The translations under genes and the position numbers were made by a program. The notes beneath the pieces are model-generated. The model worked only from the letters and a program-made list of their open reading frames with translations, made no database searches and was not told the DNA's origin. From IMG/VR virus record IMGVR_UViG_3300030708_001288, positions 1 through 44,478 of that record: DNA of 44,478 nt. One strand, given 5' to 3'. Source of the DNA: a virus. Lineage: Duplodnaviria; Caudoviricetes. Positions within the stretch are counted from its first letter, which is position 1. Each line of letters starts with the position of its first letter. Below, piece after piece: positions 1 through 44,478 of this stretch.

Positions 1-3
1 AAT

Positions 4-966
4 ATGGCAGCATCAATAAATGACGTAAGAAATACTGTCTTAGCAATAGCTAATAAAAATAACTACGGTTATATATCTCCACAAGATTTTAACTTGTACG
101 CACAGCAAGCTCAGATGGATATGTTTGAGGATTATTTCTATGCTTATAATAGATGGATACAGAGAGAAAACGCTAGACAATCGGGAACAGGGTATGCGGA
201 TATAACTAAAAATTTACTAGAGGTTATGGATACATTTTCTAAGAATGTATTTTTAACGCAGGTAAATGCTAATACCTACTCACTTCCTTCAGATTATTAT
301 CTAATGAATAAATTGTTTTATTATTCATCTGCTTTATATTCAGGGACAGTTACAGGGATAAGTGCAGGTAATACCATAACAGACGCAACACAGTCTTCGG
401 TATGGACAAATATTCCTAACTCTGCACCAACACCACCAATAGGTAGTCTTATTGTAAATACAACTACATTAAAAGAAGCTTATGTAACTAAAGTTGATGC
501 ACCTGGTACAGGAACCATTAGCTTAAGTGCAGATATTTTTGCAATAGGTAATAGTTATGTTATATATTCAAATACAAAAATTAGAGAGGTAGAGAGAGTA
601 AGTCAAAGTAAAATATTTTATTTAACAAACTCTAGCCTTACCGCTCCTACTACAACATATCCTGCGTATGTACTAGATGGTAATACTATCACTGTATATC
701 CTACAAGTATACTACAACAAGGAGCAATACACGCACAATATATACGTTATCCTCTAGCACCTAACTGGACATACCAGCTTATAACAGAGGGAGAACCTAT
801 ATTCTATCCAGCAGCTACAGACTTTCAAGACTTTGAATTACCTGAATCTGATGAGCCAACATTGATTGCAAAGATTTGTCAATACGTTGGTATAGAAATT
901 AGAGAGGCTGATGTATATAACTTTGGAAAACAAGAAGAGAGTACTGAAACACAAGAATCGTTTTAA
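4..966 (+). CDS. Tail tubular/ring (head-tail adaptor) protein
   Basis: 320-aa ORF; N-terminus (VRNTVLAIANKNNYGYISPQDFNLYAQQAQ) and C-terminal YIRYP..PNW / DFELP resemble ring proteins of Bacteroidota podoviruses; directly upstream of the nozzle gene. Confidence 0.7.
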   Translation: MAASINDVRNTVLAIANKNNYGYISPQDFNLYAQQAQMDMFEDYFYAYNRWIQRENARQSGTGYADITKNLLEVMDTFSKNVFLTQVNANTYSLPSDYYLMNKLFYYSSALYSGTVTGISAGNTITDATQSSVWTNIPNSAPTPPIGSLIVNTTTLKEAYVTKVDAPGTGTISLSADIFAIGNSYVIYSNTKIREVERVSQSKIFYLTNSSLTAPTTTYPAYVLDGNTITVYPTSILQQGAIHAQYIRYPLAPNWTYQLITEGEPIFYPAATDFQDFELPESDEPTLIAKICQYVGIEIREADVYNFGKQEESTETQESF

Positions 967-968
967 TT

Positions 969-1889
969 ATGGCATATATAACAGATTATCAATATTATGA
1001 GAATGGGGGAAATGTCCCAACGGATTCTAACTGGGGGTCATACCAATACGTTAGCTTAGAAGATATTGTAAATAATTTTATGTTAATGTACCAAGGGAAT
1101 AATGAACTTATTAATAATATAAATCGTTATCAAGTTTTATTTCACGCTAAGAGAGGGATACAGGAGTTGAACTACGATGCGATGAAAGAGATAAAAATAT
1201 TAGAGCTTACGGTATGTGACCAATTAAGATTTGTTTTACCTCCAGACTATATAAACTGGGTGAGAATATCCTTAGAACAGGACGGTATGTTATATCCAAT
1301 GACAGAGAATATACAGACTAACTGGAGTGGAGCATACTTGCAGGATAATGACTGTAATATATTATTTGATATAGATGGAAACGTATTAAAACCTGATAAC
1401 TCATTCTTTGATAAGCAAAGACTAGATGGTAAACAAAAGAATATGTACCTAGGTGATGGCCCATACCATGGTGTGATGGGATACAATATAGATGGTGCTT
1501 GGTATTTTGATTATAATATCGGTGCACGTTTTGGTTTAAATACTGAGACAGCTAACATCAACCCAACATTCAGTATAAACAAAAAGGGAGGTGTTATCAA
1601 TTTCACGTCTGATATGTCGGGTAAGTTAGTTGTCTTGGAATATGTGTCGGATGGTTTAGAGAATGGAGACGATGCTAGTGTAAGTGTAAATAAATTATTT
1701 GAAGAGTTTATCTATGCATATATAAAATATTCTTTACTGAACGGAAGATATGGTGTTCAGGAGTTTATAATAAATAGAGCACGTAAGGATAAATCTTCGT
1801 TATTAAGAAATGCTAAATTAAGACTAAGCAATATACATCCTGGTAGATTATTACAAAATATGAGAGGTCAGAATAAAATTATAAAGTAG
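969..1889 (+). CDS. Virion structural protein, probable second tail ring protein
   Basis: 306-aa ORF tightly packed between ring and nozzle genes; LPPDYINWVRIS and VVLEYVSDG motifs typical of ring/adaptor proteins. Confidence 0.6.
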   Translation: MAYITDYQYYENGGNVPTDSNWGSYQYVSLEDIVNNFMLMYQGNNELINNINRYQVLFHAKRGIQELNYDAMKEIKILELTVCDQLRFVLPPDYINWVRISLEQDGMLYPMTENIQTNWSGAYLQDNDCNILFDIDGNVLKPDNSFFDKQRLDGKQKNMYLGDGPYHGVMGYNIDGAWYFDYNIGARFGLNTETANINPTFSINKKGGVINFTSDMSGKLVVLEYVSDGLENGDDASVSVNKLFEEFIYAYIKYSLLNGRYGVQEFIINRARKDKSSLLRNAKLRLSNIHPGRLLQNMRGQNKIIK

Positions 1890-1890
1890 G

Positions 1891-4800
1891 ATGGCAAAAA
1901 TTTCAACAAACTTTATACGGGGACGAATGAATAAAAGCGTTGATGAACGCTTAGTTCCTGTAGGAGAATATGTAGATGCAGTAAATGTTAGGTTAGGTTC
2001 TACGGAAACTACAGAGATAGGTGCGGTAGAAAATTCTAAAGGTAACACTAGGTTAACTACTTTGGAATATGCGGGTGCAGAACTAACGGATAATGCTAGA
2101 ACTCTTGGATGTTTTGAGGACGGTATAAACGAAACTATTTACTGGTTTGTACACGATGAAAATAATCCTAATTCTGTTGTTACAGGGGTGGTAGATATGA
2201 TTGTATCCTACAATACTAACACCAATGCTATTGTCTATCATGTTATAAGTACACAGGTATTAAACTTTAATTCTAAATATCTTATAACAGGAGTATCTAA
2301 AATAGAGAACCTATTATTTTTTACTGATGATTTCAATCCCCCTCGTGTAATAAATGTAAATAGAAAATACGACTATCCTGATGGTGGTATAGATACAGTA
2401 TTTGAAGAGGAGGATGTTAGTGTAATTGTAAAACCTCCAGGGTATGAAGATTATGATGTAGCGGCAGGACAGGTAGCTCCTTTAGGTACACCTCATGTTG
2501 AGTTAATAGAGGTTCCTGGGCAAGAGAACTATATGGAAACAAAGTTTTTATCTTTTGCTTATAGGTATAGATATGAAGATGGTCAGTATAGTGCTATATC
2601 TTTATTTTCTACACCTGCGTTTGAACCGTTTCAATTTGAACTTAGTACTACAAATTGGTGGAATGAAGGAATGATTAATAAATTTAATGCGGCTAATGTT
2701 ACCTTTTCCACAGGAAGTAAGAGAGTATTAGAAGTAGATTTATTATACAAACAGAGTACATCTAATGTTATATACGTTATAAAAAGATTTATAAAAAAGA
2801 ATGAGGGGTGGTCAGATAATTCTTTTCATACTGTACAATTCACTAATAGTGAGATATATACTACACTAGGTTCTGATGAGTTATTAAGATTATATGATAA
2901 TGTTCCTTTACGAGCAAAGGCTCAGACAATAATGGGTAACCGATTGATGTATGGAAACTATGTAGATGGTTTTGATATTACAGACAAAAAAGATGGTAGC
3001 CAAATAAAAATAGATTATTATACTACAGCTCTTAGTGAACCTTTTAGAAATAGACTTATTTATAGTTCTACTAACCCTGTGTTAAGTGATGGAACCTACA
3101 CTATAGGAGGAGCACATACTGAAACTAATTCTGTGTTAACATTTGATTTAACAAACGTAGCGGTAGGAGGAGCTGCAATTCCTGTAGGTACAACATTAAA
3201 TTTTAAATTTACATTAGAACAAAGTAACCTACCTTCCTGTACTAATTTAGGACCTACCAATTTTTGTGATGAGATAACGATTCAATCAAGTCCCTTTGAA
3301 TTATATATGACCTTTACATGTCCTGTAGAGTATCCAGATGTAGATACTTTACTTAGTTCTCCAGAATTTAAAAATAGGATAGGAGGTAGTGTAGCTGATG
3401 GGTTTAGTAATCCTTTTATTATTAAATCATTATATCCTTGTAACGAATCAGATTCAGGTTCTACTTTAAGTGATAAGTTTTATGCTCTAGCAGAAAGCCC
3501 TATGGCTTCTTCAAACTTTTATTTAGTAAGTGGAGGTATTGATAATACAGCCTGTAGTTCTACAGACTTAGATACAAATCCTTTTCCTACTGCGTGTGCT
3601 AATCAAATAGTAGAAACTGGTGTAACAGATGGGACAGGAGTAAATGTTTTAATCGACACTAGTGAAGATTTTATAGCTAGTGGTGTAGTAGTAGGAAATA
3701 TAGTTACAGATGTATTAACAGGTTTTAGTGCACAGGTTACCTCTGTTTCTACAAATGAGCTAGGATTAACCGATATAAATGGAGGTATAAATACATTAGG
3801 TAATGATAATGTACCTTACCAAATTACTACAGGTGGGGGTTCTACCCCAATATGTTCACCTCAAGGATTTAAATACACACCTTTAGGTAATAATAAGTTT
3901 AGTTTACAAATACCTGCCACGCAATACTTTGCGGCAGATGGTACATCAGGAGGTGATGTTGCGATAGCTTATAGGTATTATAACTTCGAGCAGTTTGGAT
4001 GTAGGGTAGAAGTAACTGATGAACCAAGTAAATCAAGCTTACACTCTAATAGAGATTATGAGGTAGGTATAGTATATATGGATGAGTATGGCAGGGCATC
4101 TACCGTTTTAACAAGTGTAGATAATACAGTGTTTTATCCTGCATCTACATCAGATAATAAAAACCAAATACAGGTAACCTTAAAAAACTTACCTCCTTAC
4201 TGGGCTAAGAAGTATAAGTTTGTAGTAAAACCTAGTCAGGGTACCTATGAAACTATTTATGCAAAACAATTTTTTAAACAAGATGGGACAGCTCAGGGAA
4301 CTACAGGTCTTCCTGTAGCAGAAACTAATGACCCTAGTAGAATATGGTTTAAGTTAGAAGGACAAAATGCTAATCTAGTTAAAACTGGAGATGAGTTAAT
4401 TGTAAAAGCAGATTCAAATGGCCCTCTTAATACCGAGGTAAAGGCAGTAGTGTTAGATGTTCAAGCATTTTCTTCTAATGGTATTTCAAGTGACCAAAAA
4501 TCTTTAGCAGGATTATATATGCTTTTAAAAGCTGATGGATGGCAAGCAGAAGTTTCAGATGATTCTATAATAGAATATGGTCCTCAAGTATGGTCAGGTA
4601 TGTCTCGATTTGAAGCTATTGTATTACCTAATACTAGTTATGCAAATCAGTATACTAACGGTTTAGGTTATATTGCTTCTTGTAATGTTTTTTGGAATTT
4701 TGGTACTTTTGTTGATTTATCAGGTTTAGAGATTTATTATATACCTCCTTTTGACCCTACTGTTGGTGGAACAACAGATTTATATACAACTTCATTTTAT

Positions 4801-7323
4801 AATAATTATATAACTACAGGTACTGGATTATTTCCATATAACGGATTTTCTACCGACCCTATTTTTTCGTATGGATATCCTTTATTTGATACAAATACTA
4901 ATCAAAACTATACTATTCCTGCAGGTAGTGAAATTACAATTAGATTAACTGTAAGTAGAAGTGAGAATACTGGAGAAGCTGAAAGACTTTTAGTTTATGA
5001 AAGAACTTTTGTCTCAGGATATGATTATACTACTTTTTATGATTGGGCACTTGGGGATGATTTAACTAATAAAATGACAGAAAATAGTCCTGGAGTTATA
5101 AATAATATAGGAATGGAATTAGGTTTTGATGCAGGTGATTATACCCTTGAACCTTTAATACTTCCAGATTTATATAGTGTTCCAGGAATACCTGCTGGTG
5201 ATTTATTAACATGTAAAGCTTGTTTAGGTTCTTATGAAAGCACTACATTCCTTAAAATACATAAAAATGGAGCGGGACTACAATATATGGTAATGCAGGG
5301 TAATTTAACATCATCGGTTTGTTCTTTAAATATTAAAGTAAAACGTAATGCTACAGACTTTGTATTTGAAACAGTGCCTGAAGATGCAGATGCTAACCTA
5401 TTTTATGATGCCTCAGACCTATTAGAAATAGAGGGAGGTTTTCATCAAGCAAAACAAAACTTTGACCCTGTGTCTCAGTCTTATAGTTTAGAGGCAACAG
5501 ACCAAAACCAGACAGCTACACAAAACTTAGTTACTACATTAGATGCATATAACTGCTACTCCTTTGGTAATGGTGTAGAAAGTTATAGAATATATGATAG
5601 TGTTATAGGTAAACCTTTTAATTTAGGGGAGCGTGTATTGGCGGTATCTAACCAGGATTTTGTAGAGGCCGATAGGTTTTCTGATATTACATATAGTGGT
5701 GTGTATAGTAACTCGGCTAATATAAACAACTTAAATGAGTTTAACTTAGGTTTAGTAAACTTTCAAGAGTATGAAAGAGACTTTGGTCCTATACAGATAT
5801 TACACGCACGACAGACAGATATATTGACATTACAAGAGGATAGAATAACATACGTACAGGTAGGTAAAAATCTTTTAAGTGATGCGGTAGGTGGCGGAGC
5901 AGTTGTTTCTACACCACAGGTTTTAGGAAAACAAATAGCAAGAATCGAAGAGTATGGTATTAGCCATAACCCTGAAAGCTTTGTAGCGTGGGGGTATGAT
6001 ATGTATTTTACTGATGCTAAAAGAGGAGCTGTCATAAACCTAAAAGCTGTAGGAGGTGGAGCTGATTCATTGAATGTTATATCTAGTGCTGGTATGAACT
6101 CATGGTTTAGAGATACTTTTAATAAACAGCTTACTACACAAAAGCTTGGAGGTTATGACCCATACATGAAAGAGTATGTATTAGGTACTAATTTAAATAC
6201 TGTTCCTGTACCTGCAGAAAGGGTACCTTGTGGGCAGGCAATAAATCAAGAGTCAAGTACAAACTCTATAACGTATGATGTAGAGGTAGGTGAGGTTATA
6301 GGTACTATAAATATACCATATCACATAAGCTCAGGAGATGTTAACATAAGTATTACATGGAATGGTTCTGTGGTAGCTTCTGTTTTAAACGCTACGATTC
6401 CAGGGACTTTAAGTTTTAGTAAAACTTTAAATACTCCTACTATATGTACGGTGTTAGTTACCCCTAATGTTTCTTCTACCTATGAAGTAATTGTAGAGTG
6501 TCCTGAAGAAAAGGAGATTAGGGTAGTACAGGTAGTGGTAAATAGTAATAACTATGCAGGACAATTTATTCATACAAGCTATAACTGGAGTGATGGTAGT
6601 ACGGTTAGTCCATCTACAGGTTTCTCTTCGGCACAGCTGAAAGTTACGCAGCCTGCAGAGTATGTAGAAAATATAGGTATTCGCTCTCTAGGTGTCTTCC
6701 CATATACAGGAAGTAATATAACATTAAGAACTGAAAAGTTTGGTATAGATGATTTTGATTTTAATCCTTCTAAACATAGGTTTAGAATATTATCTTCTAA
6801 CACACAGTATACCAATAGTGTTGCAGATATTGATGCGTTGTTAGCAGCGAGTACTACAGTAGGACCTATATCTAATCCTGTAGCTAATACTTTTGAGGCT
6901 ACCGAGGTAGCGATGAGTATACCTGACGGTAATCTATATCTTTATTTAATATGGGATTTAAGATTAGTATCTTCACAAACTGTTTGTTACTGTAGTGCAG
7001 GAAGCACAGCAGATGATGTATGCTGTACATGTACAACAGTATGTAAGAACGTATATATAGGACCACAATGTACAACACAGGCACAAGCTTGTACAACAGA
7101 TGTGGATACTCCAGGTAAATTTGAAAGACCTTTTGAGGTAACGTTCTCAGGTAATTCGAGTATACCTACTATAGGAGATATAGTATATGCTACATTAAAT
7201 TGTGGTTTACCTACGCTGGCACCAGGGTTTTATATTGTAAGCCCTGTATCCCCATCGGTAGGAACAAAAAAATGGATAGAATTAGATAATGCAGGAACCG
7301 TAATAGATGAAGGAAACTGTTAA
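1891..7323 (+). CDS. Tail nozzle/stabilisation (muzzle-like) protein, N-terminal major part with Cys-rich C-terminal extension
   Basis: 1810 aa; starts with GRMNKSVDERLVP.GEYVDA.N..G; also FAYRYRY.DG.YS, GNRLMYGNY, GIVYMDEYGR, YGISHNPESF and GGYDPY motifs of P22 gp10-like/crAss muzzle-like proteins. Confidence 0.75.
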   Translation: MAKISTNFIRGRMNKSVDERLVPVGEYVDAVNVRLGSTETTEIGAVENSKGNTRLTTLEYAGAELTDNARTLGCFEDGINETIYWFVHDENNPNSVVTGVVDMIVSYNTNTNAIVYHVISTQVLNFNSKYLITGVSKIENLLFFTDDFNPPRVINVNRKYDYPDGGIDTVFEEEDVSVIVKPPGYEDYDVAAGQVAPLGTPHVELIEVPGQENYMETKFLSFAYRYRYEDGQYSAISLFSTPAFEPFQFELSTTNWWNEGMINKFNAANVTFSTGSKRVLEVDLLYKQSTSNVIYVIKRFIKKNEGWSDNSFHTVQFTNSEIYTTLGSDELLRLYDNVPLRAKAQTIMGNRLMYGNYVDGFDITDKKDGSQIKIDYYTTALSEPFRNRLIYSSTNPVLSDGTYTIGGAHTETNSVLTFDLTNVAVGGAAIPVGTTLNFKFTLEQSNLPSCTNLGPTNFCDEITIQSSPFELYMTFTCPVEYPDVDTLLSSPEFKNRIGGSVADGFSNPFIIKSLYPCNESDSGSTLSDKFYALAESPMASSNFYLVSGGIDNTACSSTDLDTNPFPTACANQIVETGVTDGTGVNVLIDTSEDFIASGVVVGNIVTDVLTGFSAQVTSVSTNELGLTDINGGINTLGNDNVPYQITTGGGSTPICSPQGFKYTPLGNNKFSLQIPATQYFAADGTSGGDVAIAYRYYNFEQFGCRVEVTDEPSKSSLHSNRDYEVGIVYMDEYGRASTVLTSVDNTVFYPASTSDNKNQIQVTLKNLPPYWAKKYKFVVKPSQGTYETIYAKQFFKQDGTAQGTTGLPVAETNDPSRIWFKLEGQNANLVKTGDELIVKADSNGPLNTEVKAVVLDVQAFSSNGISSDQKSLAGLYMLLKADGWQAEVSDDSIIEYGPQVWSGMSRFEAIVLPNTSYANQYTNGLGYIASCNVFWNFGTFVDLSGLEIYYIPPFDPTVGGTTDLYTTSFYNNYITTGTGLFPYNGFSTDPIFSYGYPLFDTNTNQNYTIPAGSEITIRLTVSRSENTGEAERLLVYERTFVSGYDYTTFYDWALGDDLTNKMTENSPGVINNIGMELGFDAGDYTLEPLILPDLYSVPGIPAGDLLTCKACLGSYESTTFLKIHKNGAGLQYMVMQGNLTSSVCSLNIKVKRNATDFVFETVPEDADANLFYDASDLLEIEGGFHQAKQNFDPVSQSYSLEATDQNQTATQNLVTTLDAYNCYSFGNGVESYRIYDSVIGKPFNLGERVLAVSNQDFVEADRFSDITYSGVYSNSANINNLNEFNLGLVNFQEYERDFGPIQILHARQTDILTLQEDRITYVQVGKNLLSDAVGGGAVVSTPQVLGKQIARIEEYGISHNPESFVAWGYDMYFTDAKRGAVINLKAVGGGADSLNVISSAGMNSWFRDTFNKQLTTQKLGGYDPYMKEYVLGTNLNTVPVPAERVPCGQAINQESSTNSITYDVEVGEVIGTINIPYHISSGDVNISITWNGSVVASVLNATIPGTLSFSKTLNTPTICTVLVTPNVSSTYEVIVECPEEKEIRVVQVVVNSNNYAGQFIHTSYNWSDGSTVSPSTGFSSAQLKVTQPAEYVENIGIRSLGVFPYTGSNITLRTEKFGIDDFDFNPSKHRFRILSSNTQYTNSVADIDALLAASTTVGPISNPVANTFEATEVAMSIPDGNLYLYLIWDLRLVSSQTVCYCSAGSTADDVCCTCTTVCKNVYIGPQCTTQAQACTTDVDTPGKFERPFEVTFSGNSSIPTIGDIVYATLNCGLPTLAPGFYIVSPVSPSVGTKKWIELDNAGTVIDEGNC

Positions 7324-7333
7324 ATAATAGAAT

Positions 7334-8314
7334 ATGGCGTGTAATAATTCAACATTAGTATATTGGGCAGGCAATGATTTTGCTACTGCTCCTCAGTTAT
7401 ATCAGAACTCTACGTTAACTACCGTAGCACCTCCTGGTTTATATTCTTTTGGTGGGGTATATAGAATTATGTCAGCAACTAATGTGTTAAGTCCACCTAT
7501 CAAATGTCCTGCATGTTTAATTGATTGTACAAGTGCCTCTATTGTAAGGATGTCAGGTAGTACATCGCCAGGTAGTTACTTCTTAAATGCAGAGTTAGGA
7601 GCGGGAACAGGTGCGGTTATTTTAAGGTTCAACCCTAACACTACACCATCTCAGTTGACATGGACTTATGATGGGTTAACTGCCTCAGAATATAGTAGCG
7701 TAACCCATGGGTATAAACAAGGAATTATAGGGCAATATTTTTCTGCAGCAGACGGTGGAACATACACATGTAATGGTGGTGTTATCACAAGTAATAGCGG
7801 AAGTAATAGTCAAACCTTTTCAGGTTTTGAGTATGAGTATGAAACAGTATCAGGAAATTTTGTACCTAAAGAAGATAATATAGGAAACTTAATACCAGTA
7901 AATCTAGGGCCATATAATGCATCTCAGGTAGATTTGTTTAGTGGGGCACCTGGATATTTTACAATGGTTGTACCAAAACCAAACGCTACACCTAGTGTAT
8001 TAAATCTTAGGGTAGACGTTATCTGTCCGAATGCCGATTTCTTTATAGATGTAAACTGTCCTGTATCCTTAAATAGTTTTAGTGCAGGAGTAGCTGGTGG
8101 AGGATGTGGTGTATATAGCACTAATATTTTTACCGCCTCTGTAGCTACAGCAACAGGTGTATCTGCAACTATAGGTGTAAACGACTGGGCGTTTGTAGAT
8201 GTTAATGGGGTAACACAGTTACCTGCAGGAAGATATCCTGTATTAATAGGAGGGGTAAATCATTTTGTAGATGTAGATAGTAATGGAATAGTAACAGCGG
8301 TAGCTGCATGTTAA
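7334..8314 (+). CDS. Cys/Gly/Thr-rich virion accessory (tail decoration) protein
   Basis: 326-aa ORF within the tail operon; its terminal G.Y...G.V....C module matches the end of the upstream protein. Confidence 0.5.
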   Translation: MACNNSTLVYWAGNDFATAPQLYQNSTLTTVAPPGLYSFGGVYRIMSATNVLSPPIKCPACLIDCTSASIVRMSGSTSPGSYFLNAELGAGTGAVILRFNPNTTPSQLTWTYDGLTASEYSSVTHGYKQGIIGQYFSAADGGTYTCNGGVITSNSGSNSQTFSGFEYEYETVSGNFVPKEDNIGNLIPVNLGPYNASQVDLFSGAPGYFTMVVPKPNATPSVLNLRVDVICPNADFFIDVNCPVSLNSFSAGVAGGGCGVYSTNIFTASVATATGVSATIGVNDWAFVDVNGVTQLPAGRYPVLIGGVNHFVDVDSNGIVTAVAAC

Positions 8315-8329
8315 ATTTAAAATAAAGTT

Positions 8330-9196
8330 ATGCCACATACAACAAGCACACCATATACAGTATCTTATAGTGAAGATGCAAAAGGATGGCCTTCATTCTA
8401 TGATTACCTACCAGACTATATGACAGGTATGAATGGTTTTTTTTATTCGTGGAACGGAGGAGATTTATATAGACACAATACTAATGATACACGTAATAAT
8501 TATTACGGGGTACAATATCAGTCTGAGATTACAGGCGTGTTTAATTTAAAGCCATTAGATATAAAATTATTTAAGACCATGTCTTTTGAGAGTAGTGCTG
8601 CTTGGGAGTGTACATCTTTGTTTACAGATTTAGATACGGGAGCAATGCTTTCTACATACTTCGTACAGAAGGAGGGAGAGTGGTTTACCTTTTTAAGGGA
8701 GGCAACACAAACAGAAACTAACTTTAGAGACAGGTCAGCAAATGGTATAGGACAATCTAATACAGTGGTTGGACCAGCCAATGCTGTGGTAATAACATTT
8801 AATAGTGATACCTTAGGAAGTATATTAAGTGTAGGAGATTTTATATATTCTACAACACCTGTTTCACCTCCAGCGGTTACGGGTGCACCAATATTTGTTG
8901 GTGTAGTTACTGCCCTTGTAAGGGATAAGATTACCTCATCTACAGGTGTGGTTACCTTACCTTCTATTACGGTAGATACTGTAGGTCCTTATCCACCTGC
9001 ACCAGCAACTCCATTACCTCTACCTTTCCCAGGTACAGTGCCAGCGGTAGGAGATTTTATATTATTTATAAAAGATGCGGTAGCGGAGTCACATGGAGCT
9101 AGAGGGTATTACTTAAACTTTACACTAAAAAATTCGGACACTACAGCGGTAGAGTTATTTTCCGTTGGTTCAAGTGTTATGCAAAGCTTTCCGTAG
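8330..9196 (+). CDS. Tail protein, probable detached C-terminal part of the nozzle protein
   Basis: Begins TVSYSEDAKGWPSFYDY.P, then KLFKTMSFES, KEGEWF and RGYY...L...ELFSV.S; from recall, these motifs form the C-terminus of single-chain nozzle proteins. Confidence 0.6.
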   Translation: MPHTTSTPYTVSYSEDAKGWPSFYDYLPDYMTGMNGFFYSWNGGDLYRHNTNDTRNNYYGVQYQSEITGVFNLKPLDIKLFKTMSFESSAAWECTSLFTDLDTGAMLSTYFVQKEGEWFTFLREATQTETNFRDRSANGIGQSNTVVGPANAVVITFNSDTLGSILSVGDFIYSTTPVSPPAVTGAPIFVGVVTALVRDKITSSTGVVTLPSITVDTVGPYPPAPATPLPLPFPGTVPAVGDFILFIKDAVAESHGARGYYLNFTLKNSDTTAVELFSVGSSVMQSFP

Positions 9197-9203
9197 AAAT
9201 TGT

Positions 9204-9211
9204 TATCTTTG
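9204..9211 (+). promoter_or_regulatory. Bacteroidota -7 promoter element (TATCTTTG)
   Basis: Matches TAnnTTTG in the intergenic gap, 31 nt upstream of the ATG at 9243. Confidence 0.55.
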
Positions 9212-9242
9212 CAATAAATAGATTATTTAAAAAAATAAATAT

Positions 9243-10220
9243 ATGGTAGGAGCAATAATAGGTGCAATAGGTGGCGTAGCTTCAGCTGCGTATAGTTTTT
9301 ATCAAGCAGACCAAGAATCTAAGGCTGCAGCAGCAGCTCAAAAAGAACAAGCAAGACTTAGAAAAGATGCAAGAAGCAGAGCTGAAATAAATTATTTTGA
9401 AGGACTAACGTTACCTATGGAAGCTTATGAACAAGCTTTTGAAAACACATTAGCTTCAACACAGACACAGGTAGAGGCATTACAGGAGGCGGACCCACGA
9501 GCATTAGCAGCAGGTATTGGTAGGGTAGGTGCTATCGCTACACAACGTGATGCACAAACTAGAACTACTATGGCTGAAGATTTATTTAAGTTAGATAAAA
9601 TGAAAGCTCAATCCAGGGACGCTGTAAACCAACAACTTTTTGCTCTTGATTTAGCGGAAAAAAGAGAGATGGCAAAAAGAGAACGTGACGCTGAACGACT
9701 TAAAGCTCAACAGGTACAGGCAGGTATAACAGGAGTAACAGCAGCGGCTCAAGGTATTGATGCATTAATACCATTATTTACTGCTAGTGGTACAGATAAA
9801 AGAGCTATGGAATTAGCGGAAATGTATAAAGATACTCCTGGTTTAAAAGGTAAAACAATGGATGAGATAGTAGAGATTATGACTCCATATGCTAAAGATA
9901 AAGCTAAATATAAAAGTTTTAAAAGTCGTTCTCCAGAAGATTTTTCATTCAAGGATAATGAGTTTATATTCAAATACATGGACCCTTCAAACACTAATAA
10001 TTTAGATAATGTTATTGCAATACCTGATAATGACACGATAACTTTAAGTGACGAGGTAATTAATAACCCAGGATATGGTTTAGGATTAACACCTGAAACA
10101 GGGTTTACAGGTATGACTACGGATACTTTAGATTATTTTACTAAAAACCCAGGTGGTACTATGATGAGTTTATTAAGTCCATTTTCAGGACTTGATGACG
10201 AGTTCAACATTAGAGATTAA
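9243..10220 (+). CDS. Putative internal virion/ejection protein 1
   Basis: Gly/Ala-rich hydrophobic N-terminus followed by Ala/Gln coiled coil; first of three genes after the tail module, as in podovirus core-protein operons. Confidence 0.55.
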   Translation: MVGAIIGAIGGVASAAYSFYQADQESKAAAAAQKEQARLRKDARSRAEINYFEGLTLPMEAYEQAFENTLASTQTQVEALQEADPRALAAGIGRVGAIATQRDAQTRTTMAEDLFKLDKMKAQSRDAVNQQLFALDLAEKREMAKRERDAERLKAQQVQAGITGVTAAAQGIDALIPLFTASGTDKRAMELAEMYKDTPGLKGKTMDEIVEIMTPYAKDKAKYKSFKSRSPEDFSFKDNEFIFKYMDPSNTNNLDNVIAIPDNDTITLSDEVINNPGYGLGLTPETGFTGMTTDTLDYFTKNPGGTMMSLLSPFSGLDDEFNIRD

Positions 10221-10239
10221 TAGAATACAGATATAAGTT

Positions 10240-11844
10240 ATGGCAAATCCATTTACAAAACCTAGTATAAATTTAGATACTTACGAAAGAGCTAATCCCG
10301 CAGACGAGCAATTGAACTGGGGTCAGATTGCTACGGATATCACAAAGACATTTACCGATATTGAGGATAATAGAGCTAAAAGAAAAGCTGCTATTGAAAA
10401 GTCTTATAGAGAGCAGCAAGAAAAAATAGCAGAACTTAACAATAAGTATGACACTAAAACTATACAACAGCTTGTAAATACAGGGGTGATGTCTATAGGG
10501 GAGCAGCTTGCTTCTCAATACAACTTATTAAAACGAGGTCTTGTTACAGAAGCTGATTTTTCGTTAACACAGAATAATGCTAGTGCAGGGTTTAAAAGTA
10601 TAAAGAGCTATGCCGACGCATACAATAAAAGAATGAATGAGTTTACGGAAAGACGTAAAACAAAAATGGAGAATGGAGAACCTACAAGCTCTGCAGAGGA
10701 GGCTTATGATGTGGAGACACTATTAATGTTTAATAATTTAAATAATAAAAAACTTGTATCCGATAGGATGGGTAATCTTTCTGTATTAACTTTTGATGAG
10801 AATGGAAAACCTATTGAAGGGGAATCAGCAACGGTGCAGCAGTTAGAAGGGTTGCTTTATCAAGAGACAAATAACATTGATGTTACTAAAGTTTTAGATA
10901 ACATGAAGAAACAGGTAGGAAAACTATCGTTAGATTTTGCAGGTGTTACAAAGAGTGGATATAGAGACCTAACGCAGACACAAATACTAGCCGCAGATAC
11001 AAGGTTTATACAGGTGTTAGGAAATAAAAATGCCGAGGGACATAAACAAGCTACAAAACTGTTAAATGGTTTAGTTGACCAAATGGTTTATGATAAGTTC
11101 GTTGCCGCTACCTATGCTGTAAATAATATGTCTACAGCAGAAGGTAAAGCATATACATTAGGGACACAGGCGGAGCATGATAAATTTGCTAGAGAAAATC
11201 CTGGTAAAGAAAACCCTATTATAGTTAGGGAGTATAATAAAAACTCAGGACTTGTACAGTCGTTCCCTACCGATGAGCAGGTAAATAAAGTAAAAGACTG
11301 GGCACGTGCATCTATCCTAGGTTCTTTTGATGCTAGCGTAAAAACAAAAGCAGAAAGAGTAAGTAATAGAAATTATAGTTTTACTAAAAATCTTAATCAA
11401 GATAAAGAACAAATAAACACTGCTACTACCGAAGCTTTATTAGCACATCAAAAAATATATGACAGAATAAAATTCTTAGACGAGCAAGGAGCTTCTCCTA
11501 TAGCAAAAAAAGAAAAACTCCAATTAATTAAACAGCTTGAAGAAAATATAAAAACAACAATAAGCGATAAACAAGGAGTTTATAGAGTAATAGTGAACCC
11601 TAATACTTTAGGAATAACAGTAGAAAAATTTAACGCTAGTATTAATGACTATGACCCTGCTATAGAGGGTGAGGTAACATCTGTAGATGGTAGTTTAGAT
11701 GGATTGTATTTTGATAAAAGTTTAACTAAGAAAGAAGCAGAAGACCAAAAACAAATTGAGCTTAATGCATTAATGCAAGGAGGATTTTTTAACAATCAAA
11801 GTGACCCATTAAACCTTAACCCTACAGATGAGGAAGAAGAATAA
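10240..11844 (+). CDS. Putative internal virion/ejection protein 2
   Basis: 534-aa helical-looking ORF between the pilot-like gene and the giant gene. Confidence 0.5.
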   Translation: MANPFTKPSINLDTYERANPADEQLNWGQIATDITKTFTDIEDNRAKRKAAIEKSYREQQEKIAELNNKYDTKTIQQLVNTGVMSIGEQLASQYNLLKRGLVTEADFSLTQNNASAGFKSIKSYADAYNKRMNEFTERRKTKMENGEPTSSAEEAYDVETLLMFNNLNNKKLVSDRMGNLSVLTFDENGKPIEGESATVQQLEGLLYQETNNIDVTKVLDNMKKQVGKLSLDFAGVTKSGYRDLTQTQILAADTRFIQVLGNKNAEGHKQATKLLNGLVDQMVYDKFVAATYAVNNMSTAEGKAYTLGTQAEHDKFARENPGKENPIIVREYNKNSGLVQSFPTDEQVNKVKDWARASILGSFDASVKTKAERVSNRNYSFTKNLNQDKEQINTATTEALLAHQKIYDRIKFLDEQGASPIAKKEKLQLIKQLEENIKTTISDKQGVYRVIVNPNTLGITVEKFNASINDYDPAIEGEVTSVDGSLDGLYFDKSLTKKEAEDQKQIELNALMQGGFFNNQSDPLNLNPTDEEEE

Positions 11845-11874
11845 GAAGATATAATACAAGATAGACCATAAGAT

Positions 11875-14800
11875 ATGCCAATAGATTATAAAGAATTTTC
11901 AGCAAAAATTAAAAAAAAATATCCTGCTTATGTAGGTGAGGATGATTATGAGTTAGCACAAAAAATAATCAAAAAATATCCTGTATATGAAAATCAAGTA
12001 AACTTTGATTTAAAAAAAAAAGACGAATCTCAACCTACTTCTCAAACGGAAACTACGGAATCCGTTACCGAAGAAGAGACGGAACCTACTGGCTCATCGG
12101 ATGCTTCTGCTCAAGAAGATAAAAAACCTAAAACATCTGCTGCAGATTTTGTAACACCAGAACCTACCTTTGAATTTCAATCTGAACCTAAAAAGGAAAA
12201 GGATTTTTTTATGGGTGTAAAAACTGATAGAGAAGTAAAACCTATATTTTCTGAAGATTTTGGTGTGTATGAAAAAGATAGTGAAAAAGGTAAAGCTATA
12301 ATAAAAAAAAGAAAAGAGGAAGCGGCTAAAAAAACTCAAGAAACTCAAGAATATCTTTCTCCTTTACAGTCTGTAATAACTCAAGATGAATATATAGGAA
12401 CAAATCAAGAGATAGTTGACAACTTAAAAGAAATATATGGAAAGCATGGGTTTAAATTTGATTTAGATGAACTTTCAGGTACCGTTAAAGTAGTGTCAGG
12501 TTTTGATGATGATGGTTTAATCATAGATTTAAATGCTGGTAAAACCATGGATAACTTTAAGTCAGGAATAGATTATCTTACTGGGGAAGGGAAAGAACAA
12601 CAAAAAGAACAATTTAAACAGCTTCAAAAATATCTTGTTGATAAAAGAAAAATTAAGGATAAAGATTATAACATAAGAGAAATGGTTTATGATAATCCTA
12701 CTTTAGTTTCTCCTAAAGATTATCAAAAACTTTCTAAAGAAATAGATATAGAATTAAAAGATATATTAAATCAAAGAAATGATTTAGTAAATCAACTTAA
12801 TTTACTAAATAAAATAGCTCAAGAAAAAGGTGGGTTTAGTTCTGAAGAATTAAATCAACTAACCCAACTTGAGTTAGATTTAAAAGACGTTACTAAAAAA
12901 TTAAAAACTGGATATAATCTACAAGAGCAAATAAATGTAGCATCTGGATTAAGTATAGAAGACGAAATAAAAAGAAAAGAAAAGTTAGGTACCACTATGG
13001 GGTATATATCAAATACTTTTTATGAGGGTGTAGAGAATGTAAGAAAAGGTGTAGTGGCATCAGCTATCTCGGCTTACGACTCATTAATGTTGGGGTGGAA
13101 AGATTTACAAGGTCAAATGGGACTAACTACACCTGAAGATTTTATAAATGAATTAGGTAAATCAGAGGATAGAAAAAAAACAATGAAAGAAATCATTGAG
13201 AATATAAATAATTCTGGTTTAACTAGCACAAGTACTACTACTCCTCAATATATGGAATCTGAAGAAAGAGGAGTTCCTTTAAAAGCTGTAGGTTTTACCG
13301 TAGGTAGTGTACCAGGTATGGCTGCAATAATGGTTAATCCTTATTTAGGTTTTGGTGTAATATCTGAACAAGTGTTTGGGGGAATTGCTGAGGAGTGGGT
13401 GAATAATCCTGACTATGAAAAAATGCCTTTAAGTGATTTATTAATAGTAGGTGGTGCATCATCTGTTATTCAAGCTAGTTTAGAAAAATTAGGTTTAGAT
13501 GTTTTATTAAGTAAGACTCCTTTTGGTAAAGTAATTACCGATAAAATACTACAAGGAGTTATGAAAAAAGTAACTAAAGGAACTACTCGTGACCAGTTCT
13601 ATCGATTAATAGCAGCAGAAACTAATAGTTTAGTAAAGAATGGTAGTATTAAAATACTAGGAAACAGTATAAGTGAATCCTTTACAGAGGGTGGACAACA
13701 AATTGTAGATACAGGTATTAAAGCTTTGTATAATAAAACTCAAGGAAAACCTTTTTTTCAAGTAGCTAAAACAGGAGAAGAAGCTATAGAACAAATAGGT
13801 GAAAGTATGTTCTATGGTTTGTTAGGAGGGAACATGATGTCTACTTTAATGACTGCACCACAAATATTAAATCAAGGTATACAGGCTAAAGGTGTGAATA
13901 AAGAAATGACAGAAATTTTACATTTCATGTCCGATAGTCCTGAGCTTCGTAACAATATGGTAAAGTCATTAAAGATGGAAATATTACAAGGACGAATGAC
14001 TAAGTCTCAAGCTCAAGAAACTATGCAAAGTTTTGAAGAGATGGTTGGTATAATGAATGAAATACCAAGTAATATAAATAAAAAAGGTGAAGCGTTTGAT
14101 TTAATACTAGAAAAAAATAGAATAGAAAATAGTATCAAAGGTAAATCTGAAGAGCTTACTAAACCACAACGAGAAAGGATAACACAAATAAATAAGGAAT
14201 TAGAAACATTAACTACCCAACCCGTAGAAGAAGAGGTTACAGAGGAAGTAGTAGAGGAAACTCCAGCAGAAGAAAAAGTAATAACTAGGGAGGATATTGA
14301 GAAAATCAAAGCTGAACAAGAAGCTAATCAAGTAGTTTACAATATGAATAAGACCGATAAAAAGATTTGGTCTAAAGATTTTGAAATACTAGATAACCGT
14401 AAAGGACAAGAAGAGTCTTCAATAGATGAAGAAGGAGATAAGATTGACAACAAATGGTTAGTGGTTAATAAAGTTACAGGAGAAATTTTGTATGCGACTT
14501 CTAAAAAAGACGCACAAAATATAGTTGACACTGCTCCTGCTTATGCAGAACTTTTTGGAGATGGAACAAAGGTAGAGTCTAAAAACATTATTACTCCAAC
14601 TGAAGTAAGCGAGGAAGTAGTAGAGGAAACTCCAGTAGCAGAAACAACTCCTCCAACACAAACTACAACTCCTACTAAAAAGAAAAATATATATTTTAGA
14701 TATAACTTAATAGATGCATTTGAACAAAAAACTGAATCAAATAGTGGAGACAATGCAACAAATTTTAGAATAGAGGTAGATGAAAATAATCCTAATCAAG

Positions 14801-17800
14801 GAAAACTCTTTCTTGAACCTGCTAATGCAAAAGAACATGGGCAGCTTAAAAATAATTTTGAAGGCTTAAAGAAAGACGTAGCATCATTTGAAAACGAAGA
14901 AATTTTTGGTAGAGAACCAGTAAAAGGAATGATAACGACAGAACCTGGTATAGTACGTAAAGAAGGAAAAAAGTGGATTGTTACTAAAAAAATAAAAACA
15001 AGATTGGTTTTGGATATACCAACACAAGGAAGAACTAGATATAAAGAACCGACAACTGAAACAACACAACCAACTGCTGAAGCTCCGACTCCTACTAAAA
15101 AGAAAAATCTTTATTATAAAGTTGATAATTTTATAGATAAAGAGCCGTATATGTCTAAAACTGAAACAAAAGACACAAATTTTAGAATAGAAATAGACAA
15201 AAATAATTCTAATAAAGGAAAACTTTTTCTTGAAATTGCTGATGCAAAAACACAAAAAGAATTTGCTTCTACAATGGTTAACGTACTACAGGAAAAAGCA
15301 ATAGAATATACAAACATAGAAGTTTGGGAACAAAATAAAGATAATGTAAAAGGACTAATAACAGTAGAACCTGGTGTAGTAACTAAACAAGGAGATAGAT
15401 GGACTGTCACTAAAAAAGCAAAAGCAGAATGGGTTTTAGATTTACCAACACAAGGAAGAACTAGATATAAAGAACCGACAACTGAAACAACACAACCAAC
15501 TGCTGAGGTTACAGAAGAAAATATAATAAGTAAAACTAAAGAAGATGCCATTTCAGAGCCAAGCACAGAGAGCGTGGATGTACAAGAATCTACCAGAGAT
15601 AGCGAAACAGTGGGAGAAGGAGACGTTCGGACCGTTACCGAAACGCAAGAAGAAGAAACGAAAATCAAAACTAAAGCAGAGGAGACAAAACAAAAGAAAA
15701 TAGATGAGGGTGTAGATATCTTAGCAAATATATTTGGAACTAAACCTACACCAAGGAAACAAGTAGATGAAAGAAAAAAAGATATAGACAACGCAAGAAA
15801 ATCTTTATCTAAGGTAGCTCCTGAAGTAGAGATAGTGGTGCATGAAACTGATGCGGAGTACAGAAAAGCTACAGGTGAAGAAAATAGAAGTCAGTCTACT
15901 AGAGGTTCTTATAATCCTACTACTAAAACTATTGATATAAATTTATCTAAAGCTGCAGATACTACTGTAGCTCATGAAACATTTCATGCTTTATTATTAA
16001 AGAGTGGGATTAATAATAAACAAGCGGAAGCTATCACCTCAAAGATGCTTGCGGCTGTAAAGAAGGTAGCATCTCCAGAGTTACTAAAAAGAATAGAAGA
16101 GTTTTCTAATAAGTATGACACTCCTTTACAGAGTGAGGAAAGTATAGCTGAGTTGTTTGGTATACTAGCCTCAGAATATAATAACCTACCTAAGCCTACA
16201 CAAAATATTATTACACGATGGTTAAATAGATTAGCTAAGTTACTTAGATTAAAATCATTTACAGATGTTGAGGTAATAGACCTACTTAACACAGTGTCTG
16301 GTAAGGTAAGGAGAGGTGAGGTAATCACAGAGGAAGACATTACAATACTACAAGATACTAAAGGAAAGACTACTCCACAGACACGTAAGCAAATGGATTC
16401 ACCTATGAGTATGGAGCAAAGGGTGGAGCAGATTGCGTTGAGGTATTACCCTGAGAATGGTAAGTTCTTTAGTAATCAAATTAATCACCTTGAGTTGATG
16501 GCGAAGTTAAAACCTACAGGGTTTAGGTTGGTGCAAAATAAAACTAAGAACGGGTGGACCATTCGTTATCCTAACAGTGGTAGGATTTTTGAAATACGTA
16601 AAGGTTATCAGGGTGGTGCTAAAGTTCCAGGTGTACGTTATCAAGAGGGTAGACCAACCATTGACTCAGTTAAGAAGGGGGCAGAAGAGGCAGGAGTAGG
16701 AAAGGAATCTGTAGTTAAATATTTACAAACCCTAGGATATACTCAACAAGAAATAGATAAGTCTTACGAAGTTAAAAAAGTAACCCCTAAGAAAGTAGAG
16801 GGTGTACAAAAAAGAAAACGAAAGGCAGGACAAAGATTAATGTCAGCGGGTAAATTAAACCCACGTTTTAAAGAAATGCTTGAGGGTAATGAGGATTTAA
16901 ATTATACGGTAGAGAATCAAAATAAAGCTATAAAGGTAGCTGAAGAATTAATAAAAGATGTTGGAATAGACCAGGCATATGAAGCAGTTAAAAAAGGAAA
17001 CATCAGAGGTGGTGTAGCTACAGCGATTGAAGCGGAGATGTTAGTACGTCTTAATGAAAACCTTCAGAAGGCTGAAGAATCTGGTAATGAAAACGATATA
17101 GTTAAAGCTATAGAAGCGTTTAACGAAATGACTACAATGATGATGAAAGACCAAACAGAAATGGGTCAACGATTATCTATGTGGAATAAAATATTTAAAA
17201 CTTCTATTCTTGAATATAACCTTGACTTTGTTAAGAAGAAGTATGAGAAGGAGTATGGTACACCATTACCTCCTAGTACTGCTGGTAAACTACAAGCGAA
17301 GGCAGAACAAATTAAAAAGCAAAATAAGAAAGTAGAAAAACTAGAAAAAGAAAAAGGTACAGCTCAGGAAAACCAAGACATATCTAATATTGAGAATAAA
17401 GCAAAAAGAGAAACAGCTAAGGATTTTAAAAGTGTAGCTAAAGGAGCTTTTAGTGATTTCTTTTCTACTAAACCCACCAAGACTAGAAAGCAAGTAGATA
17501 ATGATGGTGTAGCTATTATTATTTCTGTAGGGGAGGATATAATAAAACAATATAAAGATAAAGGTGTAGTTAAAGAAGCTGAATTAAAGAAGCTTATAGC
17601 TAAAGGAGTAAAAGATATTAAAGCTCAGTTAAAAGAGAAAGGAATAAAACTCACAGTTAAATCTTCAGAGCTTAGTAAAAAATTTAATGAAGTTGTTAGA
17701 CAGCAAGTTAAAAAAATAAAAGTATCAAAGACTCAAGATATTGAGCAAGGTCGTATAAAGATTCCTAAACAATTGTTATATGATTTGGTTTTGGGAGGGG

Positions 17801-20022
17801 TTAAAGATATTAATACTTTAACCAATAAAGTATATGAGGTAATTGAAAAAGATTATACTGACCTTACTCTACGTGAAGTTAGAGATGCTATCACAGGTTA
17901 TGGTAAGGAGATTAGTGAAACTAAGGATGAAATAAAAGAAAAAATAGCTTCACTAAAAATGGATGGTAGACAGTTATCTAAGCTTGAAGATTTGGATAAA
18001 GGTAAACGTCCTAGAATTTTAAGAAGACGTAGAGAATATACGCAAGAGCAAAGAAAAAGAATCAGAGAAATCAGACAGAGACTCAAGGCTCTACCTCTTG
18101 AAGAGACAGCAGACCTAGAAAAATTTTATAAGTCTGCATTAGAGTCTTATAAAACTAGATTATCTAATAGATTAGCTGACCTTAAAAAAGCTATAGAAGA
18201 AAACAAAGCTATTCCTAAAAAAGAATCTAAACTTAAATTAGATAAGGAGGCTAAACAATTAAAAGAACAAGTCAAAGAAGTACAAAAAGAATATGATGCA
18301 ATATTCAAGGATACTAAAAAGTCTAAGCAGAGAACTATAGACCAAATAGTAGACCAAAAAAATAGAAGGTTAGCCGACTTACGTCAAGGATTAGCATATC
18401 TACAAGAGAAAGGAAAGGAGAGGGAGGTTAAAAAAACTAAGAAGATTACATCTCCAGAGATTGAAAACTTAAACAAACAAATTAAAGAAGTACAGGAAGA
18501 ATACCAAGCTCTTGTAGAGGCTCAAGGAATTGCAGAAGCAAAACAAATAGAGAACGCTAAGAAATATATTCAATCTCAAATTAAAGAGTATCAAGAAAGA
18601 ATAAAAAATAAAGATTTTTCTACAACAAAAAAACGTGTGCTACCTAAGACTACAAAAGAATTAAGTAGAGAAAGAATTAAATTAAAAAAATTAAAGAATG
18701 AATTTGCAGATGAGGTAGAAAGAGCAGAGAAAAAACAACAAAAGTTATTAGGCAAAACTGGTTCTTTTATTTATGAAACTGTAAACCTAGGGAAAGGTTT
18801 ATTAGCTTCAATAGATTTTTCTGCAGCGGGAAGACAAGGAATATTCTTAGGCTCTTCAAATCCTAAGGAATATGCTAGGGCATTTAAAGAGATGCATAAA
18901 GCAGTATCGGAAGAGAAGTATAATGAATTTATGGATAGGTTAGAGCAGTCCGAATACTATCCTTTAATGCTAGACATGGGTCTATCTATTACCGACACCA
19001 GTGGAAAGGTTAATACATCCGAGGAAAGGTTCCTAGGTAATTGGTTAAAATCTCGTGTAGAAATTAAAGGAAAAAATGTAAATGTATTAGAGATGGGATT
19101 AAAAGCTTCGGAGAGAGCTTACTCTACTTTCTTAAATAGTTTACGCTCTGAGGTGGCAATTAAAGGTATTAAAATGTTAGAGGCTCGTGGAATGACTTTT
19201 GAAAGTAATCCGGAACAGTATAAAGCCTTAGCTAAATTTATAAATAATGCTACGGGTAGAGGTCAACTTACCTCTAGTGAAGGTGTTAATAAATTACTTA
19301 ATACTATTTTCTTTTCTCCTAGAATGCTAGTAGGTAATGCGATGATATACGGGCAAATGATAGACCCAAGGACTCCAGGGTTTGTTAGAAAGCAAGCCGC
19401 TAAAACTTTACTTACATATGTAGGGTATCAACTACTTATGAAAGTTTTATTAGGTATAGCTATGAGAGCATTAATAGGGGCCTTCGGTGATGACGATGAT
19501 TGGGATGATGTAGAGTTGTTTAATTGGAATATATTAGATACAGACTTTAATAAGATATTATGGGGAGATACACGTTACGACACCTCAGCAGGACAAGGTA
19601 TCATGATGAGAACGGTAGCTAGATTAATTATGGGAATGGATGCCGAAGGAGAAGAAGATAGAGGTACTACATTTTTAAGATTCTTACGAAATAAAATGGC
19701 ACCAGGCCCAGGACTTTTACTTAGTGTTATCAACCAAAAAAATCCTGCTAATCCATTTGAAGATATAGAAGATGCTACAGCATACGACTATATAAAATCT
19801 TTAGCAATACCTCTTACCATATCAGGATTTATAGAGGATGTTAATACTATAAGTGGAAACAAAAAAGAATTAAGTGCTTCAAAAACTTTATTTAATTTTA
19901 TACTTAATACTTATGGTGTAAACTCTATGACTTATCAAAGAAAGAAAAAAGGTAAGTCTAGAAAAAAAGAAGGTAGAGGGGATAGAAGAGAAGATAAAAG
20001 AAGAGATACGAGAGGTAGATAA
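11875..20022 (+). CDS. Giant internal virion/ejection polyvalent protein with zincin-like HExxH motif
   Basis: 2715 aa; hydrophobic Gly-rich segments, acidic linkers, duplicated ~140-aa domain, RGSY..HETFH..EESIAE (HETFH at 15973-15987), long Lys/Glu coiled coils, basic C-terminal tail. Confidence 0.65.
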   Translation: MPIDYKEFSAKIKKKYPAYVGEDDYELAQKIIKKYPVYENQVNFDLKKKDESQPTSQTETTESVTEEETEPTGSSDASAQEDKKPKTSAADFVTPEPTFEFQSEPKKEKDFFMGVKTDREVKPIFSEDFGVYEKDSEKGKAIIKKRKEEAAKKTQETQEYLSPLQSVITQDEYIGTNQEIVDNLKEIYGKHGFKFDLDELSGTVKVVSGFDDDGLIIDLNAGKTMDNFKSGIDYLTGEGKEQQKEQFKQLQKYLVDKRKIKDKDYNIREMVYDNPTLVSPKDYQKLSKEIDIELKDILNQRNDLVNQLNLLNKIAQEKGGFSSEELNQLTQLELDLKDVTKKLKTGYNLQEQINVASGLSIEDEIKRKEKLGTTMGYISNTFYEGVENVRKGVVASAISAYDSLMLGWKDLQGQMGLTTPEDFINELGKSEDRKKTMKEIIENINNSGLTSTSTTTPQYMESEERGVPLKAVGFTVGSVPGMAAIMVNPYLGFGVISEQVFGGIAEEWVNNPDYEKMPLSDLLIVGGASSVIQASLEKLGLDVLLSKTPFGKVITDKILQGVMKKVTKGTTRDQFYRLIAAETNSLVKNGSIKILGNSISESFTEGGQQIVDTGIKALYNKTQGKPFFQVAKTGEEAIEQIGESMFYGLLGGNMMSTLMTAPQILNQGIQAKGVNKEMTEILHFMSDSPELRNNMVKSLKMEILQGRMTKSQAQETMQSFEEMVGIMNEIPSNINKKGEAFDLILEKNRIENSIKGKSEELTKPQRERITQINKELETLTTQPVEEEVTEEVVEETPAEEKVITREDIEKIKAEQEANQVVYNMNKTDKKIWSKDFEILDNRKGQEESSIDEEGDKIDNKWLVVNKVTGEILYATSKKDAQNIVDTAPAYAELFGDGTKVESKNIITPTEVSEEVVEETPVAETTPPTQTTTPTKKKNIYFRYNLIDAFEQKTESNSGDNATNFRIEVDENNPNQGKLFLEPANAKEHGQLKNNFEGLKKDVASFENEEIFGREPVKGMITTEPGIVRKEGKKWIVTKKIKTRLVLDIPTQGRTRYKEPTTETTQPTAEAPTPTKKKNLYYKVDNFIDKEPYMSKTETKDTNFRIEIDKNNSNKGKLFLEIADAKTQKEFASTMVNVLQEKAIEYTNIEVWEQNKDNVKGLITVEPGVVTKQGDRWTVTKKAKAEWVLDLPTQGRTRYKEPTTETTQPTAEVTEENIISKTKEDAISEPSTESVDVQESTRDSETVGEGDVRTVTETQEEETKIKTKAEETKQKKIDEGVDILANIFGTKPTPRKQVDERKKDIDNARKSLSKVAPEVEIVVHETDAEYRKATGEENRSQSTRGSYNPTTKTIDINLSKAADTTVAHETFHALLLKSGINNKQAEAITSKMLAAVKKVASPELLKRIEEFSNKYDTPLQSEESIAELFGILASEYNNLPKPTQNIITRWLNRLAKLLRLKSFTDVEVIDLLNTVSGKVRRGEVITEEDITILQDTKGKTTPQTRKQMDSPMSMEQRVEQIALRYYPENGKFFSNQINHLELMAKLKPTGFRLVQNKTKNGWTIRYPNSGRIFEIRKGYQGGAKVPGVRYQEGRPTIDSVKKGAEEAGVGKESVVKYLQTLGYTQQEIDKSYEVKKVTPKKVEGVQKRKRKAGQRLMSAGKLNPRFKEMLEGNEDLNYTVENQNKAIKVAEELIKDVGIDQAYEAVKKGNIRGGVATAIEAEMLVRLNENLQKAEESGNENDIVKAIEAFNEMTTMMMKDQTEMGQRLSMWNKIFKTSILEYNLDFVKKKYEKEYGTPLPPSTAGKLQAKAEQIKKQNKKVEKLEKEKGTAQENQDISNIENKAKRETAKDFKSVAKGAFSDFFSTKPTKTRKQVDNDGVAIIISVGEDIIKQYKDKGVVKEAELKKLIAKGVKDIKAQLKEKGIKLTVKSSELSKKFNEVVRQQVKKIKVSKTQDIEQGRIKIPKQLLYDLVLGGVKDINTLTNKVYEVIEKDYTDLTLREVRDAITGYGKEISETKDEIKEKIASLKMDGRQLSKLEDLDKGKRPRILRRRREYTQEQRKRIREIRQRLKALPLEETADLEKFYKSALESYKTRLSNRLADLKKAIEENKAIPKKESKLKLDKEAKQLKEQVKEVQKEYDAIFKDTKKSKQRTIDQIVDQKNRRLADLRQGLAYLQEKGKEREVKKTKKITSPEIENLNKQIKEVQEEYQALVEAQGIAEAKQIENAKKYIQSQIKEYQERIKNKDFSTTKKRVLPKTTKELSRERIKLKKLKNEFADEVERAEKKQQKLLGKTGSFIYETVNLGKGLLASIDFSAAGRQGIFLGSSNPKEYARAFKEMHKAVSEEKYNEFMDRLEQSEYYPLMLDMGLSITDTSGKVNTSEERFLGNWLKSRVEIKGKNVNVLEMGLKASERAYSTFLNSLRSEVAIKGIKMLEARGMTFESNPEQYKALAKFINNATGRGQLTSSEGVNKLLNTIFFSPRMLVGNAMIYGQMIDPRTPGFVRKQAAKTLLTYVGYQLLMKVLLGIAMRALIGAFGDDDDWDDVELFNWNILDTDFNKILWGDTRYDTSAGQGIMMRTVARLIMGMDAEGEEDRGTTFLRFLRNKMAPGPGLLLSVINQKNPANPFEDIEDATAYDYIKSLAIPLTISGFIEDVNTISGNKKELSASKTLFNFILNTYGVNSMTYQRKKKGKSRKKEGRGDRREDKRRDTRGR
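15017..15506 (+). repeat. Perfect 64-bp direct repeat (15017-15080 and 15443-15506) ending two diverged domain copies
   Basis: TACCAACACAAGGAAGAACTAGA...CAACTGCTGA is identical in both copies; offset 426 nt (142 codons). Confidence 0.95.
15545..15703 (+). CDS. Nested 52-aa basic protein in the +1 frame of the giant gene (MPFQSQAQRAWMY...)
   Basis: Hand translation MPFQSQAQRAWMYKNLPEIAKQWEKETFGPLPKRKKKKRKSKLKQRRQNKRK*; A-rich upstream context; resembles small MPFKS.xQR phage proteins. Confidence 0.65.
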   Translation: MPFQSQAQRAWMYKNLPEIAKQWEKETFGPLPKRKKKKRKSKLKQRRQNKRK

Positions 20023-20026
20023 AATC

Positions 20027-20281
20027 TTATTCCTCTATCATACGTATAAACAAGGGAGTCTTTTCTCCTACGTATGCACCTACGGTATTATAATAAAAAT
20101 AATCTAAGGCTTCTTCATCTGTCATGCCTTCATCTTCCATAAGCACCTGTATACATTTATCAACATCGTATACTGCTACAGGGTTCATGCCTTCGCTTAT
20201 ACCTATCAAGGCACTATCAAATCCATCGGCTACCAGGCACTCGTTTTCTACTAGCTCTTCCATTAACATTTCTTTATCCAT
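20027..20281 (-). CDS. Conserved acidic phage hypothetical protein
   Basis: ADGFD.ALIG...AVYD..KCI...EEA.DYF.YN..GAYVG..TP.F pattern familiar from marine phages. Confidence 0.7.
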   Translation of the reverse strand: MDKEMLMEELVENECLVADGFDSALIGISEGMNPVAVYDVDKCIQVLMEDEGMTDEEALDYFYYNTVGAYVGEKTPLFIRMIEE

Positions 20282-20621
20282 TGTTCTTTCTATTATGTGT
20301 TGCTATTCTATGACAGTTTGAGCATCGTATATCACACTTCTCTATCTCTTCTATAATAGTATTGATAGAGCAGCATGCATGTGCCATGTCTGATATATTT
20401 CTTTTCTTCTCCCCTCTCACGTGGTCGAAGTCTAATACCAATGGGTTAGTCTCTCCACAATCTACGCAAGGGTTATTGCTCTTGTATTCTTTTATAAACT
20501 CTCTATTCTTTTTTCTTTGTTTCTTAGACCATCTAATAGACCTAGCTTTTATCTTGGCTTTGTTAGCCTCGTAATGCCGCTTCGATGCAGCCGCCTGGTC
20601 TTCCTTGTTTTTGTAAGGCAT
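20274..20621 (-). CDS. HNH endonuclease
   Basis: CVDC...LDFDH...CSNCH zinc-finger/HNH signature. Confidence 0.85.
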   Translation of the reverse strand: MPYKNKEDQAAASKRHYEANKAKIKARSIRWSKKQRKKNREFIKEYKSNNPCVDCGETNPLVLDFDHVRGEKKRNISDMAHACCSINTIIEEIEKCDIRCSNCHRIATHNRKNNG

Positions 20622-20812
20622 TAGATATCTTCAGTAAGCGACTGTATTAAATCATTCAATACCTCTATCAACTCTCTAGCTTTATGCTTTGCCTGTTCAT
20701 GGTTCCTGTCCATCAAATCTTCGTAAAGATTATCTCCGAAGTCGTGGATGTTGCCACATATAAACTCTACATGTGCAATCATCTCGATATCTTCGGGTGC
20801 TACTCTTGACAT
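20621..20812 (-). CDS. Hypothetical protein
   Basis: 63-aa ORF with 1-nt stop/start overlaps on both sides. Confidence 0.65.
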   Translation of the reverse strand: MSRVAPEDIEMIAHVEFICGNIHDFGDNLYEDLMDRNHEQAKHKARELIEVLNDLIQSLTEDI

Positions 20813-21051
20813 TATGAATCCATTCCCTGCAAGAGTGTCTTACCAAGCTCCGCATTAATTTCTTTTATTGCTCTGTATATTTTTTTGGATTGTTGTTTGG
20901 TTTCTTTTTTTTCTTTGACTAAAGAATCAACACCAAGTCGGGCATACATATTACAATCAATATGTAAAAGGGTATCAATCTTTTTCTTGTCAGACCAAGA
21001 GGTAAACCCTAGTATCTTTTCTATATCTTGTATGTTATATCTACAGTCCAT
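20812..21051 (-). CDS. Hypothetical protein
   Basis: Start moved to the ATG at 21051 (MDCRY...), because the longer ORF-track start lies inside a hairpin. Confidence 0.6.
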   Translation of the reverse strand: MDCRYNIQDIEKILGFTSWSDKKKIDTLLHIDCNMYARLGVDSLVKEKKETKQQSKKIYRAIKEINAELGKTLLQGMDS

Positions 21052-21057
21052 TGTTAT

Positions 21058-21110
21058 AAAAAAAGGTTGCCTAACCCACTCTCCCAAGCTTAACTAGTCA
21101 GACAACCTTT
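21058..21110 (-). terminator. Intrinsic terminator/attenuator-like hairpin
   Basis: Minus strand AAAGGTTGTCTGAC ... GTTAGGCAACCTTT stem (with G-U pairs) ending in a T-run. Confidence 0.55.
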
Positions 21111-21153
21111 AACCAATTATGAATCACTTACAGAAAGTAATAGCTAAAAGTAA

Positions 21154-21612
21154 TTATTTTTTTTCTAATTCCAAATATTTTTCTTTTATTTCTTTATGAA
21201 GTTCATTTACATTGTGCATCATTCTCTCTACAGCATTAGACAAATAAGCACATTCCATGTTTAATTTTTTTAATGCATCGTTAATATCTAACTTAAATAC
21301 AGTGCTTATTCCTCCCGTCTCTTCACGCTCTGGGTCACACCACATTTTCTCCACCGCCTCATAGTCTTCCTTAAATTTCTTATCGTATATACATACTGCC
21401 TCAAATTCTTTTAGGGAATGTAAAACAGTAGCGTGATTTTTTTTAAAGTATCTTCCTATATCTGCTAAGGAAAAGTTACACTGCTCTCGTAAAATTTTAT
21501 AGCACATCATACGTGCTTTTACATATTCAAACTTACGACTTGTTTTATTTAAATCTAAATTTAATTTTTTACCGACAATATATTTAACTGTCCTTACCTT
21601 GATTGAGTCCAT
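21154..21612 (-). CDS. DnaA domain IV-like helix-turn-helix protein
   Basis: ARMMCYKILR...SLADIGRYFKKNHATVLHSLK matches the DnaA C-terminal DNA-binding signature. Confidence 0.75.
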   Translation of the reverse strand: MDSIKVRTVKYIVGKKLNLDLNKTSRKFEYVKARMMCYKILREQCNFSLADIGRYFKKNHATVLHSLKEFEAVCIYDKKFKEDYEAVEKMWCDPEREETGGISTVFKLDINDALKKLNMECAYLSNAVERMMHNVNELHKEIKEKYLELEKK

Positions 21613-21922
21613 TTGTTTTTTTATTTAAGTTAAGTAAATCTAAAAATTCATCCATATCAACTAACTTTAAATCCGATAGTAGTGGTTGAGAGGTATTATC
21701 TTTTATAACTTCTAATGCGAAAGTTATTGGTTCATCGTGGTCGTTCATTACCACACCACCTAATACGGTAGATACTAGGTCGTTAGTATTTACATTACCT
21801 ATGTTTTCATTAATAAACCTAGCAATTTTTATTCCTGTTCTTATATCTAATTCTTGTAGACCATCTACAAAATCATCGGTTACATCAAATAACTCCGTTG
21901 TATACTTCTGTTTTACATCCAT
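21584..21922 (-). CDS. Hypothetical protein
   Basis: 112-aa ORF in the minus-strand operon. Confidence 0.6.
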   Translation of the reverse strand: MDVKQKYTTELFDVTDDFVDGLQELDIRTGIKIARFINENIGNVNTNDLVSTVLGGVVMNDHDEPITFALEVIKDNTSQPLLSDLKLVDMDEFLDLLNLNKKTNGLNQGKDS

Positions 21923-22130
21923 GTTTTTCTAATTCTTTTAATCTATATTCTTGTAAGCGGGAAACTTTCCCATTATCTTTTTTTATTTCTGAGAATAACA
22001 CCTCACAGTTAGGAGGGATAGCTAGCAAGTCGGGGATACCATTCTTGTTAGTCTTGATTAATTTGATTACATAATATCCTTCAGCTTCTAATTCTTTTAT
22101 TCTTTTACTTTGAATCTGCTGCTCGGTCAT
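21885..22130 (-). CDS. VRR-NUC domain nuclease
   Basis: MTEQQIQ...GIPDLL...FSEIK...G.VS.LQ; start reassigned to the ATG at 22130. Confidence 0.8.
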   Translation of the reverse strand: MTEQQIQSKRIKELEAEGYYVIKLIKTNKNGIPDLLAIPPNCEVLFSEIKKDNGKVSRLQEYRLKELEKHGCKTEVYNGVI

Positions 22131-23370
22131 GTAGCAAATGTACAAAATCTCTTTTAAAATGTTTAAGGGTATAATCCTTTTTTTTAATAACTGCCTTGTA
22201 TATATCCTTTTCAATACCGCCTTTACTAAATATCCAATAGATATTATTCTTTAACCTATCCTTAGTAGTCATCCTATCCCTGCTCTGCCAATAAGATGTT
22301 GCACTAAAGTCTATGTTATAATATACCAAACAGTCTGCCTCCTTTAGAGATATACCCTCACGCCCACTAACAATCTGCAGTGCAATGTTCTTATCTGTAG
22401 TATTAAAACACTCCAGGTCTTGACAGATGTCTTTACCGAACACTTCCTTGATTGCATTAAGTTCTTCCTTAAACTTGTAAAAGATTCCTATCTTTTTATC
22501 TTTAAAGTATTCCTGTATAAACTCTGCCTTAGTTAAGTCTAATACCATAGAGTTACCACTCTCAAACTTTATAGTTCCACTACATAACTGATGTACCTTC
22601 ATCATAAGTTTTACTGCGGTGTCCGCTAGTATAACCTCATCCTTTCCCTCAACAACTAAATCTTTTTTTAGCTTGTTTATAATCTTATGGGTAGAATCAA
22701 GGATGTCAACCTCTAATATATTCTCTTTGGTATCTACCATAAAACCTGCATCCTTCTGTGTGAAGCTAATCGTAAATGGTGCCATCCTATCGAGTATACT
22801 TTGTTTACCCCTTGAGTAGTCATTGATATACAGACCATTTATTTTTTTCTGTACTACATTAACATACTCGTGAGCAAACTTATAGAAGCTACGGTAAGAT
22901 GCAAAAGGATTGGTTGGTATAAAATATACCTGGTGATACATCTGTGAGTAAGACTCCGGTGTTGGAGTCCCACTCAACAAGATGACATAAGGATTACTTT
23001 TATTAATCACCTCCTTAACTTTTTTTGCTCTACCACTTGGCTTTGGAAACGCACCCATACCATGAGCCTCATCACATATAACCATGTCCCATTTAATATC
23101 GGGAGCCTTGTGTATACTCTCATAGTTTATAACAAACAATGATATAGAGTTAGGACACATCATCTCATGGTCTTTTACAATAGAACCTATAGCTTTCTTT
23201 TTGGTTAAGAAGAGTACGTTCTCTACATCCTCCATCCTATCCGCAATACCTAAACTTGTTAATGTCTTACCTGTCCTAACTTCCATAGCTAGATATAAAA
23301 ACCTATGTCGATTTATTATATCTAAACCCTTGTTAACTATATCCTTTTGATACTCTCTTAACTGTATCAT
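22105..23370 (-). CDS. SF2 (SNF2-like) helicase
   Basis: LREYQ, RTGKT, DEAH, LSGTP, GREGISL and QSRDR motifs. Confidence 0.85.
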   Translation of the reverse strand: MIQLREYQKDIVNKGLDIINRHRFLYLAMEVRTGKTLTSLGIADRMEDVENVLFLTKKKAIGSIVKDHEMMCPNSISLFVINYESIHKAPDIKWDMVICDEAHGMGAFPKPSGRAKKVKEVINKSNPYVILLSGTPTPESYSQMYHQVYFIPTNPFASYRSFYKFAHEYVNVVQKKINGLYINDYSRGKQSILDRMAPFTISFTQKDAGFMVDTKENILEVDILDSTHKIINKLKKDLVVEGKDEVILADTAVKLMMKVHQLCSGTIKFESGNSMVLDLTKAEFIQEYFKDKKIGIFYKFKEELNAIKEVFGKDICQDLECFNTTDKNIALQIVSGREGISLKEADCLVYYNIDFSATSYWQSRDRMTTKDRLKNNIYWIFSKGGIEKDIYKAVIKKKDYTLKHFKRDFVHLLHDRAADSK

Positions 23371-25781
23371 ATCTTTATATCTTTTTGTTTTTCATAATAT
23401 GATTTCGTTACAAACTCAATCCATCTACCCATCATATCTCTACCCTCTAATGCTTGACATCCATACTTATATTCTGCATAAGACATCAGCCACTTACCAA
23501 ATTTATTTCTACTTACAGCAGAGGCACCACGCTGTGCGTAGTCGGGATATTCCTCAGTGAAATCCATAAACAAATCATTCTTATATATCCTCTTATTCTT
23601 TAATAATTTAGGGTGAGGTTTAGTATCTAGTATACCACACCACTCGATAAATGCATGAGAGGTATCGGCAACTAATGTTCTAGTTTTAAGGTTTATAAAC
23701 TCACTCTTCAGTAACCCATGCTCAAGATATAACTGTAGACATTGTATCATGTAGTTATCAAACTGACACCAGTCGTTATCGTTCCACTCACCAAACATCA
23801 GCTTACCAAATTCTACCAATGGTGTAAACTCTTTGTTATAAAATTGATTTAACTCTAGGTCCCATTTCCTTCTAGCAAAAGAGTTACCCTTACCACGTAT
23901 AGCATAGTTGGTGGTGATAGCAACCTTAGGGGACTTAGCGAATGGTATCTTGATAGCATCCTTGTTTTTCTTTTCTAGTGTCAACCCCTCTGTTACTACA
24001 CTGAATAGCTTTTCAAAGTTAAAGTTCTTATGTACATCATCAAAGCATAGTATCTGTGTATCTGCCGACACTAACTGATAGGCAAAAGACTTCTCAAAAT
24101 TAAAACTCTTACCATCAATTACTACAAGCTTCTTCATATGTCCTAACCCTGTCATAAATAATCCTTTACCCGTACCACCCTCCGGGTTGTCTGATATAAC
24201 CTCATCGTTTAAGATGGTAGCGGGACAGTAGGATAGGTTCTTCCAACCATGTAATAAGAAACCAATAGTAGATTCCATAGACCTTGTACGTGCATCACTA
24301 CCCCCTGCAATATTGTTTATAAATACCTGGTAGTCACAGTTGGTAACCTCACATATATCAAATACCCTATTGATAACGTGGTCCTTCCATACATACCCAC
24401 CTAAATCTAGGTAGTCTATAGGTACTATATCATCCTTAGTAATCTTTACAGCACAGTTACTATAGTATAGGTATGAGGTATCCTTAGTATCCTCAATAAA
24501 AAATACCTTTAAGGAAGATAGTAATGTAAGAAACTCTTCCCTAAAATATCGGGTACACTCTGCGAAGTAATTATAGATAGAGGTATCGTCTACATCTAAT
24601 AAGAAGTTAAGTACAAAATCTTTTATCTGTTTCTCTGATGCGTGTTCAATAAGGTTATTAGTAACCTTAACAAAGACGTAGTTGTTACTACCTTCGGGAC
24701 TAAACTTATAGAACCCATGGTCTTCTAAAAAATTCTTAAACGATATATGTACTATCTTTACTACACCCTTCTCACTCTTTGTCCAAAACCTTTCTTCGTT
24801 TTGCTCCTCCTCTAGTCTACGTAGCACATTATCTATAACTACATCATCTACATCTGTATTCTTTTCCTCTATGGTATTCTTTATCTCCTTCTTCGATAAA
24901 CCTCTACGTATCTTTTGTTTAACCGTAGCTACCAACTCCTCATCCTCATAATACTTCGTACCAAAGTTCTGTGTCTGTGCATAGGCAGAGTTAATCGTAC
25001 GTTTTAATTCAGCTTCAGTAAAATCATCAGATACAAATGTATTCATAACATAACTAGCTACAGTCTGTGTTACACCAAAGTCATTGAATGCCGATGCTAG
25101 TATGTATATATTATTATTTCTCTCACCACTTTTAAATCCATACTTCCTCTCCCACCACTTCATTAGTATCTCTACAATCTTTTTCTCATCTGTTATTGGT
25201 ATAGTCTGTTTGTCTTTATGTTTAACTACCTCTTGATACTCCTGCTCAATAATAGTATTGAATATACTAGACTGTTCATTGATATATATCAGTGGGTCAT
25301 AAGACTCATAGCATACCCTAGATACATTCTTACATGTCTTATCAAAGTACGGAGATTTAAAATGTTTTTCTAAGGATGTAAAAAACTTCTTATGGTTATC
25401 TACCTCAGCAGGTATCTTTACTAATACCTTTAGTCCCATACCACTAGGTGATATAAATACAGAGTAGGTATACCTATCCTTAGTTAAACTTTCTTTCTCC
25501 TCTAGTAATAACTTATCGGATTCATAACCGTCAAAGTCTAAACATATTAGACCACTATGCTCCAGGAGAGACGAGTCATTTCGCTTTGAAAACTTTCCAC
25601 TAAAACATATAGCGGGTAACTTTTGTTTGAGGTCGTTTCGTTTTTGTTTATCAGATTCATCTCTGATTTCTTTGACGATATCTTTTGATGCACCATCTCT
25701 TATTCTTTCTATTATCTTTTGTACATCTCTGTAGAATGGTTGAGATGTATCCTTGATGTCTTTAAAAATTGTTACTTCCAT
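23367..25781 (-). CDS. Primase-helicase (VirE-N/BT4734-like + PriCT + P-loop NTPase)
   Basis: LPAICFSG...HSGLICLDFD...SPSG.GLK; GERNN (PriCT); Walker A GGTGKG and Walker B LCFDD. Confidence 0.8.
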   Translation of the reverse strand: MEVTIFKDIKDTSQPFYRDVQKIIERIRDGASKDIVKEIRDESDKQKRNDLKQKLPAICFSGKFSKRNDSSLLEHSGLICLDFDGYESDKLLLEEKESLTKDRYTYSVFISPSGMGLKVLVKIPAEVDNHKKFFTSLEKHFKSPYFDKTCKNVSRVCYESYDPLIYINEQSSIFNTIIEQEYQEVVKHKDKQTIPITDEKKIVEILMKWWERKYGFKSGERNNNIYILASAFNDFGVTQTVASYVMNTFVSDDFTEAELKRTINSAYAQTQNFGTKYYEDEELVATVKQKIRRGLSKKEIKNTIEEKNTDVDDVVIDNVLRRLEEEQNEERFWTKSEKGVVKIVHISFKNFLEDHGFYKFSPEGSNNYVFVKVTNNLIEHASEKQIKDFVLNFLLDVDDTSIYNYFAECTRYFREEFLTLLSSLKVFFIEDTKDTSYLYYSNCAVKITKDDIVPIDYLDLGGYVWKDHVINRVFDICEVTNCDYQVFINNIAGGSDARTRSMESTIGFLLHGWKNLSYCPATILNDEVISDNPEGGTGKGLFMTGLGHMKKLVVIDGKSFNFEKSFAYQLVSADTQILCFDDVHKNFNFEKLFSVVTEGLTLEKKNKDAIKIPFAKSPKVAITTNYAIRGKGNSFARRKWDLELNQFYNKEFTPLVEFGKLMFGEWNDNDWCQFDNYMIQCLQLYLEHGLLKSEFINLKTRTLVADTSHAFIEWCGILDTKPHPKLLKNKRIYKNDLFMDFTEEYPDYAQRGASAVSRNKFGKWLMSYAEYKYGCQALEGRDMMGRWIEFVTKSYYEKQKDIKI

Positions 25782-25782
25782 T

Positions 25783-26133
25783 TTATTTAATTAAATCTGT
25801 TAAGGGTAATAATATTCCTCTACTTGTATTTGAATCCCCACCTCTTATATCTCTGTATGTTCCGATATACTTTCTGCAAAGTTCTTTTAGTTCTTCTGTC
25901 TCTATTAAAAACATCCTACCATCTGTAATAAAGTAACAGTAGAAGTCTGCTTGGGTAGTAGCTAACCCACTTGGTTTTTTTCTACTCTCATACTCTATGT
26001 AAATGCTTCCTGTTTTAATAGCTTGTAAATCTTTCTTTACTTCTATTTTTTTATTCTCTAGTAGTTCGGCTAGTATTTTTTCTGCTACCATACCAACCTT
26101 TAGGTCATATTTAAAATTACTGTTGTATCTCAT
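25783..26133 (-). CDS. PD-(D/E)xK-like phage endonuclease
   Basis: IEVKKD...TGSIYIEY...PSGL.TTQAD motif. Confidence 0.6.
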   Translation of the reverse strand: MRYNSNFKYDLKVGMVAEKILAELLENKKIEVKKDLQAIKTGSIYIEYESRKKPSGLATTQADFYCYFITDGRMFLIETEELKELCRKYIGTYRDIRGGDSNTSRGILLPLTDLIK

Positions 26134-26292
26134 GTTGATTTTATGTTACTTACTTTCTAGTATTTATAGTACTTCTATATTCTTTATGTTAATATGTTAA
26201 TAAATAAATAAATAAATAAATAAATATATATATATAAATAAGAAAAATATATAAGCTATATAAGAATCATTTGAAATCGACATATCAACATA
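26131..26292. other. Putative replication origin-like element A
   Basis: TATGTYRA repeats (26185-26200) and an inverted copy (26277-26292) flank (TAAA)6 and a TA run. Confidence 0.4.
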
Positions 26293-26300
26293 GGGTAAGC

Positions 26301-26335
26301 AAAAAGAAAAGGTCTAGTCGACTAGACCCTTTCTC
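26301..26335 (-). terminator. Terminator-like hairpin built on a GTCTAGTCGACTAGAC palindrome (core 26312-26327, copy 1)
   Basis: Minus strand AGAAAGGGTCTAGTCGACTAGACCTTTTCTTTTT, just downstream of the SSB-like gene. Confidence 0.65.
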
Positions 26336-26352
26336 TTATGCATTCATTAGGT

Positions 26353-26613
26353 TTAGAAAGGAAGGTCAGCCTCTTGTTGCTTAGGCTCCTCTTTCTTTGG
26401 TTCCGGTTTAAATGTATCGACAGTAACATAATGAGTCTTACCATAATCATCTGCACCGTCTCTCTTTGCAGACACGTTTAGTTTGATGTAACGTTTACCG
26501 TTGTATTCAAACATGTGTTCCTTTGGTAGGTCACTAAGACATACACTCATACTTACCATCTGTCCGTCAAATTTTGACACACCATTTCCGACATAGATTT
26601 TTTCTTCTGCCAT
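26353..26613 (-). CDS. Probable single-stranded DNA-binding protein
   Basis: Short beta-rich ORF ending EADLPF, an SSB-type acidic tail; downstream of exonuclease and Sak genes. Confidence 0.6.
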   Translation of the reverse strand: MAEEKIYVGNGVSKFDGQMVSMSVCLSDLPKEHMFEYNGKRYIKLNVSAKRDGADDYGKTHYVTVDTFKPEPKKEEPKQQEADLPF

Positions 26614-26742
26614 AATAAAAATTATTTTTTATAAATTATTCTTTCCAACTTTTCCATTGTTGCCTCCATGAATCTATCACGTTCAGCTTGGGTTCTGATT
26701 TGTGTTGGAATCTCCAAAAACATAACCCCTTCTCTTTGTCTC

Positions 26743-27477
26743 TTAAAGAATCTCTTTAATGATATAGTTCTCGATATTCTCCGTAGCATTGTCACCATAA
26801 AACTTATTGTATATCTCCAGTGCTCTCTTAACTTTCTCTTTTCCATACTCTAAAAATGTTTCGCTCGGTTCAAATATTCCTAACTCTAAAGATGTCTTAT
26901 CTATAACATAAAATACTAATGACTTACCAAACAACTGATTGTATAGCCACGCTTGGCTATCGTAGTTATACTTCTTAGCCGAATACCTAAAGTCTTTTAT
27001 ATTACTTGTGGTCTTTAAGTCAATGATTATATCCTTAGTTATAATATCTGCCTTACCTTTCCACGCTATACCAAACAATTCTTTTATTGCCGGGACCTCA
27101 TACTCATTACCTTCCTCATAGATAGCATCATGAAACTCTAGGTTAGACTGCATGGTCTGTATTGCCTTGTCTATATCTTCCTTCTCTTTGTTAAGCATCA
27201 TTAAGTCTCTATTGTAATACTGTAATCCTTCCTTATAAAGTTTAGTGTTACGACTCGATGCATCTATACTTACAAACTCTTCACTGTCAATCTTGTGTGG
27301 CTCAAGCATAGCAGTATGGAAGTATCTACCAATAAGCATTGCCTTACTCATTGGTTTATCTTCTCTGAAATTTTTAGGGTCATTCAGTAGTGTGATGATA
27401 TCTGAGTTAGATAAATACTGTCTCCCTAACTCTCCATAATAATGGGAGTCATCTTTCAATAACTTTAACGCTTCCAT
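26743..27477 (-). CDS. RecE/exonuclease VIII-like PD-(D/E)xK exonuclease
   Basis: LSNS, G..FH...LEP, KGKADI...IIDLKTT and Y..QA..Y motifs. Confidence 0.8.
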   Translation of the reverse strand: MEALKLLKDDSHYYGELGRQYLSNSDIITLLNDPKNFREDKPMSKAMLIGRYFHTAMLEPHKIDSEEFVSIDASSRNTKLYKEGLQYYNRDLMMLNKEKEDIDKAIQTMQSNLEFHDAIYEEGNEYEVPAIKELFGIAWKGKADIITKDIIIDLKTTSNIKDFRYSAKKYNYDSQAWLYNQLFGKSLVFYVIDKTSLELGIFEPSETFLEYGKEKVKRALEIYNKFYGDNATENIENYIIKEIL

Positions 27478-28079
27478 TACTTGATATGTTTAGACAGTTC
27501 TTTCTTTACTAAAGGTTTTATCTTATACTTAGTCTCCAGGTTCTTAACGATTTTAGCTAGACCAATATCTTTATTGGATGCTATATACTTGAGTACCTTC
27601 TCCCAATTATTATCCCCAATGTTCAGTTCTATCACTGCATTCTTTGATGGGATAGGTGTCTTACTTACAGGGGCAGATGGAACAACTACTTTTGTGTCTT
27701 CACCAATCCATAAACTTAATCCCAACCCATGCATAGCTATAGCCTTGGTAGTACTACGTTGTATTGCAGTATTTACATCCATACTTGTAATCTTACCTAC
27801 GGATATAGACTGATTACGGAAGTTCATAACGGGTAGGTAGTCTATATGTTCTATATCTCCCACCTTGATACCAACCTTTACATACGCAGTGTTACCATCG
27901 GTATGGTAGTTGAGTCCGGTATGTTCTGACTCATAAACAATACGTTGGGCATTAGGATATTTATTTTTTAACATAGCCCAACTGTTTGCCCAACTGATGT
28001 AATCTAGTTGACCTTTCTTTTCTATCTTCGATGATACATCTATCGAGGACAGTTCTTTAAATACATTCTTCTTTTCCAT
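27477..28079 (-). CDS. sak: Sak (Rad52-like, DUF1071) single-strand annealing protein
   Basis: LDYISWA.SW, LPVMNFRN and IQRSTTKAIAMHGLGLSLWIGED signature. Confidence 0.8.
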   Translation of the reverse strand: MEKKNVFKELSSIDVSSKIEKKGQLDYISWANSWAMLKNKYPNAQRIVYESEHTGLNYHTDGNTAYVKVGIKVGDIEHIDYLPVMNFRNQSISVGKITSMDVNTAIQRSTTKAIAMHGLGLSLWIGEDTKVVVPSAPVSKTPIPSKNAVIELNIGDNNWEKVLKYIASNKDIGLAKIVKNLETKYKIKPLVKKELSKHIK

Positions 28080-28473
28080 TTGTGATTTTATTTAATTGTA
28101 ATTTACGTTCTGCATATTTATTAAGCAGTCCTTCTCGTCTTGCTTTCAGTGACATAATATGCTTGTTGTTCCTACGGGTTGACACCTCACCCCTTATCTT
28201 CTCTTCTATCATTCCTAGCTTTCGCTTGGTATTAGCTATACATAACCTCAATGCACCCTCGTTAAAGCCATACTTAAAAAAATATTTCTCCTCTTCCTCG
28301 TTGCAAGGTACGTAGTAGTCACCACCTCTAGCTAGGTTTATAATCTCTATCGTATCACCAAACTTCTGCACCTTTATCCCTAGGTTTATATAACCCTCAC
28401 CCTTAGGCATTGGGCTTTTAATTGCAGAGGTATCGGATTTGATTTGATTAAATATATCCTCCTTACTATACAT
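28057..28473 (-). CDS. Hypothetical protein
   Basis: 138-aa ORF in the operon. Confidence 0.6.
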   Translation of the reverse strand: MYSKEDIFNQIKSDTSAIKSPMPKGEGYINLGIKVQKFGDTIEIINLARGGDYYVPCNEEEEKYFFKYGFNEGALRLCIANTKRKLGMIEEKIRGEVSTRRNNKHIMSLKARREGLLNKYAERKLQLNKITNGKEECI

Positions 28474-28759
28474 CTTGAATCTTCTTGACTATATCTTTAA
28501 AATCCTGGTCGCTATCAATCAACTCCTTAGCTTTCTTGTAGCCATGAATGATTGTACTATGAGCCACCGAGTACCCGTTGTCCTCTAAGAATCTTTGGAT
28601 ATAACTAATCCTAATTGGTCTCTCCATACAGAGATAGTATAACAGTTGTCTTGCGTCTGTTATCTCACGCTTCTTTGTCTTTTCAAATAAACTATCTAAG
28701 CTTAAATGAAACTGCTGTGCTATTGCCTCAGCATAATTATTGAATGCTTCTTTTTTCAT
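28466..28759 (-). CDS. Second DnaA domain IV-like HTH protein
   Basis: KKREITDARQLLYYLC...HSTIIHGYKK. Confidence 0.75.
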   Translation of the reverse strand: MKKEAFNNYAEAIAQQFHLSLDSLFEKTKKREITDARQLLYYLCMERPIRISYIQRFLEDNGYSVAHSTIIHGYKKAKELIDSDQDFKDIVKKIQDV

Positions 28760-28784
28760 TTGTTCTATTTGTTTTTATGTTTAT

Positions 28785-28815
28785 CAAAAATAATACTTTA
28801 TTATTTCTATTCAAA
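28785..28815 (-). promoter_or_regulatory. Bacteroidota sigma-A promoter
   Basis: Minus strand TTTG-N19-TATTTTTG upstream of the 28759 start. Confidence 0.65.
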
Positions 28816-28974
28816 CTTTTGTTTAACTTTTTTATATAATCTTAAGCTTAAATCTTTAACTATATCTAACTCATCGTTGACATCTAACGCCATCAACTTA
28901 AACCTTTCCTTTGATACTAGGTCTTGAATAATAATTAACTCTTGTCTAGTTATTTTAATCGTTGTTGTTTCCAT
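28807..28974 (-). CDS. 55-aa hypothetical protein (not in ORF track)
   Basis: Hand translation METTTIKITRQEL...KQKFE*; preceded by AATAGAACAG. Confidence 0.6.
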   Translation of the reverse strand: METTTIKITRQELIIIQDLVSKERFKLMALDVNDELDIVKDLSLRLYKKVKQKFE

Positions 28975-28979
28975 CTGTT

Positions 28980-29075
28980 CTATTGTTTTAAATCTTTAAT
29001 TAAATTGTTAATAAACTCCCATTCCTTTTTAAGGAATCTCTTTACCTTACGTTTGATGTTACCTAGTATATTCAT
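28980..29075 (-). CDS. 31-aa hypothetical protein (not in ORF track)
   Basis: MNILGNIKRKVKRFLKKEWEFINNLIKDLKQ*; ATGA overlap with the upstream gene. Confidence 0.5.
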   Translation of the reverse strand: MNILGNIKRKVKRFLKKEWEFINNLIKDLKQ

Positions 29076-29335
29076 TCCTCAAAATATTTAGTTACTAATC
29101 GTTTGTATTCTTCCTTATACCAGTCACCCATCTCTTCATAATCTTCTTTGTATGGGGCGTAACCTCTATCTTCATAATGATTTTTTTCTGCCTCTAACCA
29201 TTGGTAGTTAGCATCTAAATCTGCATACTGAAATTTTTTATATAATAATTCTCTAGCTATTGCCTCGGGATTATTATTAAATGCTTTGACTGTAAAATTA
29301 ATTAAGTCTTGTTTAATTTTATTTTTATCTTCCAT
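29072..29335 (-). CDS. Early hypothetical protein
   Basis: 87-aa ORF in the dense minus-strand array. Confidence 0.65.
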   Translation of the reverse strand: MEDKNKIKQDLINFTVKAFNNNPEAIARELLYKKFQYADLDANYQWLEAEKNHYEDRGYAPYKEDYEEMGDWYKEEYKRLVTKYFEE

Positions 29336-29347
29336 CTGTTTTTGTTA

Positions 29348-29635
29348 TTAAAAGTCTAGTCGACTAGACCCATTGATTATTCTTTCCTTTTTGGTAGTCC
29401 ACTCTTTCTCTACCCTATCTGCTTCATAGTTACGTGATGTATCTATGTAACCATATTCATCTACATCTGTTACCACCAGGATATTAGTAAGGTGTGTGTC
29501 TATAGAACATCCATTAAGTAGTTCTTTAGATGTGTCTATATCAGTGGTATCTAATGCCTTATATAACTGTTCTATATCTTCTTGTATAAGTACTAACCTG
29601 CGTAGTAATTGTCCTCTTGTTAATTCTATTTTCAT
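29348..29635 (-). CDS. Early hypothetical protein
   Basis: 95 aa; last codons (SSRLD) are encoded by a palindrome copy. Confidence 0.65.
   Translation of the reverse strand: MKIELTRGQLLRRLVLIQEDIEQLYKALDTTDIDTSKELLNGCSIDTHLTNILVVTDVDEYGYIDTSRNYEADRVEKEWTTKKERIINGSSRLDF
29354..29369. repeat. 16-bp palindrome copy 2
   Basis: GTCTAGTCGACTAGAC. Confidence 0.95.
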
Positions 29636-29850
29636 AATTGTTTTTTTAATTCTTTGTCGTTTATACGAATATGTTCCTGCAATAAATCATATGTGTCCGA
29701 TTGTGGATTACTTAAAACTAATTGCCTTAGCATTTGGTCATTCATCCCAAGCTTCTCAATGATGTACTGCATTGTCTCTCCATCTAAGTCTATACGTCTT
29801 AGGTTTTCTATAGTATCTTGTACTACTTGTGCTTTGATTTCTCCTTCCAT
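29632..29850 (-). CDS. Early hypothetical protein
   Basis: 72-aa ORF, abutting neighbours. Confidence 0.6.
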   Translation of the reverse strand: MEGEIKAQVVQDTIENLRRIDLDGETMQYIIEKLGMNDQMLRQLVLSNPQSDTYDLLQEHIRINDKELKKQL

Positions 29851-29851
29851 C

Positions 29852-30085
29852 TTAAATAATATTTAATGTTTGTCTATCTAACTTTGCGTTCTCTTTTCTA
29901 GTGTATTCTCCTTGTACACCGGTTTGAATTTCTATATCAATAATATCATCATCATAATCGTAATGTTCTATGATACAAAATCCACCTTGTATACTTTTCA
30001 ATCCACTATCTCTTAACTCTTGTCTCTCTAAAACTTGTAGTTTAGATGCTAGTCTTTTTAATTCTGTGTTACTTAATTCTTCCAT
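29852..30085 (-). CDS. Early hypothetical protein
   Basis: 77-aa ORF, 1-nt gaps to neighbours. Confidence 0.6.
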   Translation of the reverse strand: MEELSNTELKRLASKLQVLERQELRDSGLKSIQGGFCIIEHYDYDDDIIDIEIQTGVQGEYTRKENAKLDRQTLNII

Positions 30086-30086
30086 C

Positions 30087-30362
30087 TTAAAATCCTATTA
30101 GTTTAAACCCCGTTCTCTTTTCAAAATCAGATACATCTCCTTGCATCTCCCTAACTAGAAACTTTTTATGTAGCCACACACCCAACTCGTGGTGGTCAAA
30201 CGGTTCATCACCTAAGTCTTCTATGGTAGTGTTCTCATCTATACCATAGTACTCTAACTCTGTTACCTGCTTGTCATCAATCCAAAAGGTTTTGGTATTG
30301 GTGTTTCCTTTTTTAGAATCAAATGTCATACTACACTTGATTACTTTGTTTTGTTTTTTCAT
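30087..30362 (-). CDS. Early hypothetical protein
   Basis: 91-aa ORF downstream of the 30396 promoter. Confidence 0.65.
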   Translation of the reverse strand: MKKQNKVIKCSMTFDSKKGNTNTKTFWIDDKQVTELEYYGIDENTTIEDLGDEPFDHHELGVWLHKKFLVREMQGDVSDFEKRTGFKLIGF

Positions 30363-30395
30363 AATTGATTTGATTTAAATTAATAATTATTTATA

Positions 30396-30426
30396 CAAAT
30401 ATAATACATTTATTTTACATATGCAA
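30396..30426 (-). promoter_or_regulatory. Repeated early promoter (TTG-N20-TATATTTG)
   Basis: Near-identical to the copies at 32408 and 35318. Confidence 0.8.
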
Positions 30427-30434
30427 GTTCTCCT

Positions 30435-30668
30435 TTATTTTATTTCGTTTTTAATTGCATATTCTAAATTTACATATTGGTCTTGGTTATTATATAAAAG
30501 ATATGTTCCATCTTCTTTTACAATTCTCTCACCAATAAATATTTCTACATAATCTTGTGGTAATCCCATTATTTTTTTATCATAATCTGAATAATGAAAT
30601 GCAATTTTTTTACCTATAAATTGGTAAAGTAATGGAACAAGTTCTTGTAATTGTGATTGTGTTTTCAT
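30435..30668 (-). CDS. Early hypothetical protein
   Basis: 77-aa ORF. Confidence 0.6.
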   Translation of the reverse strand: MKTQSQLQELVPLLYQFIGKKIAFHYSDYDKKIMGLPQDYVEIFIGERIVKEDGTYLLYNNQDQYVNLEYAIKNEIK

Positions 30669-30679
30669 ATTTATTTATT

Positions 30680-30922
30680 TTATGGTTTATAATTATTGTC
30701 AATCCACTGTACTAACTTATCTTTATTTTTTCCATCTAGGTTCATATAGAAATCAAAGAATCTATGTGTACCACATTTTGCTATACCTCCTGCCCACTTA
30801 TCTTTAAAGTGGTTAAGTAAATGTTCATCATCTGCCCATACCTTTTCCATCCAACCTATTGGAAAGTTGTATGCGAAGTACATAAATCTTGTTACCTGTG
30901 TTATGTCTGTGTCTGTTTTCAT
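30680..30922 (-). CDS. Early hypothetical protein
   Basis: 80-aa aromatic-rich ORF. Confidence 0.65.
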   Translation of the reverse strand: MKTDTDITQVTRFMYFAYNFPIGWMEKVWADDEHLLNHFKDKWAGGIAKCGTHRFFDFYMNLDGKNKDKLVQWIDNNYKP

Positions 30923-30925
30923 AAT

Positions 30926-31117
30926 CTATTTTATTTGATTAATAACTTCTTCTTGTTTATCCTTAGGTAGTTGGTTTACTCTTAACACCTCCTCCTCTCC
31001 GTACTTGTCCCTCATTGCTTCCTTTTTACTACCATATATTACTATCTCTTTACTAAAAACAAATCGTGCTAACCGATTGTTTTTTCTATCGTAGATTACA
31101 TAATCTTTTATATTCAT
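30926..31117 (-). CDS. Early hypothetical protein
   Basis: 63-aa ORF. Confidence 0.6.
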   Translation of the reverse strand: MNIKDYVIYDRKNNRLARFVFSKEIVIYGSKKEAMRDKYGEEEVLRVNQLPKDKQEEVINQIK

Positions 31118-31143
31118 AAGTTAATATTTTTTAATTATTAAAA

Positions 31144-31159
31144 GTCTAGTCGACTAGAC
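31144..31159. repeat. 16-bp palindrome copy 3
   Basis: AAA-GTCTAGTCGACTAGAC-TTT (22-bp palindrome, 31141-31162). Confidence 0.95.
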
Positions 31160-31160
31160 T

Positions 31161-31484
31161 TTACATATCTAAGAATGGTTCATCATCATCTATACATAGG
31201 TTTGAGGCTATCTCCTCCCAATCTATATGTTCTATCAATTCGTCATCCCATACCATAAATGTTATGTCTGTCTCATCTTGTATTTTTTCTTGTAACGCCT
31301 CAGTTAAACCATACTCATCATAGAATATATGTTCTTGTATATTGAATGGCTCATCTTTATATCGCATATAGTATATACTGTATCCATCTACTGATGTCTC
31401 CTCCCCTACCTCTATGTCAAAATTTTCTGAGTTCCAGTAGGTTAAGATTGTAATTCCTTGGTGTTCTAATACTTTCTCTTTCAT
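31161..31484 (-). CDS. Very acidic early protein (DNA-mimic candidate)
   Basis: About 30 D/E against 5 K/R in 107 aa. Confidence 0.65.
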   Translation of the reverse strand: MKEKVLEHQGITILTYWNSENFDIEVGEETSVDGYSIYYMRYKDEPFNIQEHIFYDEYGLTEALQEKIQDETDITFMVWDDELIEHIDWEEIASNLCIDDDEPFLDM

Positions 31485-31627
31485 TGTCTTAGATATTTAG
31501 TTAATAATTCTCCTGCTTCTTGCTTTGATAAGCCAAAGTGTTCTTGTATGTGTGGTCTAACACCATACACATTCTCTCCTAGTTCTTGCACTAGCATTTC
31601 TATAAATTCAAATACTTCTTTTTCCAT
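31481..31627 (-). CDS. 48-aa hypothetical protein (not in ORF track)
   Basis: MEKEVFEFIEML...LLTKYLRQ*; ATGA overlap with the 31484 start. Confidence 0.6.
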   Translation of the reverse strand: MEKEVFEFIEMLVQELGENVYGVRPHIQEHFGLSKQEAGELLTKYLRQ

Positions 31628-31638
31628 TTTATTTTATT

Positions 31639-31869
31639 TTAATTAATATTAGTGTAATTATTTTCTACCCAATCATTACGTGATTCAGTTACATCATTTT
31701 CTAGATTATCATAATCATCAGAAAAACAATACTCACATATCTCAACCATCCCTTTTATGTCATCTTCCTCACAGTATGAGTTATCTAATAATTCCATTAC
31801 TAAATCATAGACTGACGTATAATCTCTTTCTTCTACGTACTCCTTAAAAATAAATTCTTTTTTAGTCAT
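31639..31869 (-). CDS. Acidic early hypothetical protein
   Basis: 76-aa D/E-rich ORF. Confidence 0.6.
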   Translation of the reverse strand: MTKKEFIFKEYVEERDYTSVYDLVMELLDNSYCEEDDIKGMVEICEYCFSDDYDNLENDVTESRNDWVENNYTNIN

Positions 31870-31889
31870 TTTAGTTTAGTTTATGTAAG

Positions 31890-31905
31890 GTCTAGTCGAC
31901 TAGAC
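31890..31905. repeat. 16-bp palindrome copy 4
   Basis: GTCTAGTCGACTAGAC. Confidence 0.95.
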
Positions 31906-31919
31906 TCACTGATTTATAT

Positions 31920-32378
31920 TTATCCGTATACTACCTTTCCCATTGTCATTAACTGAAACAATACATCTGCAGTATCTGCATCTCCATCATTATACTCGGG
32001 AAAGTGTGCCTTGTAACACTTAGTATACCCTGTGGTATTTGCAAGACTCAAGCCTTTACCTATACTTTCTAGGTCTAGATATCCTATAGGTTCAAGTTCA
32101 TCATAGTCTTCTGCATCTCCCCATTGTGCTTCCTCTACATCATATACTTCTATTTTATGTGGACACCCTTGAAACATTGCATCCATCCATTTGTAATGGA
32201 CACTCTCATTTCTCTTGAGTTCTCCTGCCTCTATCTTCTTATCAAACCAATCCTCTAATGCGTCTTGCCCATCCATCCAATACCAATAGTTTGAGCCACC
32301 TTCTAGTGCAGTAATTAATACCTCTTCAATTGCTTCTAACGGGATGCTTACATCCATTTTAAATTCTACATTCTTCAT
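31920..32378 (-). CDS. Conserved phage hypothetical protein
   Basis: TALEGGSNYW ... DADTADVLFQ..MGKVVYG, a family recurrent in phage early regions. Confidence 0.7.
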   Translation of the reverse strand: MKNVEFKMDVSIPLEAIEEVLITALEGGSNYWYWMDGQDALEDWFDKKIEAGELKRNESVHYKWMDAMFQGCPHKIEVYDVEEAQWGDAEDYDELEPIGYLDLESIGKGLSLANTTGYTKCYKAHFPEYNDGDADTADVLFQLMTMGKVVYG

Positions 32379-32407
32379 AATTGTTTATTTATTGTTAATA
32401 CTATGTA

Positions 32408-32438
32408 CAAATATAATACATTAATTATACATATGCAA
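32408..32438 (-). promoter_or_regulatory. Repeated early promoter (TTG-N20-TATATTTG)
   Basis: Minus strand TTGCATATGTATAATTAATGTATTATATTTG. Confidence 0.8.
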
Positions 32439-32456
32439 GTCCTTATATAATTATTT

Positions 32457-33044
32457 TTAGTTTCGTATAAACTTATTCCTTATTGATGCCCATATGATAG
32501 CTTGGTACTCATATCCTGTGAGTCCTAGCTTGTGTGCTTTCTTTAGGGTAAGCTTTTGTATCTGCTCATAAGCTACCTTTCCACACGTACCCATTGTCTT
32601 ATTGAAACACGCACGTAGATGCCATACATCTATAGTCACATACCTAGAATCTAGGTAACCAATATTATGTACAAATGCATAGGTCTTCTGACTATCTTTA
32701 CTTATAGTTCTCGTTGCTTTTGCTATCTCAAAGGCTTTGAATTTATTGGTATGAAACGTGCATACCTTTATATCGTTCGCTTCCTTTCCTTCTTCTACTG
32801 CCTTGAATACCTTGTGCGTATCTATTATATTTTGTTCCCACTTATTTCTTGGCGATAGTGCAGATATAACACCGGCTACCACAAAACTAGTTGTCTTAAA
32901 TTCCTTAGCATATTCTACACAAATCTCATTAGCTTTTGGATACCAGGATATACCATCACTAATCTCATCTTTTGTTGCTATGTTAAACCACGCATCTAGG
33001 TTTTTAGATATAGTGTTTAACTTGTACTTACTTAACTGTTTCAT
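32457..33044 (-). CDS. Conserved phage protein, HhH-GPD DNA glycosylase-like
   Basis: G.SWY, ISALSPRNKW, KT.AF..NI, VTIDVWH and QAIIW motifs. Confidence 0.55.
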   Translation of the reverse strand: MKQLSKYKLNTISKNLDAWFNIATKDEISDGISWYPKANEICVEYAKEFKTTSFVVAGVISALSPRNKWEQNIIDTHKVFKAVEEGKEANDIKVCTFHTNKFKAFEIAKATRTISKDSQKTYAFVHNIGYLDSRYVTIDVWHLRACFNKTMGTCGKVAYEQIQKLTLKKAHKLGLTGYEYQAIIWASIRNKFIRN

Positions 33045-33070
33045 AATTGTTTTTGTTTTGGTTAATACTT

Positions 33071-33086
33071 GTCTAGTCGACTAGAC
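33071..33086. repeat. 16-bp palindrome copy 5
   Basis: GTCTAGTCGACTAGAC; supplies the TAG stop of ORF 33073-33273. Confidence 0.95.
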
Positions 33087-33273
33087 TTTTATTTATTTCA
33101 GAATGATGTTTAATCTCCAATACCTTACCACCGTAGTTACGCATAAGAAACGTACTCCAATTAAGGAAATGTTTTTCACTCTTAAATTCTTTCTCATAGG
33201 TGGAATAAGTTCCACCTGTACCACCGTACTTTACTGTACAGTAATATTTTTCATTTGGTTTAAATTCCATCAT
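33073..33273 (-). CDS. Early hypothetical protein
   Basis: 66 aa, ends KSLVD* inside the palindrome. Confidence 0.6.
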   Translation of the reverse strand: MMEFKPNEKYYCTVKYGGTGGTYSTYEKEFKSEKHFLNWSTFLMRNYGGKVLEIKHHSEINKSLVD

Positions 33274-33500
33274 TCTTCTTTATGTTTTAATTCATAAGTT
33301 TCTGCCCATCCATCTATCATTTCAAATATATTTCCTATAATCCATTCATTCTGTAATGTTCTATCTAATATTATATATGCTTCTTCATCGGTGCATTCAT
33401 AAGTTTGTTGGACATCATCTATTGTCCAGAGGTTATCTACATAGTAACCCTTACTCTTTAGAAACTCTCTAGCTTCTTCAATTTGTTTTATTACTCCCAT
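33270..33500 (-). CDS. Early hypothetical protein
   Basis: 76-aa ORF (W..DDV....TDEEA..IL). Confidence 0.65.
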   Translation of the reverse strand: MGVIKQIEEAREFLKSKGYYVDNLWTIDDVQQTYECTDEEAYIILDRTLQNEWIIGNIFEMIDGWAETYELKHKEE

Positions 33501-33519
33501 TTGTTCTATTGTATTTTAG

Positions 33520-33705
33520 TTATTCACTAGTTAATAATATTACCTCTCCACTTATCTCATAACCACTTTGACCTTCTTCATAAAATTCTATATCACATAC
33601 CCATTGATTAGGTATATCATCACAACTATTACTTTTTTCTAAACATCTTATAGGTAAGTCTTGTGGTAATTCTTTAAGTCTTTTAATCATTTCTTTTACT
33701 GTCAT
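33520..33705 (-). CDS. Early hypothetical protein
   Basis: MTVKEMIKRLKELPQDLPI N-terminus, common in phage small proteins. Confidence 0.65.
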   Translation of the reverse strand: MTVKEMIKRLKELPQDLPIRCLEKSNSCDDIPNQWVCDIEFYEEGQSGYEISGEVILLTSE

Positions 33706-33710
33706 CTGTT

Positions 33711-33908
33711 CTATTTTTTATAATTAATAATATGTACTTCCTCATTCTCATCCATCTCCAACCCTAGAACCTCATTGATTTCATCGTGTATTAAATCTTG
33801 AATTTCAAAATGATGTTCATCTTCAGATATTAATTTTAATTCAATCAACTTGTCAATGCATCTTATTGCAATATCCCTTGTGTCGTCATATGTTATTTTA
33901 CTTTCCAT
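33711..33908 (-). CDS. Early hypothetical protein
   Basis: 65-aa acidic ORF. Confidence 0.6.
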   Translation of the reverse strand: MESKITYDDTRDIAIRCIDKLIELKLISEDEHHFEIQDLIHDEINEVLGLEMDENEEVHIINYKK

Positions 33909-33919
33909 ATTTTCTATTT

Positions 33920-34126
33920 TTATATTTTATTTTCTCTAAACACATCATAATCTTGTGCCTCCATATCTGCTTGATGACTTGTCATTTCGTCATCGGTATA
34001 TTTAATCTCATTAAACATAGCATCTATTCTTTTTTGTTGTTCATCATCTGCATTATGTTCTAATTCAGTTATTATCTCACACGCAGTATTCAACAATCTA
34101 TTTAATTGGTATTTTGTAAATCCCAT
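33920..34126 (-). CDS. Early hypothetical protein
   Basis: 68-aa ORF. Confidence 0.6.
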   Translation of the reverse strand: MGFTKYQLNRLLNTACEIITELEHNADDEQQKRIDAMFNEIKYTDDEMTSHQADMEAQDYDVFRENKI

Positions 34127-34152
34127 CTGTTCTATTTTTTAGTTAATACTAG

Positions 34153-34168
34153 GTCTCGTCAACGAGAC
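34153..34168. repeat. 16-bp palindrome copy 6 (compensatory variant)
   Basis: GTCTCGTCAACGAGAC: paired A>C and T>G changes keep the stem. Confidence 0.85.
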
Positions 34169-34173
34169 ATTAT

Positions 34174-34623
34174 TTATTTTGTTTCAATTAATTCCCGTTT
34201 TTTTTGTTCAATCATTTGTTTAACAATTCTGATAAATCTTGGATTTGTGCTATCTCTGATATAAGATATTTCACCAAAATTTTTGTTAAACCATTCATAC
34301 CTGTCATATACTCTTGTTATTCTTTTCAGAAGGTATTTAAATGATTTTAAATCTCTGACTGTCGCAGTCCAACCAGAAGTTATTCGTATGTGTATTACAT
34401 TTCTATTCTTCCATTGTTTAGAATCCCTGTCTACTTCTACATATTCCCATTCATTTTGATGGTTTATATTCTGATAGTTTTTATTTATACTATAATCTTC
34501 ATAAATTTCATTTATACTATCGTAGGGTATCATATCTCCAGTTAAATCTTCTAAATATTCAATTAAATCTTGTTTATCGTAAAGGATTTCTCCTGTTTTT
34601 TTCCATTTATAACCTATTATCAT
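34174..34623 (-). CDS. Early hypothetical protein
   Basis: 149-aa ORF. Confidence 0.6.
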   Translation of the reverse strand: MIIGYKWKKTGEILYDKQDLIEYLEDLTGDMIPYDSINEIYEDYSINKNYQNINHQNEWEYVEVDRDSKQWKNRNVIHIRITSGWTATVRDLKSFKYLLKRITRVYDRYEWFNKNFGEISYIRDSTNPRFIRIVKQMIEQKKRELIETK

Positions 34624-34853
34624 ATCATTTCGTTTTTAATATCTAAGATTCTATTCAGTAACTCCTCATCAAAATGGTCAAATGTTCTACGTCTATCTGC
34701 ATTGTTTACTGCAGTTATTGTAGGATACCATTGACGTTCTTCATCAGATGGATATACCGAACTTTGAATCCTTAGCTTTGGTTTGTACTCATTCTCTTCT
34801 ACAATCCTCTTCTTTGGATTGAAAAATTTGTGGATTAAATCGTTTGTATTCAT
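34620..34853 (-). CDS. Early hypothetical protein
   Basis: 77-aa ORF. Confidence 0.6.
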   Translation of the reverse strand: MNTNDLIHKFFNPKKRIVEENEYKPKLRIQSSVYPSDEERQWYPTITAVNNADRRRTFDHFDEELLNRILDIKNEMI

Positions 34854-34855
34854 AT

Positions 34856-35062
34856 CTATTTTATTTTAATTTCTCTAAATGTATCATCTTCATCATCTTC
34901 ATCATAACTATATAACATACCACGTTTTGCATTTAGCTTTTTAGCCATATCATCATAATCCTTTTGTGATGGTTCTACATTTCCATATCTTTCAGTATCT
35001 ATGATTTCATCATTTTCATCAAGAAATTCTATCTTATAGTGAGTTTCTATTTCTCTATCCAT
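34856..35062 (-). CDS. Acidic early hypothetical protein
   Basis: 68-aa D/E-rich ORF. Confidence 0.6.
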   Translation of the reverse strand: MDREIETHYKIEFLDENDEIIDTERYGNVEPSQKDYDDMAKKLNAKRGMLYSYDEDDEDDTFREIKIK

Positions 35063-35078
35063 TTTATTTTATTTTAGT

Positions 35079-35201
35079 TTATTTTTTTAGTTCATTATAA
35101 TACCTTTCTACTAAAGAATCTACATAAGTCTTCATATGTTGAACATTACTATAAATTTGTCCGTAATACTCAACGATTTCTTTTCTACTTATTTTTTTCA
35201 T
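35079..35201 (-). CDS. 40-aa hypothetical protein (not in ORF track)
   Basis: MKKISRKEIVEYY...YNELKK*; AAATAGATATG start context. Confidence 0.5.
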   Translation of the reverse strand: MKKISRKEIVEYYGQIYSNVQHMKTYVDSLVERYYNELKK

Positions 35202-35226
35202 ATCTATTTTATTTTATTCATACTTA

Positions 35227-35242
35227 GTCTAGTCGGCTAGAC
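35227..35242. repeat. 16-bp palindrome copy 7
   Basis: GTCTAGTCGGCTAGAC. Confidence 0.9.
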
Positions 35243-35250
35243 TTTTATCG

Positions 35251-35298
35251 CTACCATCGGCAGTTTTGCTCTGCTTCACATCCTATGTTCAATGGTAG
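35251..35298 (-). ncRNA. Putative structured leader/small RNA (three-way junction)
   Basis: 9-bp closing stem enclosing two 4-bp hairpins, just downstream of a promoter; no meaningful ORF. Confidence 0.4.
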
Positions 35299-35317
35299 TA
35301 TTATTACTAACTTTCTA

Positions 35318-35325
35318 CAAATATA
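35318..35325 (-). promoter_or_regulatory. Repeated early promoter -7 element (TATATTTG)
   Basis: Shares TACAAATATAATACATTAATTATACAT with the 32406 copy. Confidence 0.75.
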
Positions 35326-35371
35326 ATACATTAATTATACATTAAAAAGTTCTCATTCAATTATTTTTAGT

Positions 35372-35794
35372 TTAAAATTCTGATTCCACATAACTAGATA
35401 CCATCCTCATTTTAGATTTGTGTTCTATATAAATTATTTCATCATATGTTTCTTGTATTTCTCGCCAAATTAGATAGGCATACATTCGCCACATTTGTTC
35501 GCCTGTATATTTCTTTTCTTTTGGATTTATACCTAATCCATTTAGAAACTTTTCAATATCATAATCAGTAAACTTAAAATTAAACACTATTCCCATTAGA
35601 TAATTTTGAAACCTATCTTGATTGTTTGGATATCTATTTTTATTGTATTGATGATTTGAAACCCTTATGAATTCTTTTACTAGATATTCTCTAGCATCAT
35701 CAAAACTTTTAAAACTTTCTTCATTATAATCGTGCATACTCTCCAGGATATGCTTCCTTACGTTCTCACGTACTTTTTTATTATTTGTTCTCAT
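35372..35794 (-). CDS. Early hypothetical protein
   Basis: 140-aa ORF. Confidence 0.65.
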   Translation of the reverse strand: MRTNNKKVRENVRKHILESMHDYNEESFKSFDDAREYLVKEFIRVSNHQYNKNRYPNNQDRFQNYLMGIVFNFKFTDYDIEKFLNGLGINPKEKKYTGEQMWRMYAYLIWREIQETYDEIIYIEHKSKMRMVSSYVESEF

Positions 35795-35825
35795 TTTATT
35801 TTATTATTTGTTCTCATTTTATTTT
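35776..35825. repeat. 23-bp tandem duplication at a gene junction
   Basis: TTTTATTATTTGTTCTCATTTTA twice (35776-35798, 35799-35821). Confidence 0.9.
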
Positions 35826-36051
35826 CTATCCATAAATTATAAATATAGTCGTATGGTTTTTTTAATTCTATTGCTAGTTGAGTAAATAAGCGTTCTCTTA
35901 TAATACTATCGCATCCTTGACCAATAAACTCATAAACATCCTCTGAAGTATATAAATTATCTAATAATTGTACGAATGTTATATCTTCATTAATTTCATT
36001 TCCGAATTCATCTTCGGGATATTTTTTTAAGTAAAATTCTTTTATTTTCAT
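35791..36051 (-). CDS. Early hypothetical protein
   Basis: 86 aa (DSIIRERLF..LA......YDYIYNLW). Confidence 0.65.
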   Translation of the reverse strand: MKIKEFYLKKYPEDEFGNEINEDITFVQLLDNLYTSEDVYEFIGQGCDSIIRERLFTQLAIELKKPYDYIYNLWIENKMRTNNKIK

Positions 36052-36058
36052 ATCTAGT

Positions 36059-36232
36059 TTATTTCATATAATATTTTTTATCCCATCTTCTTCTAGAATT
36101 GTAACATCCTTTTTTCTTTTTCTTTTTTCTTTTCTTTTTTCTATACTCTATAATATCAACTTCTTTGACATTGTCGTTTGCATAACTTCCGTATGCAATT
36201 ACTAAACTGATTGTGATTAAAATTGTTTTCAT
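36059..36232 (-). CDS. 57-aa signal-peptide protein with polybasic tract (not in ORF track)
   Basis: MKTILITISLVIAYGSYA-NDNVKEVDIIEYRKKKRKKKKKKGCYNSRRRWDKKYYMK*. Confidence 0.55.
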   Translation of the reverse strand: MKTILITISLVIAYGSYANDNVKEVDIIEYRKKKRKKKKKKGCYNSRRRWDKKYYMK

Positions 36233-36234
36233 AT

Positions 36235-36477
36235 CTATTTTTTTAGTTCATTAATTAATTCATCTCGCATAAGACCTAACCAATAGTTTTCTATTTCGTT
36301 TCGGTCTTCTTCTATTCCATTAAAAATGTCTTCATTATTCCACTCCATTAAATCCTCAATCGTGTTAAGCATTTCTTGTACTTGGAATCTATGGATAGTT
36401 ACACTATCTTTTTTTGTTTGTCCGTAGCTAGTGAAAGCTATCGTTAAACACATTACTGTTTTAATAATTCTTTTCAT
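36235..36477 (-). CDS. Small exported protein
   Basis: Sec-type signal MKRIIKTVMCLTIAFTSYG-Q with Gln at +1. Confidence 0.65.
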   Translation of the reverse strand: MKRIIKTVMCLTIAFTSYGQTKKDSVTIHRFQVQEMLNTIEDLMEWNNEDIFNGIEEDRNEIENYWLGLMRDELINELKK

Positions 36478-36496
36478 TTTCTTTTCTTTTCTTTTT

Positions 36497-36512
36497 GTCT
36501 AGTCGGCTAGAC
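36497..36512. repeat. 16-bp palindrome copy 8
   Basis: GTCTAGTCGGCTAGAC; supplies the TAG stop of ORF 36499-36702. Confidence 0.9.
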
Positions 36513-36702
36513 TTTTAATTAATAAATTGTCAGTTATCTCATTTCCTAGCTTAAATCGTAATTGTGTTATTTTTAACCTAAGCAAATTAAATAACTGCTC
36601 ATCATCTTGAACTATCTCTTTACAGTCCATAAATTCATTGTGCAATGACATAACTGCATTATGCATTTTTGCGTCATCATACGTCTTTACGTTTTCCATC
36701 AT
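36499..36702 (-). CDS. Early hypothetical protein
   Basis: 67 aa, ends KSLAD* inside the palindrome. Confidence 0.6.
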   Translation of the reverse strand: MMENVKTYDDAKMHNAVMSLHNEFMDCKEIVQDDEQLFNLLRLKITQLRFKLGNEITDNLLIKSLAD

Positions 36703-36724
36703 CTTATCATATTTAAAATTTACA

Positions 36725-36732
36725 CAAATTTA
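36725..36732 (-). promoter_or_regulatory. -7 promoter element (TAAATTTG)
   Basis: TAnnTTTG 22 nt upstream of the 36702 start. Confidence 0.55.
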
Positions 36733-36800
36733 ACAATAATTGAACGATTTAAAAAGTTCTGTATTAACTATTTTTAGTTCATAATATGGGCTTTTATTTT

Positions 36801-36816
36801 GTCTAGTCGGCTAGAC
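36801..36816. repeat. 16-bp palindrome copy 9
   Basis: GTCTAGTCGGCTAGAC between divergent promoters. Confidence 0.9.
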
Positions 36817-36864
36817 TTTTTTACAATGTTATTTTTTGAAACTAAATTTTTTTTTGGTGAATTG

Positions 36865-36894
36865 TTGATTTATACAAAAATTATACTAACTTTG
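36865..36894 (+). promoter_or_regulatory. Bacteroidota sigma-A promoter
   Basis: TTG-N19-TAACTTTG upstream of 36928. Confidence 0.7.
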
Positions 36895-36927
36895 AATCAT
36901 TATTAATCATCTAAAAACTTAAAAACG

Positions 36928-37719
36928 ATGGAAAACACAACAAATGTAAAAGCATTTTTAAACAATGCACAAGTAAAAAAAGGTTTGAATTTAACAGGTA
37001 TTTCAAACGCTTTAGAATCAATTAAAAAAGGTGAAACAGACCTTTTCAACAAATCAGTTAAATTAGGCGCTTTAATCTTTAGTACTTGCGAATGGTTAAA
37101 GACAGTAAAAGCAAAAGAACTTTTAAAGTCTAATGGTCTTGAATGGAAGCAACAAGATTTAATTAAAAAGAGTTTTGATTTATACGGCAAAGAAATCAAA
37201 AAGGCTTGGTTTTATAGACTGCAAAAAGTTGGTAAAATGGACGCTAAAATAAAAGACGCTTTTTTAATTGCTTGTAACAAAATTGAAGAGTTAAAAAATT
37301 CGCCAAACATCTCAATAGATGAGTTAACAAAATTTGAAAACCTTGTTAATTATGACGCTAAAAAAGGAGTGACAAAAACGCTTTTAAATGAAGCAATTGA
37401 AAAGTACGTTAAACTATTCATTGACGGTAAGCAAGAAGTTGAAGACGTAGCCGAAGCCGTAGAAACTGAAACAACGGAAGAAACTGAAACAAGCGAAGCC
37501 GTAGAACTTGACAAAGGGACTAAACTAATGTTAAATTTCAAATCAAAAGATGGTTCTAATGTTGTTCTTAGAATTACGGACAACGGCGAGATTATAACGA
37601 CGAATTCAGATAGTCAAATTAATGAAGCTATTGAATTTATAATAGAACGCCGTATGATGAAAGCAAAACGCAATCAAGCAAAAAAGACGCTTAAAAAAGG
37701 TGGCGTAAAAATCAAATAA
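36928..37719 (+). CDS. Hypothetical protein, possible DNA-binding protein
   Basis: 263 aa with its own promoter and terminator; helical N-domain, acidic linker, small C-domain and basic tail. Confidence 0.7.
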   Translation: MENTTNVKAFLNNAQVKKGLNLTGISNALESIKKGETDLFNKSVKLGALIFSTCEWLKTVKAKELLKSNGLEWKQQDLIKKSFDLYGKEIKKAWFYRLQKVGKMDAKIKDAFLIACNKIEELKNSPNISIDELTKFENLVNYDAKKGVTKTLLNEAIEKYVKLFIDGKQEVEDVAEAVETETTEETETSEAVELDKGTKLMLNFKSKDGSNVVLRITDNGEIITTNSDSQINEAIEFIIERRMMKAKRNQAKKTLKKGGVKIK

Positions 37720-37735
37720 GTCTAGTTGACTAGAC
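37720..37735. repeat. 16-bp palindrome copy 10
   Basis: GTCTAGTTGACTAGAC immediately after the TAA of 36928-37719. Confidence 0.9.
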
Positions 37736-37745
37736 TTTTTTACAG

Positions 37746-37770
37746 GGGGGCAATTGCCCCCTTTTTTTTT
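37746..37770 (+). terminator. Intrinsic terminator
   Basis: GGGGGCAATTGCCCCC followed by T9. Confidence 0.85.
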
Positions 37771-38027
37771 ACCTGTTATTTTTTTTATCCTGGTGTTATG
37801 CTATTTTATTTTTTGCTCTTAGACGAACGATAATTTTTATTTGATATATATATACTTAAATACTTTTAAAGTCTTTTAAACGTCTTTATTTTAATTAATA
37901 AACGTATTTATTTAAATGCTTTGTTTGTTAATTGTTTACAGCTCTTTTAATTTGGTGTTTTGTTTGTGCTGTGATTTTGTCGGATGGTTACAGCTCTTTA
38001 TCTCTTTGCTCCTGTAAGATTATTTTA

Positions 38028-38220
38028 ACAGGGTAACAGGATACAGGGCAACAGGGCGAAGGGGTACAGGGGACAGGGGACAGGGGACAGGGGGACAGGT
38101 ACAGGGGGCGAACCTGTCGCAGGTTAGAACAGGGACACAGGGACACAGGGACACAGGAAAAAAAAGCTAAAAAATTCAGACGGGGCAACGGATACAGGAA
38201 CAAAATCAACACGCCCCCCC
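38028..38220 (+). repeat. G-tract ACAGGG(G) repeat cluster (possible pac/terminus region)
   Basis: GGGGACA and ACAGGGAC tandem units, at least 12 G3-G5 tracts on one strand, non-coding. Confidence 0.85.
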
Positions 38221-38293
38221 TGTTTAAAATTTTGCAAAATTTTTTATAACATGGTATATGACCCTTTACTTCCAGACATCTGATATTTTTTTA

Positions 38294-38301
38294 TATCTTT
38301 G
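38294..38301 (+). promoter_or_regulatory. -7 promoter element (TATCTTTG)
   Basis: TAnnTTTG 15 nt upstream of 38317. Confidence 0.55.
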
Positions 38302-38316
38302 TAAAAAAGAAAAGAC

Positions 38317-38511
38317 ATGATAAGCGATTACGTAGAAGGATTATTTGTAAAGGACGGTAGGTTGATGAACAAGAGACCTGATGGAGAAACTGGTATAGCT
38401 GAGGCAGCTCGAATTAAGCGTGCTGTTAAGAACGACAGAAAGATAAATCAGATTGCCGAGGCAATAGAGCTTGCAGAAAACAAAAAGAATTTTAGACAAT
38501 TAGAATTTTAA
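38317..38511 (+). CDS. Hypothetical protein
   Basis: 64-aa ORF between a promoter and a terminator. Confidence 0.65.
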   Translation: MISDYVEGLFVKDGRLMNKRPDGETGIAEAARIKRAVKNDRKINQIAEAIELAENKKNFRQLEF

Positions 38512-38537
38512 ACGTTTCCATTTGTTCGACAGGGAAG

Positions 38538-38566
38538 GGGTGTGACTTAGGTCCACCCTTTTTTTT
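38538..38566 (+). terminator. Intrinsic terminator
   Basis: GGGTG-t-GAC ttag GTC-CACCC followed by T8. Confidence 0.7.
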
Positions 38567-38586
38567 ATGACACAAGTTGACATAGT

Positions 38587-38759
38587 TATGTCGTTTTTAT
38601 GTCAAAGTCATTTTTCATAACTTCTTAGTTTTCAGTATAGTTATATTAATTTATGTCGATATGTTAATTTTAAACTAATTTTATAAATAAAAAAATAATA
38701 TATATAATAGTAAATATATATATACAAATAGAGATTTTAAAAATTGTCATAATATCATT
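38587..38759. other. Putative origin-like element B
   Basis: TATGTCG...TATGTCA, TATGTCGATATGTTAA (38652-38667), AT-rich core, degenerate inverted copy at 38744-38759. Confidence 0.35.
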
Positions 38760-38781
38760 TTATATATGTAAAGAATTTTAT

Positions 38782-38789
38782 TATATTTG
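38782..38789 (+). promoter_or_regulatory. -7 promoter element (TATATTTG) for groEL
   Basis: TAnnTTTG 24 nt upstream of the ATG at 38814. Confidence 0.6.
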
Positions 38790-38813
38790 CAGAAATTAAA
38801 TTTATTTAAATCG

Positions 38814-40385
38814 ATGAACGAACAAGGGTACATTCCGAAAGACTTATCTTTCGATGACAATGCTAGGGAGAAGTTAATATCAGGCATCTCAAAAATCTCC
38901 AACGCTGTAAAGAGTACACTAGGGCCTCAAGGCCAGACGGTGTTAATTGAATCCACACAACATACACAGGGGTTAACTGTCACCAAGGATGGTGTAACGG
39001 TTGCTAAGTCTGTTTTTTTAATAGACCCTGTAGAGAACTTAGCGGTTCGTATGATGAAGCAGGCTTCAGAGAAGACAGCTAACACTGCGGGTGATGGAAC
39101 TACTACCGCTATTGTATTGACTGAGGCTTTAGTAAAAGCTGGTGAGTCTCATATTGGTGAGAACGAGAATACGATACAGGTGGTACGAGAGATTCGTAAG
39201 GAGGGAGATAAACTTTTAGCAGACATTGCCAAGGAGTCTGTTGAGGTTACGGACGATATGCTGGAAGATATTGCTACTATCTCTGCTAATAACGATAGTG
39301 AGATTGGTGGGATTATAGCGGATGCATATAGAAAGGTTGGTCACGATGGTATTGTTACCGTTGAGCGTTCACAAACCGACAAGACCTATGCGGAGGTTAC
39401 GAATGGGATAAAGGTTGATAGGGGATATACCTCACCGATGTTTATCAACGACCACCGTAAGGATGAGTGTATACTCGATGGTGTAAAGATATTGGTATGC
39501 GATACTGAGATTACTAACATCTTGCAGATTGAGAATGTGCTCAAGCCAATTATTAATGGTGGCGAGAAGTTACTTATCATTGGGAATTGTTCGGGGAACG
39601 TTATCAACACACTTGCTGCTAACGTTCAGCGAAACGGTTTAAAGTTCTGTAACATCTTAGTTCCTTCTTTTGGTTACCGTTCTCACGAGTTAATGCAAGA
39701 CATTGCATTATCTGTTGGAGCGAAATACTTCTCGGAGAGTACAGGTGATGACCTGTCACTAATCCGTATGGAGGACCTAGGATATGCAGACAAGATTATC
39801 GTGGGTAAAGACTCTACAATAATTATCAAAGACAACCAGGTTACCGATGAGATTACTAAGAGGGTTGAGGAGTTACGTGAGCAGCAGGAGAGATTAACAA
39901 ACAAGGCGGAGCGTGACTTTGTGAATGAACGCATTGCGAGTTTAGTTGGGGGTATAGGTTGTATATACGTTGGTGCTACTTCTGATATTGAGCAGAAAGA
40001 AAAGTTTGATAGGGTAGACGATGCGGTATGTGCAGTACGTTCAGCTCTGCAAGAGGGTATTGTCCCTGGCGGTGGGTTATTACTAGATAGGTTATCTAAG
40101 AAGTATAAAGGAGATAGTACAGCAGATAAGATACTTAAAGAAACATTAGAGTCTCCATTAGCTCAGATATTAACAAACGCTGGGTTAGAGAAAGGAGAGA
40201 TATATAAGAAGAAGTTAAAAAAGAACGAGGGGTATAACGTGGTGACTGGAGAGTATGGCGATATGTTCGAGATGGGTGTAGTAGACCCAGCGAAGGTTAC
40301 GACACAGGCATTGACAAACGCAATCAGTGTTGCTACAACTATACTAACTACTAACGCAATTATAACACACGCAAGGAAAGAATGA
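38814..40385 (+). CDS. groEL: Phage-encoded chaperonin GroEL
   Basis: TLGPQG, VTKDGVTVAK, AGDGTTTA, EGIVPGGG and GVVDPAKV; no GGM tail; start set at ATG 38814. Confidence 0.95.
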   Translation: MNEQGYIPKDLSFDDNAREKLISGISKISNAVKSTLGPQGQTVLIESTQHTQGLTVTKDGVTVAKSVFLIDPVENLAVRMMKQASEKTANTAGDGTTTAIVLTEALVKAGESHIGENENTIQVVREIRKEGDKLLADIAKESVEVTDDMLEDIATISANNDSEIGGIIADAYRKVGHDGIVTVERSQTDKTYAEVTNGIKVDRGYTSPMFINDHRKDECILDGVKILVCDTEITNILQIENVLKPIINGGEKLLIIGNCSGNVINTLAANVQRNGLKFCNILVPSFGYRSHELMQDIALSVGAKYFSESTGDDLSLIRMEDLGYADKIIVGKDSTIIIKDNQVTDEITKRVEELREQQERLTNKAERDFVNERIASLVGGIGCIYVGATSDIEQKEKFDRVDDAVCAVRSALQEGIVPGGGLLLDRLSKKYKGDSTADKILKETLESPLAQILTNAGLEKGEIYKKKLKKNEGYNVVTGEYGDMFEMGVVDPAKVTTQALTNAISVATTILTTNAIITHARKE

Positions 40386-40525
40386 AAGCAAGTAAACTAT
40401 TAACCAAAGAACAAAGCCAACAACAATGGGGATATTATATATCTTTTAAAAGAAAAGGGTTTATACCTGCAGATATCTCTTTTGAGGATTGGTTAACTAA
40501 GACAATACCATTAAACCTAGGATGA
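40382..40525 (+). CDS. 47-aa hypothetical protein (not in ORF track)
   Basis: MKASKLLTKEQ...PLNLG*; ATGA overlaps at both ends. Confidence 0.55.
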   Translation: MKASKLLTKEQSQQQWGYYISFKRKGFIPADISFEDWLTKTIPLNLG

Positions 40526-40665
40526 GTTTTGATGTAAACATAGGGTTCTATCCTGGAATACTTTTAGGTATTAGAACCTATCACGATATAGGGTTTACTA
40601 CCCATGCATTTTATTTACCACTAGTTAGTTTACATGTTGTTATTGAAAATGATTTTGAAAAATGA
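40522..40665 (+). CDS. 47-aa hydrophobic hypothetical protein (not in ORF track)
   Basis: MSFDVNIGFYPGILLGIRTY...NDFEK*; ATGA overlaps at both ends. Confidence 0.6.
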   Translation: MSFDVNIGFYPGILLGIRTYHDIGFTTHAFYLPLVSLHVVIENDFEK

Positions 40666-40919
40666 AGCCAATAGGAAAATATATTATAATTAAAAAGATT
40701 AAGGAAGAGTTAAAGACAGAGTCGGGGTTATTACTATCCGCTCAAGATGCTTCGGAGTTTCGTTACAAAAAAGGTTTTGTATTTAAATCTGGTACCGATG
40801 TTGAGGTAATAGAAGATGGTGATATCATCTACTATGATGAGTCGGGTAGCCACGAGATGTTGATTGAGGATAATCCCTATACGGTGATTACTGAGCGGAG
40901 TGTCGTTGTTGTTTTATAA
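40662..40919 (+). CDS. groES: Co-chaperonin GroES
   Basis: MKPIGKYIII...KTESGLLL mobile loop, G.V...G, GDII; next to groEL. Confidence 0.85.
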   Translation: MKPIGKYIIIKKIKEELKTESGLLLSAQDASEFRYKKGFVFKSGTDVEVIEDGDIIYYDESGSHEMLIEDNPYTVITERSVVVVL

Positions 40920-41346
40920 ACTTATTCATCTCTATAATCATATTACGGTATACCTTATCCATGTAGGACGCATCCTTTCTAAATAGTGGGTTCATAGATG
41001 GGCTCTCACCAATCTCTTCACCGTTTAGTTTTTGGTATAGTGCGGTAACAAGTCTTTTACCTTTATAGGATAGCTCGTATAGTGTTGTCTCTTTCCCGGC
41101 CTTCTTCCGCCACACATGTATCCACCCTTCTTTTAAGAGTCGATGAAATCGTGGCTCATCCCACGACATACACTGTTCAAACTCTTTAAACTTTGTCTTG
41201 TTAAAAATCTGTTCGCTGTATAGGAAGAACAGCATATCTATATCGGGTGTACCTATCTTGTACTTAGCCTTCGCCCAGTAGCGTATAACCCTCCAGTATT
41301 TCATATAGTCGTACCCTGGGTTGAACTTGTAGTCTCTCTCTATCAT
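40888..41346 (-). CDS. Putative winged-helix (MarR-like) DNA-binding protein
   Basis: RLLKEGWI.......LYELSYKGKRLV wing motif. Confidence 0.5.
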   Translation of the reverse strand: MIERDYKFNPGYDYMKYWRVIRYWAKAKYKIGTPDIDMLFFLYSEQIFNKTKFKEFEQCMSWDEPRFHRLLKEGWIHVWRKKAGKETTLYELSYKGKRLVTALYQKLNGEEIGESPSMNPLFRKDASYMDKVYRNMIIEMNKFIKQQRHSAQ

Positions 41347-41359
41347 TAAATTAAATTTG

Positions 41360-41367
41360 TATATTTG
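41360..41367 (+). promoter_or_regulatory. -7 promoter element (TATATTTG; a second, TAAATTTG, at 41352-41359)
   Basis: Tandem TAnnTTTG upstream of the ATG at 41385. Confidence 0.55.
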
Positions 41368-41384
41368 TATAAAATTACAAAATT

Positions 41385-41555
41385 ATGCCAACAGTTACAT
41401 ACTCCTGTCCAGATACAGGAAAAAAAATGAAGAAGACTTTCCCTTACAATGCACCAGGTAAAGCACAAGCCGATTGGTTTTCTAAACTAATGGACGGTTC
41501 TAAGAAAAATAACCCAGGTTATGGGATGGAAAAGGAAACTGTCTCAGGGTACTAA
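41385..41555 (+). CDS. 56-aa hypothetical protein (not in ORF track)
   Basis: MPTVTYSCPDTGKKMKKTFPYNAPGKAQA...SGY*. Confidence 0.65.
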   Translation: MPTVTYSCPDTGKKMKKTFPYNAPGKAQADWFSKLMDGSKKNNPGYGMEKETVSGY

Positions 41556-41566
41556 AAGAAAATTAT

Positions 41567-41574
41567 TATCTTTG
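41567..41574 (+). promoter_or_regulatory. -7 promoter element (TATCTTTG)
   Basis: TAnnTTTG upstream of 41594. Confidence 0.55.
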
Positions 41575-41593
41575 TAAGATAAATTTTTAAACT

Positions 41594-41803
41594 ATGAAAA
41601 AACAAGGTTACAACGCAAGACTTGATGAGTCTTTAGGGATGAAGCACAGAGGTGCTCACAAACAATCATTGAAAGACCGTAGAGACGAGTCTAAAGCAAT
41701 GTCTAAAAAAATGTATGGACACGCTTATGGTGGAGACCACAACATGTCTTACGAAAAAATTAACAATGTTAAGAAGCACCTTAGTGCACATATCCGTAAG
41801 TAA
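41594..41803 (+). CDS. Small basic protein
   Basis: KQGYNARLDESLG...QSLKDRRDESK. Confidence 0.7.
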   Translation: MKKQGYNARLDESLGMKHRGAHKQSLKDRRDESKAMSKKMYGHAYGGDHNMSYEKINNVKKHLSAHIRK

Positions 41804-41991
41804 TGGCAACGACAGATAAAGGTAAACGTAAAGAACGTAAAGATAAACGTAAACTTAAAAAAGCTATAAAAAAATTAGGGAGTAAATTAGGAACATCTCC
41901 ATCTTATAGGTCTTCTATACCATTAGATGTGTCTCCTAACCCTAGTCAAATGATGGAGACTAAGGGAACAATACCACCTAAATTTAAATAA
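41803..41991 (+). CDS. Small basic protein
   Basis: 62 aa, K/R-rich N-terminus. Confidence 0.55.
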   Translation: MATTDKGKRKERKDKRKLKKAIKKLGSKLGTSPSYRSSIPLDVSPNPSQMMETKGTIPPKFK

Positions 41992-41996
41992 TAACT

Positions 41997-42203
41997 ATGG
42001 CAACGAAAGGAAGAACTAAGAAAGAAAAGTTTCCAGAGATAAAAGAATCTCGCCAAGGTGCTTTTACTAAGTGGGCTAAGAATAACGGATTTAAAGATGC
42101 GTGTAGTGCTGCCTCTGCTGTAATGAACAATACAAAGAAGTATTCGGATAAGGTAGTGAAGATGGCAAACTACGCTAACAACTTTGGTTGTAAAAGAAGA
42201 TAG
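41997..42203 (+). CDS. Small basic protein
   Basis: IKESRQGAFTKWA...KMANYANNF. Confidence 0.65.
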   Translation: MATKGRTKKEKFPEIKESRQGAFTKWAKNNGFKDACSAASAVMNNTKKYSDKVVKMANYANNFGCKRR

Positions 42204-42204
42204 G

Positions 42205-42345
42205 ATGGGAAAACTATTAATACGAATGGGTAAGTCACTTATCGCATTCGGAAATAAAGTAAAGTGTGGATGGAACTGGTTAATTAGTAGACTAATGTTT
42301 ACATTGCCTCTATGTCCACACTCAAAGTGTAAGTGTAAAAAATGA
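42205..42345 (+). CDS. 46-aa Cys-rich protein (not in ORF track)
   Basis: MGKLLIRMGK...CPHSKCKCKK*. Confidence 0.55.
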   Translation: MGKLLIRMGKSLIAFGNKVKCGWNWLISRLMFTLPLCPHSKCKCKK

Positions 42346-42515
42346 AGAGAACAAGAATAGGACAATCAAGAGGACTAGGCGATAGTATCGAGAAGTTTAC
42401 TAAAGCTACAGGAATCAAAAAGGCAGTAGACACTGTAGCGAAGGCTACAGGAAAAGACTGCGGTTGTAACAAACGTAGAGATTCTCTAAACCGAATGTTC
42501 CCTTATAATAAATAA
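42342..42515 (+). CDS. 57-aa conserved phage protein (not in ORF track)
   Basis: SRGLGDSIEKFTKATGIK...DCGCNKRRDSLNRMFPY, a motif familiar from Bacteroidota phages. Confidence 0.7.
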   Translation: MKRTRIGQSRGLGDSIEKFTKATGIKKAVDTVAKATGKDCGCNKRRDSLNRMFPYNK

Positions 42516-42521
42516 ATAAAG

Positions 42522-43841
42522 ATGGCATTAATTCCAGTAACAGATAAGTTTCACGTTGTAGACGCAAATGTACCTACAACTAATAAAGGTTCAGCTACAG
42601 CAAACGCAGGTAGACAGGCATATACAATGCAGGACATAATTGATACGGTAGGTAGTACTGGTGGTTCACAACCTGTATTTTCAGGGTTATCGGCACAAGG
42701 TATAGATAATACTACAACTTTTATTCTTTCTTATGGTATAAATATAGTTAGTACTTCAAGTGGTACTAATAATGCTGGTAAGCTACCTCAACCTGTAACA
42801 GGACAGACGGTAACAGTTATAAATAACTCAGCTAATCCTATAACAATATTCCCTTCTAACGTTGGAGGACAGATAAATAACTTACCTATAGATTCACCTA
42901 TAGTGGTCGATAATGATAATATACCAGTAATCTTGGTATGTACGGTAAACCCTAGCCCAGGACAATGGAGCGTTATAAACCCTCCAGTACCAGGTGCTCC
43001 TTTAGTATATGAGTGGTGTATAGACACAAGTACAGCAACAGGAACAAATGGTGCTGGAATATATAATGTTGGAATACCAGGCCCAACTCAATCTGCTTAT
43101 TTTGGTACAGCAGGTACAACAGGCCCCGCTGGTGTTAACCCACAAGGAGCAGCAGGTGGAGCGTTCGGGAATGCAACTGGAGCTGGTGGTAATGACGTTG
43201 TTAGTGGTGTTCCTGTTTTAAGTAATACTGCTCCCCCAACAGCATGGACTTTATCAACTGGTACTCCAAATACTTGGCGGAGTGCTGCTCCAAACCCAGG
43301 TATTATATCGAATGTAAAATTAGAAACTAACATGATGTGGGATGATTTTTACCAGGCTGGTGCTCAATCTTGTGCTGTTGGTGAACAACCTTGGTCATTT
43401 CAGTTAAAAAGAGGTTGGCAAGCTTCAGGTCCCGCTGATGGAGGTGATTATGGTATATATCAAGTACCTTTAATGTGGATACTTAACCCAAATATGGGAT
43501 GGTATGGTGGAAATCCCCCACTCCCAGATACACCTCCTAGTATTGGATATTATAAACTTCCTGCAGATTATCCTAATGCTTTTGTGCCTACTGGATATAC
43601 AGGATATGGTAACCCTTCTCAAACATTATTAGCTAATATAGGTGACCAGTATACGTATTGTATAGATAGTATACCCTTTTATTCTACCTCTACAGCTGGA
43701 AATTTAGGATTAAACATTGGAGCAGGAAATACTACAACTTCAGGAGATGTTTATTATTATATTGAGAGTGGTATAGCGACCAATCCTTGTATAAATAAAA
43801 AAGCATATAAGTTTAGGTTAACAATAGAATTTGCATCTTAA
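42522..43841 (+). CDS. Gly/Pro/Thr-rich virion fibre or decoration protein
   Basis: 439 aa; LPQPVTGQTVTVIN...ITIFP repeat-type domain and aromatic C-terminal domain. Confidence 0.5.
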   Translation: MALIPVTDKFHVVDANVPTTNKGSATANAGRQAYTMQDIIDTVGSTGGSQPVFSGLSAQGIDNTTTFILSYGINIVSTSSGTNNAGKLPQPVTGQTVTVINNSANPITIFPSNVGGQINNLPIDSPIVVDNDNIPVILVCTVNPSPGQWSVINPPVPGAPLVYEWCIDTSTATGTNGAGIYNVGIPGPTQSAYFGTAGTTGPAGVNPQGAAGGAFGNATGAGGNDVVSGVPVLSNTAPPTAWTLSTGTPNTWRSAAPNPGIISNVKLETNMMWDDFYQAGAQSCAVGEQPWSFQLKRGWQASGPADGGDYGIYQVPLMWILNPNMGWYGGNPPLPDTPPSIGYYKLPADYPNAFVPTGYTGYGNPSQTLLANIGDQYTYCIDSIPFYSTSTAGNLGLNIGAGNTTTSGDVYYYIESGIATNPCINKKAYKFRLTIEFAS

Positions 43842-43863
43842 GAAATAAATAAATAAATAAAAA

Positions 43864-44388
43864 ATGGCATATCAAAAATTACAAGTAAGCGATGGACTAG
43901 CGGTAATACCGTCAGATGACGTATCTATACCTGACCCTACTACAGCTATTGTATTAGACGCAACAACTACAGGAGCAACTGTAGGTGTTGCAGATTTTAG
44001 TGTAGCTGGAACGCTAACAGATGTAGGAACAAAGTTTACAGATGCAGGAATAAAGGCAGGAGCTATTATTTATAATACTACTGCAAATAAAGCATACACT
44101 GTAGTAAGTGTAGATAGTGATACCCAACTTACTATAACTCCTTCTTCAGCAGGAGGTGCAACAGATTCTTATAGTATATACAGTGATGCTACTGTAGGTT
44201 GTATATTGTATGTAGGGACAGCAGGAGATTTAGTAGCTTATATGGCTGCACAAAATGGTAACATGGTGAATCTACCAGCTAACAATCGTCTTACTTTTAA
44301 AAACTTACCTAACGCATCATTCATGCCTACTCAAGTAATAAAAGTAGGTGCAGGAAGTACAGCTTCGGACATTATAGCACTTTGGTAA
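43864..44388 (+). CDS. Virion structural/decoration protein
   Basis: V.PSD...ILYVGTAGDL...F..LP..SFMPTQV..V....TASDIIALW fold with an inserted beta module. Confidence 0.55.
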   Translation: MAYQKLQVSDGLAVIPSDDVSIPDPTTAIVLDATTTGATVGVADFSVAGTLTDVGTKFTDAGIKAGAIIYNTTANKAYTVVSVDSDTQLTITPSSAGGATDSYSIYSDATVGCILYVGTAGDLVAYMAAQNGNMVNLPANNRLTFKNLPNASFMPTQVIKVGAGSTASDIIALW

Positions 44389-44389
44389 T

Positions 44390-44478
44390 ATGGCTACAGG
44401 CATTGGTGTAGGCATAGCAGGTGATACCTTCCAAGAGAAGGCAGGTGTTGGGATGGGTCCTGACGCTTTCACTAATCT
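44390..44478 (+). CDS. Partial CDS running off the window (probably structural)
   Basis: MATGIGVGIAG..., open to the window end. Confidence 0.5.
   Translation, partial: MATGIGVGIAGDTFQEKAGVGMGPDAFTN

Follow-up and report, generated by a model that had tools for sequence, protein, structure and literature searches.

A small open reading frame (ORF) nested in the +1 frame of a giant structural gene of a marine podovirus is almost certainly a real gene, and its frame is very likely older than the host text that it overlaps. The gene occupies positions 15545..15703 (plus strand) of the window, the whole stretch of DNA that was analyzed (44,478 nucleotides, IMG/VR record IMGVR_UViG_3300030708_001288, a virus record that is 76% complete). 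Overlapping genes are usually explained by a new frame that is written over an old gene and is then fixed to that gene; here the hidden gene would be the old one and the visible protein text its shadow. Nested phage genes as such are already known; an old free-standing gene family that is found in two non-homologous structural genes and at a free site within one group of phages is what the literature search did not turn up. The status of the nested ORF as a gene rests on homology and selection, as read from the available sequences, and not on its length.

The nested gene and its giant host gene

The window occurs in marine metagenomes, and no RNA dataset was among those listed as containing it. 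It carries virion genes, GroEL, a primase, a helicase and a crass-muzzle-like gene. The virus is a podovirus of marine origin that has the Flavobacterium elemo phages among its relatives; the relatedness of its giant protein to that of the elemo phages suggests a host within the Bacteroidota. The giant gene (2,715 amino acids, 11875..20022 on the plus strand in the ORF listing) is the last gene of the structural module and its product has no match in Pfam or PHROG. Its description as an ejection protein in the initial annotation agrees with the gene order, but no family match names the giant so. Based on its position, a sub-threshold match to T7 gp14 two genes upstream and an analogy to the crAss001 cargo proteins (PMC10172136), the giant is likely an ejection or cargo protein. 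The two genes ahead of it (325 and 534 amino acids, 9243..11844, plus strand) were compared with PHROG and Pfam, gave matches to phrog_13764 (virion structural protein, E = 6e-13) and T7_gp14 (E = 0.005, under the Pfam cut-off) and are likely other internal-virion genes.

The nearest cultured relatives based on the giant are the Flavobacterium elemo phages (40% identity over residues 1302-1489), where the giant is annotated as a structural protein. The elemo phages (Elemovirus) and Cellulophaga phage phi38:1 (Pervagoviridae) display the same order of portal, acidic gene, capsid, tail genes and giant, but the elemo giant has one 190-residue domain alone in common with the window giant. Sequence comparison places a conserved giant domain directly 3' of the overlap (15778..16341, plus strand), which contains an HExxH motif at 15973-15987, is putatively peptidase-like and matches DUF6782 only at E = 0.13. 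The giant also contains two tandem modules of ~130-140 amino acids each, which close with an identical 20-residue stretch (15022-15081 and 15448-15507), and the second module ends immediately 5' of the nested gene (15448..15507, plus strand). The giants are mosaic, and the window giant has little in common with those of loci L001, L043, L077 and L108 beyond the overlap. Two short stretches (residues 803-906 and 1216-1252) are 97-98% identical in L001, and no further stretch of that pair passed a low-complexity-masked search. Further downstream in the window, the GroEL gene is followed by an 85-amino-acid ORF that is GroES-like by eye (38814-40919, plus strand).

The nested ORF encodes a peptide of 52 amino acids (MPFQSQAQRAWMYKNLPEIAKQWEKETFGPLPKRKKKKRKSKLKQRRQNKRK), exactly as quoted in the initial annotation. 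It is intact, lies wholly within the giant gene over residues 1224-1277 and is present as a single copy in the record. The description of a very basic peptide opposite an acidic linker is borne out by the composition, with 19 K/R against 3 D/E in the peptide and 16 D/E against 8 K/R in the host-frame reading of the overlap (15544..15705, plus strand). The linker codons are atypical, as had been noted, with a GC3 of 0.41 in the first 32 codons compared with 0.19 in the remaining giant, and of all stretches of 32 codons in the giant these have the poorest codon-adaptation score. The length of the ORF alone is no evidence for a gene since some +1 ATG ORF of at least 52 amino acids also turned up in 19.8% of cases when the codons of the whole giant were resampled synonymously 1000 times. 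At the nested locus itself, the ATG and the open frame were retained in 0.7% of 200,000 synonymous resamplings. Contigs of one sequencing run (X2), possibly the one from which the window was assembled, tile the stretch, and contigs of other phages align at 85% identity or more mainly over 15531-15650, i.e., the first two thirds of the nested ORF.

The nested ATG is preceded by two in-frame TAA codons (15524-15529, five codons upstream) and by A at positions -13, -12, -11, -6 and -3, so that both the upstream stops and the A-rich context that had been claimed are present in a likely internal initiation region (15524..15544, plus strand). Scored with a matrix from the genome's own starts, it ranks 4 of the 149 ATGs in the giant. 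A stands at both -12 and -13 in front of 79% of the starts nested in giants (n = 95) and 68% of those nested in scaffolds (n = 65; the second host gene is described below); for the remaining +1 ATGs of these host genes the share is 15-16%. According to PMC6847099, A at -12, -13, -3 and -6 promotes initiation in Flavobacterium. The A-rich upstream DNA is partly expected from the host Lys/Glu codons. At the sequence level, the nested gene appears to have its own translation-initiation signal. No internal sigma-70-type promoter or terminator scored above shuffled sequences in a scan that did not include Bacteroidota promoter types and, given that no internal promoter stands above chance, the nested gene is probably translated by internal initiation on a late mRNA.

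Homologues and sites of the peptide gene

The initial annotation named a stand-alone family of small phage proteins, and a homology search did recover such a family: 115 of the 50% clusters matched the peptide at E ≤ 0.001, most of them 43-100 amino acids long. About 15 relatives are longer than 200 amino acids and carry the peptide domain at the N-terminus; they include two MuF head proteins and one ParB-like protein. A ddrB-ParB protein of the same arrangement is encoded at locus L037. Wherever the domain is fused to a larger protein it is N-terminal. One further fusion, to an IF3 C-terminal domain (protein P0008), was discounted because it is found on a single 591-base contig that is probably chimeric. 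The profile of PHROG 1375 matched 7 out of 24 aligned members (best E = 1.1e-4) and six out of seven free-standing homologues tested matched it weakly (3.6e-5 to 3e-3), while the window peptide itself had no match in PHROG, including PHROG 1375, or in Pfam. Like the peptide family, PHROG 1375 consists of small basic phage proteins, with the function given as unknown; the first 16 profile positions are uncovered and the library entry gives nothing on nesting. Two other candidates were rejected: DUF3008 (PF11450), an atlas lead at 0.81 only, since none of the 24 members matches Pfam, and an inner capsid accessory protein of the Patience gp4 type (PMC11965321), with no PDB match by profile or fold.

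Free-standing homologues are annotated in Streptomyces phage FlowerPower (gp48) and in phage 023Pt. Unannotated ones were identified in the cyanophages P-RSP2 and S-CBS2 and in phage C75C1 (L369:6001, L370:6001 and L371:6001), where they are absent from the GenBank annotation. The free-standing homologues sit in late or structural regions amid small genes, in FlowerPower directly 5' of the holin gene. Overall, members of the family occur in phages of Bacteroidota, cyanobacteria and Streptomyces whose capsids are unrelated. The literature search, with most subscription papers and supplements outside its scope, found no description of the peptide gene; a motif search, swamped by unrelated words, gave none among the matches listed (25 of 254).

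Among the first 37 viral loci with the peptide, 16 copies were nested in a giant, 16 in an acidic ORF of ~400 amino acids and 5 were free or N-terminal. The acidic gene is located between the portal and major capsid genes and has no family match; its position suggests a scaffold, and it is referred to as such below. It is not homologous to the giant. Within the same phage group the peptide gene is free-standing in seven loci and begins a few bases 3' of the giant's stop in the five that were inspected; no host-frame motif was present in the inspected linker regions of the giants beside such copies. A pattern scan for another variant of the peptide start yielded 120 loci (76 scaffold-nested, 34 free-standing and 10 truncated at the edge of a locus or contig) and no third host gene among them.

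The distribution was determined in two samples chosen by other genes. Among 67 primase-matched loci (the best 67 of 255 relatives), 25 contigs of at least 50 kb were available, and exactly one peptide match was found in 23 of these, including all 20 that are at least 90% complete. All 23 copies are nested in a giant with the host frame open for at least 490 codons on each side, and the capsid loci of the 25 contigs contain no copy. The second sample consisted of 80 capsid-matched loci and leans to the scaffold-nested clade since the query was taken from scaffold-nested phages. It contained 56 intact scaffold-nested copies, three copies broken by stops and 21 loci without a copy (one of them without scaffold DNA). 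Five of the 56 scored just 10-14 bits initially, and the local profile was widened with the first matches. A search through the whole of 21 capsid-chosen contigs identified one match in 11, one of which is a broken copy, and missed two divergent nested copies. Eight partial contigs (45-80% complete, four with the full giant) were read whole and contained no intact copy, with traces limited to a 17-bit match in L326 and a 12-codon stub in L332. Two phages fetched by host-gene homology, elemoE and MW202828, each contain one giant-nested, unannotated copy (NC_055854.1 52512-52640 in elemoE), and no peptide was found in phi38:1 and Panino.

The +1 frame and its ATG, proposed in the initial annotation as the feature to check in relatives, are thus conserved in both samples (23/25 primase contigs and 56/80 capsid loci). 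The peptide gene is single-copy; almost all phages of the window's clade carry it, it is common in the scaffold clade, and it is sometimes lost and is dispensable or replaced in places. This aquatic phage group is abundant, with an estimated ~8,200 IMG/VR stretches that contain its capsid gene and ~890 and ~2,100 that contain two variants of the peptide start, and annotation has overlooked one of its near-core genes. A second, truncated peptide ORF of 25 amino acids is located 675 bases 5' of the intact copy in the same giant in two loci (L027:5326 and L028:5326). Decaying scaffold-nested copies (L179:1736, L244:4759, L246:3879 and L327:3720-4877) display stops after 10-12 codons or a degenerate, still open frame of 42 amino acids. 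The truncated second copies and the broken scaffold copies fit ongoing duplication and decay.

Selection, relative age and probable movement of the gene

Substitutions in the overlap were counted in disjoint close pairs as silent in the peptide and changing the host protein, or the reverse. The ratio was 161:60 in the giant-nested overlap (27 pairs; the same direction in 21 of 25 informative pairs) compared with 187:695 in the giants' downstream flank (21 of the 27 pairs), and 77:23 in the scaffold-nested overlap (14 pairs; 13 of 14) compared with 141:494 in the scaffolds' flank (13 pairs). Substitutions in the overlap spare the peptide and alter the host protein, the reverse of the flanks, and the +1 frame is under purifying selection. 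Parsimony counts on peptide-aligned codons agree, in that peptide third positions vary most, although such an alignment is biased towards the peptide. Selection in the peptide's own frame, which had been suggested as a further check, is therefore present in both host genes. Together with the conserved ATG and the unannotated elemoE copy, it supports the earlier assertion of a real nested gene that annotation misses.

Two readings do without a separately started gene. The +1 frame might only mirror an RNA signal or a conserved motif in the host linker, with no second gene at all; a +1 ORF of this length occurs in about one fifth (~20%) of resampled giants, as noted above, but the reversed substitution pattern, the disappearance of the host motif in most cases where the peptide is lost, the free-standing copies with 2-11 stops in the host-equivalent frame and an RNA structure over the nested ORF that does not rise above shuffles (z 0.38) have already largely refuted it, and it is given hardly any weight. 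Programmed frameshifting into the +1 frame, which would yield a truncated host protein ending in the peptide, fits the A-rich upstream DNA, and in tailed phages frameshifts can occur in the genes for scaffold and capsid proteins. Against this stand in-frame stops a few codons 5' of the ATG in most loci, and a Met-Pro that is invariant across the peptides and is N-terminal in free-standing and fused forms alike. Since the stop directly abuts the ATG in several loci (L002, L015, L017, L052, L069, L074 and L090), frameshifting is regarded as highly improbable.

With the nested gene accepted, the question of which frame came first can be approached from both sides of the overlap. The host frame is never interrupted across the nested copies, and the unusual linker codons are explained by the need of the host frame to stay open. 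The Phe codon before Lys, for example, is TTC in 76 out of 76 scaffold-nested loci, as an open host frame demands, and TTT in 23 out of 34 free-standing copies. The net charge averages +14.8 in the peptide and -11.6 in the giants' host text; the host-equivalent frame of free-standing genes has a mean net charge of +5.0 and contains 2-11 stops. The host linker motif is confined to nested cases, and sister scaffolds without the peptide are mostly without the host motif too. PMC8227390 describes a phylogenetic criterion by which, of two overlapping frames, the less widely distributed one is new. Here the peptide is the more widespread of the two and the one that is under selection, which makes it the ancestral frame and the linker the derived one, and the peptide frame is very probably older than the host text. 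The term overprinted, used in the initial annotation, is not supported in its usual sense of a new frame on an old gene, and a de novo origin by overprinting was rejected in view of the 115 clusters and the homologues outside the group in cyanophages and Streptomyces phages. The acidic linker would then be a by-product of the peptide gene, the opposite of classic overprinting.

The lambda Rz1 gene is nested within Rz. The genes B, E and K of phiX174 are nested phage genes according to PMC9865509. As in the case described here, a whole gene lies inside another in a second frame and is missed by gene callers, but each of these genes is tied to one host gene, whereas the peptide gene has two non-homologous hosts and a free site, and its nested frame is the selected frame. 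De novo overprinted viral genes (PMC8227390) share the +1 internal overlap and the skewed codons in the shared DNA; here, in contrast, the narrower frame is the host linker and the +1 protein has homologues far beyond the overlap.

The history of the sites was analyzed with a FastTree phylogeny of 138 capsid proteins rooted on phi38:1, from which G061 (L334 and L361) was excluded as a 105-kb record with two capsid genes that probably represents two joined genomes. The giant-nested metagenomic phages form one clade (support 0.999), and all four phages that have a free-standing copy and whose capsid sequence could be used fall inside this clade, interleaved with nested ones, which suggests that the free-standing copies escaped from nesting. 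The scaffold-nested phages form the other group, with a basal support of just 0.46 and scattered losses, and elemoE lies outside both groups. In a tree of 73 peptide genes (120 bases), a two-cysteine clade (SH-aLRT 98) combines 13 scaffold-nested with 3 giant-nested copies, and the elemoE copy is 79% identical to a scaffold-nested copy and 74% to the best giant-nested copy. The peptide tree needs nine site changes. Strongly supported branches force just two of these, and the AU test (p = 0.159) does not reject the possibility that the giant-nested copies arose once. As judged from these trees, the gene likely moved more than once between host genes.

A frame-neutral mobile cassette, i.e., an ancient basic gene that moved more than once between two unrelated linkers and back out to a free site, is the explanation that is cautiously favoured. 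The old peptide gene would have been inserted, as a cassette that keeps the host frame, into acidic linkers that are under little constraint. Lys and Arg codons read one base earlier would spell mostly Glu, Gln and Lys once T is avoided before AA, AG and GA, which would explain both why the insertion is tolerated and why the linker text arises as a by-product. If true, this would be a natural case of an overlap that arises by the insertion of an old gene and is then reversed, with a movement that spans a phage group of thousands of metagenomic contigs and is unseen by annotation. The two host genes and the free site within one phage group provide paired natural experiments on how an overlap forms, is tolerated and dissolves.

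Structure and candidate function of the peptide

AlphaFold, drawing on 121 sequences, predicted two helices in the window peptide (residues 6-15 and 17-26; mean pLDDT 81.5), i.e., a helix-Pro-helix mini-domain followed by a basic tail of lower confidence. Cysteines occur in 30 out of 163 peptides, and 28 of these 30 contain exactly two, at two different pairs of positions; this pattern suggests that the mini-domain is folded and that its disulfide is optional. A search of the PDB by sequence gave nothing but chance matches to SH3BGR (E of 0.1 or more), a search of the PDB by fold gave no match and a fold search of BFVD returned uncharacterized phage proteins only, so that no characterized homologue was found by sequence or fold in these two databases.

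The role of phiX174 protein J and the internal proteins of T4 serves as a functional model for the peptide. The preferred reading, held with modest confidence, is an internal head protein of the virion that binds DNA and works like phiX174 J while being unrelated to it; the basic peptide is predicted to enter the head and there to bind and neutralize DNA. This reading is based on the late or structural location of the gene, the MuF fusions, the high positive charge and the neighbouring clusters of small basic genes. The peptide also carries invariant Met-Pro-Phe and Trp residues, which would be superfluous for plain charge neutralization and point to a specific binding surface. Like the peptide, phiX174 J (composition from PMC9865509) is small, very basic and partly unfolded with a hydrophobic anchor, but its basic part is N-terminal and its aromatic part C-terminal, the reverse of the order found here. 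Homology to phiX174 J was rejected since no similarity in sequence or fold was found, and the comparison is limited to how the protein might work.

An unpackaged peptide that acts late inside the infected cell, on the host ribosome, RNA or a protease, or that tunes lysis, is rather unlikely. The invariant N-terminus and Trp would suit a specific site, the spread of the family over phages that infect Bacteroidota, cyanobacteria or Streptomyces and have unrelated capsids would suit a conserved host target, and the FlowerPower homologue lies immediately 5' of a holin gene; however, the fusions to MuF head proteins and the recurrent adjacency to portal, scaffold or capsid genes speak against this reading, paired cysteines would suit an oxidizing, extracellular setting, and the sole fusion to IF3 is the 591-base contig discounted above. 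Less probable again is a partner or packaging tag that binds the inner capsid, the portal or an acidic cargo and guides encapsidation, with nesting as a coupling of dose. The N-terminal position of the domain in all larger fusions, including the MuF and ddrB-ParB types, is in line with such a tag, as is the acidic nature of both host genes, which likely encode internal assembly proteins, but unrelated capsids would need a common binding site, the host genes are non-homologous, the gene stands free in close relatives and the mosaic giants have little in common beyond the overlap. A specific partnership with the giant, suggested as one option in the initial annotation, is unlikely, given that relatives carry this gene free-standing or within a host gene that is not homologous to the giant. 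The other option given there, a DNA-condensing peptide, is a hypothesis. The head-protein reading and its competitors can be approached directly in the cultured carrier elemoE (Flavobacterium sp. BAL314), where translation and function are testable.

Small genes were also observed in clusters at other positions. The window contains a run of six small, mostly basic ORFs of 46-69 amino acids at the start of the late region (41385-42515, plus strand), which resembles the small-gene clusters that contain free-standing peptide copies elsewhere. Phages without the peptide display clusters of small basic genes 3' of the giant (L323:926-2817, minus strand; L326 after 9183; L331:635-1019, minus strand) that include a DUF6321 protein (E = 2e-8) and a weak match to DUF5872, and several of their products carry cysteine pairs.

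What the first reader, a model, noticed from the sequence alone, without database searches (positions are those of the whole stretch)
26312..37735. Ten copies of a 16-bp palindrome (GTCTAG-YYGA-CTAGAC) punctuate the early region: candidate undescribed cis-element system
Seen: copies at 26312, 29354, 31144, 31890, 33071, 34153, 35227, 36497, 36801 and 37720; I noticed none in the structural or groEL arms. All lie at gene junctions, and seven sit 18-26 nt upstream of the next ATG. Two supply the upstream gene's TAG stop (KSLVD*, KSLAD*). The 6-bp arms are invariant except at 34153, where both arms change compensatorily (GTCTCG/CGAGAC). Read in the direction of local transcription, the centre is YYGA (TCGA, CCGA, TTGA), including the copy behind the + strand gene. 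Copies 31890 to 36497 are about 1.1-1.3 kb apart. Inference: selection on a strand-oriented hairpin (mRNA processing/stabilising site, or ssDNA hairpin), or a dimer-binding operator or parS-like array over the early DNA, or recombination sites delimiting exchangeable gene cassettes.
Basis: partly seen in the sequence, partly recalled or inferred. Interest (0 to 1): 0.9.

Follow-up and report, generated by a model that had tools for sequence, protein, structure and literature searches.

The report
Phage protein marks own early DNA
Ten copies of a 16-letter symmetric DNA word in this marine phage's early region occur together, in this and several unrelated phage groups, with one undescribed gene whose product is predicted to bind them, likely letting the phage silence its own early genes and perhaps those of invading kin.

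Summary
The ten palindromes are real (10 found, 1.5 expected). They behave as DNA sites, not RNA hairpins. Relatives carry their own 16-bp words (GTCTGT-N4-ACAGAC, GTCCGT-N4-ACGGAC, GTGTCGTTAACGACAC), partly inside coding sequence. Central letters are not conserved, and in phi29-like phages with the same word the arms usually break pairing (52 one-sided changes, 6 two-sided).

A candidate reader sits in the window: ORF 36928-37719, flanked by two copies. Its homologues are the first early gene in all 4 array-bearing relatives and absent from 16 of 16 array-less ones (a 21st, partial record lacks the region). The window and those four make only two lineages. Remote homologues also accompany arrays in phi29-like gut phages and a 41-kb phage. 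One homologue (an inovirus) has no array. A relative's model has a helix-turn-helix weakly like the KorB DNA-binding domain.

Best reading: a phage-coded repressor and a stoperator-like site array that silences the early arm. Binding and function are untested. No description was found in print, and the scan had no earlier finding on this protein, though it noted similar arrays without a reader elsewhere.

The parts
26312..26327 (.). Site 1; forms the stem of the intrinsic terminator after the 86-aa gene 26353-26613
   Evidence: long stem plus U-tract, z -5.5; most relatives have an ordinary GC hairpin terminator here
29354..29369 (.). Site 2; in the last codons of ORF 29348-29635, 18 nt before the next ATG
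31144..31159 (.). Site 3; gene junction
31890..31905 (.). Site 4; reads as the GTCTCG form in one contig of a co-occurring strain
   Evidence: run X7, loose end at 31907 (single contig)
33071..33086 (.). Site 5; supplies the stop codon of ORF 33073-33273
34153..34168 (.). Site 6; GTCTCG form, same flanks as a site of sister lineage L207
   Evidence: 61 nt at 92% identity
35227..35242 (.). Site 7; about 75 nt downstream of a putative early promoter, behind a structured leader
36497..36512 (.). Site 8; supplies the stop codon of ORF 36499-36702
36801..36816 (.). Site 9; between the divergent putative promoters of the early operon and of ORF 36928 (candidate autoregulatory operator)
37720..37735 (.). 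Site 10; directly after the stop of ORF 36928, before a separate terminator
36928..37719 (+). Candidate cognate DNA-binding protein, 263 aa; predicted helix-turn-helix around residues 75-103; acidic linker; small C-terminal beta-beta-beta-alpha domain
   Evidence: co-occurrence with arrays; models; KorB DNA-binding domain among top fold matches of a homologue, Z 4.9; DUF3102 look-alike
36865..36894 (+). Putative Bacteroidetes-type promoter (TTG...TAnnTTTG, consensus recalled) for ORF 36928
36725..36732 (-). Putative -7 box of the first early promoter
35318..35325 (-). Putative -7 box of an early promoter
32408..32438 (-). Putative early promoter
30396..30426 (-). Putative early promoter
28785..28814 (-). 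Putative early promoter
37744..37770 (+). Intrinsic terminator after ORF 36928

Best explanation
The ten palindromes are likely double-stranded DNA docking sites for the phage's own protein from ORF 36928-37719, which is predicted to bind them as a pair and would silence the early region, including its own gene. Shown: the array, the gene between two of its copies, the joint presence or absence of gene and array in relatives, lineage-specific words, and sites inside genes. Inferred: the protein is made first, dimerises, and reads two 8-bp half-sites with a helix-turn-helix (about 75% for binding). Bound dimers near promoters and about every 1.1 kb would block initiation or elongation by host RNA polymerase, ending the early phase or holding a carrier state. 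They would do the same to an incoming sister genome with the same word. That would favour joint divergence of protein and word, as between immunity groups (about two thirds of the binding probability).
For: (1) Among 21 relatives, G001-G004 have arrays and a homologue as first early gene, flanked by sites. A profile of those four ranks the window ORF next (E 1.2e-8 among 1,673 ORFs). None of the 16 array-less genomes scores better than E 0.21. (2) Tests made after the hypothesis: loci pulled by the protein carry sites (L192 10, L193 5, L191 1 before its contig ends). MW202828 has a homologue (E 5e-14) and 14 perfect copies of a new word. Of 6 phi29-like GenBank records picked by polymerase, the one with a homologue (MT836125, E 5e-13) has 8 sites and the 5 without have no 16-bp array. 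(3) Unrelated phi29-like phages carry the window's word genome-wide (L014 20 sites, L027 7), and their first gene resembles the family (hhalign 70%, E 4e-5). 41-kb phage G036 has 7 sites clustered in one 5-kb operon, two of them flanking its first gene, which hits the family weakly (E 5.6e-5 among 212 sequences). (4) DNA-level selection: in Sak the conserved ESEHTGLN reads ESVQTDLN or ESVQTELN exactly where G001, G002 and G004 carry a site. All copies in a genome change word together. (5) Arm changes at 85 sites in 8 phi29-like loci: 52 one-sided, 6 two-sided. (6) A homologue's model (pLDDT 83) has helices 72-80 and 84-99. KorB's DNA-binding domain aligns over residues 35-142 (Z 4.9, rmsd 3.1, 76 residues). 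(7) Site 36801 lies between divergent putative promoters. In G001-G004 one or two sites per genome start 24-31 nt after a -7 box.
Against: No binding or expression data exist. Within the family the co-occurrence rests on two lineages: the window groups with array-less G005, G010 and G018, while G001-G004 and MW202828 form one clade, so Fisher's p of 1e-5 is overstated. The fold evidence is weak: Z under 8 and tied with unrelated helical proteins, no Foldseek hit at E 0.001 or better, and the window protein's own model is poor (pLDDT 54). Inovirus PQ006181 has a homologue (E 4e-12) but no array. L006 and L035 have only one site, 67-75 nt upstream of a weakly similar gene. Very different proteins (window, L014, L027; 17-25% identical) go with the same word, while closer ones go with different words. 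Most window sites do not overlap a promoter. No integrase was seen among 61 window ORFs, so a lysogenic use is not established.
Confidence: 0.5

Rival explanations
1. Same protein and sites, but a structural role: the protein coats, loops or positions the first-entering DNA (KorB/ParB-like nucleoprotein array), shielding it from host defences or helping entry or replication rather than repressing it.
For: Regular spacing (median gap 1.04-1.20 kb in the window and G001-G004). 7-12 sites lie within 12 kb of the gene, thinning out beyond, with single sites in late genes. In phi29-like phages sites cover the whole genome. The 16-bp geometry resembles parS (recalled), and MT836125's word differs from it at 4 of 16 places. 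Weak KorB-type fold.
Against: The models show no CTPase domain, and no ParA was annotated among 61 window ORFs. Sites flanking the gene's own promoter, and single upstream sites in L006 and L035, look regulatory. Which genome end enters first is inferred, not shown.
Confidence: 0.25
2. RNA hairpins that act as processing, stabilising or terminating signals in early transcripts.
For: All copies can fold. Site 26312 is a terminator stem. In G001-G004 some sites form stem III of hammerhead-type ribozyme motifs. Window arms are never mismatched, and centres show a strand bias in the window and in G001/G002.
Against: Loop letters differ between lineages, and one lineage has a perfect palindrome. 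Sites sit inside genes at the cost of amino-acid changes. Arms break pairing 52:6 in phi29-like arrays. Terminators and hammerheads exist without the word in array-less relatives, so the word was placed into existing hairpins. No Rfam match.
Confidence: 0.1
3. Sites for a host protein (repressor sensing or sponging); the phage gene is only a linked passenger.
For: The same word occurs in phages of very different habitats with only distantly related proteins.
Against: The exact word is rare and scattered in 596 billion bases of prokaryotic genomes (99 stretches, mostly single, one flavobacterial among the 80 listed). The word changes among related phages, and presence tracks the phage gene.
Confidence: 0.08
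4. Recombination sites that delimit exchangeable gene cassettes (PeSL- or integron-like).
For: Early genes are shuffled among close strains, and some junctions fall within about 50 nt of a site. One strain has the alternative word at 31890.
Against: Indels in L207 and L224 end at start-codon or leader microhomologies and are not bounded by two sites. None of the 15 joints shown (42 more were not shown) joins two sites. Sites occur inside core genes. No site-specific recombinase was annotated, while a Sak annealing protein and an exonuclease VIII-like gene were.
Confidence: 0.05

Closest known systems
Repressor-stoperator system of cluster A mycobacteriophages (L5, Bxb1; PMC6550527 and PMC9283540, passages read)
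   Same: A phage-coded helix-turn-helix protein with 20-30 sites over the genome, most not at promoters and often in short intergenic spaces. Site consensus and protein diverge together between lineages.
   Different: There a monomer binds an asymmetric, orientation-dependent 13-mer in temperate phages. Here the sites are symmetric 16-mers, concentrated in the early arm. No integrase was seen in the window, and the module also occurs in phi29-like phages. Function here is untested.
KorB/OB of plasmid RK2 and ParB/parS (PMC11790492, abstract start and passages read; parS consensus recalled)
   Same: Palindromic dispersed sites. The DNA-binding domain of KorB is among the best fold matches of a homologue (Z 4.9). 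KorB represses from sites away from promoters.
   Different: KorB needs a CTP-binding clamp domain and KorA. The phage protein has no such domain in its models, and no ParA or KorA partner was found.
PeSL cassettes of T4-type phages (PMC2839356, abstract read)
   Same: Repeated stem-loop elements at junctions of variable early genes, with shuffling of those genes.
   Different: PeSLs are promoter-plus-terminator units that act by recombination. Here most copies lack a promoter and a U-tract, occur inside core genes and track a specific protein.
DUF3102 (PF11300) proteins
   Same: Nearest Pfam-named cluster by language-model features (score 0.91; family on 30% of that cluster's members).
   Different: No Pfam hit to DUF3102 at E up to 5 for the window, L014 or L027 proteins. 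The family has no described function that I could find.

Membership tests
Mycobacteriophage repressor-stoperator system | Many dispersed sites, mostly not at promoters | tested here: met
Mycobacteriophage repressor-stoperator system | Asymmetric 13-bp site oriented with transcription | tested here: not met
   16-bp palindromes; centre bias not conserved
Mycobacteriophage repressor-stoperator system | Cognate phage HTH protein co-varying with the site | tested here: inconclusive
   co-occurrence and lineage-specific words; binding not shown
Mycobacteriophage repressor-stoperator system | Blocks transcription elongation and gives superinfection immunity | not testable with these tools
   needs a host and reporter assays
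Mycobacteriophage repressor-stoperator system | Temperate phage (integrase or ParAB) | tested here: inconclusive
   none among 61 window ORFs; the record is 76% complete and relatives were not scanned for these families
ParB/KorB-parS/OB | HTH DNA-binding domain of ParB/KorB type | tested here: inconclusive
   KorB 8qa8_A Z 4.9, rmsd 3.1, 76 residues; 1r71_A Z 4.2; tied with unrelated rows
ParB/KorB-parS/OB | N-terminal CTPase (ParB-N) domain | tested here: not met
   no Pfam hit; N-terminus modelled as helices only
ParB/KorB-parS/OB | Palindromic site of about 16 bp | tested here: met
DUF3102 (PF11300) | Scores above the Pfam cut-off | tested here: not met
   only a look-alike by features
PeSL cassettes | Each unit holds a promoter and a terminator hairpin | tested here: not met
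   promoters and sites are separate; only 26312 is a clear terminator
PeSL cassettes | Indel breakpoints inside the repeated unit | tested here: inconclusive
   few strains; breakpoints near but mostly not in the word
Known structured RNA (Rfam) | Match at the gathering score | tested here: not met

The most novel reading that the evidence does not exclude
A portable one-gene self-marking module: a clamp-less KorB/ParB-type DNA-binding protein plus a private 16-bp barcode written across the genome, even into conserved coding sequence. It has spread among unrelated, apparently non-integrating phages (marine GroEL-encoding podoviruses, phi29-like gut phages, a 41-kb phage) and would give them immunity groups or kin recognition without lysogeny.
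Probability: 0.3. Interest if true: 0.85.

Novelty: new variant of a known kind. Interest (0 to 1): 0.7.

Why it matters
Dispersed repressor-site arrays are known from temperate mycobacteriophages and from plasmid RK2. A symmetric version with its own protein family, in phages that show no sign of integration, would extend that logic to abundant marine and gut phages. It could explain how they time early shut-off, persist or exclude kin. The finding supplies several natural protein-word pairs that can be tested at once by EMSA and reporter assays in E. coli, and it gives a function lead for an unannotated DUF3102-like family.

Tried and rejected
Rfam: nothing meaningful in the window's early region, and only a tRNA in 10 related loci; the hammerhead motifs were not picked up at the gathering score. 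The window protein alone found 2 near-identical homologues, no viral loci and nothing in 30 relatives; the family was reached only through G001-G004. No GenBank phage matched the L014, G004 or L035 proteins. PDB sequence searches gave nothing useful, and Pfam and PHROGs gave only unnamed families. Fold searches with the window model were uninformative. Foldseek with the G004 model had no hit at E 0.001 or better; COMMD and chromodomain rows were weak. The wide profile search of protein representatives never ran, so the family's full range is open. The complex predictor was not available, so dimerisation is untested. No RNA holder was listed. Motif-rich loci L211, L236, L268 and L269 look like tandem genomic repeats without real genes and were set aside, as was L229 (output partly cut). 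Profile scores for proteins that were themselves in the alignment are circular and were not used as evidence. The two DnaA-C-like HTH genes and ORF 40888 were rejected as readers: they occur in array-less relatives too. Print searches that found no description: motif strings, DUF3102 with phage, listings only. Supplements were not searched, and papers outside the open library were not seen.
Full report
Setting. The window is a 76%-complete virus record. It has virion genes including a crAss-type muzzle domain, a primase, an SNF2 helicase, an exonuclease VIII-like gene, Sak, GroEL and GroES. Best GenBank primase hits are a 61-kb freshwater podovirus and Flavobacterium phages, and the listed runs that hold it are mostly marine. 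A Bacteroidetes host is inferred from these hits and from TAnnTTTG promoter boxes (consensus recalled). No integrase was annotated among the 61 ORFs scanned.

Observation. Ten copies lie at the stated places, against 1.46 expected. Spacings to ATG, stop overlaps and sense-strand centres check out. 29354 is inside the end of an ORF.

Relatives have their own words. Of 80 loci fetched with Sak, four showed arrays of the same geometry. I fetched 21 related records whole, chosen for length, near-identity or an array. G001 and G002 carry 16 and 15 copies of GTCTGT-N4-ACAGAC, G004 has 16 of GTCCGT-N4-ACGGAC, and G003 has 7 of a TCCGT-N4-ACGGAT type. In the other 17 no such arm occurs more than twice. 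One of those 17, G005, begins 966 nt before Sak and lacks the early arm, so 16 count as array-less. Sites sit at homologous places across G001-G004, including inside Sak, the helicase and a large virion gene. In Sak the site replaces a conserved ESEHTGLN by ESVQTDLN or ESVQTELN. Elsewhere the word occupies the tip of hairpins that exist anyway: the terminator after the 86-aa gene in the window, and stem III of hammerhead-type motifs in G001-G004. Such motifs also occur without the word in 8 of 16 array-less genomes. Density is highest near the first early gene, with a median gap of about 1.1 kb.

In G001-G004 the first early gene encodes a 192-229-aa protein flanked by sites. A profile of these four ranks window ORF 36928-37719 next (E 1.2e-8 among 1,673 ORFs), then the first genes of two phi29-like contigs (E 0.0034 and 0.047). 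No ORF of the 16 array-less genomes does better than E 0.21. The primase tree puts the window among array-less phages and G001-G004 with MW202828 in another clade, so this is two lineages, not six independent cases. Later tests agreed. Three new loci found through the protein have 10, 5 and 1 sites. MW202828 has a homologue and 14 perfect GTGTCGTTAACGACAC. Marine contig L207, 93% identical to the window over groEL, has a divergent homologue and 5 GTCTCG-type plus 1 GTCTAG-type sites. The window's odd copy at 34153 shares its flanks with an L207 site, so it is better read as shared by exchange than as an in-place compensatory change. A single contig shows the reverse switch at 31890.

Beyond the family. 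The window's word forms genome-wide arrays in phi29-like phages with no detectable protein similarity to the window at E 1e-4 (L014 20 sites, L027 7), and in more such contigs from metagenomes. Their first-gene family matches the marine family at 70% probability, E 4e-5, over the predicted HTH and following helices. Of six phi29-like GenBank records picked by polymerase, one has the gene and 8 sites of yet another word; five have neither. MT835488 has a homologue and 4 copies of GTTGCACCGGTGCAAC in the 50 of 64 kb examined. Inovirus PQ006181 has a homologue and no array. G036 (41 kb) has 7 sites clustered at 10.1-15.4 kb, two of them flanking a 200-aa first gene. A first search missed that gene, and it hits the family only weakly. 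In prokaryotic genomes the exact word is rare and mostly single.

DNA or RNA. The centre bias of the window is not conserved. G001 and G002 read TCNA on the sense strand, G004 is mixed, G003 has mostly TATA and MW202828 has TTAA. At 85 sites in 8 phi29-like loci, arm changes are one-sided 52 times and two-sided 6 times (some loci are related, and many sites are under coding constraint). With the coding-sequence sites and the genome-wide change of word, this points to half-sites read on double-stranded DNA. Within the window's own family the arms are nearly always perfect, and several sites do double duty as RNA stems, so an added RNA role is not excluded.

Structure. The window protein models poorly (pLDDT 54). 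The G004 homologue models well (83): a long helix, a helix-turn-helix at 72-99, two further helices, an acidic linker and a small beta-beta-beta-alpha domain. Among 48,161 chains the best rows are weak. DeoR/SorC HTH domains and KorB's DNA-binding domain (Z 4.9, 76 residues, model 35-142) are among them. The Atlas's nearest named cluster is DUF3102-containing, but Pfam does not score the protein. The HTH assignment is a prediction.

Mechanism. Shown: array, gene, co-occurrence, word turnover, sites in genes. Inferred: dimeric binding (about 75%). Among uses, silencing of the early arm is preferred. One site separates the divergent promoters of the gene and the early operon, some sites in relatives follow a -7 box by 24-31 nt, and the layout parallels mycobacteriophage stoperators, where 20-30 mostly non-promoter sites block elongation and diverge with their repressor (PMC6550527 and PMC9283540, passages). 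A structural or protective coat is the main rival. Cassette recombination fits poorly: swaps in L207 and L224 end at leader microhomologies, which Sak-type recombination would explain (inference).

Comparison. It works like a stoperator or KorB-operator array but is a member of neither. The site is symmetric, no CTPase domain is present, and lysogeny is not shown. It differs from PeSLs (PMC2839356, abstract). Searches listed no description. The scan had nothing on this protein or region; its notes on other phage palindrome arrays name no reader protein.

Verdict. A real and widespread protein-plus-palindrome module; new variant of a known kind; interest 0.7.

Noticed in passing
L096:5175-5245 and others in G001-G004, G006, G007, G009, G011, G015, G017, G018, G027, G031: Hammerhead-type ribozyme motifs (1-4 per genome, 12 of 21 relatives) between early genes, ending just before start codons; missed by Rfam at the gathering score; none in the window.
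   Followed up: partly
window:35243-35325 (minus strand); L207:455-570: Structured leader (three-way junction, z -3.6) between a putative promoter and site 7, conserved in close strains; no Rfam match; possible unknown RNA motif.
   Followed up: partly
window:36928-37719: The gene points away from the early operon, whereas homologues in G001-G004, L207 and MW202828 are co-oriented with it. Strains share DNA from 38261 onward but differ upstream, so the module is swapped as a block.
   Followed up: partly
window:38030-38170: Strand-skewed GGGACA/CAGGG repeats in a gene-free stretch; possibly the genome end or packaging region.
   Followed up: no
L027:5076-5240, L008, L579, L575, L577: Host-type parS words (GTTTCACGTGAAAC, consensus recalled) in phi29-like phages, 1-4 copies, in L027, L008 and L579 alongside the new arrays.
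   Followed up: partly
L085:4199-6510: A different repeated structured leader (two adjacent hairpins, about 4 copies) before early genes of G026, which lacks the protein.
   Followed up: no
L059, L064, L072: Repeated hairpin plus GTCAGTTACAAA leader before early genes in another group of relatives.
   Followed up: no
G001-G004 early arm; G036:11429-13499: Early gene pairs that look like glutamine amidotransferase and amidoligase genes (recalled from sequence pattern), shared between these phage groups.
   Followed up: no
window, whole: GATC 0, CGCG 0, GCGC 1: strong avoidance of some restriction sites.
   Followed up: no
L373, L386, L388, L409, L412, L420: One Obscuribacterales MAG has pairs of the word about 98 bp apart on several contigs, probably a repeat element of its own.
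   Followed up: no
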